Of a DNA stretch of 64,000 nucleotides, positions 1-64,000 are shown one piece after another; within the stretch, counting starts at the first letter, position 1, and the number at the start of each line of letters is the position of its first letter. Made by a program: the position numbers and the translations under genes. The stretch is from a virus. Taxonomy: Duplodnaviria > Caudoviricetes. Where the stretch lies: the IMG/VR virus record IMGVR_UViG_3300028591_000071; one strand, 5' to 3'. A model generated the notes under the pieces. The model searched no databases, was not told the DNA's origin, and saw nothing but the letters and a program-made list of their open reading frames with translations.

Positions 1-157
1 CCCCCTTGATGCTACCCGTCTTTTTATTTCCGATGAGTGGTTTTCCCTTCTTGTCTTTGGCTATCATTGAAAATATGTTGTTGGCCGTTTTCGTAACGAG
101 GTCGGATATTCCCAACTCCTCGTTGACTGCCTGTACTATTTGTTCAAATAAGTCCAT
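1..157 (-). CDS. Hypothetical protein, 5' part only (MDLFEQIVQAVNEELGISDLV...), runs off window start
   Basis: ATG at 157 overlaps the tdk stop (TAATG); frame open to position 1; not in the ORF track because it is truncated. Confidence 0.65.
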   Translation of the reverse strand, partial: MDLFEQIVQAVNEELGISDLVTKTANNIFSMIAKDKKGKPLIGNKKTGSIKG

Positions 158-777
158 TATTCATCGTCTTTTTGATACATCTTATTCCCCGTCTTCTCAT
201 AATAACACTTCCTGCAAATGGACGCATACCTGTCGTCACCACCGATTTCAACCTGCTCGCCATCGGTAACAATCTGTCCGTCTGAGTTTATTCTTGCGTT
301 GAAGATTGTTTTATGGTTGCAATAACAACTCGACTTTATCTCTTCAAGCGTATCAGCCACCTCAAAGAGTCTCTTTGAACCCTCGAAAAGATGCGTTTGG
401 AAATCTGTCCTCAGACCGTAACACATAACATTTATATTAAGTGTGTCCGCGATTGCTGCGAGTTGGTCAACCTGCTCTGCGGTGAGGAACTGTGCTTCAT
501 CGACAAGTATCCACTTTATCGGCTCCGCGCCGAGTATTTCGTTGTCCTTATACGCCCCAACAATGGAATATAAGTTATCTAACTTTGAGATGCTTATGCA
601 CTCCCTGTCCCCAAGGGCTCTTGAATGGATTACATTTTCTCCGTCCCTGTCGTCTATCTCGCTTTTGAAGATAATGAACGGAATTGAATGTGCCTGAAAA
701 TTATGTGCAGATGCCAACAGATGCATACTTTTGCCGGAGCCCATACACCCGTAGTAGAAAAATAATTTGCCTCTCAT
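157..777 (-). CDS. tdk: Thymidine kinase (type II/TK1-like)
   Basis: P-loop YGCMGSGKS, ILVDEAQF, YGLRTDF, C-terminal Zn-lasso with IGGDDRYASICRKC. Confidence 0.95.
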   Translation of the reverse strand: MRGKLFFYYGCMGSGKSMHLLASAHNFQAHSIPFIIFKSEIDDRDGENVIHSRALGDRECISISKLDNLYSIVGAYKDNEILGAEPIKWILVDEAQFLTAEQVDQLAAIADTLNINVMCYGLRTDFQTHLFEGSKRLFEVADTLEEIKSSCYCNHKTIFNARINSDGQIVTDGEQVEIGGDDRYASICRKCYYEKTGNKMYQKDDE

Positions 778-782
778 TTATG

Positions 783-820
783 AAAAAGAAAAATATGGGC
801 CCGCCGAATTAACGGGCCCA
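783..820 (-). terminator. Intrinsic terminator after SSB gene
   Basis: TGGGCCCG...CGGGCCCA stem with adjacent A-rich tract (U-tract on minus strand). Confidence 0.7.
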
Positions 821-827
821 ATTTATT

Positions 828-1853
828 TTAGAACGGAAGGTCATCGTCATCAACCGTTATTGATGCTGCGAATGATTCCTTCTTCTCCTCTACTTTTGGA
901 GTAACGGGAGCGGCTTCAACGGACTTCGCAAGATTCTTCATCTCCTCGGAAGCGTCCTTTGCTTCCTGTTCAGCTTCAGTCTTCTGAATTCCGTGAACAT
1001 TCTCATATTCCTCTTTGTCAACCCATATGTTATTCTCCTTGTCGAACCAAGGAATCCTCATCTCTGAAACGAGTTTGAGATATTCATACGGCTTGCAGGT
1101 AAATACATCCTGCCACTTCTTCTCATCGTAAATCCACTTCTTCATCTGTTCCTCATCGGTGGAAAGCGGACTGCGGTCGCTGTCATCAACAATCTGAGGG
1201 GCTGATGTGCCCTGTGCTGCGGTGATGGTTATGTTAAGGTCGCGGCCATTATAAATATCAAGGATATTTTCGGTCTGCCCCTTCTTTTCAGCATTCGCCT
1301 TCCTCAACTGATAAAGTTTGATAATCTGATTGTACGGGTCGGCCTTGTCGTTTCTGATTTTGAATTTCCAGAACTTCACGCCCTCGTCCTCCTTGCCTCG
1401 TTCGATACAGCGAACGATAACAGCCTCCCTTGCAAGATTGTCAAGCGAGATGTCCTGCCATTCCTTCTTCTGAACAGGGTCGGTGCATTTCAGTGACTCA
1501 TTGTAAGCACTCTTGTTGATTTCACAGAAAGGACACTTGTTTCCGAACTTCTCGTGGTCGATGTCAGCAGTCTTTGAAAGACAGATGTAATCCTTGAACG
1601 GCTTCTGCCCCTGCTTTACAAGTTCCTTCGGTACTTTTACATTGTGAACATGAACCTTCACGAAAGGACTTCCGGTCTTAAGGTCCATAGGAAGAAGACG
1701 GATAGTGATTGTCTTCTCGGTCTCACCCTCATCAAGACGAACATTCAGATAGTTCTTGAGGTTGAAATTGCCGTTTCTCTGCGGCTTTGACTCATTTCCA
1801 TCGAGAATCAATGATTCAGGATTAATGTTAGGTAGTTCAATTAAATTGCCCAT
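828..1853 (-). CDS. Single-stranded DNA-binding protein, T4 gp32-like
   Basis: IRLLP, C...CPFCE Zn site, GRDLNIT motif, acidic tail DDDDLPF. Confidence 0.8.
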   Translation of the reverse strand: MGNLIELPNINPESLILDGNESKPQRNGNFNLKNYLNVRLDEGETEKTITIRLLPMDLKTGSPFVKVHVHNVKVPKELVKQGQKPFKDYICLSKTADIDHEKFGNKCPFCEINKSAYNESLKCTDPVQKKEWQDISLDNLAREAVIVRCIERGKEDEGVKFWKFKIRNDKADPYNQIIKLYQLRKANAEKKGQTENILDIYNGRDLNITITAAQGTSAPQIVDDSDRSPLSTDEEQMKKWIYDEKKWQDVFTCKPYEYLKLVSEMRIPWFDKENNIWVDKEEYENVHGIQKTEAEQEAKDASEEMKNLAKSVEAAPVTPKVEEKKESFAASITVDDDDLPF

Positions 1854-1999
1854 AATAAATTAAAGTTTTGTTAAAAATTATTAAAACGTAAAAATGTCTT
1901 TATATGAATATACAAAATTCACTCGAATAAACCAAATTTTAGAAACAAAACCCGCCACTTTGATTGCTCAGGGAATGGCGGGGCTTAAGTTCCTTTTTC

Positions 2000-2854
2000 T
2001 TAGTAACCCAAAATGTCGTGAAGTCCAAGTTTTCCGTCGAACTCCTTGGCGATTGAGTTGTAGTCGGTGAAATTATCGATGTCTCCCTTGGTAATCTTGT
2101 ACTGAGGGTCATCTGCACCGTTGTTGTCATCAGCATCGCTATAGTTCTCAGGAGCATAATTATTCATATACTCGTTCGGAGTCATACCATATGGCGCTGA
2201 TTTCGTTGAACGCATTGACATTCTCTGCAGTGGGGTAGGATTTCTCTTCTCAAATTCACTTTCGAGTTTTCCAAGGTACTCATTCGTGTGGGTGTCAATG
2301 TCTGATATTCTCTTTTCAAGATTATCAAGCGATGACATCAGCCTCTCGAACTTTCCTGAAAGAGCATCGACTTTCTTTTCGGTCTCTTCCTGTGAATCCG
2401 TAAGGTCATCTACATCGATTACCTCGTCATCTCCGCCCATAGCGTTAGGGTCCCCACCCATTGAAGGGTCTCCCATTGCGTTAGGGTCACCTCCCATTGT
2501 CGGGTCCATTCCGCCTTGTGCATTAGGGTCTCCGCCCATTCCGTCCATAGGTGCACCTTGTTCTACGCCCTGTGGTTGGAATCCCTCAGGTGGCGTTGCT
2601 TCGCCGCCTGCCGCATTAGGGTCTCCGCCCATGGCATTCGGGTCTCCACCCATTGCATTAGGGTCGCCCCCCATGTCGCCACCCATTCCTGGGTCGCCTC
2701 CCATCGAGGGGTCGGCGCCGCCCATGGAAGGGTCTCCGCCCTGCATCATATCGTCTTCTCCCTCTTCGGATACATCGAATGCACCCGCAGGGCTCGTATA
2801 CTCAAGAATGCAGCGTTTGAATTTCTTGATGTATTCCTTCTTGTCCATAGCCAA
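2000..2854 (-). CDS. Acidic Gly/Met/Asp/Pro-rich protein, probable head/scaffold-associated (ATG at 2848 is an alternative start)
   Basis: MGGDP(N/S)A repeats, coiled coil, N-terminal ILE motif; in a late-promoter operon. Confidence 0.6.
   Translation of the reverse strand: MAMDKKEYIKKFKRCILEYTSPAGAFDVSEEGEDDMMQGGDPSMGGADPSMGGDPGMGGDMGGDPNAMGGDPNAMGGDPNAAGGEATPPEGFQPQGVEQGAPMDGMGGDPNAQGGMDPTMGGDPNAMGDPSMGGDPNAMGGDDEVIDVDDLTDSQEETEKKVDALSGKFERLMSSLDNLEKRISDIDTHTNEYLGKLESEFEKRNPTPLQRMSMRSTKSAPYGMTPNEYMNNYAPENYSDADDNNGADDPQYKITKGDIDNFTDYNSIAKEFDGKLGLHDILGY
2430..2745 (-). repeat. Imperfect in-frame tandem repeats encoding MGGDPNA/MGGDPS units
   Basis: Recurring gggtc(t/g)ccgcccat units on the plus strand. 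Confidence 0.8.
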
Positions 2855-3178
2855 TTAGTCGTTTAGAACCTGACGATTATCCTCGGTTAGAATTATTTTT
2901 GAAGACTCTGTTCTTTCGATAAGTCCACGGTCCTTCTTAACAACCTTAACCTCCTGAGGCATGTAGTCGTTCAAAACGGTCTCTGCTGCCATTATTTGTT
3001 CATCCGCCTTCATAGTCTTGGATTTTTTTGTTTTCTTATTAGTTGCCTTCTTTGGCTTTTCTGAAACTGCCGGCTTCTCTTCAACAACCGTCTCTTCCTT
3101 CTTTGCAACAGGTGCCGAAACAGGAAGACGATAGTTTCTGCTTACCATATAAGACTTATTTATAAACCTTAGTTTCAT
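2855..3178 (-). CDS. Hypothetical Lys/Glu-rich late protein
   Basis: ORF directly downstream of late motif at 3194-3204. Confidence 0.7.
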   Translation of the reverse strand: MKLRFINKSYMVSRNYRLPVSAPVAKKEETVVEEKPAVSEKPKKATNKKTKKSKTMKADEQIMAAETVLNDYMPQEVKVVKKDRGLIERTESSKIILTEDNRQVLND

Positions 3179-3193
3179 TTTATGTATTTTTCT

Positions 3194-3204
3194 TATAAAT
3201 AGTT
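3194..3204 (-). promoter_or_regulatory. Late promoter motif AACTATTTATA
   Basis: Same motif precedes many structural genes in this window. Confidence 0.75.
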
Positions 3205-3230
3205 AATATATGTAAAAACGCCGTTTTATA

Positions 3231-3821
3231 CTACGACAAGATATATGGGATGATATAATCGCGGTTCCTGAAAGAATATCTCACCTCATTTGGAAGGTTC
3301 TCTCCCGCACTTACCATCGACACATTTTCCTCCTTTGCCAAAAGAGACAGGAACATCTTCGGATTCTTCCCGACATAATCCATCTCCCGCAATGAGAGCC
3401 CATATACAACGCACGATGACGGTATATAAACATATACGAAACCGTTGGTATAATACGCTGTCGTCCCGCCTTCAGCCTCAACCTTACCTATAAAGTCGGC
3501 AATTTCCTCTTTCTTTGAAGTTATAACGCTGATAAACCGATAGTTGATTGACTTTATGAACGAATCTATCGCAATCTCCTTGAACTTCGCCATCCTCTCC
3601 TCATATACGGACCGCTTTTCCCTGTTGCCGAATGTCCAATAAACACCATCTTCAACAATCCAATCAACGATATTTGCTTCAGGAAACATTTTCTTTGTAT
3701 ATTCCCATCCGATTACCATCGTCGGTATTCCGTCTATGAGCGATGCCTTATCGCTTACAACGTTGTATAATTCGTAATCGGAAAATTTCTTCTCCGTCAG
3801 TATATTCGCAATATATCTCAT
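3231..3821 (-). CDS. Hypothetical protein
   Basis: 196-aa ORF in gene-dense, co-oriented context. Confidence 0.75.
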   Translation of the reverse strand: MRYIANILTEKKFSDYELYNVVSDKASLIDGIPTMVIGWEYTKKMFPEANIVDWIVEDGVYWTFGNREKRSVYEERMAKFKEIAIDSFIKSINYRFISVITSKKEEIADFIGKVEAEGGTTAYYTNGFVYVYIPSSCVVYGLSLREMDYVGKNPKMFLSLLAKEENVSMVSAGENLPNEVRYSFRNRDYIIPYILS

Positions 3822-3838
3822 TGCGATGAATATACAAA

Positions 3839-4528
3839 TTATTTCTGTCCTTTCAAAGCGTTGTAGTAATTACGCATTTTTACGTCGTAATTATTCTTTT
3901 TGTAATCTGAACCGTTATATCCTTCAGCAAATTTATCAAATCTTGGTGGGGTGCTTCTTATTGCATTAAGACATGTGCCAACCTTTTTAATGTAATTACA
4001 TCCCAACAACAATTGTTGATATTCCGATTCCTTCGCCTTGTCAATCAAGTCATAAACAGAAGAACATCCCACGGTTTCAAAGTTAAATCCCATTACCTGA
4101 AACATTCCCCAACTTGCAGACCTAAGGGCTGCTTCTTTGCATTTTTCTGAACCACCGTCTATCATCATTGCCCTGTTAAGACGGTCATATTCCTTAACTC
4201 CACCTATATATCCGCCGCTTTTCGGGTTCAAGATATCCTCATTTCCTTTGAAATACTTATTCGGGTCAATTCCTTCTTTTCTAAGTTGTCCCCAAAAAAT
4301 ATGTCTTTCGAACAATATCTTCGGTTGTCCATCACTGAAAAAGCCGTCGCCACGCGATTCGACTTTTGCTACAGCCTTCAATGCTTCTACTTCGCAGCCT
4401 AAATACGCTGCGGCATTATTCCAATCCTCTTCGGTCAGGGTTTTGTTGCCGCTTCCTCCCTTTATACCGGTTAATCCTGTTGGGCCACTACCGCCCACGC
4501 TTCCATCAGGTGTAATTTTACATGCCAT
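3839..4528 (-). CDS. N-acetylmuramidase (DUF3380 family)
   Basis: AVAKVESRG, ILFERHIF, ASWGMFQVMGFN, FAEGYNG motifs. Confidence 0.9.
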   Translation of the reverse strand: MACKITPDGSVGGSGPTGLTGIKGGSGNKTLTEEDWNNAAAYLGCEVEALKAVAKVESRGDGFFSDGQPKILFERHIFWGQLRKEGIDPNKYFKGNEDILNPKSGGYIGGVKEYDRLNRAMMIDGGSEKCKEAALRSASWGMFQVMGFNFETVGCSSVYDLIDKAKESEYQQLLLGCNYIKKVGTCLNAIRSTPPRFDKFAEGYNGSDYKKNNYDVKMRNYYNALKGQK

Positions 4529-4543
4529 AATTCATTAGTTTTT

Positions 4544-7500
4544 TTAAAGTGTGTTTATGTATCTTCTTATTGCTTCAACATGAGCGTCAGCTATTGCATT
4601 GAGACCTTCTTCGCTTTCAATCCATCCCCTCATTATATTGTATTTTCCTTCTTCATCTTCTTTGTTCCAAACTCCTTCTCTATACCATTTTTCGCTCGTT
4701 CCACCGTTTCCGTATGGTCCTCCTGCTATGTCATAATCAGCAAACCAATTTTCGCTCAATATGCAGGCACAATTTAATTGAACCGCACCATCAGTATTGG
4801 CTATTGATAAGATATGGTTAATCTCTTCATCCGATGACTTTACTCCACCATTCATAGCACCTTTGGGTAGTAATGCATAAAGGCCCGTCCGACTCTTATC
4901 CACCATCTTTCTAACCTCTTCTCTAAGAATCTCAGCAAATTTCTTTGAATCATCACGCACCTTAACCGTTCCGTCACTATATGCCTTTCCGTCAAATACG
5001 CAATAATATTTTCCGCCACCGCCATTCCAATGCGGAACAACGGAAATTACTTTCTTAGAGCCATATTTGTCGATAAGGCCCCTTGTTTCAGCCATGCTAT
5101 ATCCATTACTTCCTGTATGGTTTCCTCCCTTATTGCACCTTTGTATGTTTTGTGCATAACTCGTCCCGTCTGAGAATTTTAATTTCTGAAGTTTAGGAAT
5201 AATATATCCATCGATTAATTTTGAAGACCATGCATGTTCCATTTTCTTTTCTGTCTTCGGCCCATGGGCCGGCGTTATACAGATAATTGGCTTTTTTTCA
5301 CTTATGTTAGTTTCAGTAAAGTCTATTCTATCACTAATCTTTTTATCCGGATTTCCTTCAATGTTTGTCGATTCCGCCATAGAATTAGTGGTATTTACCG
5401 GGCCGCAATTCTCTCCGCCATTAGCGCCATCACTTTCTCCCCTTGGCTGTGTATCCTTGTTAACAGGCAATACCCCTTCAACCATAGGAAGGGCATACTT
5501 GTTTATTCTCACGCCAACCACGTGGGTGGTCATATCACCCGCTACCATCTGATGGGTTACCTTGTAAATTAGATATGCCCCTCTCCATAATGGTATGTTG
5601 TTCAATTGGAAATACATCAAAGGAGATACCATCATGCACCCCATCATATCAAACTCGCAAGTGAAGGCATATGATGACCTAACTTTATATATGTCCTGTC
5701 CGAACGCCGTGGTTTCCCTCTCGCCGTCCCCCGCCTTTGATGCAACGTAGAGCATTGCCTGTATTGATGCGTTGGTAACCGTAGGTGTCTCGGTATTCAA
5801 TGATATGTTCTTGAAGAAGGCCTGATTCTGCTTTCCATACGAAACACCGAATGCCGGAATTGTCCTTCCGCTATCATTTAAGAAATCGTGTTGTTCGGTA
5901 ACAAGGTCGAACCCGTCATCTTCATATTCATCTGACCCAATATATTTTGACGGTGCATATGTATACATGAAGCAGAAACATGAACTATCCGTTTCCCAAT
6001 CGCTATTATACGGGAATGCCTTGAACATCTCCGCCACATGGTTTGCCGTCTGACCGCCAATCATTTGTGGGAACGTCATCAGCATACCGCCCGAATTCTG
6101 TGCAATTTCGCTTAGGAAATCGAAGACGGATTTTCCGAAATAATAGGAAACGGTTTCATCCGAATTGGTTATCTGTGACGGCATACAATATGCTATCCAC
6201 CTCTCCACATTGCTTACATTAACCAACAAAACATTACCTATGTTGTGATAATAGGTGTCCAGATATATAAACTGATTGAAATCACTGTTTGGGTTCGCCA
6301 TGCTCCAAGTGTTACGACCCTTATATGGGGCGCATAGCCACTTGTCGTACAACGTCTTCAATGTTTGATATGTTGACAATCTAATATCATCATTCCTGAA
6401 CAAATCTTCTACGGTCACGTCACTCGATGCATCCGCAGTTTCTTCATTCTTTTCATTGTCTTTGAACATATCATTTATCGCACCGACAAAGCCATTGAAT
6501 GCGGCTTCTATCCTTCCTGCGTTCGGCTTTTGCCCATCCCCGTGATAATCCACTATCGTGCAAACATCAAGGAATGTACTTAAAAGGAATTCCTGAACCC
6601 GCTCCGCGTTTCTTGCTATTGCGGATGCACCTTCTATTCTTAGCAAATCTGAATTAAAGCCGTTTGAGAAATTTTCGTGTTCATAATAACTCTTGTCCGT
6701 CAGGATATGTTCGACCTTTTCATATTCATTCCTTGCCCAATCTTCAAATTTCTTTCTCAATACGCTCCTTCGAGACGCTGTGGAACCAGTCGGTATCTTC
6801 CATTCTACAAATTTTTTGGCGTCTTCATTAACGGTTTCAACCTCCGCCACGTAAGCATTATACCCCATGAAAGTCTCGTTTCTTCCTACGGGTTTTCCTT
6901 CGTGTATAATAGGGTCTTTGTCACCATTATTACCCATTACATAATCACGCCAATAGAATGAGCCCTCCCTCAACAGCCTCGCCTTCTGTTCGACACCATT
7001 TTCCGAATTTTTGTTTATCCCACTGCCTTGATGCTCTTTTTTTGATTTAAGCGGAATCGCAGAAAGGAATAAATATGCCTTCGACAAGATGTCCTTTTGG
7101 TCTGTATATATCTTAGTACTAAAAAGGGACTTCTTCCTATCCTCATCAATAAGTGCAGGATATTTTACAAAATAATCCTCCCTTTCCTTATAGGATTTGT
7201 TTGCGATATCGACAACGCCATTTTCCTTGGAGTTCTTCACTATGGTATCGGTCTTTGCAGATGCTCCCTTTCTGTAAATAATCCCTTGTTCGAATATGAT
7301 TTCGTTCTTATCTACTGTCGTATCGATGGAACTTTCAGCAAAAATGCTGTCAATTTGATTTTCAGTAATAACCCCTTCGTAATTGGTCCCGACATCAGAT
7401 TTTATCGAATCCGACAATGCCTTAACATAATCTCTTGAGTCATATACCACGAACGTTTCCTTTTCTTCATCTTTTTTGTTCGCATTTATGAATCTCTTAT

Positions 7501-9862
7501 CGTTTGACATTTGTGCTGAACCGCCGGCATATGCAGCATTAATATCCTTGAAATCCCCGAATCCTACAGGAATGTAATTACCCGTCAAGACATATTTATT
7601 GTTTTCATCCAACAGTCTCTTCCCGCCGAAATTCCACATCTTACTCGCGCCCTGCGTCTTCACTCTCTTCAGTACCGTATCGACAAATTTTCCCCTATCC
7701 TTACATTGCCTTACGAAATTTTCAAAACGAGGGTCATTCTCTATTCCCTTAAGTCCCTTTGCAAGATTGATTGCATCGAGTTTTCCAAAATCATTGGCTG
7801 ATTCGGGACGGGGCTCATTCACCCCCATCAGATAATAATATGCCCTTGTTAAAAATGTTCCGACTATCGCGTCACAGAAATCTTCATCGGACAGATTCCT
7901 GACCTGATTGGATATCCATTGATATGGGTTTCCTATACCGTCCTTGTTGACCACGTCATAAAGGGTACCTGGAAGCATTCGGTCTACTTGTGGACTTGGT
8001 GCATCTCTCATGAAATCTATATCAGATGATGTATTTCCGGAATTTCTCTCATCAAGGAATTTGTCCACCGTTTCTTGATATATCTTTACTGCGGAAAGTA
8101 AATCAAGCACGAAGTCAACCTCTTCAAGAGATTTTCCACCAGGCATCTTCCCAGGCCACACTGATACGTTTTTGGTTACCCCGTTTTCTTCTTTTTTCTC
8201 AAATATTTCCGTATATGGCGGAAGGTATTCTTCCGAATTCACCGTATCGGTTGCGACACCGCCGCCAAATACCTTTGCTATTTCCCTCGATTCATCCTCT
8301 GTTTTCAGTTTTTCATAGATAACATCCGTATTCTTATAAAAAGAATGTATGAAAGTATCCATATGGGCAAATATGAGGTTGTATATATTCTTTATGGTCG
8401 GTGAAAATCCAAGTGCGTCCTCGATAAGTTGATTCTCAAGGTTTACATAATCATCTATTTCTTTTTTTAGTTCTTCTTCGACTTTTCTGGACTCCTCCGG
8501 CATATTCTTAAGGAAAGTCTGTATCGCTTCGGTATTCACCTCGGACAGTACATAAATATGATACGTATTTTCCTTGCACGTGGCGAGCATGTTGGACACA
8601 TATTTGAACGGCTCCGTGCCGCTTACGACACCGGCTTCGGTTTCATCTATTTCGCTGTCCTTGTCAATCACAAACTTATTGTCGGTATTCTTGGAATAGA
8701 TTAGGGCCTTCATATCCTTATACCCGTTTTTCTTCCCTATCTCCAATCGGTCGTGCTTTATCTCCCGTTCTCCGTACTTTGCAAGCGACTCGAAAACAGG
8801 AAAATGTAAAGTACCATATGCCTTATCGTATGCCTCTATTCGTGCTATATAGTCCGATATTTCCTTTCCTAAAACTTCTTTTGTTTTGGTTGTCCCGATA
8901 TATACCCTGTTCCCGCTGCTAAGCCATTCCTTAAGCGGGCAAGTATCTATCAAGTTCTTTATGGTATCAATCCTTTGGTTGGTCGACTCACTTATCTCTT
9001 CCCTTTTGGCTGCAGCCGATTCTTTCTGTGGACTTTTAGATATATCCCAAATTGCTTTGAGTATTTCAGGCAACGGCCTCATCTTCTTGGGGCTACCATC
9101 CCTGTCTGTAAAAGAAAACGTCCCGTTCCCAACCATTTCGTTCCAATATTCCTTACCATTTGCAAGATACGGGGCAACGGAGACGAACGACATCGGCATA
9201 TCAACATACACCCTGTACATCATTCCGATAAAACGTGCGTTTATGTTGAAATTTCCGCTTGACGCATCCAATTCCAACTTGATATCATCATTAACGAGAT
9301 AATATGTCACGCCCTTTCCGTAAAAGCCCTTTATCTTCAACTTGAACATTGGAGGCGGATATGTGAACAACGCCCTGTAGAGTGACCCGCCCGTGCCGTC
9401 ATTGGTTAATAAGGATTTATCTTCGGGTGCAAGAACCGAAGCGCCCCTGACATCAACAAATTTGATGTTGACCAAAGGAGTTAACCATGATTCAAAAGAT
9501 ATGTTTATAGATTCTATGCCAAGGCATTCGTGCATCTTATCGTCAGGCATTAACGGATTGATGTCGGTAAAATTGGTTGTAAGGACTCCATCCGTTCCAT
9601 GCAGGAACGATATCGTCCCTTCTGATGTCGAATAATGCAATGTCTTGTAATTGCCATCTTCCATTGCCCATCCGCAGGCCTTCCTGTTTGGAATCATCAC
9701 CTCAAGGTCAGCAGCAATGCAATAGTCCTCCAACGAGTTGAAAACAAGGTTATCGTTTGGGATATAGTTTATCTCTTCCTTGCCTTCTCTGTTGAAGAAA
9801 CTTACGTTTGTTGGGTCTATATACTTAACCCTTCCGTTTATGTCGCTTGCGTTTGATGCCAT
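4544..9862 (-). CDS. Large baseplate hub-like virion protein with C-terminal Amidase_3-like domain
   Basis: N-terminal GIESINISF..VNIKFVDVRG and late MGCMMVSPLMYF..GAYLIYKVTH hub-like motifs; C-terminal ITPAHG..E..PHWN..ILSEN amidase motifs. Confidence 0.7.
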   Translation of the reverse strand: MASNASDINGRVKYIDPTNVSFFNREGKEEINYIPNDNLVFNSLEDYCIAADLEVMIPNRKACGWAMEDGNYKTLHYSTSEGTISFLHGTDGVLTTNFTDINPLMPDDKMHECLGIESINISFESWLTPLVNIKFVDVRGASVLAPEDKSLLTNDGTGGSLYRALFTYPPPMFKLKIKGFYGKGVTYYLVNDDIKLELDASSGNFNINARFIGMMYRVYVDMPMSFVSVAPYLANGKEYWNEMVGNGTFSFTDRDGSPKKMRPLPEILKAIWDISKSPQKESAAAKREEISESTNQRIDTIKNLIDTCPLKEWLSSGNRVYIGTTKTKEVLGKEISDYIARIEAYDKAYGTLHFPVFESLAKYGEREIKHDRLEIGKKNGYKDMKALIYSKNTDNKFVIDKDSEIDETEAGVVSGTEPFKYVSNMLATCKENTYHIYVLSEVNTEAIQTFLKNMPEESRKVEEELKKEIDDYVNLENQLIEDALGFSPTIKNIYNLIFAHMDTFIHSFYKNTDVIYEKLKTEDESREIAKVFGGGVATDTVNSEEYLPPYTEIFEKKEENGVTKNVSVWPGKMPGGKSLEEVDFVLDLLSAVKIYQETVDKFLDERNSGNTSSDIDFMRDAPSPQVDRMLPGTLYDVVNKDGIGNPYQWISNQVRNLSDEDFCDAIVGTFLTRAYYYLMGVNEPRPESANDFGKLDAINLAKGLKGIENDPRFENFVRQCKDRGKFVDTVLKRVKTQGASKMWNFGGKRLLDENNKYVLTGNYIPVGFGDFKDINAAYAGGSAQMSNDKRFINANKKDEEKETFVVYDSRDYVKALSDSIKSDVGTNYEGVITENQIDSIFAESSIDTTVDKNEIIFEQGIIYRKGASAKTDTIVKNSKENGVVDIANKSYKEREDYFVKYPALIDEDRKKSLFSTKIYTDQKDILSKAYLFLSAIPLKSKKEHQGSGINKNSENGVEQKARLLREGSFYWRDYVMGNNGDKDPIIHEGKPVGRNETFMGYNAYVAEVETVNEDAKKFVEWKIPTGSTASRRSVLRKKFEDWARNEYEKVEHILTDKSYYEHENFSNGFNSDLLRIEGASAIARNAERVQEFLLSTFLDVCTIVDYHGDGQKPNAGRIEAAFNGFVGAINDMFKDNEKNEETADASSDVTVEDLFRNDDIRLSTYQTLKTLYDKWLCAPYKGRNTWSMANPNSDFNQFIYLDTYYHNIGNVLLVNVSNVERWIAYCMPSQITNSDETVSYYFGKSVFDFLSEIAQNSGGMLMTFPQMIGGQTANHVAEMFKAFPYNSDWETDSSCFCFMYTYAPSKYIGSDEYEDDGFDLVTEQHDFLNDSGRTIPAFGVSYGKQNQAFFKNISLNTETPTVTNASIQAMLYVASKAGDGERETTAFGQDIYKVRSSYAFTCEFDMMGCMMVSPLMYFQLNNIPLWRGAYLIYKVTHQMVAGDMTTHVVGVRINKYALPMVEGVLPVNKDTQPRGESDGANGGENCGPVNTTNSMAESTNIEGNPDKKISDRIDFTETNISEKKPIICITPAHGPKTEKKMEHAWSSKLIDGYIIPKLQKLKFSDGTSYAQNIQRCNKGGNHTGSNGYSMAETRGLIDKYGSKKVISVVPHWNGGGGKYYCVFDGKAYSDGTVKVRDDSKKFAEILREEVRKMVDKSRTGLYALLPKGAMNGGVKSSDEEINHILSIANTDGAVQLNCACILSENWFADYDIAGGPYGNGGTSEKWYREGVWNKEDEEGKYNIMRGWIESEEGLNAIADAHVEAIRRYINTL

Positions 9863-10179
9863 TAGCCGTAATATTTGTTGTACTTATCTATCCCGTTCTT
9901 ATATGCCGTCAACGCCGCATCCAAAGGGAACGGAATCCTTAACATCGTATTATCTTTAATGGAGAACTCCATTGAACCAACGTCAGGATTTGCCTGAAGG
10001 ATTAGCCATCCATAGTTCGGGTTTCCGTAATAATCGTTGGAAATGATATCAAGTCTCGTCCTTCCTTTTTCATATTGGACATACATATCACTGTCCTGTT
10101 TCGGTATTTCTACGAACGGGACCATCTTTATTTCTCCATCTACTCTAAACTTTGAATATCTATCGTAATCTTCAGTCAT
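9862..10179 (-). CDS. Baseplate wedge protein, LysM/gp53-like
   Basis: RLDIISNDYYGNPNYGWLILQANP and LRIP motifs. Confidence 0.8.
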   Translation of the reverse strand: MTEDYDRYSKFRVDGEIKMVPFVEIPKQDSDMYVQYEKGRTRLDIISNDYYGNPNYGWLILQANPDVGSMEFSIKDNTMLRIPFPLDAALTAYKNGIDKYNKYYG

Positions 10180-13100
10180 AATCGTATCCCTCCTCCTCTA
10201 CGAATTTAATGTTGCTTAATTGTGCATTATACGGGTCTGTCAAGTCGGTATATATTGAACTATTAGCATAATAATTGTATGTGAGTGCATTTTGTAGTGC
10301 ATTTACAGGTCCGTCGATATCCTGACCGCCAATAAATGTGAAATTCATGCTGATATTTGCCATCATCGGCTGTACTCCTACACCCTCCGGGTTTAAATCC
10401 CACTGCGTTCCGCCACCATTGTCATAATCAATCGTTATGCTCGTTATCACTATCTTTGAATAGTAGAAATCACCGATTCTCAATATGCAGATAGGTGGCC
10501 TTCCAAACGCAAGGTTTGCTGCCGACTGCATAAATTTGTCTTTAGTGGCGTTTTGGGCATTATCCTTACTGCTATGGCTACCAACCGTAGGTCCCTGCCT
10601 CGTACATTGCTGCAGGAAGTTAAGCCTTGCGTTAAATCCCTCAGGGGTAAGCGAATGGAACGCCGGTTCAAAGAACCTTACCTTGTCTACAATATTTTTA
10701 TATACCAAATTATCCTGAGATTGTATCTCCTTGAAATACAGGTATTCGTTTCCGTATGTGTACTGCCCCTCTATTTGCATATCCTTTGTTTCCGTCTGAA
10801 CAAATTCTGAGGTATTTTCATTTTCCTTAATCGAATTAGGACCATTAGGACTCTCCGTCACACCGCTTACTGAGTTTAACGGCTTTGCATCGTGTTTTAA
10901 CTTCACCCTGAATGTTGCAACAGCACTTCTCCCTATCTTTGCATAAATGTCGTTGACATCACGCATGTTACCGTTCACGAAGGTGTCAATCTCGGCCCCT
11001 TCTTCCCTTTTAACCATATCCGGTTCAATGGAAGGACATAGGTAAAGTATCAACGCCTTCATTGCGTTCGCCCTGTCATTCGCAAGGTCTATATTGAGTT
11101 CATGATATCCATCTTTGGAAGCGAACCCCCTGACTATAACCTCTGATATTTCAAACGAATCCGCTTCTTTTCCGAACACTTTTCCGTCTGTGAACTGCGA
11201 TTCTATCGATAATAGGTCTTTAAACGAATTCAGTTCGTTTGTCATTATGCCAAGTAAATCCTTCACGTCTTCCGTTTTCGCTTGCAAACCGCTTCCGTTG
11301 AGTTTGAATAATGATTCATTCTTATAGTTCGGCGTGAGGAGAACCTGACTTGAATACCTCCTGTCCATTTCGGTGAACGCCTCTGAACTTTCATCACCCT
11401 CATATTGGCTTATCTTATCCTTTATAAGGGAAGGTTTTGAGATATACTGTTGCGCCGAGAAATTGTTTGGGAAAAACATAACGTATGTTTTCTCTATAAA
11501 CTCCGAAGACGGCTTCAGTATCGGCGTTGAATTTTCTACTTCTTTCGGCTTGTCAACATTCTTTTCTTCTATACTCAACTCGGGTTCAAACACATTAAGT
11601 TGCCCGCAACCTGCAAAGTATCTCAATATCTCCTGTTCTCGTTCTTCCTTGTTTGTTGCGCCGTCATCTCTTCCGGTCCCTCTCCACTTGTTAAGTATTG
11701 AAGGGTGGTCTATAAGTAAAGTGAAATTAAGCGTTCCGCCTCTCTCTGTATTCGCATATGTATATACCTTTTCTCCCCTTCCGATAAACTCATTGTCTCT
11801 CCACGATGTGTTTATATTCTCCGTGAATTTTAGGTTATAAGGCGGAAACCACATTATCCTTCCTTTAAACGGACCGATTTGTTCCTCGGAAAGGTATTTG
11901 CTAGTTGCAAAATCTTTCCAAGCAAGGTTCTCAATTGAGAACATATATCTCTTCAGGGCTTCTCTGGTCTTACCGCCATGTGTGACAATTTTCCCGCTAT
12001 CATTATACGGCGTTATCTTTACAAACCCCGACGGAAGGAGAACTGAATTGTTTGATAGCCTTTTGGCTCCGTTATTCGGTCTCAATGGGCCTAATTTTGT
12101 CTGTGTTTCTTCAATGGTCATAAAATTATTACCATCAACAAACGGCCTTATTCTATCCTTCATCGTAGAATATTGATGATGTGCCGTCCAAACCCTGCAA
12201 TATGGATTATCAAACCCCGTAACCTTTCTGTCTGACAGGTCCGCCCTTAAGAGGTTCCTACCCCTTGAAATACCTTCCGATGAGTATGATGAAATAAGTT
12301 CATCATTGGCAAAATCGTCCTGATTGTCAGTATGGAACCTGTTGATTAATGATTTTATCTTATTTTCCCTGAACAGGTTGTTAACTTTGTTGATTATTGT
12401 GTCACGCTCTCCGTTGGAAACACCTATTTTCGGTGTGAATCCAGGAGAAATACTTATCGGGTTAACGGAATTAACGGGGCCTGACCCATCCACTTCCTCA
12501 TAATATGAGTATGTGGCGTTTCCTTCCCTTGCATTGCTTCTGAAAGAGCCACTTTTTAGTTTTGGGTTTATCTTATGGTCAGCATCCGACCATCTCGTCT
12601 TATCGTTTACATCATAGATGCTCTTTTCATCAGGAACCTTATAATATGATGCCGTATCTTCGTCGTTTTTGTTTAGTCCGTATGGATATGTATGACCGAA
12701 GCCACGATAACTGTCCCTAAGTTTACTCTGTATGGTGTTTTCTTCGCGATAATATTCCAAAAGTCCTTCTGAAGGGATATCTATCTTCGACTCCGTTACA
12801 TCCCCGAACAGATTGTCCACAATATAAATGTCTCCATAATTGTGTTTCTCATATGCGCCGCTGTTAACTTCCCCATAATGGCTCGTATAGCGTTCAGCCT
12901 TGCTTGAAGATTCTACTGCCTTGTTTGTTTTTCTCTTCTCTGAATACTTGTCCCTGACCTGTTCACCTATCTTCACAATATCCTTTCCAAAATCAAGCCC
13001 GTTTAAGCCGAAATGCTCGTTATGATATGTTCTCGTACCATATACCGCTTGTGTTATGGAATCGTCGCTTGCGTGTACTTGATGCGGATATTCTTCATTT

Positions 13101-13546
13101 GAATAGAAATCAGTCATAACCCAAGTGTCTGAGCCTGTGAGCATAGACTTGAACCTGGTGTTCCTTTCCCTTAAAAGACTGCCGAGGAAAGAAAACGTGT
13201 CTTCCGTCATTGATTCCTTTGCCGCATTGGTGTTCTCTTCATTCACTGAATAATAATCACCTATCATGCTTGCATTCAGTCCGGCCTGTGCTAAATCATT
13301 TCCCCTCAGCATCACGCCGTCCGTGTTTCTTATCTTCTCGTTTTCCCCTTCGGTACCATACGAATATCTGCCAATCTTGCCGGCATTATAATTCCTCATC
13401 ATATTGTCAACGAGAAAACCTCTCCTTGTGGAATATTTTCTTATCCCACCTGTCAGATTCCTCTGTATGACATAATCTCTGAAGCCATAGACCGACCTGT
13501 TTCCAAGTACAAGTCTACTTAACATATTAATAATTCCTCCGGCCAT
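10172..13546 (-). CDS. Baseplate/tube-initiator-like virion protein with embedded OmpA-like domain
   Basis: W..NEFIGRGEKVYTY..ER, PPICILRIGDFY, QPMMANISMNF motifs; GFASKDG..NIDLANDRA OmpA-like motif. Confidence 0.65.
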   Translation of the reverse strand: MAGGIINMLSRLVLGNRSVYGFRDYVIQRNLTGGIRKYSTRRGFLVDNMMRNYNAGKIGRYSYGTEGENEKIRNTDGVMLRGNDLAQAGLNASMIGDYYSVNEENTNAAKESMTEDTFSFLGSLLRERNTRFKSMLTGSDTWVMTDFYSNEEYPHQVHASDDSITQAVYGTRTYHNEHFGLNGLDFGKDIVKIGEQVRDKYSEKRKTNKAVESSSKAERYTSHYGEVNSGAYEKHNYGDIYIVDNLFGDVTESKIDIPSEGLLEYYREENTIQSKLRDSYRGFGHTYPYGLNKNDEDTASYYKVPDEKSIYDVNDKTRWSDADHKINPKLKSGSFRSNAREGNATYSYYEEVDGSGPVNSVNPISISPGFTPKIGVSNGERDTIINKVNNLFRENKIKSLINRFHTDNQDDFANDELISSYSSEGISRGRNLLRADLSDRKVTGFDNPYCRVWTAHHQYSTMKDRIRPFVDGNNFMTIEETQTKLGPLRPNNGAKRLSNNSVLLPSGFVKITPYNDSGKIVTHGGKTREALKRYMFSIENLAWKDFATSKYLSEEQIGPFKGRIMWFPPYNLKFTENINTSWRDNEFIGRGEKVYTYANTERGGTLNFTLLIDHPSILNKWRGTGRDDGATNKEEREQEILRYFAGCGQLNVFEPELSIEEKNVDKPKEVENSTPILKPSSEFIEKTYVMFFPNNFSAQQYISKPSLIKDKISQYEGDESSEAFTEMDRRYSSQVLLTPNYKNESLFKLNGSGLQAKTEDVKDLLGIMTNELNSFKDLLSIESQFTDGKVFGKEADSFEISEVIVRGFASKDGYHELNIDLANDRANAMKALILYLCPSIEPDMVKREEGAEIDTFVNGNMRDVNDIYAKIGRSAVATFRVKLKHDAKPLNSVSGVTESPNGPNSIKENENTSEFVQTETKDMQIEGQYTYGNEYLYFKEIQSQDNLVYKNIVDKVRFFEPAFHSLTPEGFNARLNFLQQCTRQGPTVGSHSSKDNAQNATKDKFMQSAANLAFGRPPICILRIGDFYYSKIVITSITIDYDNGGGTQWDLNPEGVGVQPMMANISMNFTFIGGQDIDGPVNALQNALTYNYYANSSIYTDLTDPYNAQLSNIKFVEEEGYDYD

Positions 13547-13586
13547 CTTTTATTCTTCTTTAAAGTATTATAATGTGACTAAATTA

Positions 13587-16442
13587 TCAAGCATTTGCGG
13601 TTGGTATATTGTTTCCTAACGTTCTACTTGACTTGTAACCGCCGTACTTCTGTACATTCATTTCCTTGATGATTTCCTGTGTAAGTTTCCTTAGGAGTGC
13701 AGGGTCTTTCTTTATCTCCGCCATTATGTCAAAACTCTGTCCGTTCGGCGTTTTGAGTTCAATCTTTCCGTCAATCTTGACTTCGATTGGCCCATTGTTT
13801 GAACGTCCATTTTCATTCCCTTCTTTCTCTGCTCTCCAACGCATTTTTTCCATAACGGAAAGATGTCCGCTCTTTCCATCCTCGGGCTTTCCTCCCTTGA
13901 TGCTAATTGGAGATATGTACGCAGTGCCGATTTCAAACGTTGCAGTATTAAACCTGTTCTTCTTGGCCTCGGCCCTTCTCTCTTCTCTTTCCTGCCTCTT
14001 TTCTTTCTTTGCTTCCTTATCGGCTTCCCTCTCGTCCTTAACCGCATTGATTTGATTAACAATGTCGGTATCACCTTCCCTAAGAAGTTTCTTTCTAAGA
14101 GAATTCGACATCTTTCCTGTTTGAAGGGCTTTATCAATGTCGCTTAGTCTTCCCACACTATAGTTACCCTTCCTTTCAATTCCGAGTTTCTGAAGTTGAG
14201 AATCAACAAGTTTTTCGTTCCTCACCTTCTGTACCTTAACCACGCCTATAGCGGCTCCTGCAACTGCGCCGATGGCGGCGCCAACGGCATTTCCAACACC
14301 AGGTATAACGCTTCCTAACATCATACCCATTGCCGCGCCTTCAAGGGCCGATGAACCAGCCTTCATTGCCATATGCGCTCCGCCGCCTTCCTTTATTTTT
14401 CCACTCGCGACTAACGCATCGGTTGCAATATTACCTGCTGCACCAATTATTCCAACGCCTGCTCCCTTTGCGGCACCTGCCGCAAGTTTTGCTCCAATCT
14501 TCGCTGCGCTTTTTCCTCCAACCTTAATCGCTGTCCTTGTTGCAAGTCTTCCTGCTCCTCGTCTTCCGATACTTGCTTTCCCTGCGTCAACCGCGCCCTT
14601 CGTTACAGCGCTCTTTGCTCCTCCGAATATTTCTTTTCCTGCAGAGTTGAATACTCTTGTTCCTACCTGACTGTAAGATTTTCCTGCAGATGATATTATC
14701 TGTTTTCCGCCTTTTATGTTTGCCGCAATAGTGGATGGAGAAGAAGTTACGGGCGCTGTTGGGCCCCTTCTTATTGCTCTGAATAATCTTCCGCCACCTC
14801 TACCACGAAGCGTTCCAATCGCGCTTGTTAAACTAAAAAGCGTCGTTAAACTATTAAGTATTCCGTGGAACCAATTCTGACCGCCAAGCCATCCGGTTGC
14901 TCCCTTTTCGCCCTGTCCGGCCCCCGTGCGCTCAGAAAATCTTGCCTGTACTGTCTCTCTCTGCTTCACGAAGCCCTCCCTCATATCCTTCAGGCTTCTG
15001 ACATCCCTCGCAATATCCTTGATGTCTTCGCTTTGGCTCTTGGTTTCTCTGACGAGTAAGTCCTTATCTTCGTTTTCAAGTTCATCTATTGTCTTGAATT
15101 CACCGTTTATCGATACACCGGCTTTTCCTTCCCTTATCTCTCCTGAGTTTTCAATGAGTTTCTTTATATCCTCATTTAAGCCGGAAGCATGCGCACTACT
15201 GTTTATCTGTGACCTGATTTCCTTAACGACAATGTTCCTGTTGACATTCTCCATTACCTTATTGAAATCCTGTCCCGTTGCCTCCGCATATGCCTTGAGC
15301 CTTTGCTTATCAAATGCAGAAGTGTATGCTTCTCCCGTCTTTTTGTCATAGACTCCTATGTTGCCTATGATTTGCTCCATCCTCTTTTGGGTATCCTCAA
15401 CGCCCATCAAAGAATCGTGAAGCATCCCGAGCGGGTCGGCAGCTGCAGCAAACGGTCCGCCAAGGACCTGAAGTTTGGCAGCGTTCGTAATAGATTTTTC
15501 AATCGTGTCAAAACTATTCGCAAACGACTGAACCTGAGACATGTCCATCCTTATGGCTGCGGCTCTCTTTGCCATCTCCTCCATACCCTTCAATCCGTTC
15601 TTGAAGTTGTATGTCTGAGCCATTGCCAAACCCTGTTGGACATTCTTTGCGTATCTTTCAAGCGAGATTCCTTCCTTCGATGCCTGAGCATACATTTTGC
15701 CTATATGAGTGCTTGCATCGGAAAGGAATACTCCCATCTTTTCGAATTCAGGAAGAAGTTCGGTACCTAATCCCTGTGTGGCAAAATTAACGGCGGCTAA
15801 ATTTTCTTGGTCTTCGTTACTTAATCTTATGTTTCTTCCGGCCGCCTTTGCATAATTGCTTTGGAGTTCTAAGAGCTCTTGTGCAGAAGTATTATAATTT
15901 ATTCCTATTCTTCCCCTTGCTACGTTTTCAATGGTCTGTTTCCTGAGGGCTTCCATTCCCTTTTGAACCAAACCCACCGTTTTGGCGTACTTAGACGCTG
16001 CTGCATCTGCATTAGCCCAAGGGTCGTTTAACTTTTGTACAGCAGATATAACATTTGCTACCGAATCATATATTTTTTTAATACTTGCAGTTATTCCGTC
16101 TGCTTGTTTTCTTTGTTTTAAATAATCAGTATCCCTCTTTGCTGCTGCAAGTTCTGCTTGTTTTTCCCGTATTTCATCTTGACTTGCACCTTGTTCTTTA
16201 AGTTGTTGTAATTCTTTTTCAAGTCGTATCTCTTCTTCTATGGCTTCATTTATAAGTCTTCTATATTCCTTCTGTTTTTCCAACGGCCCAAGAGCCTCAG
16301 TATAGTCAATTGATGAACGAGAATTTCTAAATCCCGAACCTTTTTCGACATATCCTGCGGATTCAAGTGCGTCAAGAATATCGTCATCGGATATCCTTGG
16401 GTTAATATTAAATATATTTCTTAGTTTGGTTAAATCGGCCAT
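13587..16442 (-). CDS. Tape measure protein
   Basis: Long Ala/Lys-rich helical protein with Gly-zipper hydrophobic segments; lies between chaperone and baseplate genes; ATG 16442 follows late motif at 16469-16478. Confidence 0.8.
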   Translation of the reverse strand: MADLTKLRNIFNINPRISDDDILDALESAGYVEKGSGFRNSRSSIDYTEALGPLEKQKEYRRLINEAIEEEIRLEKELQQLKEQGASQDEIREKQAELAAAKRDTDYLKQRKQADGITASIKKIYDSVANVISAVQKLNDPWANADAAASKYAKTVGLVQKGMEALRKQTIENVARGRIGINYNTSAQELLELQSNYAKAAGRNIRLSNEDQENLAAVNFATQGLGTELLPEFEKMGVFLSDASTHIGKMYAQASKEGISLERYAKNVQQGLAMAQTYNFKNGLKGMEEMAKRAAAIRMDMSQVQSFANSFDTIEKSITNAAKLQVLGGPFAAAADPLGMLHDSLMGVEDTQKRMEQIIGNIGVYDKKTGEAYTSAFDKQRLKAYAEATGQDFNKVMENVNRNIVVKEIRSQINSSAHASGLNEDIKKLIENSGEIREGKAGVSINGEFKTIDELENEDKDLLVRETKSQSEDIKDIARDVRSLKDMREGFVKQRETVQARFSERTGAGQGEKGATGWLGGQNWFHGILNSLTTLFSLTSAIGTLRGRGGGRLFRAIRRGPTAPVTSSPSTIAANIKGGKQIISSAGKSYSQVGTRVFNSAGKEIFGGAKSAVTKGAVDAGKASIGRRGAGRLATRTAIKVGGKSAAKIGAKLAAGAAKGAGVGIIGAAGNIATDALVASGKIKEGGGAHMAMKAGSSALEGAAMGMMLGSVIPGVGNAVGAAIGAVAGAAIGVVKVQKVRNEKLVDSQLQKLGIERKGNYSVGRLSDIDKALQTGKMSNSLRKKLLREGDTDIVNQINAVKDEREADKEAKKEKRQEREERRAEAKKNRFNTATFEIGTAYISPISIKGGKPEDGKSGHLSVMEKMRWRAEKEGNENGRSNNGPIEVKIDGKIELKTPNGQSFDIMAEIKKDPALLRKLTQEIIKEMNVQKYGGYKSSRTLGNNIPTANA

Positions 16443-16501
16443 ATAAAAACTCAATACAATTATTCAAATATAAATAGGACAGGTACAATTATTTAAGAAC
16501 T

Positions 16502-16528
16502 AAAAATGGGCGACATTTGCCGCCCATT
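16502..16528 (-). terminator. Intrinsic terminator
   Basis: AATGGGCG...CGCCCATT stem with A-tract. Confidence 0.7.
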
Positions 16529-16548
16529 AATAAGAACAAAATTTATAG

Positions 16549-16845
16549 CTAAAAAACATCGTTTTGCGACCTCCTTGCAAATTCGTTTATTGCACTTCCT
16601 TCGAGATGTTGGGTTGAGCCGCCCTTTGATTGGCTAATTTCCCTTTCCGCAGCGTCGGCTTCCATATTATGTTTTCTGATGAATGCCCTTCTCTCCTGTA
16701 TCGGAATATTCATCACCATCTCATAACTCATACCGACATGCTTTATGCAGCCCCAAATCTCTTCTATCCAGTTCTTATAATACTCAGTCGGCGAGATTGA
16801 GAAAAAGGAATTGGTCAAGTTGAAGAAAGGTTTCAAAGGAGCCAC
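16549..16845 (-). CDS. Tail assembly chaperone C-terminal module, probably reached by frameshift from the upstream gene
   Basis: EIWG..HVGMSYEMVMNIPIQERR motif; overlaps upstream ORF in the +1 frame; sits just before the tape measure gene. Confidence 0.65.
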   Translation of the reverse strand: MAPLKPFFNLTNSFFSISPTEYYKNWIEEIWGCIKHVGMSYEMVMNIPIQERRAFIRKHNMEADAAEREISQSKGGSTQHLEGSAINEFARRSQNDVF

Positions 16846-18070
16846 CTCCCAGCTCCTCGGGCCTGTTTACCTTAATCGTATAATCGATACCAGGCTCGTT
16901 ATTGGCAATATACTTTCTGAGAGCCGTGGAATCCTTGATTCTCATTGTCTTGATGAAATTTGAAATGTAGTCCCTGTCGGTGATTCCGTCAACGGCCATA
17001 ATAAGAAGGTTCAACCTGTTCGTCAACTGCTTATTGAACATCTGTTCGCTGTCATCAATCTTATCAGCCCAATCCTCAAGGGTTCTGATTGCCTTCCTGA
17101 CCTTAATCTTATCATCTGCACTGAGTTTCTTTTCAGCCTCGATGAATGTATCAAGGTTATTCACATAGGTTTCTATCGTGGTCTTCCTCAACTTCTCATC
17201 CTCCGCCGTCTTCATCTTCTCAAGGATAAGCGTATCCCTGTGGGTAGGGAATCTGAACTTAACCTCAACCCCGCTTTCAGGAAGGGTAAACGGGAACCAT
17301 CCGTTAGAATCTCCCTTAAGGTTGAACTCCTTCATCTTCAACTCTGAAAGGTCAATTATGGATTCAAACTCCTTTCCAGTTACATTATCCGTTGCCGTGA
17401 TAGGATATTCGTTTCCATAACCGTTCATCCTGAGGAAAAGGATAATCGCGTCGCGGTCACCTTCAAGAAGGTCAAGGGGGTCAATCTCCTTGCTCATCAA
17501 CTTTGCATTGATGAGATAATCAAGAATAAGATTGTCCCTGTAAAGGTTAGGTGAAACAATCATATTTTCATCATATGCGGTAAGATAAGAAACTGATACT
17601 TTCTTAATCTTGTCTTTATATCCCTCACCCTTTGACGGGAGGTTGATGATATCGAAGTTCGCTCCCGGCTGATAAGTTCCCTTCTTCGGTATATATTCCT
17701 GCTCGAGCCTCGTCTCAGTCTCGTTCACAGCCGTCTTTACCTTTTCGGCCTTCTGTTCTTCTTCGTTCATCAATTCCAACGCTGCCTTTGATATTGCATC
17801 AAGGTCATTCACCTTCGCATTCGATACCTTCTTTTTCTTCTTAAGGTCATCTATGTTCCCGCCATACTGAACATATTGGTCGATGATATCCTGCTCTGCG
17901 GTTTCAATCAACTTGATTTCCTTGTCAATATCCTCCTTGGTATATTTCCTTGTTCCATCTTCGTTGAGAGCCGCCTTAAGCCTCTTCTCAGTCTCCTTCT
18001 TCGTCTTCTCATACATATCGTATGATAATTTCAACTGTTTGAGACTTCTCTCCTCATTTACTTCTACCAT
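16784..18070 (-). CDS. Baseplate hub assembly/tail chaperone protein, T4 gp26-like
   Basis: INLPSKG, LTAYDE, GDRDAIILFLR..GYG, FTLPESG..VKFR, NEPGID motifs. Confidence 0.75.
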   Translation of the reverse strand: MVEVNEERSLKQLKLSYDMYEKTKKETEKRLKAALNEDGTRKYTKEDIDKEIKLIETAEQDIIDQYVQYGGNIDDLKKKKKVSNAKVNDLDAISKAALELMNEEEQKAEKVKTAVNETETRLEQEYIPKKGTYQPGANFDIINLPSKGEGYKDKIKKVSVSYLTAYDENMIVSPNLYRDNLILDYLINAKLMSKEIDPLDLLEGDRDAIILFLRMNGYGNEYPITATDNVTGKEFESIIDLSELKMKEFNLKGDSNGWFPFTLPESGVEVKFRFPTHRDTLILEKMKTAEDEKLRKTTIETYVNNLDTFIEAEKKLSADDKIKVRKAIRTLEDWADKIDDSEQMFNKQLTNRLNLLIMAVDGITDRDYISNFIKTMRIKDSTALRKYIANNEPGIDYTIKVNRPEELGGGSFETFLQLDQFLFLNLAD

Positions 18071-18071
18071 A

Positions 18072-18590
18072 TTAATGTCTTTTTTTCTTATTTTTCTTTA
18101 TAATCTGTTTTTCTTCTTCTATCCCGAACCGTTCCTTAAGAAACTCCATCACCTTGTACGGATTATTCCTTATGTCGTGTTCCCATATCCTTATCAATGC
18201 ATATCCGTGAATCGCCGCCCATTCGTTCTTTATCTCATCAACCCTGTGATTCCGCTTCTGCATCGGGCTCATCTCCTCATAAACCTTTCCGTATGAGTGA
18301 TAGTAATCGCCATCAACCTCAATCAGCACATTCAAACTCGGGAGATAAAAATCATAGTAACGCTTTATATCCTTTGCATAGAACTGCTTGCTGTATTCGA
18401 CCTTCAACTTCTTAAGTATATCCCTTTCAAAAATCAATTCCAACTTCGATGTTCCATACTTCGGATGCGGCCTCTTACTCCTTGCTATGTTCTTCTTGAT
18501 AATCTCCGAGACCGCCGGCTTCTTTTTCTTCACGGTTTTCGACCTCGGTTTCTGATATGTTCCGCTTTTCTTTACAGGTTGTAATCCCAT
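18072..18590 (-). CDS. DUF559/Vsr-like PD-(D/E)XK endonuclease
   Basis: TSKLE, YDFYLP, IEVDGDYYH, GYALIRIWE motifs. Confidence 0.85.
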   Translation of the reverse strand: MGLQPVKKSGTYQKPRSKTVKKKKPAVSEIIKKNIARSKRPHPKYGTSKLELIFERDILKKLKVEYSKQFYAKDIKRYYDFYLPSLNVLIEVDGDYYHSYGKVYEEMSPMQKRNHRVDEIKNEWAAIHGYALIRIWEHDIRNNPYKVMEFLKERFGIEEEKQIIKKNKKKRH

Positions 18591-19161
18591 GTTTCTTGTA
18601 TTTGAAAGTGGCGTAAGAACTCAATATATCATCAGACTTGTATGTAAGCCCATTGAGCCCCAACCTTTTTACCTTTACCTTCGAGAAGGTTTCCACTCTT
18701 ATTATTCTTCCTATTGGGTCCAAGAACTCGATAGTCACCTCATTGAACTTGCCCTTCTTATTTAAGTAGTTGAATGGTGAAAAGTCCTCGGTCTCATAAA
18801 ACACGACATTGAATTCTTTTCTGTCAAAATCATATCCGACATAATGAGGATAGTAAACAGGGATATCACCAATGGTTACGATAAACATATTTGTCTTAAG
18901 TGGATTCACGCCACCATTTGGACTTCTTAGTATAACAGACTCACCCGTCATCTCATAAGGAAGTTGTTTCATTACCTGTTCCTTCGGCTCATCGTATGCC
19001 AATGTCATCGTCTCCTCAAACTTTACGGACGCAATAAAACTCGCCATCGCTTCCCTCACGGCAAGTATCTCCATTTCAGAACACCCTCTTTCCTCCATTT
19101 GTTTTATGGTGTTCTCGTACATCTTTATCGTCGAATTATAAATTGAACTGTTCTTTTCCAT
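18475..19161 (-). CDS. Protein with diverged tail-tube-like domain
   Basis: NPLKTNMFIV / EFLDPIG / LTYKSDDI align with tube protein EPLRKNRFIF / EMLDPTG / LNYGQDDL. Confidence 0.6.
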   Translation of the reverse strand: MEKNSSIYNSTIKMYENTIKQMEERGCSEMEILAVREAMASFIASVKFEETMTLAYDEPKEQVMKQLPYEMTGESVILRSPNGGVNPLKTNMFIVTIGDIPVYYPHYVGYDFDRKEFNVVFYETEDFSPFNYLNKKGKFNEVTIEFLDPIGRIIRVETFSKVKVKRLGLNGLTYKSDDILSSYATFKYKKHGITTCKEKRNISETEVENREEKEAGGLGDYQEEHSKE

Positions 19162-19228
19162 CTTGATATACTTTTACATATAAAAATAACCATTACGATT
19201 TATTAGTCAATAACATTTTATATCCTGC

Positions 19229-19239
19229 AACTATTTATA
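19229..19239 (+). promoter_or_regulatory. Late promoter motif AACTATTTATA
   Basis: Exact motif 20 nt upstream of ATG 19260. Confidence 0.75.
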
Positions 19240-19259
19240 TTTGAAAATTGCAATTTATC

Positions 19260-19640
19260 ATGAAAAAAACAGTTAAGCAGAATATATCTGAAATGAAAAG
19301 ATTGTCTTCAAGGATTCCTAAAACGATAAACGAGGCAATCAACTTCCAAGAGGATGATGATTTGGAGATGCAGGACGAGCCGATGGACGGCATTGACGCT
19401 GAAGAACCTATGGACGAGCCAAAGGAAGAAAGCGGAATGGATGTAATGGCATTCGTTGACGACATCCGTAAGAAATCACTTAAGGGTATGGCACAATTGG
19501 CCGACAACCCTGACGACGAGCGTTACCAACTTCTTAAGAAGATTTGGCAGATTTGCGATAAGAAACCTGAGCAGCAGACAGCATTCAACCGCCCTGAACA
19601 GCCACAAAAACCTCAGCAGCCAAACGTTGGAATGATGTAA
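19260..19640 (+). CDS. Acidic hypothetical late protein
   Basis: ORF after late motif; ISE/INE motifs in N-terminus. Confidence 0.75.
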   Translation: MKKTVKQNISEMKRLSSRIPKTINEAINFQEDDDLEMQDEPMDGIDAEEPMDEPKEESGMDVMAFVDDIRKKSLKGMAQLADNPDDERYQLLKKIWQICDKKPEQQTAFNRPEQPQKPQQPNVGMM

Positions 19641-19652
19641 AAATTGAAAAAC

Positions 19653-19663
19653 AACTATTTATA
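19653..19663 (+). promoter_or_regulatory. Late promoter motif AACTATTTATA
   Basis: Exact motif upstream of tail tube gene. Confidence 0.8.
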
Positions 19664-19701
19664 TTTAAAGATAATAACAAGAAAAACATAATAAACTGAT
19701 T

Positions 19702-20190
19702 ATGAGCGATTTACTAAGTAAAATTCCTAATGTTTATGAGCCATTAAGGAAAAATAGATTTATATTCCGTTTCCCTGCAGACCTCGGAATACAGGAGTGG
19801 ACAGTTGAATCAGGTCGCCGTCCTTCTATCAATCAGAACGCTACCGAAATCCAGTTCCTTAATACATCAACTTGGGTTCTTGGTAGATACACATGGCAGG
19901 AAATGCAGTTGACATTCCGTGACCCTATCGGACCTTCAACCTCTCAAGCAATTATGGAGTGGGTTCGCCTTGGTTCGGAAACAGTTACGGGTCGTCAGGG
20001 TTACGCTGCAGGTTACAAACGCGATGTTGAACTCGAAATGCTTGACCCTACAGGTGCTGTTGTTCAGAAGTGGATTCTCAAGGGGTGCTTCCTTACGAAT
20101 GTCGAATTCGGTGACTTGAACTACGGTCAGGATGACCTCGCAACAATCACCGCAACGCTTCGTCCTGATTATTGCATCCTTTGCTACTAA
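19702..20190 (+). CDS. Tail tube protein (gp19-like)
   Basis: EPLRKNRF, WQEMQLTFRDPI, YKRDVELEMLDPTG..WILKGCF motifs; 162 aa. Confidence 0.9.
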   Translation: MSDLLSKIPNVYEPLRKNRFIFRFPADLGIQEWTVESGRRPSINQNATEIQFLNTSTWVLGRYTWQEMQLTFRDPIGPSTSQAIMEWVRLGSETVTGRQGYAAGYKRDVELEMLDPTGAVVQKWILKGCFLTNVEFGDLNYGQDDLATITATLRPDYCILCY

Positions 20191-20216
20191 TAAGAAAGAT
20201 ACATATTGTGTTAACG

Positions 20217-20248
20217 AAAAAAAGCAGGAGTTTAATCCTGCTTTTTTT
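20217..20248. terminator. Bidirectional terminator overlapping the rfbD stop
   Basis: AAAAAAAGCAGGA...TCCTGCTTTTTTT between convergent genes. Confidence 0.85.
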
Positions 20249-21206
20249 GTTCATAATTCTTTGACAACCCCCATCCGAACATATCCCAACGTTTTTGCCA
20301 TGGTATAATCTTGACATATCTTTCCTTACATAATCTCAGTGCAGTCCTCCAATCCATAAGTTCCGCGTCGAATATGAGCCGTATCCTTTTTTTGCTTAAT
20401 ATACAGGATTGCGGCCTTTTTGCCTTGTCCTCGAAATCCGAAGAATCGCATGGAAATATTCTTCTATAGTTGGCCTCATATCCAAATTCTTCTTCTATGG
20501 CCTTTGCAAAATCATATCTTGACGCAATTCCCGCATCTGTATAATGAAATGTCCTGTTGCTTATGCATTTGGCATTTTCCCAATGTAATATAAGATGCTT
20601 TACAATAAAGTCCGCGAGATTACCCGCATATGTTGGGCATCCTATTTGGTCATGGACATAGTAAAGGTTTTTTCCTTCATCTTTTGCCCTTTCAATATTG
20701 TCAATCGTCTTCGTCAGGAAATTTTCGCCGTATTCGGAATAGAGCCATGAAGTCCTTATGATAAATGCTTCAGGATAGATTGACCTGACTGCCTGTTCCC
20801 CACAATACTTTGAGACTCCATATATATTCAGCGGATTGCATTTGTCTGATTCGATATATGCAGTTGTTTTCGTTCCGTCATATACATAATCAGTTGATAT
20901 ATGTATCAGTCCTACATTTCTCTCCTTACACTCAATCGCAAGATATGTCGGGCCAACAGCATTGACCATATAAGCAATTGTCCTGTTATCTTCAGCATTG
21001 TCAGTCTTTACATAAGCAGCGCAGTTGACGACTACATTGGGCTTATATTCATCAAGCGCTTTCACTATTTCTTCTCTGTTTGTTATATCGAGTTCTCTTC
21101 TGTTAAGGAGTACGAACTGAATCTGTTTTCCCTGAACCCTGTCAAATGCATCTTCCATACATCTTCCAAGTTGTCCGCCAGCGCCTGTTACTAATACCGT
21201 CATCAT
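20232..21206 (-). CDS. rfbD: dTDP-4-dehydrorhamnose reductase (RmlD)
   Basis: GAGGQLG, NCAAY, HISTDYVYDG, YGVSK, IRTSWLY, DQIGCPT motifs. Confidence 0.93.
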   Translation of the reverse strand: MMTVLVTGAGGQLGRCMEDAFDRVQGKQIQFVLLNRRELDITNREEIVKALDEYKPNVVVNCAAYVKTDNAEDNRTIAYMVNAVGPTYLAIECKERNVGLIHISTDYVYDGTKTTAYIESDKCNPLNIYGVSKYCGEQAVRSIYPEAFIIRTSWLYSEYGENFLTKTIDNIERAKDEGKNLYYVHDQIGCPTYAGNLADFIVKHLILHWENAKCISNRTFHYTDAGIASRYDFAKAIEEEFGYEANYRRIFPCDSSDFEDKAKRPQSCILSKKRIRLIFDAELMDWRTALRLCKERYVKIIPWQKRWDMFGWGLSKNYEQKKQD

Positions 21207-21257
21207 AATATATCCATAATTTTAATTAAGATATAGGCAAATGTGGTAAAAGTCAAT

Positions 21258-21282
21258 AATGGCGGGTGTTTGCCCGCCATTA
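21258..21282 (-). terminator. Hairpin, probable terminator after peptidase gene
   Basis: AATGGCGGG...CCCGCCATT stem; weak U-tract. Confidence 0.55.
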
Positions 21283-21909
21283 TCAGTCAATTATCGTCCA
21301 CGCTTCAATCAGTTTATTGGAATCTTCGTATGGTATTGTCGTGTAACCATCCCTACAGAACTCCATTCCCCACGAGTTCCTGATTATGAACCCTTCGTCA
21401 TTATATCCAACGATTGATATTGCATGATACCCGAAAAGTCTGTCTCCCGGTCTCTTGTCCCAAAAACTACATTCGTTTGAATATACAGGGAGTGCACCAA
21501 GGCATGGGCCGTTCATCACCAATGCATAACGGAGGTCAATCATGTTGTTAACCTTTGCATAGTGCCCGATGCCCAATGTACCTGCAGATGATTTTACGCC
21601 ATGATGTCTTAAATAACCAAGTCCTTCCTTAAAGGTCATTCCATCACCATCGTTTGTCCTAATCTTATAGATGTCCATAAGGGCAACCTTATTATCCTTG
21701 TTAGAGCCATCATTAAGATTCTCCTTCCAATTCAGATATGCTGAAAGCGAACATGGTACACATATAGAAAGAGAGCCCTGATTTATAACGCCGGGCAAAT
21801 ACCTTTCATAAGTGTATTCTCCGGGCAACTCCGTATCGATTCCCGCGCTGAAGATTATTTCTGTTCCGTCGATTGTTGACGGGATGAAGCCAAAATTCCT
21901 GTTTTCCAT
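21283..21909 (-). CDS. Papain-like cysteine peptidase (C1A)
   Basis: NQGSLSICV (Q..C), GYHAISIVGY, IRNSWG catalytic motifs. Confidence 0.88.
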   Translation of the reverse strand: MENRNFGFIPSTIDGTEIIFSAGIDTELPGEYTYERYLPGVINQGSLSICVPCSLSAYLNWKENLNDGSNKDNKVALMDIYKIRTNDGDGMTFKEGLGYLRHHGVKSSAGTLGIGHYAKVNNMIDLRYALVMNGPCLGALPVYSNECSFWDKRPGDRLFGYHAISIVGYNDEGFIIRNSWGMEFCRDGYTTIPYEDSNKLIEAWTIID

Positions 21910-21922
21910 AGCGACCTGTTAT

Positions 21923-22270
21923 TTATTTCGTTATTCTCCTTTGAACGCTGTATGGCTCGCTGTTCCCAACGATTATGTAAATAACCTCATCCTTTCCGAG
22001 AGACTTGATGTACATGTACTTGTAGATGTTTATTCCCGTTTCATTATCCTTGAACGACTTTACAATCCACTTGTCCATCGTTGGGAGAGTGTCGGCAACG
22101 CATATTGAATCAATCTGCCACCTGCTTGCCTCCATTACATATGAATTCATCATCGATGTTCCATAAGTGGGTTCGGCATCATTTTTGCAAATGTTCCTCA
22201 ACCATCCGCAACTTGCCACGGACAAACATAATATTGTCGCAGCCAATAGGTTTGTGATAAACTTTTTCAT
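21923..22270 (-). CDS. Lipoprotein
   Basis: MKK, hydrophobic core and lipobox VASC; late motif at 22285-22295. Confidence 0.75.
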   Translation of the reverse strand: MKKFITNLLAATILCLSVASCGWLRNICKNDAEPTYGTSMMNSYVMEASRWQIDSICVADTLPTMDKWIVKSFKDNETGINIYKYMYIKSLGKDEVIYIIVGNSEPYSVQRRITK

Positions 22271-22306
22271 GTCTTAATTTTTTCTATAAATAGTTCAGTA
22301 TGGACA

Positions 22307-22338
22307 AAAAATAAGAGCCGACTTTTATCGGCTCTTAT
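22307..22338 (-). terminator. Intrinsic terminator after tail sheath gene
   Basis: ATAAGAGCCGA...TCGGCTCTTAT stem with A-tract. Confidence 0.8.
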
Positions 22339-22358
22339 ACTAAGTATTTAACTATCAA

Positions 22359-25178
22359 TTAGTTCTCTTCAAATGAAACACTCTCAGGATATACGACAAA
22401 ACTGATGCTGATATATTCGAGTGCAGGGGTAGGTTTGATGAGAATCTTTGCAGGAAGGATGTGTTGGTCTCTCGTTTCAGGGGTTACTTCGGTAATAACC
22501 CTATAGTCGAAGATACCACGATTTGCCTTAACATCTGCGAGGATTGGCTCAACAAGTCCTCTGAACTGCTTCTCGAGAGTATCGTCATACTGTTCGAAGA
22601 TGAGGTGCTTTGCAGCGTCGCTGATGAGCTTCTTAACACGAATCATAAGTCTCCTTACATTGACCCTGTTGAGAGGGCTCTCCCTTCTGTAAGCGGTCTT
22701 GTTACCCCAAATCTTAACACCGTCCTGTGCAAATGTCTTGACAGGGTTAATACGTGCCTCATAGAGAGTGTCTTCCTCTGCGAGGGTTGTCTTGTGGAGG
22801 GCCTTGATACACTTGACTTCACCACGCTGTGTACCTGCAGGTGCAAACCAAGGGAATGACTCGTTGTCAGTCTTAGCCATATTCCTTACAACGTCCTTCG
22901 TTATAGGGAGTTCGATATACTTCTTGTTAGCAGAATCGAAATACATAACCCAAGGGAAGTATGTCGCCGCATATGAAGTGTCAATATCCTTATCTTCAAA
23001 GGTGCTTGCAACTTCCATTACGTCCATATCCTTAGGGGCATTCATAATATAAAGTGCGTCACCACCACGTCCGTAATCAGCATCTTCAATAACATCAAGT
23101 GCCTCTTCGGTCAGAAGCGTATTCCTTTCCCAATCAATACCAGGCGTTGCGAACACATTGATGTCAACATCCTGTGGATTTGAGAATACCCTATAACCTG
23201 CAAGATATGCATAGTAGTCAGTCGTAATAGCGGTTGAAGGAAGGTCAAGATGTAACTCTTCATTTGATGAAATCCTCTTGAACAATGTGTCACCACTCTC
23301 TGCTACATGGTACTGAGATGACTTGAATTCATCAGTATTACTTCTTCCTTTTCCGTTTGCTATTCTGTTGACATCCCATCCGTCAAATCCGCCATAGAAG
23401 CATACGGTGAATTTTCTGACTGCAATATCATTGTAAATTGTGTAACTTAGTATAGGTGCATTTATGAATCTAGGCTCCTTTGTCTCACTTCCAACCTTGG
23501 TCTGTGATACTGTGGTGAAACGATAGCCATTGGCGCCATCAACATAGATATCTTCTTTTCCATATCTATTCAAAATTGCATCAAGATGGAATCCATTACT
23601 TAATCTACTGCCGTCAATGGCATAGAACTGACGTCCCTTGTAAGAAAGAATATCCCTTTCTATGCCAAAGGCCTTGCCGTTTGCTGTCACATAATCGCTG
23701 AAGCCGAAATACTGCCTCTTAGGTTTGATTTCCTTGTTGAGCAATGTATTGTAAAGGACGTTCACCTTATTTTCATCTGAACTATCTGCACTCTTTCCGT
23801 AGAAAGGAAGCGGATATCCAAGGAATCCTGCAGGGATGTGGTTGCTCAAGTCTTCGCCGTCAGCCATTTGAATAGCAATATACTTTGATTTAATTTCAAA
23901 TGCACCGTCATATGTACCAATCTTATATGCAACATATGATGCATCGCCTTCGATAAGTGAACAGTTGCTGAACCTTTCAAGAACCATTGGAGATACATCG
24001 GTATCATTAAAATCCCTGACAACGACATCAAACAAACCCTTCTCAGGTTTAATGTTCTGAATTGAAACCTTTACCTGATAGTTGGATGCGTCACCGTCTG
24101 AAATAGTGTAGAACCTGAACAGTTTTACCATTGTTGCTTCGCTTTCATCAGCGGCAACCTCGGAAACAATCCAAGGGGTGATTGCACACCTGTATGGCTC
24201 TAAATAATCATCATATGCGTTTCCATCCTGTGTTTCACCACTAGTAAAAACGTACTTATTTGATGGTTCTGGTGTGGTACCTGTCTCTGATGGGGCAGAT
24301 GCAACATATGTGTACGGTGATTGAGGAAGGTCGAACTTCTGTTCTTTATTGTATATATACCTATAAGTTACTACATCATTGGTCGATGATGATGTTGCCC
24401 CACTAAATGTATATTGCATATAACCCTTAACGGCTTCTCCTTCTAATGGTGTTATGGTTTCTTCTATAACCTTCTCCGCACCAACAAATGAATATTCAAA
24501 GATTGAGTCAATGTAAATAGGAGTGTTTCCTTCAGGGGATGTTGACAATACCTTATAAATGTAATCATTGTCAACAGGGTTCATTGATACATTGTACTTA
24601 TATTCCCCATTGACTGTCGATACATTTATCCTGAACCTTATACTATCACTGTCGATTGGAGTGCCTTCTGTTGAAAGCTCCATACACTGTGCATCATATG
24701 CCTTTGGAGTATATGGGCCAATGGTAACTTTAGTTACTTCTTCGCTGTAAGTTTCCTTAGTCACACACATTGCTTCTGGGTCATTCTCGTCAACCATATA
24801 CGTCATCCTACTCCTTAAGACGATTCCTGGTTTGTCGGTATTGGTTCTGACAACCCATGCCTTACCTGCATGGTATCCTGAGAGACCAAGTACACGAACA
24901 ACATTAAGTCTCCTTGACTCTTCAAGGTAACTCTTTGCTACATATGGAAGTTCATATTTAGGAAGTCCGTTCTTGAACTTCGCGGTTGATGTTCCGCCGA
25001 AATAATCGACGAATTCACCCCAATTTTCGATTTCGATGTTTTCAAATGCGGGTCCATACAATGTTTCTCCAGCAAGTCCAAGGCTGGTAATACCAAGACT
25101 CTTGACTGAGTAAGTTACATCTTTCTCTTCTGTGTAGATGCCAGGTGAAACATGGCCGCGTCTTGCATCACTTATCAT
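22359..25178 (-). CDS. Tail sheath protein (gp18-like)
   Basis: VSPGIYTEEKD, GETLYGPAF, PWFAPAG..RG, INPV, IWGNKT, RVNVRRL motifs. Confidence 0.95.
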   Translation of the reverse strand: MISDARRGHVSPGIYTEEKDVTYSVKSLGITSLGLAGETLYGPAFENIEIENWGEFVDYFGGTSTAKFKNGLPKYELPYVAKSYLEESRRLNVVRVLGLSGYHAGKAWVVRTNTDKPGIVLRSRMTYMVDENDPEAMCVTKETYSEEVTKVTIGPYTPKAYDAQCMELSTEGTPIDSDSIRFRINVSTVNGEYKYNVSMNPVDNDYIYKVLSTSPEGNTPIYIDSIFEYSFVGAEKVIEETITPLEGEAVKGYMQYTFSGATSSSTNDVVTYRYIYNKEQKFDLPQSPYTYVASAPSETGTTPEPSNKYVFTSGETQDGNAYDDYLEPYRCAITPWIVSEVAADESEATMVKLFRFYTISDGDASNYQVKVSIQNIKPEKGLFDVVVRDFNDTDVSPMVLERFSNCSLIEGDASYVAYKIGTYDGAFEIKSKYIAIQMADGEDLSNHIPAGFLGYPLPFYGKSADSSDENKVNVLYNTLLNKEIKPKRQYFGFSDYVTANGKAFGIERDILSYKGRQFYAIDGSRLSNGFHLDAILNRYGKEDIYVDGANGYRFTTVSQTKVGSETKEPRFINAPILSYTIYNDIAVRKFTVCFYGGFDGWDVNRIANGKGRSNTDEFKSSQYHVAESGDTLFKRISSNEELHLDLPSTAITTDYYAYLAGYRVFSNPQDVDINVFATPGIDWERNTLLTEEALDVIEDADYGRGGDALYIMNAPKDMDVMEVASTFEDKDIDTSYAATYFPWVMYFDSANKKYIELPITKDVVRNMAKTDNESFPWFAPAGTQRGEVKCIKALHKTTLAEEDTLYEARINPVKTFAQDGVKIWGNKTAYRRESPLNRVNVRRLMIRVKKLISDAAKHLIFEQYDDTLEKQFRGLVEPILADVKANRGIFDYRVITEVTPETRDQHILPAKILIKPTPALEYISISFVVYPESVSFEEN

Positions 25179-25241
25179 ATCTTCAAAATGTTTTTATTCT
25201 TATTTTCTAATAAATAGCGTAAATATCCCAAAAAAACTTTT

Positions 25242-26357
25242 TTATGAATAGCTTATTGTTTTTTCGTCAACGCCTTCACTCTTTTTATATGTTGACGTAG
25301 GGTCGAATCCGTTAAAGATAACGTCGCCTCCTTCGTAATATCTTACCTTATCAACTTTTGCTACCTTTATCAAGTCTCCCTTCCTGAACCTCAATCCTTC
25401 TTCAGGCTCAACAGGGTTGTCATTGATATAGAGTTTGAAGGAACGGACATTCTCAAGGATGACATCCGACAATGCAAATTCACAATCCATAGTGAACGTA
25501 TATCTGTTATCACACGCTTCGAAATGAACGGTTATGATTATCGGGACATACGCATAATCAGACTCTTTCTTATAATCGCAAGGAAGTTCCTCAACCTCGG
25601 CGTAACTATGTTTGACAGAATCACCCTCCAATCCTAAAAATTTCATTTCAGGACGTTCTTCAACAACAAGGCTGTCCTGCGTTATGATATATGCCTTAAC
25701 GGTTATGTTGTACGACTGTGAGTAAAACTGCCTGTTGTCTATGCTGTACTCGGACTTATCTGAAATGTCATTGAGTTTCATCGGCATGAAATGTCCGTTA
25801 GGCCTTATGTAGCAATTGATTGACTTGAACTTATCGTTCATCATCTGATTGAACTCGTTGAGCAATTCATATTTGTTCGTCACAACGCTTACCGTGTAGA
25901 TGAGGTCGATTGCAAACGGCTGTTTCATTCTGTAATCGGTGTAGTATTTCCTTCCTGCACGGTCTCTTGACTCAACCCTTCTCATGAGGGCCGTCCTCTC
26001 TCCCGGAATGTTCATTGTGCTTCCGACAATCGTTCCCGCCTTCGGGTTGTTCTCCCTTGAAATGGTCTTGAAGTTGAGGAGCATGTTCTTCTTATTGTCA
26101 ACATTCTGCCATGTCTGCATATACTCCGTGAACCTCTGATTGGAGAAAAGAGAAACCGTCGGCAACTTCTGTCCGTCAAATGATATCCCAAGGTCTTCAT
26201 CAACCCATCTCTTGAACTCTTCGTCTATGTCCTTATATTCAACAGGAAGCGGTAGCGGAGTGCTGTCCTTTACAACTTCCTTCGCTAAGTTCGCCCTTCT
26301 CTCGGGGCCATATGGCCTATGGCGTAGTCTTAATAGATTCTTATATTCCCTACTCAT
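25242..26357 (-). CDS. Tail terminator/sheath stabiliser (gp15-like)
   Basis: QPFAIDLIYTVSV motif; between neck and sheath genes. Confidence 0.6.
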   Translation of the reverse strand: MSREYKNLLRLRHRPYGPERRANLAKEVVKDSTPLPLPVEYKDIDEEFKRWVDEDLGISFDGQKLPTVSLFSNQRFTEYMQTWQNVDNKKNMLLNFKTISRENNPKAGTIVGSTMNIPGERTALMRRVESRDRAGRKYYTDYRMKQPFAIDLIYTVSVVTNKYELLNEFNQMMNDKFKSINCYIRPNGHFMPMKLNDISDKSEYSIDNRQFYSQSYNITVKAYIITQDSLVVEERPEMKFLGLEGDSVKHSYAEVEELPCDYKKESDYAYVPIIITVHFEACDNRYTFTMDCEFALSDVILENVRSFKLYINDNPVEPEEGLRFRKGDLIKVAKVDKVRYYEGGDVIFNGFDPTSTYKKSEGVDEKTISYS

Positions 26358-26902
26358 TATCCTGCAAATTCATTTGTATCAACGCTTGCGCATTGTATCG
26401 TTCTCGCATAAGGTTTTGTTCCGTACATCGTGAATTTGTTTGCCGTCATACCAACCCTGCCGTCATCAGTAACCGTGAAGTATTCCCTATGGTCTGATGT
26501 TATCTGAACGCCAATGTAATCACCCCTTGAAATGTCACAGCCGTATTCTTCCAATGTGGAAAGTAGGACGCTGAAAGTTAGTTTTCCTGTCTGTGCGTAC
26601 ATTCCTTTCTGAAGGGTATTGTCATATGCCTTCATCTCCGCATCGGTAATCTCATAGATAACGGGTATCTCAACAGGGGTCTTGTACCTTACGGCATTCT
26701 TGTCCGCCTCCACATATACATCATTGACCTTCGTCTTTGAAAGGTCAACCTGATAGAGGATAACAGTCTGATTCGCCTGCTGTTCCAAATACTCGGTAGC
26801 AAAAGCTACTTGGAGGTCGTAGTCTTCGGCCCCAAAAAACTTGTTGTTCCTTGTAATTGGAACTTTTTTCTTTCCGTTAGGTATTTTTACTTCAAGTGCC
26901 AT
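26357..26902 (-). CDS. Neck/head-closure protein (gp14-like)
   Basis: VILYQVD..NDVY.E, ISRGDYI motifs; gene position. Confidence 0.6.
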   Translation of the reverse strand: MALEVKIPNGKKKVPITRNNKFFGAEDYDLQVAFATEYLEQQANQTVILYQVDLSKTKVNDVYVEADKNAVRYKTPVEIPVIYEITDAEMKAYDNTLQKGMYAQTGKLTFSVLLSTLEEYGCDISRGDYIGVQITSDHREYFTVTDDGRVGMTANKFTMYGTKPYARTIQCASVDTNEFAG

Positions 26903-27738
26903 TGTTCTTTATACTTTTCAAATAATTCGGGATACTTCTGTTTCAACATTGAACCGAGTTTTCTCTTGAATTCTTCTTTTTGAGTATCATTCAACTTCTT
27001 GTATTGGGCAACGAGTTCCTTGACGGCCTCTTCGTCTCCCTTTTTCAAGCCCTTTCTAAGTTCGTCCTTGACATTTTGCATCTCAACGCCCCTGTCCAAT
27101 ATCTTGAACCCGTTCTCTATTGCTTCCTGACTCGTTCCGAACACATCTTTAGTGACAATTTGGCCTCTCCATGGGGCATCGTGTGTGTTTTCCGCCTTCG
27201 GTATCCCTAACCGAGTAAGCATTGGAGACATATCTTGTGTGACCGCGAAAATGATATTGTTATATTGAGCGATTCCACTTATAACTTCAAACATTCCCTT
27301 ATATCCCGTAGGTGCAAAGTAAGCACAAAGGAAAAATCCGTTAATCCAAAGGCCAAACAAATAACTTCCATTTACCTCGTATCCGAAAATCGGCTGTCCC
27401 TTCTTTCCATTGCACAAGAAATGGAGCCATGTGATAAACCCGACTGCCTGCTTGCCCTCTTTGGACATCATCGCGTTATAATAATTCTTATATACCTTAT
27501 AGGCATTCGTATCACCAAATATCTTTTCAATATTCGCGTGATATCTCGGGTTTTGCTTATGCTTTTCATATACCTGTTTGGAAATCTCATACTCTTTCGC
27601 AAAGACCTCCGCAGGGACTATCATATCAGACTCCTTTATAGGCCCTGAACGGCCAACTTGACCAACGCTCAGTTCCAATAACAGACTTGATAACGATTCT
27701 GATACTATTTTTCTTATAATGTTTTCATTCAACACCAT
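26887..27738 (-). CDS. Hypothetical late protein with L-x-E leader
   Basis: MVLNENIIRKIVSESLSSLLLE; late motif at 27756-27766. Confidence 0.75.
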   Translation of the reverse strand: MVLNENIIRKIVSESLSSLLLELSVGQVGRSGPIKESDMIVPAEVFAKEYEISKQVYEKHKQNPRYHANIEKIFGDTNAYKVYKNYYNAMMSKEGKQAVGFITWLHFLCNGKKGQPIFGYEVNGSYLFGLWINGFFLCAYFAPTGYKGMFEVISGIAQYNNIIFAVTQDMSPMLTRLGIPKAENTHDAPWRGQIVTKDVFGTSQEAIENGFKILDRGVEMQNVKDELRKGLKKGDEEAVKELVAQYKKLNDTQKEEFKRKLGSMLKQKYPELFEKYKEQWHLK

Positions 27739-27989
27739 AATAACATGGTTTTAGATATAAATAGTTCCTTGTTTTCAATTACAATACAGGTTTAAGTACC
27801 TTGTTTTGACAATAACAGACAATATTACCAGTAATAATTAAAATAATATATAATTTATATATAAGATTTTTATTTTTATTATATAATAAGCTTTTAAATC
27901 GCGGGCGCGTCCGCGCGTGCGCATAAATACATTATTATTTTGTTTTTTGAAAGATTTTTTGTAAAATATATTAAGAAAAACTATAGTTG

Positions 27990-29999
27990 ATGCTCAGTGT
28001 AAAGAGAAAGTATGAAGCGATTGAGAAATTAAAGAGTTATATAGGGAATAATCCTTACCTATGCAGGTTAAAACGCGATGCAATTTTCTATCAAAATGTG
28101 TCGTGTATAACCGATTTTGCTGTTGAGTATATATTTGAGAACGAAAATCGGGAACCGAAGGTCGTAGGAAAGACAATGAAAATTGCCGATTGGTATGGAG
28201 AAAAACTTAAGAACGATTATAGCATAGAATTCACGCCGGAAAAGGTACAGATATTGATTTATATAGGAGAAACATCTTCAACATTCCATTGTTTTGTGAA
28301 ATGGAGGAAAAACATGGAACCGTTCGAATTGTTTATTCCCAAAAAAGCGGTGTTAGGTAATTTCCTAATTGGAGATTATCATAATGTGAAGGTTGATTTC
28401 GACAGATATGACAGACTTTCAATGTCAAAAGACCCGAACAGGAAGATAAAGCCACACCAAAAAGAGGGCGTTCAATTCCTGTTAGACCGAAAAAAGTGTA
28501 TTCTCGCCGATGATATGGGCCTTGGGAAGTCAATGGAGACAGCAATTGCGGCGATTGAAGGAAATTTCGACGCGATTGTGATAATTTGCCCCGCATCACT
28601 CAAGACGAATTGGAAAAAAGAACTACTTTGGTATGTTCCTGAGCGTGATATAACGATAATTGACACATTTAACGGAAAAACGAAGGGAGAAATGGAGAAA
28701 TTCCTTGGTTATGCCGAAGGAAGGAGCGGCTTGTCCGTCGATGAACTCAAAAAAGAGGCCGAAGAGATGGGAACTTGGCGTGATAACAGGTTTATCATCA
28801 TCAATTATGACATTCTTGACAAATTTTATGAGATTCCCGCAACAAGAAGCGCTGAAAACATAAAAAAAGCATACGAAAACAGCCCTCTGCTCCAATATAT
28901 CTCCAATAAGAAGGCGTTGTTGATAATCGACGAGGCTCACAAACTGTCAAACAAGACCTCAATCCGTTACAAGGTAATAAAAGACCTCATAAAACGCGGA
29001 AATCCAGACAGCGTTTACCTTCTTACGGGAACGCCAATCACAAATAACCCCGAAAATTTCTATTGTGTCCTCAATCTCATTGAATCGGATATAACAGGTG
29101 ATTGGCAATACTACATGGAAAGGTATGCCGCGGCCATGAAGATACCCGCAAAGGGCGAAAAAGAAAAGTGGACGAATATCTATCTTCAAAGAAGAGGAAA
29201 GAAAACATGGTTTGAATTGTCTGATGAGCAAAAAGATGAATTAAAAAGATTCATAAGGGAAAATGCGAGGATGATAACGATAACGAAGGGTGCAAGTAAC
29301 CTTGAAGAGTTGAAACTTAGGGCCTCTCACATTTATCTCAGGCGAACTAAGGAAGATATAAACGAAAGTCTTCCAAAAAAGACCGTCCATGAGGTTTTCT
29401 ATGACTTCGATATCATACAGATGATGGAATACGAGAAACTTTGGGAGGAATACGAAGCCGCACAGTTTGAACTCGACCCAACAAAGGAGGTAAATAAGGA
29501 CCTTCTCGAAGGTGCGATATACAGGAAATACTGTTCAGACCAAATGGTTCCGAATACGATTAAACTCGCCGATTCATTCGTACAAAACGGGGATAAAGTT
29601 GTTATTTCAACATGTTACGATGATGAGTTGAACGCTCTCAAAGAGTACTATGGGGAGAAATGTGTCGTCTATAACGGAAAGATGAATTCAAAACAGAAGG
29701 ACGCCGCGCAAAAAGCGTTCATGGAAGACTCTAATGTAATGGTTTTCATTGGCCAAGTTATAGCAGCCGGAGTTGGTCTTACATTGATTTCTTCCCATGT
29801 TATGATTTTTAACAACATGGATTATGTTCCTTCATCTTGTAGACAAATGGAAGATAGAATTTATAGAATAGGGCAAAAACACGATGTTGATATTTACTAT
29901 CAGATGTTCAGAAACACCCAATATGAGAAGATATGGAACACGGTCATGCGTAAGGAACTTGTAATAAATCAGGTAATCAAGAAAGAGGATGAAAAGTAA
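27990..29999 (+). CDS. SNF2-family (SF2) helicase
   Basis: LADDMGLGKS, IIDEAH, LLTGTP, GVGLTL, QMEDRIYRIGQ. Confidence 0.95.
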   Translation: MLSVKRKYEAIEKLKSYIGNNPYLCRLKRDAIFYQNVSCITDFAVEYIFENENREPKVVGKTMKIADWYGEKLKNDYSIEFTPEKVQILIYIGETSSTFHCFVKWRKNMEPFELFIPKKAVLGNFLIGDYHNVKVDFDRYDRLSMSKDPNRKIKPHQKEGVQFLLDRKKCILADDMGLGKSMETAIAAIEGNFDAIVIICPASLKTNWKKELLWYVPERDITIIDTFNGKTKGEMEKFLGYAEGRSGLSVDELKKEAEEMGTWRDNRFIIINYDILDKFYEIPATRSAENIKKAYENSPLLQYISNKKALLIIDEAHKLSNKTSIRYKVIKDLIKRGNPDSVYLLTGTPITNNPENFYCVLNLIESDITGDWQYYMERYAAAMKIPAKGEKEKWTNIYLQRRGKKTWFELSDEQKDELKRFIRENARMITITKGASNLEELKLRASHIYLRRTKEDINESLPKKTVHEVFYDFDIIQMMEYEKLWEEYEAAQFELDPTKEVNKDLLEGAIYRKYCSDQMVPNTIKLADSFVQNGDKVVISTCYDDELNALKEYYGEKCVVYNGKMNSKQKDAAQKAFMEDSNVMVFIGQVIAAGVGLTLISSHVMIFNNMDYVPSSCRQMEDRIYRIGQKHDVDIYYQMFRNTQYEKIWNTVMRKELVINQVIKKEDEK

Positions 30000-30246
30000 G
30001 ACATTCAAGGAAAAAACATTTCGCCTCTATCATTCCATACGGGGTTATTTCATGCTGAAGAAATTCAAGCATGGGCATTATTATCATACAAGGCATTTTC
30101 CGAACACAAGATTTTACTATAACAAAGGAAATGAGTTCTATGAAGCGTTCTCCGTTGTTGTATGTCCTGGCGTTGCTTATCAAGACCAACGGAGAAAAGT
30201 GTTCAAAAATTGGGAAGTTTCAATATTAGGACTAAGGGAGGGCTGA
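29989..30246 (+). CDS. Hypothetical basic protein
   Basis: 85-aa ORF overlapping helicase stop. Confidence 0.6.
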   Translation: MKSKTFKEKTFRLYHSIRGYFMLKKFKHGHYYHTRHFPNTRFYYNKGNEFYEAFSVVVCPGVAYQDQRRKVFKNWEVSILGLREG

Positions 30247-30248
30247 CA

Positions 30249-30728
30249 ATGGAAGAGTATTTAGCATTCGTCGATGAGGTTGGTAGAACCATTGATGGAA
30301 AGTATATATATCGTTTCGACTTCACGGTTGATACGGAAACGGTTTGGGGGGAATTTTTCAATGTGGCCCCCGCCGCGATAGTACCAAATCTTCAGCCAGA
30401 CAAGAATACCCTTTCAAGAACGGCAAAAGTTGTTTTTCCAAGAAGCATGGTTATAGCAAAGAAGAACTTTTGCTTTTCAATGCAGGATTGTATAGATGGT
30501 ATAATACCGATTATATTCTCTGAGATAGACGAGAACACAGTAGAGTTGAACGATGCCCCATTTTTCCTTAATTTCGGGGAAAGGTTATCTTCAATAGAAG
30601 AAAAGTTAAAGGAAATAGGAGTTGAACTTTTTGATTATGAGATTGTTGAAAAGGGAGATGATAGTGCAATCGACGACTTAATTGACGCAATAGACGATAA
30701 TAACGAAGACGATGACATTGGATTTTAG
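30249..30728 (+). CDS. Hypothetical protein, paralogue of next gene
   Basis: Shared motifs DG..Y.F.F, VWG, SM, L.FG with 30731-31123. Confidence 0.75.
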   Translation: MEEYLAFVDEVGRTIDGKYIYRFDFTVDTETVWGEFFNVAPAAIVPNLQPDKNTLSRTAKVVFPRSMVIAKKNFCFSMQDCIDGIIPIIFSEIDENTVELNDAPFFLNFGERLSSIEEKLKEIGVELFDYEIVEKGDDSAIDDLIDAIDDNNEDDDIGF

Positions 30729-30730
30729 AC

Positions 30731-31123
30731 ATGGAAGAAGAAGTATTGGCATATGTGAGGCCGAATTCAAAGAACACCGACGGGACATTCGTTTACGATT
30801 TTTTCTTCACGCAAACGCCTGAATTTGTATGGGGACCTGATTGGGATGTGAATAATCCTTCGGCAAACGGAGACATTACCCCCGAAGAATCAACATATTC
30901 ATCGGTACATAGGGTGAAGACGACGCTTCCGCTTAAGACCGCAGAAGAAACATCCTGTTATTCAATGGAATATGCCACATATAAGATTTTGGCACTTGCA
31001 TGGATTGATATAGAGAACCTTGACGAATATCCCGAACACGGGAGGATGACGCTTCATTTCGGCGACAGATTCGATGATGTTAGGGCAAAACTCAACGATT
31101 ATGGTTGGGATTTTAATAACTAA
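30731..31123 (+). CDS. Hypothetical protein, paralogue of previous gene
   Basis: Shared motifs with 30249-30728. Confidence 0.75.
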   Translation: MEEEVLAYVRPNSKNTDGTFVYDFFFTQTPEFVWGPDWDVNNPSANGDITPEESTYSSVHRVKTTLPLKTAEETSCYSMEYATYKILALAWIDIENLDEYPEHGRMTLHFGDRFDDVRAKLNDYGWDFNN

Positions 31124-31139
31124 TTTGTATATTTAACGC

Positions 31140-31643
31140 ATGAAAGATTCAAGAAGAGATGGCATGGCCGTATATGACAAGCATGTAGCGTTTTGGGGAG
31201 GGGCATTCTCCAATTTCTATCCGTGCAAAATAAGGCTTGACGACAAGGACTATATAAGTTCCGAACAATATTTCATGGCTAAGAAAGCGGAGCATTTCAA
31301 TGACGAAGAAATGCTTCGGAACATTATGAACTCAAAGACACCGAAAGAAGCAAAAGCGTTTGGCCGTCAGGTAAGAGGATTTGATGCCGAAGAATGGTCA
31401 AATGTCTGTGAGGAGTATATGTATGAAGGCGTTTTTGCAAAGTTCACGCAGAACGAAGACCTAAAGGATTTTCTATTGAGCGACGAATTCAAAGGCAAGG
31501 GCTTCGTCGAAGGCTCGCCAATCGACGGTGTGTGGGGCGTTAAGATTCATTATGAATCACCAAACATTGATGATGAAAGTAATTGGAACGGGTTGAACCT
31601 ACTCGGAAAAGTTCTCAACAGGGTAAGAGAAGAGTTAAGTTAA
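31140..31643 (+). CDS. NADAR (YbiA-like) hydrolase
   Basis: FSNFY, SSEQYFMAKKA, AKAFGR, KFTQN, VEGSP.D.VWG, GLNLLGKVL motifs. Confidence 0.92.
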   Translation: MKDSRRDGMAVYDKHVAFWGGAFSNFYPCKIRLDDKDYISSEQYFMAKKAEHFNDEEMLRNIMNSKTPKEAKAFGRQVRGFDAEEWSNVCEEYMYEGVFAKFTQNEDLKDFLLSDEFKGKGFVEGSPIDGVWGVKIHYESPNIDDESNWNGLNLLGKVLNRVREELS

Positions 31644-31669
31644 TGGTAGCAGATTTTGCTACCATTTTT
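31642..31669 (+). terminator. Intrinsic terminator
   Basis: AATGGTAGCA...TGCTACCATT followed by T-tract. Confidence 0.75.
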
Positions 31670-31735
31670 GTTTATCGCCAATTTTTTGTATATTTAATCT
31701 AAAACAGCCGAGGGATTCGGCTTAACGGAACGAAT

Positions 31736-34700
31736 ATGGTAACAAAAAAATTTGAGAAAAAAGTAATTACACAAGATGTGGTCAGTTCATTTCTTGAAGG
31801 AAATGACCCACAGAAGAGGATAGTAAACCTCGAATATTCTTATCAAGACGACTACATAACAGTCTTTAGTAGGGACGAAAACGACAATAAAATAGAAGAA
31901 CAGCAGCCTTTTTACCCATTTGTATGGGCAAAGAAAGAGGCCTGCGTAAGTCTGTTCAACGGAGACAGACAAAAAGTGTTGGATGAACTTCACAAGAGCG
32001 GAATTTGGTCCAAGGCACTTGATGTCACCAATTCTGAGGGAGAAGTTGTTCAAGAAATGCTCAACGGCTACGCATATATGTTTTATGCTACAAGGCCGAT
32101 GCCCTATTCAAAGTTTCTCGATTTCTTCAAGAGGGCAGGAGTTCCTGTTTATTCAACAAAAATGAAGAAAAACGAACCCGATTTAACATCAAAGAAACGC
32201 GAAAAGTTGTATCTTGCGGTAACACCACAGGAACAGTTTCTTATTTCAACAGGAAAGCGTTTCTTCAAGGGATATGATGATTATGACCAAGTTCTCCGTC
32301 TTATATTCGACTTGGAATCCACGGGTCTTAATACAAAGAAAGACCGAATTGAACAGTTCGGTATTAGGTTCAATCGGCCGGTAAAATATCGTGGAGAATA
32401 TATAAACTTTGAAAAGATTTATACAACGGAAGGCGAAACCGAGGAAGAAAAGAATGAATCAGAACTTAAAAATATCATAACATTCCTCAAGGTAATCCGT
32501 ACTTTTAAGCCCGATGTAATTACGGCCCATAACGGAGAGGCATTCGACTGGAACCTCATTTTCGGCGCGTGTGAGCGTCTTGGGTATGACCTTTCAGAGA
32601 TATCTAAGAAGTTTTTTAACGGAAAATCACTATACAAAGACCCCAAGGAGTCAATACTTAAACTCGGCGGGGAAATAGAGACATACAACAGGACGATTGT
32701 ACCTAACAGCATAGTAACCGATTCCCTTCACGCCGTAAGGCGTGCTCAGGCGTTGGATTCAAATATGCTGTTCTCAAATTTGAAATATGTGACGAAATAT
32801 TCCAAAATCGTCAAGCCTGACCGTGTATATGTTCCGGGTGACCGTATTTCAGAGATTTGGAATGACAAAGAACATCTGTTCGCCTTCAATCAAAAGGATG
32901 GAGATTGGTATATCTATGACCCGAATTATATTCCGAATGGAGAATACAAAAGAGGCAAAGACGGAGACTCATTCACGCTTTATACCAAACATATAGTCGA
33001 GGATGATTATATACTTGTGAGCGGAGAATATATCGTTGGCCGTTATCTTCTTGATGACTTGTGGGAGTGCGACAAGGTTGAGCACCGATACAACACTCCG
33101 AACTTCCTGATTTGTAAAATGCTTCCCGTTCCGTTCCAAAGGTGCTGTACGATGGGTACTGCAGGACAGTGGAAGGCGTTGATGCTTGCTTGGAGTTACG
33201 AAAACAATCTTGCGATTCCCCCGTTTGGAGAGAGCAAGACCTTTACGGGCGGACTTTCCCGATTATTGAGGGTAGGATTTGTTGATGATGTAGCAAAATT
33301 TGACTACAACTCACTTTATCCTTCAATCATTCTTACTTGGGGTATCAGCGACCCGAAAGACCTCATGCATACGATGTTGTATTTCCTTGAGCATGTTCTT
33401 ACACAACGAGAGAAGTATAAGAAACTCAAAAAGGCGGCGAGCAAGAAGAAAAATGCTGCCACAACAGCCGAGGATAAGATGAAATATGCTGAAGAGGAAT
33501 CGGCAAATGACAAAAAACAGTTGCCTCTTAAAATCCTCGGTAACTCGTTCTTCGGTTCATACGGAGCGCCGAATGTGTTCCCGTGGGCGTCCATTGACTG
33601 TGCAGAAAGGACTACTTGTACGGGTAGAATGTCATTGAGGTTGATGATTTATTGGTTCAACAATCTTGGTTATCAGCCGATTGTCGGTGATACTGATGGT
33701 TTTAACTTCAAACTTCCATCAACATACAGATATACTGATGAAAACCCGTATATCAGCCCGGGGCTTTCCCGCGAAACAAAAAAAGATGAGAAGTATGTTG
33801 GATTCAAGGCGGATGTTGCAGAATTCAACGACCTGTTCATGTGTGATAAGCACTATACCGATAATGCTGTCAATAAAATGGGACTTGGTATTGATGAAAT
33901 AGTTGCTGCAACCATCAACTTCTCAAGGAAAAACTATGCGGACTACTTCCCTGAAGAAGATTTTCCTAACGACATCAAGATGGTTGGAAACACAATTAAA
34001 TCCAAGAAGATGCCTGAGTATATTGCGAAGTTCCTTGAACGCGGAATACGCCTCCTGGAGCGGAAGAAAGGACAGGACTTCATCAATGAATACTACTCGT
34101 ATATTGATAAGATTTACAATTACCAGATTCCGTTGAAACAGATTGCAACGAAAGGCAAAGTGAAGAAGACGATTGAGGAATATAAGAAAGATTGTGAGAC
34201 CATAACAAAGGCGGGCCGTCCGAAGTCAAGGCAAGCGTGGATGGAACTTGTAATAAAGGAAAATATTGATGTTGCAATGGGTGAGACTGTTTATTATGTG
34301 AATACAGGTAAATCGAAGTCTCAGGCTGATGTGAAGAAAGTAACACACTATTACAAGGATGACGGTCTGTTTGGAGATAAGAAAGATTTCAAGGTAGCAC
34401 TTGAAAAGGAGTGGAAACAAGACACCGTTGACGGAAGACTCGCAGAAGCAAGCAAGAAACTATCTCTTACAGAATGGGTTAAGAGACATCATCCCGAGGT
34501 AAAGGTAGAAGAAGAGATTATCCTTAATTGCAAATTGGTTCCGAGGAACATAATTGATTCCGAAAACGATTATCTGTGTGAGGAAGGAGAAGAGTATAAT
34601 GTGGCAAAGTACATTTCAATGTTCAACAGCCGTATCACTCCTCTTCTCGTATGCTTCCACCCTGATATAAGGAACAAAATCCTCATAACAAACCCGGAGG

Positions 34701-35164
34701 ATAAGAGTTACTTCACATATGAGGAATGCGAACTCTGCAGCGGCTTCCCTAACAAGGAAAGCGACCAAGACACATACGAACAGTTGATGACGATGGACGA
34801 TAAGGAAATCCGTTTTTGGAAAAGCCATCCTCAATGGAAAATTCCGTTTCTCAAGGAATGCAATATGGATTGGGATAAGATTGTCGCCGACTATGATGAA
34901 AGAATGAAGCGTGAAAAGGAACTTGGAATAGAACGGATTCGTGAAAAGGTTGAACTTTTCCTCGCAAATATGACACCGGACATGATTGAAGATTTGGAAG
35001 ATGGAATCTTATCACCTGAGCTTCTTAAAATTGTCGATGTTGACCCGAAGACAGGTAACCTTGTTTCAAAAGAATATCCTGACATTGTTATTGTTCATAT
35101 TTATGACCTTTATGATAAATTGGAAGAGGCCATAGAAGAAGAACAGGCAGAGGATGGGCAATAA
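31736..35164 (+). CDS. Family B DNA polymerase with 3'-5' exonuclease
   Basis: ExoI FDLESTG, ExoII HNGEAFD, motif A DYNSLYPSII, motif B KILGNSFFG, motif C GDTDG. Confidence 0.95.
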   Translation: MVTKKFEKKVITQDVVSSFLEGNDPQKRIVNLEYSYQDDYITVFSRDENDNKIEEQQPFYPFVWAKKEACVSLFNGDRQKVLDELHKSGIWSKALDVTNSEGEVVQEMLNGYAYMFYATRPMPYSKFLDFFKRAGVPVYSTKMKKNEPDLTSKKREKLYLAVTPQEQFLISTGKRFFKGYDDYDQVLRLIFDLESTGLNTKKDRIEQFGIRFNRPVKYRGEYINFEKIYTTEGETEEEKNESELKNIITFLKVIRTFKPDVITAHNGEAFDWNLIFGACERLGYDLSEISKKFFNGKSLYKDPKESILKLGGEIETYNRTIVPNSIVTDSLHAVRRAQALDSNMLFSNLKYVTKYSKIVKPDRVYVPGDRISEIWNDKEHLFAFNQKDGDWYIYDPNYIPNGEYKRGKDGDSFTLYTKHIVEDDYILVSGEYIVGRYLLDDLWECDKVEHRYNTPNFLICKMLPVPFQRCCTMGTAGQWKALMLAWSYENNLAIPPFGESKTFTGGLSRLLRVGFVDDVAKFDYNSLYPSIILTWGISDPKDLMHTMLYFLEHVLTQREKYKKLKKAASKKKNAATTAEDKMKYAEEESANDKKQLPLKILGNSFFGSYGAPNVFPWASIDCAERTTCTGRMSLRLMIYWFNNLGYQPIVGDTDGFNFKLPSTYRYTDENPYISPGLSRETKKDEKYVGFKADVAEFNDLFMCDKHYTDNAVNKMGLGIDEIVAATINFSRKNYADYFPEEDFPNDIKMVGNTIKSKKMPEYIAKFLERGIRLLERKKGQDFINEYYSYIDKIYNYQIPLKQIATKGKVKKTIEEYKKDCETITKAGRPKSRQAWMELVIKENIDVAMGETVYYVNTGKSKSQADVKKVTHYYKDDGLFGDKKDFKVALEKEWKQDTVDGRLAEASKKLSLTEWVKRHHPEVKVEEEIILNCKLVPRNIIDSENDYLCEEGEEYNVAKYISMFNSRITPLLVCFHPDIRNKILITNPEDKSYFTYEECELCSGFPNKESDQDTYEQLMTMDDKEIRFWKSHPQWKIPFLKECNMDWDKIVADYDERMKREKELGIERIREKVELFLANMTPDMIEDLEDGILSPELLKIVDVDPKTGNLVSKEYPDIVIVHIYDLYDKLEEAIEEEQAEDGQ

Positions 35165-35196
35165 AAGAAAAACGGAGATTTAATCTCCGTTTTTTT
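35164..35196. terminator. Bidirectional terminator
   Basis: AAAAACGGAGAT..ATCTCCGTTTTTTT between convergent genes. Confidence 0.85.
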
Positions 35197-35821
35197 CGTT
35201 TGCGTTACCGACTTTTTGTAAGTTTGCCTTGAATACATTTCCCTTACTATCTACAACTGATATCGTGCCCTTTTGCAGTAGGATTGATTTCAGCGTGTTC
35301 TCGTTTATCGGTTGTCTTTCAAAATATTCTCTTATGCACTCAGAAACAATTGCCTTAATGACACCATAGTCAATACCTGCTCCGCCATATTGAGGATGTT
35401 GATATGATGTTTGCTCAGTTACCTGTTGCTTCCTCCCTCCTGACAATGGCTTTGGCGTTATGTTCATTCCACGAAGGACTGATGCATTTGAATCAAGTGC
35501 CGATACATCAATGCGGTTTTCCAACATTGACTTCTTAATATTATCAGGCATTTCGCTTCTCTCGTATGCAGCATCTGAATAACGGATGTCTCCTGATGGG
35601 TAAGATGGCTCGTTGTTATCGTCATCATATTCTGCGGAATACATTCTATCCCACATGTTAGCATCCTTATCGAAATCTTCAACTCTTGGACCGCCGCCCA
35701 TCATTCCTTCATTGACCCTTCCTCTTGAAACATTCATCTGAGGGGCCCTGTCTTCCATACTGCGAATAGTTTCAGAACTGTTCGCAATAATCTGCGCTAA
35801 TTTATCTTTTGAAATTGGCAT
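35180..35821 (-). CDS. Hypothetical late protein
   Basis: Contains IKAIVSECIRE..INE motif; last gene of a late operon. Confidence 0.75.
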   Translation of the reverse strand: MPISKDKLAQIIANSSETIRSMEDRAPQMNVSRGRVNEGMMGGGPRVEDFDKDANMWDRMYSAEYDDDNNEPSYPSGDIRYSDAAYERSEMPDNIKKSMLENRIDVSALDSNASVLRGMNITPKPLSGGRKQQVTEQTSYQHPQYGGAGIDYGVIKAIVSECIREYFERQPINENTLKSILLQKGTISVVDSKGNVFKANLQKVGNANEKNGD

Positions 35822-35822
35822 A

Positions 35823-36668
35823 TTAATCCTCTTCTTTTTCGTCTTCGTCGTTATATAAATTGTCCATCCTGTTCATCATATCGTTGAACTTTGATGTAAC
35901 CTCTTCCTTATTTTCCGTCCCGTTCTTAATATCTTCCTTGCTCACAGGCTCTGTCTTCGCCGTTAGTTTTTCAGCTTCGCCATTGTCTGTTTTCTGAACA
36001 GGTGGTTGATTGCCCGTAATCTTCTCCTTTGAAATCGGTTTGGTTTCAGGTGCAGTCATCTTATTATCAATGTAAGCAGGTTTGTTCGTATTGTCAACAT
36101 TTCCGCTCCTTGAATTTGCTGCTGATGTAAAATTTTCTCCGTTATTCGTGTTTGGAACCTGGCTCTTCTGAGTAGGGGCGACATCAGTTTTTGAAAGAGG
36201 ACCCTGCGTGATTGGATTTGTTTCGGTTGCCACCTGCACATCATCATCCGCAAACGGAGTTATAGCAAACAACTTTGTCATTCCCTTATCACCGTGGGTG
36301 TTAAGCCCAAGATTGACTAGGGCATCTCTATAATCCTTGAACGATTTTGTTCCGTTCGCCCAAGAATATATGTTATCAACAAGGAATAGTTTCCATTTAG
36401 GTATTTTCCTCGGATTAGGTGGATTTGTCAAACCTCGTTTGCTTGAACCCGCAGTTTGATATGCCCTGACAGCCTTTTTACCGGATTTAGTTAAGCCGAA
36501 AGCGACGGGAAGGATATAACGCTCGTTTTTACCCTTTCCGCCCTTCTTGTCGTTGTATGAAATCCTGACCCTTAAAACATTGTTGATGGCTTTCTTGATG
36601 TCATCATCTCTGTTGGCCTTTATTTCATTCAGTAACGATTCTTTAACTATGTTTCCGAATAACGCCAT
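35823..36668 (-). CDS. WYL-like domain protein with LLNE leader and disordered C-terminus
   Basis: VRISY..ERYILPVAFG..VRAYQ..WKLFLVDNI pattern typical of the WYL fold. Confidence 0.6.
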   Translation of the reverse strand: MALFGNIVKESLLNEIKANRDDDIKKAINNVLRVRISYNDKKGGKGKNERYILPVAFGLTKSGKKAVRAYQTAGSSKRGLTNPPNPRKIPKWKLFLVDNIYSWANGTKSFKDYRDALVNLGLNTHGDKGMTKLFAITPFADDDVQVATETNPITQGPLSKTDVAPTQKSQVPNTNNGENFTSAANSRSGNVDNTNKPAYIDNKMTAPETKPISKEKITGNQPPVQKTDNGEAEKLTAKTEPVSKEDIKNGTENKEEVTSKFNDMMNRMDNLYNDEDEKEED

Positions 36669-37039
36669 TATACCCTAATCTGTCCGTCAGCAACATTAAG
36701 AGATGTATCTACGAGGTGTGCGCCATACTCGAATTCTTCGTTATAAACAGAAATGTTTTTCAAGAATATGCGTCCACCAATGCCATTTCTTCCTTCAATA
36801 TCATAAAGACCACCACCGTTATCTGATGTGTCGAAATTTGAGTAATCTATTGAAGATGGCTTGTTACAGTCAGGAACTGAATGCGTGTGTCCTCCGTGTC
36901 CTGTTCCCTTACCCTGAGGGTCGCCTGTTGCCAATGCATCAGGATGTACGGCTGAATATTCATCAACCCTGGTGTAATCGTTTCTTACAAGAGCTTCGTT
37001 TCTTGCTTCAATACCTTTCTTTTCAAGACATGTTTGCAT
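36668..37039 (-). CDS. Hypothetical (probable virion) protein
   Basis: 123-aa ORF in late operon; Gly/His-rich GKGTGHGGHTH. Confidence 0.7.
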   Translation of the reverse strand: MQTCLEKKGIEARNEALVRNDYTRVDEYSAVHPDALATGDPQGKGTGHGGHTHSVPDCNKPSSIDYSNFDTSDNGGGLYDIEGRNGIGGRIFLKNISVYNEEFEYGAHLVDTSLNVADGQIRV

Positions 37040-37061
37040 AATATTTTATGTTTTTTAATCC

Positions 37062-37685
37062 TTATTGATTTAGGAAAACTCCACCGTCGGCCTTTGGAAG
37101 CCCATTCGCTGAAGATGCTCTCTTCATTCCTTCGGGTTTGTTATCCATTACGCTTTTATCGTTTGCTTTCGCAGCATTGTATTGTTTTTCTGCAGTATCA
37201 ATGCTGTTCCAGTTATTTTTCATTCTATTGACGGTATTTAGAGCCTTTTGTTTTATTTCAGGAGTTCCACCTGTAATAGCCGTCTTCTCTGCTGCGCGTT
37301 TCCTGCACAATGCGGTCTTTGTTGCTCCGTATGATTTGCCATCCTTTCCGCCGAAATTCAGGTTCTTTAGTCTTGCGTTACCATGTTCTTTCTCTTCACC
37401 GAGATATTCTTTATCCCAATCACGTTTTGACATTTCCCTGACGGTTATAGGCCCCATTCCATGAAGTTTTGCATTACCACGCCAGTTGTTCGTCATATCA
37501 TGTGAATAGTCATCGGTAGTTGTCGGCTGTGCATAATCGTTGTCCATACCGCCATCAGAACTTACCTCTGTGGAGAATATATCGCCCATGTCGGGTTTCA
37601 TTGCAAGCCCGTCAAGATATGAGCAGTCCCCTCCACAAATTTCGTCGAGTTGTTTCTGTGACAATATGATGGTTTTTTTACTCAT
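37062..37685 (-). CDS. Hypothetical late protein
   Basis: MSKKTIILSQKQLDEI leader; operon position. Confidence 0.75.
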   Translation of the reverse strand: MSKKTIILSQKQLDEICGGDCSYLDGLAMKPDMGDIFSTEVSSDGGMDNDYAQPTTTDDYSHDMTNNWRGNAKLHGMGPITVREMSKRDWDKEYLGEEKEHGNARLKNLNFGGKDGKSYGATKTALCRKRAAEKTAITGGTPEIKQKALNTVNRMKNNWNSIDTAEKQYNAAKANDKSVMDNKPEGMKRASSANGLPKADGGVFLNQ

Positions 37686-38056
37686 TAGTCCTGTGTTGCT
37701 CTATATTTGTACTTATTGCAGCATTCAAGCATTTCATCAAGAATGTTCGTTAACCCTCCTTCCTCTTCTGAACTTGCTGATTTCTTCATGTTAAGGACAT
37801 CTTTTTCAAATTCCTTTAGCATTGGAATCAACTCCTTTGAATTTGGAAGCATCGGTAATAGTTTTCCAAGAGGAAAATGCTCGCCAGACATTCCCATACA
37901 GCATTCCATAAAGCGGTCTTCGCATTCGTGAATGCTATCCTCAATCTCATCACAGAGTTTATGTTCGGCATTGCTCTTTGTGTTCCAATGTATCTCCTTG
38001 ACCCTGATTAGGTAGCCGTGAAGATTGCACGCAAAATTTATATACTCGCTTTTCAT
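37685..38056 (-). CDS. Ferritin/Dps-like four-helix protein
   Basis: EIHWNT..EHKLCDE..DRFME and LDEM..KY pattern of Dps-like proteins; late motif at 38082-38092. Confidence 0.7.
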   Translation of the reverse strand: MKSEYINFACNLHGYLIRVKEIHWNTKSNAEHKLCDEIEDSIHECEDRFMECCMGMSGEHFPLGKLLPMLPNSKELIPMLKEFEKDVLNMKKSASSEEEGGLTNILDEMLECCNKYKYRATQD

Positions 38057-38090
38057 AACCTACATTTTACATTTTTACAAATATAAATAG

Positions 38091-38119
38091 TTGACAAAGC
38101 AAGTTTTTGCCGTTATATT
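38091..38119 (+). promoter_or_regulatory. Sigma70-type promoter TTGACA-N17-TATATT
   Basis: Consensus -35 and 17-nt spacer upstream of vWA gene; back-to-back with the late motif. Confidence 0.7.
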
Positions 38120-38153
38120 GATTTCAAATAAGAGTTTCAAAAAACTAAATCAA

Positions 38154-38852
38154 ATGAAAGAGAATTTTATCCATGTTTGCTTCGTGATTGACGAGTCGGG
38201 AAGCATGACCGGGACAGAATCCGATGTTATAGGCGGTTTCAAGAAAGTAGTTGACGAGCAAAAAGCAAACTCCGCAGGAACATGTTCAGTTTCTTATTAT
38301 ACCTTTGACAGCAAGGTAAAACAACTTTATTTAGGAAAAGACATCAATGATGTTGAGTACATTGACGGAAAATACAATCCAGGAGGATGCACCGCATTGT
38401 TTGATGCCGTAGGAACGGCAATCGATGAGGTTGGTAAATGGCTCGACGCAATGAAGGAAGAGGATAAACCAGAAAAAAATCTCATCGTAATCATGACTGA
38501 CGGCGGGGAAAATTCATCCGTAGAGTACAGTGCGTCAAAGGTTAAGGAAATGATTAAGCACCAGGAAGATAAATATAATTGGTCATTTGTTTATATGGGT
38601 AGTGACCTTACGGATGCAACAGACGCAAATACACTTGGATTTTCAGTCAGAGCATATTCAAACAAAGCTGACTATATGAAGAATTATGAAATCATAAATA
38701 GTGCCGTTAGTGGATATAGAGGGGCATGCGGTCCTGCAGGTGCAAAGGGTGCAGTACTTAATGATGTGCTGACAGCACAAGCGACAATGCTAACGGAAGA
38801 ATATGCTTCAGACCTTGGAATAAATGCGGACGACCTTCTAAAACAAGCATAA
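38154..38852 (+). CDS. von Willebrand factor A domain protein
   Basis: MIDAS motif IDESGSM, GCTALFDA, IMTDGGEN. Confidence 0.88.
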   Translation: MKENFIHVCFVIDESGSMTGTESDVIGGFKKVVDEQKANSAGTCSVSYYTFDSKVKQLYLGKDINDVEYIDGKYNPGGCTALFDAVGTAIDEVGKWLDAMKEEDKPEKNLIVIMTDGGENSSVEYSASKVKEMIKHQEDKYNWSFVYMGSDLTDATDANTLGFSVRAYSNKADYMKNYEIINSAVSGYRGACGPAGAKGAVLNDVLTAQATMLTEEYASDLGINADDLLKQA

Positions 38853-38871
38853 GATAAAAAAACAATATAAG

Positions 38872-40107
38872 ATGGCAGATAAGAAGATAAAAGTTTTAGT
38901 TGTCCCATCAGACACGTTCGGTGTGGGGTTATATAGGTCGGTTAGCCCTCACACCCAACTTGACAAGTTATATGGCGATGATTTTGATGTTGAGATAAAT
39001 TATAATCCACCATGGTCAAATCATGAGTTCTTCGATAAATATGACATAATCCATATCCACAAAGGACTTTATGAGAACATGGAGGCGTTTTGGGCTTTCT
39101 TGGCGTATTGCAAGGAACATAACATAACCACCGTCATGGATATTGATGATAATTGGGATGTTGGGCCTCAACACCCTCTTTATGTTACGAACAAAGCAAT
39201 GAAGGTTCCTGAGAAGATTATTGAGAACATCAAGAAATTTGACTATGTTACGACCACAACTGAGATATTCGCCAACAAGATAAGGAAATATAATCAGAAT
39301 GTGTTAGTTTTTCCTAATGCAATAGACCCCGAAGAAGGCCAATATCAGCCAATCAAGAACCCTTCAGATAGGATTCGTTTCGGTTTCGTCATGGGTTCGG
39401 CACATGAAAAGGATATGCAACAAATCAAGGGTGTATTTGATTCACTACCACCTGATGTAATGAATAAGATACAGGTAGTACTTTGCGGATACGACCTTCG
39501 CGGAACAGTTAATATCGTAGATAAACAGGGTAACATGGTCGGTCAACGTCCAATTAAGCCCGAAGAGTCCGTTTGGCACACATACGAGAAGATTGTCACA
39601 GGAGACTACAAGATATGTTCAGAGCCATACAAAGAGTTCCTTCACAAGTTCATCAAAGGCGTTCAGTGGCCAAACGCAGCAAACGAGATGTACAGGAGAG
39701 AATGGACAAAGGATGTAACAAACTTTGCAGAACATTATAGGAACATTGATGTTCTCCTCGCGCCACTTGACTGCAACCCATTTAACGAAGTTAAATCTGA
39801 GTTGAAATTCGTTGAAGCGGGATTTACCAAGACTGCGTTGATTTGCAGTAATTTTGGCCCTTACACAATATGCAGTAAGCCGCTTATAAAGTTCGGCGGA
39901 GAGATTGACCCTGAAGGTAATTGCTTGCTTGTGGATGATTCAAAAAAACATAAACTTTGGAAAAAATACATTTTGAAGTTGGTTGAACATCCAGAATATA
40001 TTGACATATTAAAGGAAAACCTCTATAATACAGTAAAAGATAAGTACGACATAAGGAATGTAACCAAGTTACGCGCTGAGTGGTATAAGTCTATTTGTAA
40101 AAAGTAA
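38872..40107 (+). CDS. Glycosyltransferase (GT-B/GT4-like)
   Basis: GVGLYR..P, MDIDD, FPNAID, DVLLAPL..FNEVKSELKFVEAG. Confidence 0.85.
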   Translation: MADKKIKVLVVPSDTFGVGLYRSVSPHTQLDKLYGDDFDVEINYNPPWSNHEFFDKYDIIHIHKGLYENMEAFWAFLAYCKEHNITTVMDIDDNWDVGPQHPLYVTNKAMKVPEKIIENIKKFDYVTTTTEIFANKIRKYNQNVLVFPNAIDPEEGQYQPIKNPSDRIRFGFVMGSAHEKDMQQIKGVFDSLPPDVMNKIQVVLCGYDLRGTVNIVDKQGNMVGQRPIKPEESVWHTYEKIVTGDYKICSEPYKEFLHKFIKGVQWPNAANEMYRREWTKDVTNFAEHYRNIDVLLAPLDCNPFNEVKSELKFVEAGFTKTALICSNFGPYTICSKPLIKFGGEIDPEGNCLLVDDSKKHKLWKKYILKLVEHPEYIDILKENLYNTVKDKYDIRNVTKLRAEWYKSICKK

Positions 40108-40128
40108 GTCATAATGTTTTAGTTTTTG

Positions 40129-40159
40129 TCCCGCATGTGTCAGTCATGCGGGATTTTTT
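40129..40159 (+). terminator. Intrinsic terminator
   Basis: TCCCGCATG...CATGCGGGA followed by T6. Confidence 0.8.
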
Positions 40160-40197
40160 GTGCTGTTAGGTGCTATTTATAAAGAAAAAACTGCATT

Positions 40198-40755
40198 ATG
40201 AATCATCTTGACAATTATGACTACGGGTCAATAACAGGATTCGTTTCAACAACGAAACAGATAAACAATCATATGGACGCCTTCAGGGAGGCAAACAAAG
40301 CGGCTCTTGATAGAAATACTGCTGCAATCAACCATCAGACAGATGTGTTGGAGCGTGTTTTCACCGAGCATACCAATAGGACTGAGGCAATCATCTCTGC
40401 ACAGACCGTAAATCAAAACATTCAGGCCGAGAAGACGAGAACAAACTTCACCACGCTCTTCCATAAGTTGATAGATACCGTCAAGGGTATATTCAGCAAG
40501 GACAAGACCGACGAGGTAAGCGGAACCACCACATTCTATGAAATGGTTCAGGCAGAGAACGACCAGACTCAGGCTTACATGAGCGGACAGACATCAACCC
40601 TTAACGCCGCACTTAACAACATAAAGTCACAACTTGAAAATGTTAAGCGGGCGATTGACCAAAATACAAGTGGAGATTCAGTTAATACTGATATAATCAA
40701 AAGGGCTATTGATGGCGTTGTAATCAATATCGAAAACAATTACCACAATATTTAA
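40198..40755 (+). CDS. Hypothetical helical Asn/Thr-rich late protein
   Basis: Monocistronic unit: late motif 40172-40181, terminator 40778-40804. Confidence 0.75.
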   Translation: MNHLDNYDYGSITGFVSTTKQINNHMDAFREANKAALDRNTAAINHQTDVLERVFTEHTNRTEAIISAQTVNQNIQAEKTRTNFTTLFHKLIDTVKGIFSKDKTDEVSGTTTFYEMVQAENDQTQAYMSGQTSTLNAALNNIKSQLENVKRAIDQNTSGDSVNTDIIKRAIDGVVINIENNYHNI

Positions 40756-40777
40756 TACCATAAACACAACACTTCAT

Positions 40778-40804
40778 CCCGCCATTAAAAATGGCGGGTT
40801 TTTT
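40778..40804 (+). terminator. Intrinsic terminator
   Basis: CCCGCCATT..AATGGCGGG followed by T-tract. Confidence 0.8.
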
Positions 40805-40853
40805 GTTTTATCGGCATTTTTTTGTATATTTTACATAAAGACAATATTGCATT

Positions 40854-41432
40854 ATGAACCAACTTTCACAAACACAGGCGAATGTAGAATGGACGAAATT
40901 CTACGGAAAATTTGATGAACTTGGCTTAACCAAGTTTTATGATATGGATAAACTGCAGGAGGAAATGATTGAATCTCCCTGCACTACAAACGAAGATGCG
41001 GGAACCGCTTATAAGGGTGCTCTTCTCATGCACATTATTATGGTAATGGGTCTTTCTCAGCGTATTGCAAAGATGATTTCAGGAACATTCTCAATTGACG
41101 AAAATTCGCTGATGAAGGTATGTATGCTCATGCATCTTTCAAAGCGCCACATGTTCGAGGAATCGACGAATGATTGGGATATCAAAAGAGGTTATCCGTT
41201 CAAGTTCAAGGAAACGGGAGGAGTACTCAGTACGGGAGAAAGAAGTATTCTTGAAGCGATGAACAACGGTGTTAAATTCACACAGGAAGAGTTTGAAGCG
41301 ATGCGTGCGATGGATAACGACGATGCTTCAAAGAAACCGTTCCAAGGAATTATGACAACCGTTATCCGTCAGGCGAATGAACTCGCATATTCAATCGAAA
41401 AGGAAAGATATAAGAAGATAAAGAATCAGTAA
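40854..41432 (+). CDS. HD-domain-like protein with degenerate HD motif
   Basis: AYKGALLMH..LMHLSK..GERS..EEFEAMR pattern; His-Leu replaces His-Asp. Confidence 0.6.
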   Translation: MNQLSQTQANVEWTKFYGKFDELGLTKFYDMDKLQEEMIESPCTTNEDAGTAYKGALLMHIIMVMGLSQRIAKMISGTFSIDENSLMKVCMLMHLSKRHMFEESTNDWDIKRGYPFKFKETGGVLSTGERSILEAMNNGVKFTQEEFEAMRAMDNDDASKKPFQGIMTTVIRQANELAYSIEKERYKKIKNQ

Positions 41433-41932
41433 TGAAAGTTAAATTCAAGAAATTAAGGGAGAATGCTAAACTCCCAACCAAGGCACACGATGATGATTTC
41501 TGTTATGATGTATATGCTTGTGACTGTGAGGAAGTAGCACCGAATGTCTATAAGTATCCGCTCGGTTTCGCATTACAGATTGATGAAGATGAAAGAATGT
41601 CATTTCCGGAAGGAATACCTCATCTAACTAAGGAAATATGCATAAACATGAGCCATAGGGCAATCCTTTCCATTGATTTCCGTCCGAGAAGTTCAGTGTG
41701 GAAGACAGGAATGGTTCTCTGCAACTCTTGCGGAACCGTTGACAGGGGATATACCGGAGAGGTTTGCGCATTTTTCTATCATGTAATGCCCGATATGCCA
41801 AAATATGAAGTTGGCGACAGGGTGGCACAGATGAAGATTGGATTCACCGTGCCGATTGAATTTGTTGAGGTTGAAGAACTTGATGAAACAGAACGCGGAG
41901 ACGGAGGATTTGGAAGCACGGGTAAGAAATAA
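41432..41932 (+). CDS. dut: Trimeric dUTPase
   Basis: RPRSS, GTVDRGYTGE, GDRVAQ, RGDGGFGSTG. Confidence 0.95.
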   Translation: MKVKFKKLRENAKLPTKAHDDDFCYDVYACDCEEVAPNVYKYPLGFALQIDEDERMSFPEGIPHLTKEICINMSHRAILSIDFRPRSSVWKTGMVLCNSCGTVDRGYTGEVCAFFYHVMPDMPKYEVGDRVAQMKIGFTVPIEFVEVEELDETERGDGGFGSTGKK

Positions 41933-41964
41933 AAACGGAGCAGTTATCTGCCCCGTTTTTTTTT
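41931..41964 (+). terminator. Terminator after dut; its T-tract is the insertion target
   Basis: AAAAACGGAGCAG..CTGCCCCG followed by T9. Confidence 0.8.
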
Positions 41965-41989
41965 GGAACTATATACCTGTTGTCCACAA
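41965..41989 (+). repeat. Left terminal inverted repeat GGAACTATATACCTGTTGTCCACAA
   Basis: Exact reverse complement at 43227-43251. Confidence 0.95.
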
Positions 41990-42057
41990 AAGTAATGTAA
42001 CTAATTGAAAATAATACAAAAAAGTCCGGAATTATCCCTTTTAGTGTTGCAAGAATT

Positions 42058-42223
42058 ATGGATTTTTATGGATGAATTTTGTTTCCGCATGAACCATCGC
42101 AAGGTTGAGGACGGATTTGCAAGCCTTATGAGATTGTCTGTTGTGGTAAAAATAAAAAACCCCACATTATATAGGGCGCGAATACGCCCGCCAATAATAG
42201 GGGTATATGCAAATATACTATAA
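42058..42223 (+). pseudogene. IS1595-family transposase remnant (C-terminal fragment)
   Basis: MDEFCFRMNHRK matches the family's YLDEFxFRxN motif; rest of the DDE domain is absent. Confidence 0.7.
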
Positions 42224-42285
42224 ATATTCCTTATTTCCAAATAATTCAAAAAAAAAAGGAACTATTTATAGATAAATGCAAATAT

Positions 42286-42741
42286 ATGATTAACCCTTCA
42301 GAAACAGATACAGTATCTGCCAATTTTATCATAAAAGACCCTCGTAATGACATCCCACAGAATATTAGTGGAGATAAGATTGCCATGCCTGCCACATCCT
42401 CAAATTATGGTGCAGACTATGTTTCAGAATGTAAACAAACAATCCAACTTAATGAATCTGACTTAAGAATGATGGTTCAAGAATGTGTAAGAAGAATTAT
42501 AACTGAAGAATCATACAAGCCTATAGCACACAATAAAACTATCAAACTACCCAATGGTGTGGAGGTAAAGTCTTTAGTTACTTTATCTGACGGTGCTGGT
42601 AGGTTTGATATTTATGAGGATGATGGCTGTTATGTGGTGAGAAACAGGAATCGTGATGGAGACAAAGACAGCCATCCGTGGTACATCTTTCCTGAACTAC
42701 TGTCTGCACTTAAGAAACTACCTAATCTTCCACTACGGTAG
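42286..42741 (+). CDS. Passenger protein with L-x-E helix motif, behind phage late promoter
   Basis: IQLNESDLRMMVQECVRRIITE; AACTATTTATA at 42260-42270. Confidence 0.75.
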   Translation: MINPSETDTVSANFIIKDPRNDIPQNISGDKIAMPATSSNYGADYVSECKQTIQLNESDLRMMVQECVRRIITEESYKPIAHNKTIKLPNGVEVKSLVTLSDGAGRFDIYEDDGCYVVRNRNRDGDKDSHPWYIFPELLSALKKLPNLPLR

Positions 42742-43153
42742 TTTTTCTATTACCAATCTCTTTGTTCTCTTTCTCATTGACCTTGAAGAAATATTGAGCT
42801 AGTATTTCTGACTCTACTATTTTAGGGTCTTCATTCTCTTCACATGTGTATAGTGCAAGATAGTCAGGTTTATATTTGCTTATCTTGGGGAACTTATCAT
42901 GTTCATGTGGGCGGTCATCAAAATCATCTGACTTCCCAAGATAAACTAAAGAATGATTGCACTTCATCCAACTATTCCCATTGTCAACAATACCTTCAAC
43001 CTTTGCAATGCACTTTGAGAAAGAATAGATTCCTTTCCCACCAGTTGTATCTAACGGTTCATCAAATGAAAACCCCTCAATAGAGTATAGTTGAAACTTT
43101 TTCCCACACATTGTGTAAGTGCGACCTTCAAGTTTTTGGGGAATGAATGACAT
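42722..43153 (-). CDS. GIY-YIG-like nuclease domain protein (passenger)
   Basis: GIYSF...VYLGKS...RPHEH...VESEIL...N pattern. Confidence 0.65.
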   Translation of the reverse strand: MSFIPQKLEGRTYTMCGKKFQLYSIEGFSFDEPLDTTGGKGIYSFSKCIAKVEGIVDNGNSWMKCNHSLVYLGKSDDFDDRPHEHDKFPKISKYKPDYLALYTCEENEDPKIVESEILAQYFFKVNEKENKEIGNRKTTVVED

Positions 43154-43226
43154 AATTGTTGCTTTTTGGGCAAATATAATGAAAAACCACAGAAGATATA
43201 ATCAACTGTGGTTTTGTATATTCATA

Positions 43227-43251
43227 TTGTGGACAACAGGTATATAGTTCC
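43227..43251 (-). repeat. Right terminal inverted repeat
   Basis: TTGTGGACAACAGGTATATAGTTCC followed by T9. Confidence 0.95.
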
Positions 43252-43258
43252 TTTTTTT

Positions 43259-43927
43259 TTATTTTATTGTCGTTATGTAGTTCTTAATAGCGTTTGCGAC
43301 CGCTTCTTTAATTATTCCTTCATTTATTTCAGGATGATTTCGTTTGTATTCACCAAGCGCTGCCGCTACTAATTGTCCGTCGGCTTTGCTCATAAGCCGT
43401 CCGTTTGTTACCTGTGCTTGAATGTCGGCAACAGGCCTCGCTTGTTTTGGCTGAAAACCTCTTTTAGTCGCTGCAGGTTGTGCTTGTGGAGCGGTTTGTG
43501 CCACATCGGGATTTCCTGTAGGTTCAATTTGATTCTGTTGCTGTGGTACGGATTGTCCCTGTGTGTTCTGTTGCCTGCCTTGAGTTGTTTGCCCAGCCTT
43601 ATCCCTTGTCCACTGCCTTGCGTTAGCATTTCTTGTTACAGTATTATTATATCGTTGAGCGGCATATTCTTGTCCATTAAGATTTCTGAATTCATCTCCG
43701 TTATTGTATTTGGAGTATGGGTCGTAATTCATATTTTGATATCTCTGATAATTTCTTCCGGCATTGAAATCTCCCTTGAAATTATTCCACTTATTTCTCG
43801 CCCATTGATAAGCGTTTCCAAGGGTATGTCCAAGACCCTCGTCTTCCATTGCTTCGTTAATGGCTTCAATTATACTTTCTTTTATGATGCGATTAAGTCT
43901 TTCTTCGCTTATAACAACTTTTGCCAT
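43259..43927 (-). CDS. Hypothetical late protein with L/I-x-E helices at both ends
   Basis: VISEERLNRIIKESIIEAINE and INEGIIKEAV; Gln/Asn-rich middle. Confidence 0.8.
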   Translation of the reverse strand: MAKVVISEERLNRIIKESIIEAINEAMEDEGLGHTLGNAYQWARNKWNNFKGDFNAGRNYQRYQNMNYDPYSKYNNGDEFRNLNGQEYAAQRYNNTVTRNANARQWTRDKAGQTTQGRQQNTQGQSVPQQQNQIEPTGNPDVAQTAPQAQPAATKRGFQPKQARPVADIQAQVTNGRLMSKADGQLVAAALGEYKRNHPEINEGIIKEAVANAIKNYITTIK

Positions 43928-44018
43928 ATTACCACATTTTTATACAAATAAATATCTTGGAAGACCAAAATAGTTGACTTTATGCCGTTATTTTTTATTT
44001 TTCTAATAAAATACTACT

Positions 44019-44240
44019 ATGGAGAAAGCGGATATTTCCAAAGTGTCACTCGGTGACCTTGTCAATTACGAAAAACTTATCAAAAGCGTAATACTGAGTT
44101 ACGAAAACAGCATAAAGATGTATGACGGTTCAATTAAGACCGATAATATTGAATATCAGAAATATGAGAGACTTAACAAGATATATAAGAAAATCCTTGT
44201 TGAGTCAGAAAAAAGGATTTTGGAAACATGGGAAAAGTAG
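44019..44240 (+). CDS. Hypothetical protein
   Basis: 73-aa ORF after a TTGACT promoter-like site. Confidence 0.7.
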   Translation: MEKADISKVSLGDLVNYEKLIKSVILSYENSIKMYDGSIKTDNIEYQKYERLNKIYKKILVESEKRILETWEK

Positions 44241-45232
44241 GAACCAACCTGAAATTACTTATACATTCCCTCTTCTACGGAATGAAATCTGCCGACGACC
44301 TGATGCAGACTCAGGCGAGCGACGGAGATTCCATCATTGTTCAGCAACAAATTGGCGGAGGCGGAGTATTCGCAGATATGCTTGAGCAGAAACTGACTAA
44401 GGAAGTCGAGGAAATCCGCGACAAGCATTACCGCGTTCTTAAGGAGGCCGATAAATATTCAGCAAAGGATATGACGCTTGAAGAAGTTGAAATAATAAAC
44501 GAAAGCGGACAGCCCGAGACCGTTCTTGTGTTTTCAGGAAATGTGAAAAAAAAGACAAAGGAAGACTTTATGAAGCATGCATCCGTTTTCGAGAAAGAGG
44601 GTAACTATCTTTTAAGGGTTATTCAGGACAACAAGCAATACGAGAAGCAGTCAAGTTTCAACAATGTGTACATCCCAACCGGCCTTTACGACTATGATGT
44701 TCTTTTGACGATAGAACGAAACGGGATAATCCCAAGGTTCGAGATAGAGAAATTCGTGAAGAAGATTGTTGTCAGGAATAAGATTGGAACAGACCGTGCC
44801 GAGGTTGATTTATATCTTCCGTCAGAAGCCGGTCAGTTTTCAAAGACTGACGCAATTCTAATTTCAAACCTTTTTGCAATGTTTGAGTCTAAGAACTTGA
44901 AATCGGACATAACGGATTTTTGTGGGATACAATGGAACTGCGATAAAGCGTGGAACGCGGATGACCTATGCTTATTCAAATATGACGATGTTAAGCCGTT
45001 GGAGATAAATGTCTTTGACGGAAATTTCGTTATCACATTTGATTGTCATATAGTAGAAGACGGGACTGACATAACAGAAAAGTTTAAGACAAAAGACCTC
45101 GACGAAAAATATGAGAAGAAGGCAACCAAGCAGAAAGCCACGGACCTTTTCACGGCGAAGAGAAGAATAGACAGGGAAGAAAAAGAGGAGATTGATTTGA
45201 ATAACATGGGCGACACAACGCTTCAATTATAA
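44228..45232 (+). CDS. Hypothetical protein
   Basis: 334-aa ORF in operon. Confidence 0.8.
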   Translation: MGKVGTNLKLLIHSLFYGMKSADDLMQTQASDGDSIIVQQQIGGGGVFADMLEQKLTKEVEEIRDKHYRVLKEADKYSAKDMTLEEVEIINESGQPETVLVFSGNVKKKTKEDFMKHASVFEKEGNYLLRVIQDNKQYEKQSSFNNVYIPTGLYDYDVLLTIERNGIIPRFEIEKFVKKIVVRNKIGTDRAEVDLYLPSEAGQFSKTDAILISNLFAMFESKNLKSDITDFCGIQWNCDKAWNADDLCLFKYDDVKPLEINVFDGNFVITFDCHIVEDGTDITEKFKTKDLDEKYEKKATKQKATDLFTAKRRIDREEKEEIDLNNMGDTTLQL

Positions 45233-45243
45233 AATTAGAAAAG

Positions 45244-45837
45244 ATGAAGATAGCAATAGATTTGAATGATGTTGTGAGAGATTTCTCCAACAATTTTGTG
45301 AGATATTATATTGAAGGGTACGACCATGAGTTTGACCTTTCAAACTTTGAGTTTTGGGACCAAGACCCTCAGGCAGTGTTTCCATTTAAGAGCAAACAGT
45401 CATATTATAATTTCGTTTATAATGATTTTGCTTTTGAACTTTATGGGAAGTGCGGATTCTGTACAAAGAACATAGTGCCAGAATTGAACGATTGGACCGA
45501 AAAAACAATAAAGGAACTTGATGTTGATGAGGACATTGAAGTTATGTTCGTATCTCCGTTTGAATATGGCCTGTCAATTGGCAATACCTATTATTTCATT
45601 TCAAAGATGGGAACGAAGGTAAGGGAAGTGTATCTTCCAACAGATTCAACTACGATATGGGATAAGTGCGATGTGCTTATCACTGCAAATCCGAAACTTC
45701 TCGCGTCAAAGCCTGAAGGTAAGGTAAGCATAAAAATAAAAGCCGATTATAATGGTGAATCAGAAGCGGACTATACATACAAAGACCTTAGTTCGTTCAT
45801 TACTAATACGGAAAACTTAGAAAAATTGATTGGCTGA
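45244..45837 (+). CDS. HAD-superfamily 5'(3')-deoxyribonucleotidase-like protein
   Basis: MKIAIDLNDVVRDF (variant DxD), CDVLI..NP. Confidence 0.65.
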   Translation: MKIAIDLNDVVRDFSNNFVRYYIEGYDHEFDLSNFEFWDQDPQAVFPFKSKQSYYNFVYNDFAFELYGKCGFCTKNIVPELNDWTEKTIKELDVDEDIEVMFVSPFEYGLSIGNTYYFISKMGTKVREVYLPTDSTTIWDKCDVLITANPKLLASKPEGKVSIKIKADYNGESEADYTYKDLSSFITNTENLEKLIG

Positions 45838-45838
45838 T

Positions 45839-46204
45839 ATGATTAGGAAACAAACACAGAAATACATAAAGTTTGATAAACGAGCTTTTGTAATTGACCT
45901 TGATGCGTTCAAGGCCGTATGCACTCCGTCAACAAAGGAACTTGGGACAAGAGAGTATGAAATATCACAGATATACGAGAGTGCTGATAACGGAGAGTTA
46001 AATCTTTCGCAAAAAGTCGAACACGAGACGAAGGGCAACGGAAATCCGCAAAACGACATGATTGTTTATGATGTTGTGAAAATGCTCATTGTTTCATTAC
46101 TTGAAAACGACAAAATTGAAGCCGAGTTCGAATATGACTTTGGAACGGTATTCGCAATAAATACCCTGCTATCATGGGGAGTATTAAAGGAAATAAATGA
46201 ATAA
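45839..46204 (+). CDS. Hypothetical protein
   Basis: ORF in operon. Confidence 0.75.
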   Translation: MIRKQTQKYIKFDKRAFVIDLDAFKAVCTPSTKELGTREYEISQIYESADNGELNLSQKVEHETKGNGNPQNDMIVYDVVKMLIVSLLENDKIEAEFEYDFGTVFAINTLLSWGVLKEINE

Positions 46205-46215
46205 TAGATAGAAGT

Positions 46216-47310
46216 ATGACTAAAGAAGAAAAAATCAAAGTGGTTGAAGAGAACATAGAAAGAATCGAGAAGAATGATTTTTCAATCTATTTCTTTGTTC
46301 TTGACACGAAGGGAAATCCTTCAAGTGCTCTTGAGTACATTTACGGAACTGCACTTGAACTTAGCAAAGCCGGATACAATGTCAAACTCCTTCACAATGA
46401 AAAGGATTTTGTTGGCGTAGGAGATTGGCTTGGAGAGGAATATGCAAACCTTCCGCACGCAAATGTAGAAAAGGAAAATGTTGAGATAACGGCAAGCGAT
46501 TTCTTGTTTATTCCTGAAATTTTTGCCAATGTCATGATGCAGACCATAAAACTTCCTTGCAAGAGGGTTATTTTGGTTCAGAACGCTGATAACATCACTG
46601 AGTTCATGCCCGTTTCTCAGGATTTGGACAGACTTGGAATCACAGATGCTATTGTAACTACGAAGTTGAACGAGGAAAAACTTACCACATATTTTCCTGG
46701 AGTAAGAACGCACCTTGTTCAGCCTGCAATCAAGAGCATGTTCCACAGAGATGATAAACCACAGAATCTTATTATCAATGTCGTTGCAAAGGACCAGACA
46801 ATCGTCAACAGGATAGTGAAGCCGTTCTATTGGAAGAATCCTGTTTATAAGTTCGTATCGTTCAGAGACCTCAGGGGCGTTACTCAGGAAGTGTTTGCAG
46901 AAGCGCTCAGGGATGCAGCCGTTACGATATGGGTTGATGACGAAACCCCATTCGGATATACGCTATTGGAAAGCCTTAAGAGCGGAAGCATCGTTCTTGC
47001 AAAGGTTCCTGACAAGCCGACAGATTGGATGCTTGATGCAGATGGCAATCTTTCTGAATCAATCATATGGTTCGACGATGTTGATGCTGTTTCAGACATG
47101 ATTTCTTCAGTGGTCAGAAGTTGGACAAGGTTTGAAATTCCAAACGAAATCTATGAGGCGCAGAAAGCATTCGACGACCTATACACCGAGGATGTTCAGG
47201 CGAACATAATCAAACAAGTTTACGGGAAGGAATTGATTGAAAGAAGGCTCAATGATTTCAAGGAAGTACTTGCCGAGTTGAAAAATAATAATGAAGAAGA
47301 AAATGACTAA
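46216..47310 (+). CDS. Glycosyltransferase-like protein (GT-B)
   Basis: L.KAGYNV, DFLFIPE, DETPFGYTLLESLKSG (E-x7-E-like). Confidence 0.7.
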   Translation: MTKEEKIKVVEENIERIEKNDFSIYFFVLDTKGNPSSALEYIYGTALELSKAGYNVKLLHNEKDFVGVGDWLGEEYANLPHANVEKENVEITASDFLFIPEIFANVMMQTIKLPCKRVILVQNADNITEFMPVSQDLDRLGITDAIVTTKLNEEKLTTYFPGVRTHLVQPAIKSMFHRDDKPQNLIINVVAKDQTIVNRIVKPFYWKNPVYKFVSFRDLRGVTQEVFAEALRDAAVTIWVDDETPFGYTLLESLKSGSIVLAKVPDKPTDWMLDADGNLSESIIWFDDVDAVSDMISSVVRSWTRFEIPNEIYEAQKAFDDLYTEDVQANIIKQVYGKELIERRLNDFKEVLAELKNNNEEEND

Positions 47311-47313
47311 GAG

Positions 47314-48072
47314 ATGAAGGATATAACTTTTATTTTCCCGTTATTTGAATTGAACACAAAGGAAAAAGTCGAAAGGTTAAACGCGGCGGTTAAGAGTCTT
47401 GGAAAGTCAGCAAAGAACATTATCTTCGTAGGCTCAAAGGAAGACTTGGAGGCTGCCCCTAATAAAGGCGACAAACTTGAAAATACAACAGAAGATTTTT
47501 CATACGCCAATCAGGTTATGCTTGCAGTAAAGGTCGTTAAAACGAAATACTTCAGCGTAATAGAACAAGATGATGAAGCGAATGAAAAGTGGTTTAATTA
47601 TCTTAACGAATATTTCAAGACCGATAACGATGAGATTTTTGCTTATCTTCCGCTGACAGAAATTGTTGATAACACTGATGGCAAAACCATTGGATATGCA
47701 AACGAGCCGTTTTGGGCCACATCATTCTCTGAGAATGTAGGATTCTTGGACCTACCGTCAATGGAGGATTATGTTGGATTCAATGTATCCGGTGCAGTAT
47801 TCAAGACGAGTGAATTCTTGGCACTTGGCGGCCTCAAGACTTCAATGAAACTTACATTTTGGTATGAATTCATACTTAGGGCCCTTTACAAGATGAAGAA
47901 GATGTTCGTTGTACCGAGAGTCGGTTACTATCATAAAATAAATGTGGATGACAGCCTTTCAAGCAAGTATGCCGCTTCAATGTCAGAGAAAGAGGCAGAA
48001 TGGTGGCTTGAACTCGCAAAGAAGGAGTATTTCTTCCCACAAGACAGAAACAAGACATACGAAGAAGAATAA
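47314..48072 (+). CDS. Glycosyltransferase-like protein (GT-A/GT2)
   Basis: ITFIFP, VKTKYFSVIEQDD, F..LGG, VPRVGYYH. Confidence 0.7.
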   Translation: MKDITFIFPLFELNTKEKVERLNAAVKSLGKSAKNIIFVGSKEDLEAAPNKGDKLENTTEDFSYANQVMLAVKVVKTKYFSVIEQDDEANEKWFNYLNEYFKTDNDEIFAYLPLTEIVDNTDGKTIGYANEPFWATSFSENVGFLDLPSMEDYVGFNVSGAVFKTSEFLALGGLKTSMKLTFWYEFILRALYKMKKMFVVPRVGYYHKINVDDSLSSKYAASMSEKEAEWWLELAKKEYFFPQDRNKTYEEE

Positions 48073-48205
48073 GCACAATGCAAATGGGGGATTTCGTATC
48101 CCCCTTTTGGACATCATTGGTAAGGCTCTTCTAAAGGGTGTTTTGAGGAAAGTGCGCGTATCGCGCAGATAGGATGTTCGCGGAGTGGAATAATACCGCG
48201 TTCTA

Positions 48206-49174
48206 ATGGCAAAAAGAGGAAGAAAACCGAAAGAGGAAAGGAAAGGTTATTTTTACGAAGAAGAAGAAAATGCAATAGTAAGATATGTAAACGAAACGGA
48301 CGAATCGGAAAAGAATAAGATATTCAATACAATTTTGTATCCCGCATTGACGAAGATGATTGAATCAATTATAAGGAGATATAAATTGTTTGTTCCAGAC
48401 GAGGAGTTTGAACAGAATTTTAATGATACGATTTCATATCTGTTGACGAAGATAAAACATTTCAGGCCAGTCATAACTGCTTATTTCCCGTATGAAGGTA
48501 ACACAGACGGGATTAATTTTGTTGAAATGAGCAAGGAAGAATTCTCGAAGAAAAGGAGAGATGCCACGAAAGACGACCCGAAATATATAAAAGTAGTAAG
48601 AGGTGATTGGAGAGAAGGACTATACCCAGTAGAAATACAGGTAATCGAAGGAATATTGGAAAAGGAACCCAATTTTTGCGGTCCCCCATTCCGTCTTTAC
48701 AAACTTGAAACAAAACATTATAAGGCATATTCATACTGCGGAACCGTATGCAAAAATTACCTAATGTATAAATGTACGCAGTATAACAAGAAAAGAATGA
48801 GAAATACTCCTTATGATGAAGTGTTTGAAGAAATAAGTAACAGCGAGAGATATACGACTGAGGAAGAAAGTTACTCAACTGTGGCGGAAAGGCTCGTCAA
48901 GGATATATCAAACGAAATAGAGAGGATGATTGAACACCGCGAAGAAAATGAATTATCGGAAGATGAGGTAATCGTAGGAAATGCGTTGGTAAATCTGTTA
49001 CGGAATTGGGAAGACGTACTTCCGTCAGGCGGGAGCAATAAGTTACAGAAAAGTTCGGTCCTTTATTTTTTAAGGGAAGAAACAATGATGACGACAAAAG
49101 AGGTCAGGGATAACATGCGAAAATTCAAAGCGGCCTTTGGGGTATTAAAACAGATGGAATTAGACGATAGATAA
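48206..49174 (+). CDS. Probable phage late sigma factor (gp55-like) with internal insertion
   Basis: LYPALTKMIESII..DTISYLL.K..F and KAYSYCGTVCKNYL resemble sigma region 2. Confidence 0.6.
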   Translation: MAKRGRKPKEERKGYFYEEEENAIVRYVNETDESEKNKIFNTILYPALTKMIESIIRRYKLFVPDEEFEQNFNDTISYLLTKIKHFRPVITAYFPYEGNTDGINFVEMSKEEFSKKRRDATKDDPKYIKVVRGDWREGLYPVEIQVIEGILEKEPNFCGPPFRLYKLETKHYKAYSYCGTVCKNYLMYKCTQYNKKRMRNTPYDEVFEEISNSERYTTEEESYSTVAERLVKDISNEIERMIEHREENELSEDEVIVGNALVNLLRNWEDVLPSGGSNKLQKSSVLYFLREETMMTTKEVRDNMRKFKAAFGVLKQMELDDR

Positions 49175-49208
49175 TTGACTAATCTCTATTTATTTGAAAA
49201 GAAAAGAC

Positions 49209-49598
49209 ATGGAAACAAAAAGATATAAGGTCAAACTGAATTCCGTAGAAAAAATAGAGGAATTGCTTCAGGAAATATATGACCAAGCGTGCAGGCAAAT
49301 AAACGCAATCGAAAACGAAATAAATAAATTGACAAACTCAACGAATCTTGGGTCCGATGAAATAACAATGGAAGACAAGGCCAAATATTCAAAGGCTATC
49401 CATGATTTTGTGGGGGACAAGACAAAAGCAATCTCACAGAAATTTGAAGTTGCCAAATTCATGGGTGAACTTATCAAGAAAAGCGGCGATGCTGCTGCAG
49501 TTGTCAATGATAAAAATTTTGCAAAGAGAACATCGTTGAACTTGGATGAGATAAGGGATGCGATGAATGACGATACAGAAACATATAATTTGAAATGA
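49209..49598 (+). CDS. Hypothetical helical protein
   Basis: ORF after late-like motif at 49186-49194. Confidence 0.75.
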   Translation: METKRYKVKLNSVEKIEELLQEIYDQACRQINAIENEINKLTNSTNLGSDEITMEDKAKYSKAIHDFVGDKTKAISQKFEVAKFMGELIKKSGDAAAVVNDKNFAKRTSLNLDEIRDAMNDDTETYNLK

Positions 49599-52210
49599 AC
49601 GCAAATTCACCAGCCAGAGTAATTAGCATGATAGATGCTATGAGAACGCTCACGGAAAATTTTCCGATGAGCATTCTTGATATTAGGCAAGGTACAACAT
49701 ATACATCTATCTTCATGTTCCTTATAGATGTTCTTCAGGCATGTGGTGTCAATATATATGATATTGTCAGCAGATTGTTTGAATCGGTATATGGGATAGG
49801 CGTGAAGTTGGATGGTGGAATCGCAACAATTTATGACACTATTGACAAGATAGACATAAATGAACAGAGCAAATTGCTTCAGGTGATAGAGGATGGAATA
49901 AAGGACATCATATTAGCCCTTCTTACAAGCATATTCACCTGTTCGGCGAATCCTGTCATACCTAATTGGTGTATGGACTATTCGGAAGGGTTGGATGAGC
50001 CCGACTTATCAAAATTTAAAACTTACATTGATAACGCAAAATCGCTCGCGAACGAATGCTGTGGCATAGAAATACCCGTTGGACTTTTTGATTTTTATGG
50101 GGCTATGTCGGTGAATCCATTTTCGGAAGAAGGCAAACTTTATTTCAATATAGAAGGCGGGGATAAATTTTACGAGAAAAAGACGCAGAAAATAGTCATT
50201 GGATATGAAACCAATCCCGATGATAAGGTACAGAAGCCAAAGGACAAGAAATATGTAAAATTATATCTCGATTTCGGCGAGGGGCATGATGATGCAACCA
50301 ACGAATACAGGCTTACGGCGGAAGATGAATTGGTTTTTTGCTTAAGCGAACCGATAGAAGACACCCTTTATATAGTTGCGAATTATAGAGATGCTGATAA
50401 TATGTTCAGAACGGAAAGGTTTGAAATCAGACCTGGTGAAACAAAGAGCAATGTCTTCTTTATAAGTCCAACGAGTCCATTAATAAGAGACGGGGAAAGG
50501 GTGAAAGAATATTTAATCAACGCTGCCGCATCAACGGTTTCCTATCGTAATTCTGACACGGGAAAAATATTTTCAAAAGACGACATTGTCATTTATTGGG
50601 ACAGGGAAATGTCAAAAGACGTCATAAATTATTGGCATTCCGTTGAAAATGATTCCCTGACATCTGAAGAGGGCATACAATGGTATGAGATTTCAAAAGA
50701 TACCGAGGAATATGATGAGTTCAGTTTATCTGATTTTGGAACAGAAACTGAAATGGATTTCCTATATTATGAGGAAGTTGAGAAAAGGGATGAGGTTGCC
50801 ATAAGAGTTCCGGAAGTCCCTACAAATCCCACGGAAGATGACCCTGATTACATAGTATGTTACGAAGGACTTGACCCTAACACGATGTATAGGACCAATG
50901 ATATGGATGCATTTTTATGGTACATCTATAACAGGTCGAATTATGAGCCACAGTATGAAGACAACAAGAATGTATGGGACAGTAGGTATAGTGCAAGAAA
51001 AAAAGGTATTGAAAGAGAGGGGGACACTGAATGGAACTGTTGGCTGAACAGCAAGATAGACGAAAACGATACGTTCAAATTATATGAAGACTGTGAAAGC
51101 GAGAATCCACAAAAAGAAGTTGAAAACCCGGAGATATACCCAATTATTCATCTTGAAAGAAATAACGATTCGATAAGGGTGTTATTCTCATCACAAACAT
51201 ATTTCAAGCCGAAATGGAAAAAAGATGAGGAAGATATTGACGGAAAGGTATTCAAATATTACAGGTTTAATGAAAATCTTTATCGTTTCAACAGGGATTA
51301 CCTGAACAACATACAGATACTCAATCCCAAAAGAATACTTTATGGAATGGTTGATTCGCTTCTTAATGGTGCCCTGACGGCCTTCCTTAGTGTAAGGCCC
51401 AACATCACCAAAAAGAAAACCGAAACCATGTTGTCACTGGCAATAAAAAAATATATTGAAGCCGAAGACGCCGAGGTTGAAGACTGTTATTTCACCTTCT
51501 CCAACGAGGAATTTGATGAAATGCTTAATGAGATGTTATTGGCAAGGTATTCGGCAACATATATGGGCGGAGAAGCAAACCTGACGAAAACCCATGACAT
51601 AATAGAATATATAAACACTATTGACCAAGTAAATTTCACTTCTTCATCAGACGGCGAGATAACGAAGATAAACAAAATAGTAACGGAAGTTACAACAACA
51701 CCATCGGTAGAAGGGTCAATAGATTACGGGATTGAATTTTCAGTAGACAAAGGGCTTTGGAACAGGTTGGTGTGGGCTATGGCCCTTCCTATGATTGAGG
51801 CTTTGTTTACACCAAAGGTTGTCCTGTTGTTCTTGATAAATTTCAGAATAATGGGAATAGCGAATTATCATGACCTTCTTGACAATGAACAGTCAAAGAT
51901 AATCACGATTATAACCAATAAGATTTTCGTACTGGTACGTTCAATCATTTCATTTATAAAAGATAAGATAGCGGAAATCTTGTTTGACATGGCGGTTGAA
52001 AAAATGGGGCCGCTTGTTGCTGATTATCTGCTTATCATATTGAAGGAGAGGATGGATGCGTGGATAGGTCTCCTTAAATCAGCGTTAAGATGCTTGAGAC
52101 TCAACATAATCGGATTCAGAAGGAACAAAGAAATCGGTGCAATTGATGATGTTAATTATGCGGATATAATAAACGACCAAACAAGGCCGGAAACAAAGGA
52201 CGAGTGTTAA
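49595..52210 (+). CDS. Large hypothetical, probable structural protein
   Basis: 871 aa, in operon with spike gene; hydrophobic helices at both ends. Confidence 0.7.
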   Translation: MNANSPARVISMIDAMRTLTENFPMSILDIRQGTTYTSIFMFLIDVLQACGVNIYDIVSRLFESVYGIGVKLDGGIATIYDTIDKIDINEQSKLLQVIEDGIKDIILALLTSIFTCSANPVIPNWCMDYSEGLDEPDLSKFKTYIDNAKSLANECCGIEIPVGLFDFYGAMSVNPFSEEGKLYFNIEGGDKFYEKKTQKIVIGYETNPDDKVQKPKDKKYVKLYLDFGEGHDDATNEYRLTAEDELVFCLSEPIEDTLYIVANYRDADNMFRTERFEIRPGETKSNVFFISPTSPLIRDGERVKEYLINAAASTVSYRNSDTGKIFSKDDIVIYWDREMSKDVINYWHSVENDSLTSEEGIQWYEISKDTEEYDEFSLSDFGTETEMDFLYYEEVEKRDEVAIRVPEVPTNPTEDDPDYIVCYEGLDPNTMYRTNDMDAFLWYIYNRSNYEPQYEDNKNVWDSRYSARKKGIEREGDTEWNCWLNSKIDENDTFKLYEDCESENPQKEVENPEIYPIIHLERNNDSIRVLFSSQTYFKPKWKKDEEDIDGKVFKYYRFNENLYRFNRDYLNNIQILNPKRILYGMVDSLLNGALTAFLSVRPNITKKKTETMLSLAIKKYIEAEDAEVEDCYFTFSNEEFDEMLNEMLLARYSATYMGGEANLTKTHDIIEYINTIDQVNFTSSSDGEITKINKIVTEVTTTPSVEGSIDYGIEFSVDKGLWNRLVWAMALPMIEALFTPKVVLLFLINFRIMGIANYHDLLDNEQSKIITIITNKIFVLVRSIISFIKDKIAEILFDMAVEKMGPLVADYLLIILKERMDAWIGLLKSALRCLRLNIIGFRRNKEIGAIDDVNYADIINDQTRPETKDEC

Positions 52211-52211
52211 T

Positions 52212-52604
52212 ATGAATATTTCAAATATCGTTGATTTTTTAACAAGTAAACTTAATAATACGGAGGCTCCTGCGAGCACTTTGTCCCCAATTCTGTTAAA
52301 GGCGGCATCATTTTGCCGTCCAGGGCTTTCCGCTTATAAGATAACGGCAAATATAATAGAAAATAACAAACTGATAGGTATTCCAACGGGCCCGAATCCG
52401 GATGGGAGTGAAAATATGATAAATCAATATACTTACAATGTTGTAAAATGTATCGTTGATGCCTTGCAAAATGATGCGGCAGTACATGTTTCCATCCCAA
52501 TGGAATCATTGCTGATACAAGCGACGGGAGGAAATGCCGGCGGCCCTGTAGTATGTGTAGGAACCAACCTATTGGATTCAATAAGCAAAGGCGTAATAAG
52601 ATAA
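52212..52604 (+). CDS. Hypothetical baseplate-associated protein
   Basis: RPGLSA, GIPTGP..DGS, GGNAGGPV motifs; adjacent to spike gene. Confidence 0.6.
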   Translation: MNISNIVDFLTSKLNNTEAPASTLSPILLKAASFCRPGLSAYKITANIIENNKLIGIPTGPNPDGSENMINQYTYNVVKCIVDALQNDAAVHVSIPMESLLIQATGGNAGGPVVCVGTNLLDSISKGVIR

Positions 52605-52608
52605 AGAT

Positions 52609-52791
52609 ATGGAAGCAAAAGACTGTTCCGAATTGACAAACTCTGAACTAAAATTGTACATACAATCACTTGAAAATGAATTTTCAGCGATAAAAGCGAA
52701 GATAAAATTGCTTTGTGAAGATATGGAGAAGATTGAATCGCAATACGAATTGGCACAGAACGAAATAAACTTAAGGAAAACGATATTCTAA
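52609..52791 (+). CDS. Small coiled-coil protein
   Basis: Heptad pattern; stop overlaps next start. Confidence 0.7.
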   Translation: MEAKDCSELTNSELKLYIQSLENEFSAIKAKIKLLCEDMEKIESQYELAQNEINLRKTIF

Positions 52792-53684
52792 TGGACAATA
52801 GTGTTCTTGGCGTAAGATATGGTGAGGTTATAAGTATCGATGACCCGGCCGGCGCAGGAAGAATTGCGGTCAGGGTTACCGCATACGATAATAACCAGTT
52901 GGTAGAACGCGGGTATCTCGACGTGGATGCGTTTCCGTTGATGCCTAAAATGTTTCACGTAATGCCCAAAGTTGGTGAAGGTGTATTCGTGATATATAGC
53001 GAACTCGAAAACGAAGGTTCCATAAAATATTATATAGGGCCCGTCATTTCCCAATTACACAGGATGTATCGGGAGGAGTTTGCAAGTGGAGGAAGGGCTT
53101 ATCAGCCTGGAGGAAAAAACGATTTTGACCAAAATCCGAATCACGGGGATGCAATAGGTGCGTTTCCGGATGAAACCGACGTTGCTATTCTCGGAAGGAA
53201 AAATTGTGATATACAGATAAAGGATGATGATATAAGAATCAGGGCGGGTGTGAAATTAGCCAAAGATGATTCCAATTACGATTTCAAGTTTAACGGCTCT
53301 AATCCTGCTTTCATAAAATTAAAATACCATGAAATCCCGCTGTTAAGCAAAACACAAAGCACCGCAACGATATTGGCGGATAAAATATTGTTATCAGGCC
53401 GTCGTAACCCGGGAATAAAAGATACTCTTAATAAAGAAGAACTCATCACCGATGACGATATAATCGATTTCATTAAAAACGGTTATCGGCTTCCGTACGG
53501 CGAAAAACTTGTTAAACTCTTACAGGAAATGATTCGGGTATTCAAGGAGCATACCCACGATTTTATGGCAAAGACACCAAACAACAAGTTTGTCACGGAA
53601 ATTGATAGTTTGGACAAGATGTTTCTTTCCAAGGCGGATGACGGTGTGCCACCACTATTATCCGATACCGTCAGGATTAAATGA
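52791..53684 (+). CDS. Baseplate central spike (gp5/gpV-like OB fold)
   Basis: GEVISIDDPAGAGRIAVRV, PKVGEGV, C-terminal HTH (His-x-His) metal motif. Confidence 0.8.
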   Translation: MDNSVLGVRYGEVISIDDPAGAGRIAVRVTAYDNNQLVERGYLDVDAFPLMPKMFHVMPKVGEGVFVIYSELENEGSIKYYIGPVISQLHRMYREEFASGGRAYQPGGKNDFDQNPNHGDAIGAFPDETDVAILGRKNCDIQIKDDDIRIRAGVKLAKDDSNYDFKFNGSNPAFIKLKYHEIPLLSKTQSTATILADKILLSGRRNPGIKDTLNKEELITDDDIIDFIKNGYRLPYGEKLVKLLQEMIRVFKEHTHDFMAKTPNNKFVTEIDSLDKMFLSKADDGVPPLLSDTVRIK

Positions 53685-53711
53685 AAAGGCCCGCGTTTGC
53701 GGACCTTTTTT
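53684..53711. terminator. Bidirectional terminator
   Basis: AAAAGGCCCGC..GCGGACCTTTTTT between convergent genes. Confidence 0.75.
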
Positions 53712-53959
53712 CATGCTGTTTTCAGTATGTTCTTTATCGTCTTGATATCCTTTCTAATGTTTTTTAATTGTGAACTTGTTTTGTCTTTTTTCTTGACGAA
53801 CTCGTTCTTATTCTTTTCAATCTGTCTTTTCATGGCTGCTTCTCGTTTGTTAAGATGCTCAAGCCATTCTTTCACCACTTTTAGGTCTGCTTCGCCATAT
53901 TCCCCCGACAAAACTGCAGACAACGATGTCTTGAAAACCATTTCATCCATAGGATTCAT
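53711..53959 (-). CDS. Hypothetical Lys-rich protein
   Basis: Late motif at 53967-53976. Confidence 0.65.
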   Translation of the reverse strand: MNPMDEMVFKTSLSAVLSGEYGEADLKVVKEWLEHLNKREAAMKRQIEKNKNEFVKKKDKTSSQLKNIRKDIKTIKNILKTA

Positions 53960-54014
53960 ATTTTACTATAAATAGCAAAGCCGCGATGTTTCGCGGCCTT
54001 ATTCGTCTTAACTA

Positions 54015-55637
54015 TTATTGGTATCTTTCGGTAACATCACTTACTACCTTGAACCTTAGGCATTCTTTGTAATATTTCGTTTCACGCCCTATATTCACTT
54101 TCAAGTCAACGTAATATGCATTAGGGATGAGGTCTTCGGTATATATCATAAAAAAGTTGTTAAGGAATGCTCGTTCAACCGGTTGATATCCGATTATTGT
54201 TATCTCCCTGTTCCCGTCCTTCGTATACAACCTATATTCCGCACTGTCAATGAGGTATTTCTTATCACTTTCATATTCCTTCACGAAGTCGGCTACCACT
54301 TCTCTCACTTCTCCCTGATGAAGATTCTCCCAATCGTTAATTCCATACACCGAAGGAATAACATTATCCTTCACAGAAGAATCTGAGCCAATCTTCAACT
54401 TATGCGATTTTGGCCTTGTCGAAAATTCAAGTTCAACATCATCCTCAGAAACGCCATTTATTGCCAAATTAGACCACTTATCGTAATAGATGGCCGCGGG
54501 TTCCAAGTCGAGTTCAGACGCATCTATACGGGCCTCGTATACGCCTTTGCTAACCTGTCTGACCGGTACATCCATTCCTTCTACGGAGCACGATGGTATT
54601 TCGTCAAGATTTATCGGTTGTCCGTCATCATAAGTGTAAAGATAAAGAGAATTTTCCCTACCAAGAGTAAATGATTCCCTTCCGTCAAGTATGTAATCTG
54701 AATACACCGCTTCAACATAAGGATGGAAGAATGTGTTGGTATTGTCATCAACGAATCCTACATATTCCTCAAAATCGGTGGTCATCTCTTCATATTTCGG
54801 TGCAAACGCAAGGCAAAGTCCGTTATTATGCTCTCCATTAACAATACTAAGGACATAATCGGTAATGTCCATTGCAAGATTTTCATCCCCGAAATCAAAA
54901 TGTTGTGATGCAATAACAATCGACTCTTCACCATCTAAATATTTCTGATACTCTTCCTTGATGGTTTCAAATAAATAAATCCCACCCTTCAGCGATTTCT
55001 CATCAAGTTTGATGTTGGTCTTTATGTTCTTTATATCATTGATAATCTCTTCACAGGTGACATTGCTTTCTTCTTCGAGTTCTTCTTCGTTCATTATCTT
55101 CGAATATTTCAACAGTTTCTTGTATATATGAATGAACTCCACCTTGTCGAAGATATCAGGCATTACAAGTTCCTTTGCAGGCTTATCCTCTTCTCTTTCA
55201 TAGTTCCAAGGAAGACTGTTCCTACAGAAAAACCAGTTCGAACCATCTTTCGAAAATGACTTATTGTTTCTTACCCAGAAATCACTTACGAAATCAAACC
55301 CGCGACCTTCATCAAAGTCATTGGGAAGTTTGAAAAGGATGAGGTCAAACGATGCCGCACGTTTTGTTGGCACATTCATTGATTGTATCAGTTTCTTTTC
55401 ATAAGGTATTCCCTCGATTGAGAAATAGTTCGTCATCCTGAGCGTGAATTTCAATTTATCTATATTTGCAAACGTTTTGTCCTCAATCAATTCCCTTATC
55501 TTACATTCATCGAAATGAAGCAAACCCCTCATTATCAAGTTTCCGTATCCTATATGCATGACAGGGTTCAATCCCATGTTCTGCATAGAATTTTCGACTA
55601 TGGTATTCGTCTTATCAAGAAAAAAGTGTCTAACCAT
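54015..55637 (-). CDS. Probable virion structural protein with Ig-like beta domains
   Basis: Late motif at 55658-55667; FDEGRG.D, QHFD.G.ENL.MDIT, TFFHPY motifs. Confidence 0.65.
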   Translation of the reverse strand: MVRHFFLDKTNTIVENSMQNMGLNPVMHIGYGNLIMRGLLHFDECKIRELIEDKTFANIDKLKFTLRMTNYFSIEGIPYEKKLIQSMNVPTKRAASFDLILFKLPNDFDEGRGFDFVSDFWVRNNKSFSKDGSNWFFCRNSLPWNYEREEDKPAKELVMPDIFDKVEFIHIYKKLLKYSKIMNEEELEEESNVTCEEIINDIKNIKTNIKLDEKSLKGGIYLFETIKEEYQKYLDGEESIVIASQHFDFGDENLAMDITDYVLSIVNGEHNNGLCLAFAPKYEEMTTDFEEYVGFVDDNTNTFFHPYVEAVYSDYILDGRESFTLGRENSLYLYTYDDGQPINLDEIPSCSVEGMDVPVRQVSKGVYEARIDASELDLEPAAIYYDKWSNLAINGVSEDDVELEFSTRPKSHKLKIGSDSSVKDNVIPSVYGINDWENLHQGEVREVVADFVKEYESDKKYLIDSAEYRLYTKDGNREITIIGYQPVERAFLNNFFMIYTEDLIPNAYYVDLKVNIGRETKYYKECLRFKVVSDVTERYQ

Positions 55638-55729
55638 CTCATATATAATTGTTCTTGTATAAATAGTCGATGGAAACGAATATATTGCCTTAAAATTTCC
55701 TCACATTTGGTATCAACGAACTATTTATA

Positions 55730-55838
55730 GGTAGATTGGGAAATATGTTGCGAAATTAAATAAAACGGCACTGCCCTATTCTCGCTGTGAGGACACATGG
55801 TTAGCCGTCAAGGAGCCCCTATGTTGGCTCCTTGTTTT
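55730..55838 (+). ncRNA. Candidate late non-coding RNA
   Basis: Late motif at 55719-55729, no ORF longer than a few codons, internal stem, terminator at 55809-55838. Confidence 0.4.
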
Positions 55839-55898
55839 CGCGTCCACCCCAAAATTGACTTTTTTAGCATTTTTATTATATTCTTTTAAAGTCATTCT

Positions 55899-56357
55899 AT
55901 GAAAAAAATTAATAGTGAAGTAAAAATAGATTCTCCATTTTTCAAATCCAAATGGGGTACGATAGACAAGAAAAATCCTTCCATAATATATCTTGAAATA
56001 GGAACGTATATATCTCCGTCAAAAGAAAGTGACTATTCTTCAGCAATAAAGACAATTGAAAAGAATATGAAGTCAATTGTCGGAAATAGAATATATCTTT
56101 CACACGGTGACTACAAACCAAATTTCATATTCACCACGGATGTTGCCGATTCAAGGATATCTCCCGGAAAGAAATCTTATATGACATTCCAATTACACCT
56201 TCAACTCGCACCGCAATACATGCAGTCATATAAGGATAGCGGCGGAAATTTCAAATGCCTTATAAATGACTTATCTGAAAAGTGGAACCCATTTTACGGG
56301 GAATTATATAACGAGATAGAAAGCAACGGTTTCAATTGCTCCAAAACGAAGAACTAA
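55899..56357 (+). CDS. Hypothetical protein
   Basis: 152-aa ORF after a TTGACT..TATATT site. Confidence 0.75.
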   Translation: MKKINSEVKIDSPFFKSKWGTIDKKNPSIIYLEIGTYISPSKESDYSSAIKTIEKNMKSIVGNRIYLSHGDYKPNFIFTTDVADSRISPGKKSYMTFQLHLQLAPQYMQSYKDSGGNFKCLINDLSEKWNPFYGELYNEIESNGFNCSKTKN

Positions 56358-56381
56358 ACTATTTATGATAAACTAATTTGT

Positions 56382-56768
56382 ATGCAGGAATTCTTCATCA
56401 TAAAAGGTTCAACAAACCCGGCGCTTGTAATGGAACTTATCAACGACGGAAGGTATGACTTCCAAAAATCGTTGATAAACGACGCATTACAGGATAGCGT
56501 TGTCACATTCTCAATGGCCGACGAAGAGACAGGCCTTCTAAAGGTTGCAAAACAGAAAGCGGAAATAGTTCTTGCCGATGAAGAAAGTTGTGAGGAGCGT
56601 TACCTTCTCCGTTATAAATGGAAAGAGAAAGATGTAGCGAAAGAAGGGTTTTACAAAGGTTGGTTTGAAATAAAGTTCAACGGGGACATCAGTCAAAGCG
56701 GCGTTCAATTCCCTGAAGGAAACCTAAAAGTACCGATTGAAGAACAACTTAGAATTGTCGTAAAGTGA
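56382..56768 (+). CDS. BppU-N-like virion protein
   Basis: FFIIKGST.P, VTFSM, YKW..D..G.YKGWFEIKF..P; late motif at 56357-56367. Confidence 0.65.
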   Translation: MQEFFIIKGSTNPALVMELINDGRYDFQKSLINDALQDSVVTFSMADEETGLLKVAKQKAEIVLADEESCEERYLLRYKWKEKDVAKEGFYKGWFEIKFNGDISQSGVQFPEGNLKVPIEEQLRIVVK

Positions 56769-56821
56769 GTGGCATAGCCGCTCATTTTTGTTTTACACAT
56801 ATTTTTTGTATATTGCAACTG

Positions 56822-57388
56822 ATGGATTTTTTAACAGATGAACAAATAGCGAAAAACAGAGAGAGAATAGCCGAACTAATACATTCGATTCCAAAAAGGG
56901 AAAATACGCATAAACTGCTATATTTCCTCGACCATAGCGGCTATTATTACCTATACGGTTCTTTCAGGCATCACAAGTACAAGGGAGGGTTAGCACAACA
57001 TTCTCTTGAGGTGTTGGATTATGCCTTAGAAAACAATGAAGGATGCAATAGGGAAAGCATTATACTCTCCGCACTACTCCACGACATTTGCAAAACAAAA
57101 TACGAGTTTCCTGAGGGTGTTGAGTTCCACGGCCACGGAACAAAATCTGTTGCAATACTCGACGACTTCATTCAATATCCTTTAACGGAAGAAGAGCATA
57201 ACGCAATAAGGTTCCATATGGGCTCGAAGTCAATGATGCACGATGAAAACGATGTCAAGAACTATGAGAATGCAAGGAAATCTGAGTTGTGGAAACTTAT
57301 ACATGAAGGAGACTGCATAAGCGCGGGCGACTACGACAGATGCATGCACGGAATAGTTAGGAAAGTGATTGGTATAACAAAAATATAA
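56822..57388 (+). CDS. HD-domain phosphohydrolase
   Basis: GGLAQHSLEV, LLHDICK, GHGTKS, AIRFHMG, IHEGD. Confidence 0.9.
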   Translation: MDFLTDEQIAKNRERIAELIHSIPKRENTHKLLYFLDHSGYYYLYGSFRHHKYKGGLAQHSLEVLDYALENNEGCNRESIILSALLHDICKTKYEFPEGVEFHGHGTKSVAILDDFIQYPLTEEEHNAIRFHMGSKSMMHDENDVKNYENARKSELWKLIHEGDCISAGDYDRCMHGIVRKVIGITKI

Positions 57389-57412
57389 AACCGCCCGATA
57401 AGGCGGTTTTTT
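57387..57412. terminator. Bidirectional terminator
   Basis: AAAACCGCC..GGCGGTTTTT between convergent genes. Confidence 0.85.
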
Positions 57413-58120
57413 CTATGATTCCAATTCAGGAAATTTCTTTATAATCAAATTTCTAAGGTATTTTATTTTCCCTTCATAACCCTTGTCAGATGCGTAACGC
57501 TTTCCGAGTTCGTTTACGAATTTGCCGGGTGTCATAAGGTCGTCTATCGTTTTTCCGTCAACGAGATAATGGTTCTTTAGAAGTTTGATGTAGTCATCGA
57601 CGCTATCATTAGGGTCATCATATGTAACGACATCCTTTCCGTTATCATAAGAGCCGACAGAGAACACGCTGTTCGTTCTCCTCGCCCTCTTCGTGGCTCC
57701 GAAACAACTCTCCTGATGCGCTGCCGCCATGAGGAACGGAAGGTCAAATCCTTTTTCCATTGCCGCCCTCACGAGAGTTTCAGGTTTAAGACCCGTTGAT
57801 TCCATCGTGAATCCTTGGTTCTTAAGGGCAAACTCCATGTACTTTCTCACATCATTCACCTTCTTGGCGAATCCTGTGGTATCAATCATTTCTGTCTGTG
57901 CTATGTTCTTTAACTGTTCCTTTTGTTCATTCGGTATCCCCATCCTAGAGATTGCCGCAACGATAACCGCAGTTGATACTCCAAGAGCCAATGCTTTCTT
58001 AATTTTTTGCTTCATTTCGTCAAATGTTCTTGATTCATTTAACGACTCTTGCAAAATGTATGCCAAACGCTGCTCCATCAGCAGCGTTTTAAATTGCGAC
58101 TCTGTGAGTATTACCCTCAT
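57413..58120 (-). CDS. Glucosaminidase/lysozyme-like (GH73) protein with L-x-E leader
   Basis: AAAHQESCFG, NSVFSVG, YASDKGYE; leader ILTESQFKTLLME. Confidence 0.75.
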   Translation of the reverse strand: MRVILTESQFKTLLMEQRLAYILQESLNESRTFDEMKQKIKKALALGVSTAVIVAAISRMGIPNEQKEQLKNIAQTEMIDTTGFAKKVNDVRKYMEFALKNQGFTMESTGLKPETLVRAAMEKGFDLPFLMAAAHQESCFGATKRARRTNSVFSVGSYDNGKDVVTYDDPNDSVDDYIKLLKNHYLVDGKTIDDLMTPGKFVNELGKRYASDKGYEGKIKYLRNLIIKKFPELES

Positions 58121-59022
58121 TAGAAGATATTGGTTAGTTCAATCATTCCACAAATATCGTTACCGACGGTCTCTACTGAATAGGCCTTGTTTGATATTTG
58201 TTCCATTATTGCAGACAATTTTTCAGATGCTGCGGAATTGTTTTCCTTGATGAAATTTTCCTTTGCCTCAGATAGTTTATCCATGCAGGTTTTCTTGTAT
58301 TTCTCGAAAATAGATTCGCGGTCAATGCTGTTGCTTACCTCTCTAAGGGCGTCTGCTTCCCCCTCAGTAAGTTGTGACGAATATTTCTTGTTGAATTCCT
58401 CAACCATCTCAGCCGCGAGTTCTTCAAGATTCTTTGACTCGAAAACCGCTTCAACTTTTTCATTCTTTTCTACAGCCTCACGGATGATTTTTACTGCGTT
58501 ACTGTAATCTGCAATATTCTTATTGGTCTTCTTGTTTTCAGAAATGAACTTTATTGCGCCCGCAAGTTTTGTGTTCTCCGATGGAAGCACCGCGTTTCCT
58601 CCGATAAGGATATAACCTTCTGCAAGAACCCTACCAAGTTTCTTGCAATCGCCTTCTACGCTCTTTCTGTCAATTCCCCAATCGTTAGCGGCAACTTCGT
58701 TGATGAAGAAGTCCACATCTGAATCCGCGTTGACATTGCGTATGTTTTCATAAAGAGAATGAAGTGAAGAAAGGTTTTTGCTTGATTTGATTGTGCTGAT
58801 ATATTTGTTCATAACAGCCTTTCCTTCTTTTGTTTTGAACAATTCAGGAGATATAGCCTCAAAGCATTCCTTTATTGTGCCAAAATCCTTCAAAGAAAGG
58901 TCATTTGCCTTCGTACAAACAGAAATCATGTTAGCCCTCTTATCGCATTCTTCGTTCATTTTCTTGCGATAATCTTCAACCTCTTTAATGGTTTTTAATG
59001 AATTTATATGTTTTACAGACAT
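58120..59022 (-). CDS. Helical head-associated hypothetical protein
   Basis: Directly downstream of portal; late motif at 59038-59048 supports ATG 59022 as the start. Confidence 0.7.
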   Translation of the reverse strand: MSVKHINSLKTIKEVEDYRKKMNEECDKRANMISVCTKANDLSLKDFGTIKECFEAISPELFKTKEGKAVMNKYISTIKSSKNLSSLHSLYENIRNVNADSDVDFFINEVAANDWGIDRKSVEGDCKKLGRVLAEGYILIGGNAVLPSENTKLAGAIKFISENKKTNKNIADYSNAVKIIREAVEKNEKVEAVFESKNLEELAAEMVEEFNKKYSSQLTEGEADALREVSNSIDRESIFEKYKKTCMDKLSEAKENFIKENNSAASEKLSAIMEQISNKAYSVETVGNDICGMIELTNIF

Positions 59023-59050
59023 GTCAAATAATTTTCTTATAAATAGTTTG

Positions 59051-61189
59051 TTATTCCGATAATCCGTCATCAACGAGGCCTTCTTCCTTGGCTTCGCTTG
59101 AACCGCTTATAGCGTGCATGTTTTCAACCGCTTCACTTATAAGTTCCTCTCTTTCCAAAGAATCCTCATCAACGAGATTTTCAAATTTATCAAGGACTTT
59201 CCTTAGGTTTTCCTGTATGGTTACGCTCTTTCCTTCAAAATCATACGGTTCTTCAAGAAATCCGTCATCTTCTTCTTTCTTTGCTTCTGACAAAAGGTCA
59301 AAATACTCTTCTGTATAGGTCTTTGTAGCTTTCTTTTTGTATTCTTTGAGATTCGGCTTCTGTTTCATTATGAACTCCATGAGTGGCGTTCCATTGTCTG
59401 CGTCAGGGGCTCCGCCCATATCGGTTTCTCCTGTTTCTCCGCCCATGTCGGAACCGTCTTCAGTACCGGGCTCTCCGAGGTCCATATCCATGTCTCCACC
59501 CATGTCGCCTCCGCCAAGGCCACCCATCATGCCTCCGCCGCCACCGCCGCCGAGACCGTCGTCTTCGCCTTCGCCCTGTGCTTGTTGCTGCTGTGGCGAA
59601 TTCATTGCGTCATAATCTCCATAGATGCGGTCGGTCGTATCGAACATGCCCGTATGCTTGATGATGTTAGCCGTTGCTGCAAGTTCTGCTGCCATGGCCT
59701 TCTCAAGACGGATTTCGTTGAGCATATCCTTGATTTCAGAATCGCTCATCTTCATAATCTCCCTAAGAGCCTTGTGCATTGACATCATAGGGATGCCCGT
59801 GCCTGGGTCCGCAAGAGCAACCTGCATTGCATTAAGCCTCTTTGTAAGGTCATCAAGTTCCTGTGCTTCAATCTGTGTTGAAGGGTTATTGAGTGTAAGG
59901 GTGAAATTTCCAATCTCATCCGTAAGTCCCATGATGTAAAGATGAATCATCGCAATCTTGTTCAACTCCATTAGTATGAATTGCTGAATACGATTAATCA
60001 TCCTTGCGAAACGGACATCAATGAATGAAAGGTTCTGTCCCTTTCCGTTTGCTTCTTGGAAGTTAAGGAATGTTTTAGGAACACGCATTGCGGTCAAGAC
60101 TTTCAACTGCATGTATTCAACATCTTCCATCTGTACCTGACTGTTAGCAGCCTGAAGCGTTTCAATCGGGTTAGGTGCATCTTCCCTACGGACAGGAATG
60201 AAATAGTCGCTCGATACATCAAGGAAATTCTTCCTTAGGTCAACCTGTCCCGTCCCCGGGTCAATGATTGGCGTTCTCTTGAAGTTGTTTGCAATCTGAT
60301 TTACATATGCTTCAACATCTTGGTCGTCAATGTTTCCTACATAAATCTTATAAACACGCCTTTCAATCGCCTTGTCAAGTCTCCAAATGAGCATAGCGTC
60401 TTCCATCATGCTCCACATCCTCCAAGCCCTTCTTGCCTTATGAAGCATAGATACGCCGTAAGGAAGGAAGAACGAGTCGTTGAGTAATCTAAAGTGAGCA
60501 ACTTGCCAATTCCTGTAAGGGTTTTCTCCGTTATGGCCTCTCCAAATGAACTTAACCTCATCTGGTTTGATTTCTCCCGAGTTGGTCATCATTGAAGTGG
60601 TGTATGATGCACTATAGCCATTCTCGTCTCTATCAACTTCATAAACAGGCATCATCATCCATCCCATAACGCCATTATCCTTGCTTATGTTAAGCAATTC
60701 AAATGTGTTTCCGTATTTGCAAAGATGACGGGCTACCATAGGAAGCTCGGTGTAGATATGCAATCTGTTCACGAAAAGGTCTTCCAATATTGCCTTTGTT
60801 CTTTTTGAGCGGGAATAGATATTAAGCATCTTTCCCTTAGAGTTGATAGGACAAGTTTCTTCTGCAATGATATCAAGCGCGGTTCCAATTTCACAAGTCC
60901 CGTCCATGAGGTCAACATCACGGTACATAAGTTTAACCGCATTGTACCCTGCAAGGCTCTCCATTGCATTATCAGCCCCGGCCTTCTTCCATTGATATGC
61001 GAGATATTTCTGTTGTTTCAAAGACGCAAGTTTGCGCTCGTAATCTGCCTTATCTGTAGTCGTATATATAACCCTGTCTTGGTCTGATACAGTAGAAGGT
61101 GTGGTCATAACCGTCGCCGGAACATCTCCTCTGTTACTTCCCCTGAACCTGTCGTTCAATCTTTGAAATATGGTCCTGTTATCTGCCAT
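59051..61189 (-). CDS. Portal protein (gp20-like)
   Basis: LPYGVSML..AR, MEDAMLIWR...ERRVYKIYVGN, DYFIPVR, DVRFARMINRIQ. Confidence 0.92.
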   Translation of the reverse strand: MADNRTIFQRLNDRFRGSNRGDVPATVMTTPSTVSDQDRVIYTTTDKADYERKLASLKQQKYLAYQWKKAGADNAMESLAGYNAVKLMYRDVDLMDGTCEIGTALDIIAEETCPINSKGKMLNIYSRSKRTKAILEDLFVNRLHIYTELPMVARHLCKYGNTFELLNISKDNGVMGWMMMPVYEVDRDENGYSASYTTSMMTNSGEIKPDEVKFIWRGHNGENPYRNWQVAHFRLLNDSFFLPYGVSMLHKARRAWRMWSMMEDAMLIWRLDKAIERRVYKIYVGNIDDQDVEAYVNQIANNFKRTPIIDPGTGQVDLRKNFLDVSSDYFIPVRREDAPNPIETLQAANSQVQMEDVEYMQLKVLTAMRVPKTFLNFQEANGKGQNLSFIDVRFARMINRIQQFILMELNKIAMIHLYIMGLTDEIGNFTLTLNNPSTQIEAQELDDLTKRLNAMQVALADPGTGIPMMSMHKALREIMKMSDSEIKDMLNEIRLEKAMAAELAATANIIKHTGMFDTTDRIYGDYDAMNSPQQQQAQGEGEDDGLGGGGGGGMMGGLGGGDMGGDMDMDLGEPGTEDGSDMGGETGETDMGGAPDADNGTPLMEFIMKQKPNLKEYKKKATKTYTEEYFDLLSEAKKEEDDGFLEEPYDFEGKSVTIQENLRKVLDKFENLVDEDSLEREELISEAVENMHAISGSSEAKEEGLVDDGLSE

Positions 61190-61279
61190 ATATTTTTATC
61201 TAATACAATTATTCAAAATAATATAAGGCATCAGCCCATAAAAGTGAACATAATACCTTATCTATAAATAGTTATGTGT

Positions 61280-61308
61280 TTGACTTTCGGGGCACAATAT
61301 ACTATATT
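61280..61308 (+). promoter_or_regulatory. Sigma70-type promoter TTGACT-N17-TATATT
   Basis: 17-nt spacing upstream of ATG 61328. Confidence 0.65.
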
Positions 61309-61327
61309 AAAAATAAAATAGAACAAT

Positions 61328-61687
61328 ATGGATAATGATTTCAACAAACTCGTCGAGCAGTTTATGCTGATGGACAAGAAAACACTTGCGGAATTGCTTG
61401 CCCTTAAAGAACTTGCAAATAGACAGGATATTCCTGTTATTCCTACATATCCGACGGTTCCGTCAATTCCATGGCCGTATCCTGTGTGGCCAAATACCCC
61501 ATGCGACTGGCCATGGTGGCCTCGAATTTGGTACACAAATACGAGCAACGGGAAAGAGTATGAGAATTTCAGCCAAGCGGAATTAAACAGGCAAGATGTC
61601 GTTGAAAATACGAAAAGTAGTCCTGATATAAATGTAAGCAACGGATTCTGTGGAGGGTACAATTACGGAGGCATAAACATAAGTTAG
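61328..61687 (+). CDS. Hypothetical protein with Pro/Trp-rich segment
   Basis: Own promoter and terminator; PTYPTVPSIPWPYPVWP. Confidence 0.7.
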   Translation: MDNDFNKLVEQFMLMDKKTLAELLALKELANRQDIPVIPTYPTVPSIPWPYPVWPNTPCDWPWWPRIWYTNTSNGKEYENFSQAELNRQDVVENTKSSPDINVSNGFCGGYNYGGINIS

Positions 61688-61688
61688 C

Positions 61689-61723
61689 AAAAAAAAGAGA
61701 GGGATGACCTCTCTTTTTCTTTT
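61689..61723. terminator. Bidirectional terminator
   Basis: AAAAAAAAGAGAGG..CCTCTCTTTTT. Confidence 0.85.
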
Positions 61724-62859
61724 TATATCACATATATTCCAAGCGGAGTGTATCCGAGTATCTTGTTGTTGTTTTCAAGAAGTTCAGAGTTTTCCTTCAT
61801 AATATTTACAGGGCGCATTCTCTCAAGCCTCTTCATTAGCACATCCATTGCCGCATCATATTCTTCCTTTCCCTGTTGGATAAGCATCTGGTAATCCATT
61901 GTCATCTCGGCCTGAGGGATATTTACCTTTCCGCTGAATTTTCCACGGATTAGTCCGAGGGTTTGCTTTGCCTTGGCAACAAGGAGTTGACGAATGATTA
62001 CCTTTGCCGGCTCGTTCAAGAACAGATAGTCAACCTGAGACATAGGGATTTGGTCAGGACTTAAAATAACATCGTCAGCGTGATAACGCATGCACTCGTC
62101 TTCGCTTCCGTCAGATGTGTCATAATATGTGTACCATACCTCGCATCCAACAATTCCTATTCCGCCGTTCCTTATACCTGACCATCCGAATGAAATCTTG
62201 CTGCCCGGGGTTGACATAAGATGAATGAGGTGTGTTCCGTCAGGTCCTGCAGTAACCTTATAAGTAAGGTCTCCACGGAAGAGGCGACTCTTGAAATTAA
62301 GGTCAGATGCCATATACGCGACATCCATTGCCTGAGTTGTATAGAAGCCACCAAGACCGCCGCCGTAGCCGTATCCGGCTCCGACCTGGCCAAGACCGGG
62401 CATCCAACCAACACCTCCGCCCATATAATTGGCAAAAAGTGCGGTATCTGTCATAGGAGGATTGACATACATAACCTTGTTTATGGTTCTTCCGGAAGGT
62501 ACTACATATACCTGTTTTCCTTCTTCAACCGTGATAAAATCTTTCTTCAACTCCCAAGGTCCCTCCTGCTGAAGACCGACCTGTTTTGAGAACCAATATG
62601 AATATTCCTTTGCAAGGTCAAGGCTGCGGGTCATAAATCCCCAAGCAAGTTCCTTTGCATTTGCCACATTTTTTCCGTAAAAAGCCATCCAGTTGTTTGC
62701 AATAATCTCGTTCTGAACCCTTTCTGAATAGTCGCCAATCGCAACCTGCAACAAATCACACAATTGCTTATCCGTCAATTCAACAGATACGACCGGCGCA
62801 CCCAAAAGAGAGCGAACCCTGTCAAACAATTCTCTTACTTCCTCAGTTATCTTAGTCAT
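61723..62859 (-). CDS. Neck protein (gp13-like head-tail adaptor)
   Basis: LGAPVVSVELTDKQL and AKAKQTLGLIRGKFSG motifs. Confidence 0.85.
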   Translation of the reverse strand: MTKITEEVRELFDRVRSLLGAPVVSVELTDKQLCDLLQVAIGDYSERVQNEIIANNWMAFYGKNVANAKELAWGFMTRSLDLAKEYSYWFSKQVGLQQEGPWELKKDFITVEEGKQVYVVPSGRTINKVMYVNPPMTDTALFANYMGGGVGWMPGLGQVGAGYGYGGGLGGFYTTQAMDVAYMASDLNFKSRLFRGDLTYKVTAGPDGTHLIHLMSTPGSKISFGWSGIRNGGIGIVGCEVWYTYYDTSDGSEDECMRYHADDVILSPDQIPMSQVDYLFLNEPAKVIIRQLLVAKAKQTLGLIRGKFSGKVNIPQAEMTMDYQMLIQQGKEEYDAAMDVLMKRLERMRPVNIMKENSELLENNNKILGYTPLGIYVI

Positions 62860-62937
62860 ATGAATAGTCTAATTTATAGATAAATAGTTGCGTGTGCATC
62901 ATTTGTTGATTAGAAAATGATTTTGTATATTTGCCGT

Positions 62938-63393
62938 ATGGAACGAAGAAAATTTTTAAAGAGACTATTCGGCACGGCTGTTGCTGCAACCGCAGTTGCT
63001 GCAGTTCCGTCATTGGCGAAAAAATCAAGCGGAACATTCAAAATCGAAGATATTGCAGAGCAATGCACGGGGAACAAAGACTTGTGGTACTTGAAAAAAG
63101 GATGTTGGCTTGACAATGAATTGAAGAGAATCCTTGGTAACAGGGTTGTTGACAGGAAATATTTTTCTTATTATAACCCTAAAAGAGACATGCTGATTCC
63201 CGTTAAGGATGAATACACTAAAGAAGATTTTCAAGCGTTGTTGCTATTTGCCGAGGACGAGTACGATTTCAATTACTACTGCGCAGGAACAGCAAATGGA
63301 GGCGTTGAAACTGGGTTGTGCCGCTTTATCACCAACAGGACGGGCAACGCATATATTGTTGATTTTTTCAGTGCAAGGAATCCGAAAGAATAA
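62938..63393 (+). CDS. Hypothetical protein with twin-arginine (Tat)-type signal peptide
   Basis: MERRKFLK, Ala/Val hydrophobic stretch, SLA cleavage-like site. Confidence 0.7.
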   Translation: MERRKFLKRLFGTAVAATAVAAVPSLAKKSSGTFKIEDIAEQCTGNKDLWYLKKGCWLDNELKRILGNRVVDRKYFSYYNPKRDMLIPVKDEYTKEDFQALLLFAEDEYDFNYYCAGTANGGVETGLCRFITNRTGNAYIVDFFSARNPKE

Positions 63394-63412
63394 TTTGGCA
63401 CGATATTTGTAA
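63394..63412 (+). promoter_or_regulatory. Sigma54-type -24/-12 site (one mismatch)
   Basis: TTTGGCACGATATTTGTAA. Confidence 0.55.
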
Positions 63413-63422
63413 TAATAAAGGC

Positions 63423-63791
63423 ATGCTTACAAGAAAAGAACTTATTGAAATTGGCGTAAATCCCGACAACATGACTTATCCCGACGGGGAAGAGAATGTC
63501 ATTGTCCAATGTTTTGGCTATGAAGATGGATTGCAGGAGAACTATGCAACGGGGGAGAAGGGCCCTATAAAAGAGGTTTACCCCGATATCTATCACCCAC
63601 GGAGGAATAGCGTTTATATGTGTACAGACGGGGATGTTCCATTTGAAACAGAAGAGGCGAAGAAAGATTGGGTGGCACACCTTCGTGATTCGGCGGAAAG
63701 ACTCAAAGTGATGGCATATTACCTTTCAAAGCAGGCGGATGAAATAGAAGAACTCGGCTATCCGAAGACTGATTGTTATTATCCGGAATAG
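63423..63791 (+). CDS. Hypothetical acidic protein
   Basis: 122-aa ORF between two copies of the motif. Confidence 0.75.
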   Translation: MLTRKELIEIGVNPDNMTYPDGEENVIVQCFGYEDGLQENYATGEKGPIKEVYPDIYHPRRNSVYMCTDGDVPFETEEAKKDWVAHLRDSAERLKVMAYYLSKQADEIEELGYPKTDCYYPE

Positions 63792-63810
63792 TTTGGCACG
63801 ATATTTGCAA
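63792..63810 (+). promoter_or_regulatory. Sigma54-type -24/-12 site (consensus)
   Basis: TTTGGCACGATATTTGCAA = TGGCACG-N4-TTGC. Confidence 0.65.
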
Positions 63811-63821
63811 TATAAAAAAGC

Positions 63822-64000
63822 ATGATGATTTTAACAGCACTTTTTGGAATTAAAGAAGCCATCTTATTCCTGATTGGAATATGTGTTTTTTCGTACTTCA
63901 TTGTCATGGCGATTAACAACGTATATGACAAAGAAGCAAAAAAGGCGATGGCCGCTCCGATTGAGACCGCAAAAGAGATGGGACTCAACCTTTTTCATAG
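63822..64000 (+). CDS. Membrane protein, 5' part only (MMILTALFGIKEAILFLIGICVFSYFIV...)
   Basis: Frame open to window end; N-terminal hydrophobic helix. Confidence 0.65.
   Translation, partial: MMILTALFGIKEAILFLIGICVFSYFIVMAINNVYDKEAKKAMAAPIETAKEMGLNLFH

Follow-up and report, generated by a model that had tools for sequence, protein, structure and literature searches.

What is the 1287-bp segment that lies between dut and the neighbouring 43259 gene of this rumen jumbo phage, and how did it come to rest there? In the window, which is the whole 64,000-nucleotide stretch analysed, dut ends at 41932 and the 43259 gene occupies 43259-43927 on the minus strand (222 aa). The first-pass annotation had described perfect 25-bp inverted repeats around this segment, each flanked on the outside by nine T, and this has been confirmed (Table 1). 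The two repeats are the only copies in the 64-kb window when up to 3 mismatches are allowed, two copies were recovered in none of 100 shuffled sequences, and the inverted repeat extends weakly to 35 nt at 89%. A search near the 43259 gene with 7 mismatches allowed in 22 revealed no further decayed ends. The right repeat is identical in the metagenome contig L104, in the Bacteroidales genome L002 and in the phage G002, all of them described below.

The canonical repeat of the family to which these ends belong is 26 nt long, with one extra leading G that is found at 177 of the 188 ends listed (94%); position 2 is G at all 188. The window copy has T at the position of the extra G on both sides, and therefore its duplication can be read as either 8 or 9 T. 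The pattern fits a duplication of 8 T in which the two end bases have been altered to T beside the homopolymer, and it fits equally a duplication of 9 T with ends one base shorter (25 bp). The first of these would probably leave the window copy immobile; it may be unable to move because the conserved outermost G:C pair is absent at both ends. The window repeats begin with GG and have the length (about 20-30 bp) of the terminal repeats of the IS1595 family, and the T8 or T9 on both sides agrees with the 8-bp target duplication of that family. In PMC8101967, a terminal GG is summarised as a feature of the related Merlin elements.

Table 1. Features of the element and of its insertion site (positions of the window).
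Feature	Positions	Strand	Basis or remark
Two-way terminator of dut and the 43259 gene	41936..41964	.	Hairpin 41936-41955, then T9 (41956-41964) with the left copy of the duplication
Left terminal inverted repeat	41965..41989	+	25 bp; family canonical form 26 bp with an extra G
Left subterminal region	41990..42035	+	Homologue of the leader that precedes the transposase gene of full copies
Transposase remnant, last 36 codons, IS1595 family	42041..42148	+	BLASTP against L097; inside ORF 42005-42223
Spacer common to L104 (98.7%)	42149..42285	+	Holds minus-strand hairpin 42159-42177 and promoter-like motif 42261-42270
c151, cut-down 302-aa passenger gene	42286..42741	+	N-terminal domain removed by an in-frame 453-nt deletion
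c143, GIY-YIG nuclease-like passenger	42722..43153	-	143 aa; convergent with c151, 20-nt overlap
Presumed Bacteroidota -7-type box (TAnnTTTG form)	43171..43178	-	17 nt upstream of the c143 start; read from sequence
Hairpin inside the right end	43183..43215	.	-15.0 kcal/mol, z -5.4; kept in L104 and L097
Right terminal inverted repeat	43227..43251	-	Perfect complement of the left repeat
Right T9 run, right copy of the target duplication	43252..43260	.	Sequence

The hairpin that follows dut folds at -15.8 kcal/mol (z -4.8, RNA fold) and was also retrieved by the terminator scan. No gene was broken by the insertion, because it struck the T-tract in the two-way terminator that dut shares with the 43259 gene; the terminator hairpin stands intact beside its T-run, as expected from the earlier proposal of a harmless insertion at a terminator. 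The stop codon of the 43259 gene includes the last two T of the right T-run, so that the right-hand T duplicate kept this stop codon and the hairpin stayed with dut. Transcription that reads past the 43259 gene can terminate at the hairpin inside the right end, since T5 comes after it on the minus strand. Both flanks of the element run on into intact phage genes. The same annotation had named empty-site alleles with one T-run as support for its reading, and none was found among the syntenic relatives L004 and L010 or in the JGI metagenomes, where the exact left-flank pattern gave 0 matches; in L004 and L010 other genes lie between dut and o73, and this interval differs among relatives.

The identity of the element was established from the short coding remnant near its left end. 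The frame of the remnant carries the motif ...MDEFCFRMNHRK... and aligns with the C-terminus of the transposase fragment of the contig L097 (BLASTP E 8e-14, 19/36 identical), with a 75% DNA match at 42067-42143 of the window. The L097 fragment scores 3.5e-19 on the Pfam model DDE_Tnp_IS1595; the remnant alone, which is too short for the HMM, gave no match in Pfam, this model included. The HMM comparison suggested at first reading thus failed on the remnant itself and succeeded by way of its L097 relative, and the claim that only a piece of a transposase is left held good, this piece being the C-terminus of an IS1595 transposase. The window copy has neither the DDE_Tnp_IS1595 catalytic domain (last 36 codons only) nor the N-terminal zinc ribbon, which is present in the transposases of L002, L094, L104 and L105 (E 1e-9 to 1e-10). 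It is not an autonomous member of the IS1595 family, because only the last 36 transposase codons are kept and they have no Pfam match. Elements with the same ends encode DDE_Tnp_IS1595 domains at E 3e-38 to 1e-40, and the left subterminal region of the window element is 78% identical to the left end of L094, 85% to L002 and 93% to an end in L124. The window element is therefore a decayed IS1595-type element that has lost its transposase. With its 1287 bp and two passenger ORFs, it lies outside the strict definition of a MITE (below about 800 bp and non-coding).

The search for the same end in other collections revealed that the window element belongs to a large family of elements carrying small genes between phage genomes, undescribed so far. 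In a collection of species genomes the end was found once, in the Bacteroidales metagenome-assembled genome L002 (contig CAMEWE010000005), where it is followed by a gene with DDE_Tnp_IS1595 (3e-38) and zinc-ribbon (9.7e-9) domains. An in-frame stop lies close to the start of this IS1595 copy (L002 1511-2858), whose far end is disrupted by a second insertion sequence (327-aa transposase, 30-nt inverted repeats). The end was found in five contigs of IMG/VR. It is present six times in the complete 393-kb phage G002 (IMGVR_UViG_3300038345_000251), and it is carried by a complete 355-kb phage of IMG/VR and by a 98-kb jumbo-phage fragment with a dut gene 78-79% identical to that of the window; the genome size of relatives of the window phage is estimated at 360-390 kb. 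An intact 325-aa IS1595 transposase lies between an end and a tail-sheath gene in L094 (35 kb), a 390-bp element in L091 (36 kb) carries a lipoprotein-like ORF, and in L105, as in L104, a transposase lies next to the same ends. A megablast of positions 41000-44500 of the window against the INPHARED phages gave no match.

A scan of the JGI metagenomes revealed the end in at least 120 contigs, nearly all of them from rumen samples. Over all the loci fetched, 188 ends and 44 inverted pairs were counted among the matches listed. Perfect 8-bp flanking duplications surround 21 of the 44 listed pairs, and 24 of 44 match in at least 7 of 8 positions; as a control, the next 8 bases outward matched in none of these 44 pairs. 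The duplicated sites of the listed pairs are 92% A+T, and the usual target of the family is a T-rich or A-rich 8-mer (T-rich, for example, in L093, L132 and L111). Elements range from 242 bp to 4.2 kb among the matches listed, the short non-coding siblings having 242-300 bp. Examples bear out both the proposal that other copies would carry different passengers and the proposal that a full IS1595 transposase would be found with the same ends. Siblings carry TnpB, small helix-tagged ORFs, a lipoprotein-like ORF and many other passengers, and full transposases occur in L094, L104, L205, L216 and L002, those of L205 and L216 being intact inside perfect duplications. One sibling element, in a relative of the window phage, holds a 98-aa helix-starting gene preceded by the promoter-like motif ACTATTTATA and sits in a T-tract between genes resembling the window's gene for a 192-aa protein and the 43259 gene.

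A 398-aa TnpB lies inside 26-nt ends with a perfect 8-bp duplication in phage G002 (L088 2292-3647; G002 50291-51646); DDE-type ends around a TnpB are an unusual arrangement in prokaryotes. This protein has OrfB_IS605 and Cas12f-like TNB domains, and its stop codon lies 12 nt from the repeat, too close to accommodate the structured tail usually present; just outside the element lies another TnpB, 36% identical, with a normal tail. The possibility that the end repeat is a right-end or guide-RNA sequence of TnpB was considered and rejected, the tail of the neighbouring G002 TnpB being unrelated. The same phage has lone ends at 59066, 244367, 370811 and 372579 with no partner within 3 mismatches, which suggests frequent deletion or rearrangement at these elements. 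Its dut gene is split in two by about 1 kb encoding a 308-aa HNH-type endonuclease (L230 1495-3074; G002 105342-106906), and no known intron was recognised there by Rfam.

The nearest copy of the window element is found in L104, a 3.6-kb Logan metagenome contig with the order IS1595 transposase (Pfam 9.7e-41), spacer, 302-aa gene, 143-aa gene, hairpin and right repeat; its left end is missing because the contig stops there. Positions 42149-42302 of the window correspond to L104 970-1122 at 98.7%, and positions 42299-43260 to L104 1572-2533 at 99.3%. It follows from these alignments that an in-frame stretch of 453 bases, or 151 codons, of the 302-aa gene is missing from the window, with a junction at 42299-42302 located at a short microhomology of a few shared bases. 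Over 949 bases the two copies differ at 3 positions (99.7% identity), and c143 is identical in both. The same passenger pair is found at 82% identity in L097, followed by a diverged end. The transposase remnant of the window resembles the L097 type and not the L104 type; therefore L104 is a close cousin and not the parent, recombination between elements must be assumed, and the direct parent was a mosaic of L104-like and L097-like relatives. The GC content is 46-49% in the L104 flank, about 41% in the window phage and 35% in the cassette, which moved between unlike genomes recently. The spacer carries on its minus strand (42159-42241) a terminator-like hairpin with a T-run (42177-42159), of weak fold (z -1.75); this segment was part of the parent transposon, since it is 98.7% identical in L104.

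The cargo consists of two convergent genes. c151 keeps a helix (residues 54-75) and a conserved C-terminal domain of about 70 aa. c143 has few relatives. Its family comprises 66 representative clusters. In an alignment of 61 members the residues Y43, Y71, G73, R81 and H85 are invariant, and G41, E114 and N126 are near-invariant (at least 90% conserved in the 61 sequences); the catalytic set of the GIY-YIG superfamily (Tyr of GIY, Tyr and Gly of YxG, Arg, His, Glu and Asn) is thereby preserved. The Pfam GIY-YIG model PF01541 is matched by 26 of the 61 relatives (best 1.5e-8) and PF20815 by 17, and c143 itself is below every Pfam threshold. An earlier structure model built from 6 sequences had a pLDDT of 51 and gave a meaningless fold search; the present model reaches 91.6. 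When it was compared with 48,161 chains, GIY-YIG domains took the five top places (Z 7.7 to 4.0), namely the UvrC N-domain (Z 7.7, rmsd 2.7, 82 aligned), T4 endonuclease II (Z 7.5, 99 aligned), 2lwf, I-TevI and Eco29kI, with the next unrelated chain at 3.9, although a Z of 7-8 is within the range that unrelated models can reach. With the same model Foldseek returned nothing at E <= 0.001; the row of highest probability (0.57), which ranked 11th by E-value, belonged to the GIY-YIG domain 2lwf. A phmmer search of c143 against the PDB sequences gave no meaningful match, Pfam, PHROGs and PADLOC gave nothing significant for the remnant, c151, c143 and c302, and no protein relatives of c143 or c151 were found in IMG/VR. 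Because the top structural matches are all of one fold and the catalytic residues are invariant, c143 is predicted from its alignment and model to be a GIY-YIG nuclease-like protein.

In 7 of 8 contexts, with nuclease identity falling as low as 37%, the gene for the nuclease converges on that of its partner and overlaps it, and this conserved pairing points to a joint function of the two proteins. The partner family is modular, with variable N-terminal domains, a helix of the form L-x-E-S-x-L-x-x-x-V-x-E-C-V and a conserved 70-aa C-terminal domain. Look-ups of the c151 C-terminal domain and of the c302 N-domain in the ESM Atlas yielded nothing usable, and the predicted complex of c143 with the C-terminal part of c151 scored 0.00, a result that gives no verdict and is evidence neither way. 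A tentative proposal, to which we give somewhat less than even odds, is that the cargo forms a two-part nuclease module in which the conserved C-terminal domain of the partner controls or aims the nuclease.

The expression signals of the cargo were analysed in the same way. The motif ACTATTTATA precedes c151 and is present at 11 sites of the window, where 0.24 would be expected (3194, 19230, 19654, 22285, 27756, 38082, 42261, 55658, 55720, 59038 and 61263), always 12-25 nt upstream of a start codon; it is probably a phage promoter element. It has also been seen in G002, L093 and L097. The box upstream of c143 is assigned by what we take to be the Bacteroidota -7 consensus. The truncated gene c151 thus appears to keep a phage-type promoter motif and c143 a host-type -7 box.

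Many small genes begin with a shared helix of consensus close to MK-x-T-I-x-L-T-E-S-E-L-x-x-x-I-x-E-S-V-x-x-V-L-x-E, which is found in the window in the 43259 gene, in c151 and in a gene at 57413-58120 (-). Among the listed loci of the at least 120 metagenome contigs, 43 ORFs start with this helix, against 0 in the reversed sequence, and 27 of the 43 lie within 300 bases of an element end among the matches listed; helix-tagged small genes are thus typical cargo. The Pfam family PF25734 matched the helix repeatedly and weakly (E 0.05-0.2, below threshold). In the c302 family the helix is internal, which argues against a simple cleaved N-terminal signal. The earlier view of a cargo adapted to the phage stood in part: the phage-type promoter motif and the shared helix agree with it, and the truncated gene, the base composition, more AT-rich than the phage, and the 99.7% identical copy in L104, a contig with a flank of 46-49% GC, speak against it.

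From these results, positions 41965-43251 are read as a non-autonomous, internally deleted member of a passenger-carrying lineage of the IS1595 family, with a probability of about 0.87, in support of the first-pass reading as a transposase-deleted IS1595-type cassette. The full element would have comprised a left repeat, a leader, a transposase with zinc ribbon and DDE domain, the 302-aa gene, the convergent GIY-YIG gene, a hairpin and a right repeat. Its DDE transposase would have recognised the 25/26-bp ends and inserted the element into the T-tract of the two-way terminator, duplicating 8 (possibly 9) A/T-rich bases. Two deletions, which would have followed the insertion, removed all transposase codons except the last 36 and, at the short microhomology, 151 codons of the 302-aa gene in frame. 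What remains could be moved only by a transposase supplied in trans, its genes may still be expressed and may benefit the phage, and the window copy, a decayed relic, is probably immobile.

Free-standing GIY-YIG genes of phages, such as the Seg genes of T4, act as homing agents, with the behaviour known from I-TevI. On a homing model of the segment, its spread and persistence would come mainly from the nuclease, which would cut alleles lacking the cassette in co-infecting phages so that repair copied the cassette in, and the repeats would be remnants of an older transposon. c143 has the GIY-YIG fold with the full set of catalytic residues, and its protein is unchanged while the transposase is gone; both agree with such homing. 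However, c143 has 143 aa without a separate DNA-binding domain, and wherever the flank can be read (window, L104, L100 and L097), an IS1595 end or a divergent form of one adjoins the module. Moreover, the flanks differ between copies, which fits transposition better than site-specific homing, and the 8-bp duplications seen throughout the family are the hallmark of a DDE enzyme, so that homing is considered improbable as the main means of its spread. Arrival of the cassette with its ends through recombination (illegitimate or homologous) at T-runs during a co-infection, and not through a transposase acting on this genome, is a still fainter prospect. It would account for ends that are missing the conserved outermost G:C pair and lie against homopolymer runs, for the rearrangement indicated by the several lone ends of G002, and for the different nearest relatives of the transposase remnant and the passenger module; identical T-runs exactly at the repeat boundaries are nevertheless the product expected of an 8- or 9-bp duplication, and T-rich 8-mers are the usual target of the family. 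That the segment is not mobile at all, its repeats arising by chance, from a join in the assembly or as a regulatory palindrome, has only the missing empty site in its favour and is refuted by the shuffled sequences, by the at least 120 contigs with the same ends, duplications and transposases, and by the continuity of both flanks with intact phage genes.

According to PMC11602168, phage genomes seldom contain insertion sequences and soon purge those that enter; the present IS1595 lineage is common in rumen metagenomes, is present in complete jumbo phages and shows fresh target duplications. As far as its genes can be judged from their sequence, the lineage carries small genes that seem ready for expression and not a transposase alone, which offers a testable route by which large virulent phages may gain and swap accessory genes, and the same ends in a Bacteroidales genome provide a link to the host. 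The biological effect of the window copy itself is perhaps small, because it is a decayed relic. Two new objects have been found, a transposon-borne GIY-YIG nuclease-like gene with its partner and a TnpB bounded by DDE-type ends. A broader proposal, which we regard as rather unlikely, is that this lineage serves rumen and gut jumbo phages as a dedicated system of gene cassettes, in which resident transposase copies would mobilise short cassettes that land harmlessly in terminator T-tracts and carry helix-marked genes, nuclease modules and TnpB, the N-terminal helix being possibly a virion-loading or docking signal. If true, it would amount to an integron-like exchange of accessory genes for large virulent phages, in which the GIY-YIG gene and its partner may also help the element to persist by cutting genomes that lack it.

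No description of the present IS1595 lineage was found in the literature, and transposons go unmentioned in a paper devoted to Bacteroides jumbo phages of the gut. As summarised in PMC8101967, passenger genes and 8-bp duplications are known in IS1595 elements (Siguier, Gagnevin and Chandler 2009). The lineage shares with the family, as it is outlined there, the zinc ribbon and DDE_Tnp_IS1595 domains, repeats starting with GG, 8-bp duplications and, in the full relatives, passenger genes between the transposase and one end. It differs from the family in that it is found largely in phage genomes, jumbo phages included, in its many gene-carrying derivatives without transposase, and in its passengers, which are mostly small genes with one shared starting helix and often phage-type promoters. 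MITEs are common to prokaryotes and viruses, Prevotella and Bacteroides phages among them, and can be used to link phage to host (PMC11602168). Like them, the elements described here are non-autonomous, with inverted repeats and duplications, and the lineage has non-coding forms of 242-300 bp too. That survey, which mentions neither IS1595 nor passenger genes, treats MITEs as short non-coding markers, whereas the window element is coding and has 1287 bp.

With regard to its cargo, c143 resembles the UvrC N-terminal domain (1ycz), T4 endonuclease II (2wsh) and the I-TevI catalytic domain (1ln0) in fold and catalytic residues, and its size is close to that of T4 EndoII. Unlike the small GIY-YIG nucleases, its model shows the GIY and YxG strands separated by a long predicted beta-hairpin, with a further hairpin at the N-terminus, and its gene lies inside a transposon with a convergent partner gene (in the 7 of 8 contexts given above). 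The promoter-stem-loop cassettes of T4-type phages are small accessory genes with their own expression signals that are shuffled between large virulent phages, presumably through recombination at regulatory sequences that recur in these genomes. The elements described here are similar to these cassettes in carrying accessory genes with their own expression signals, but they have transposase-type ends and target duplications.
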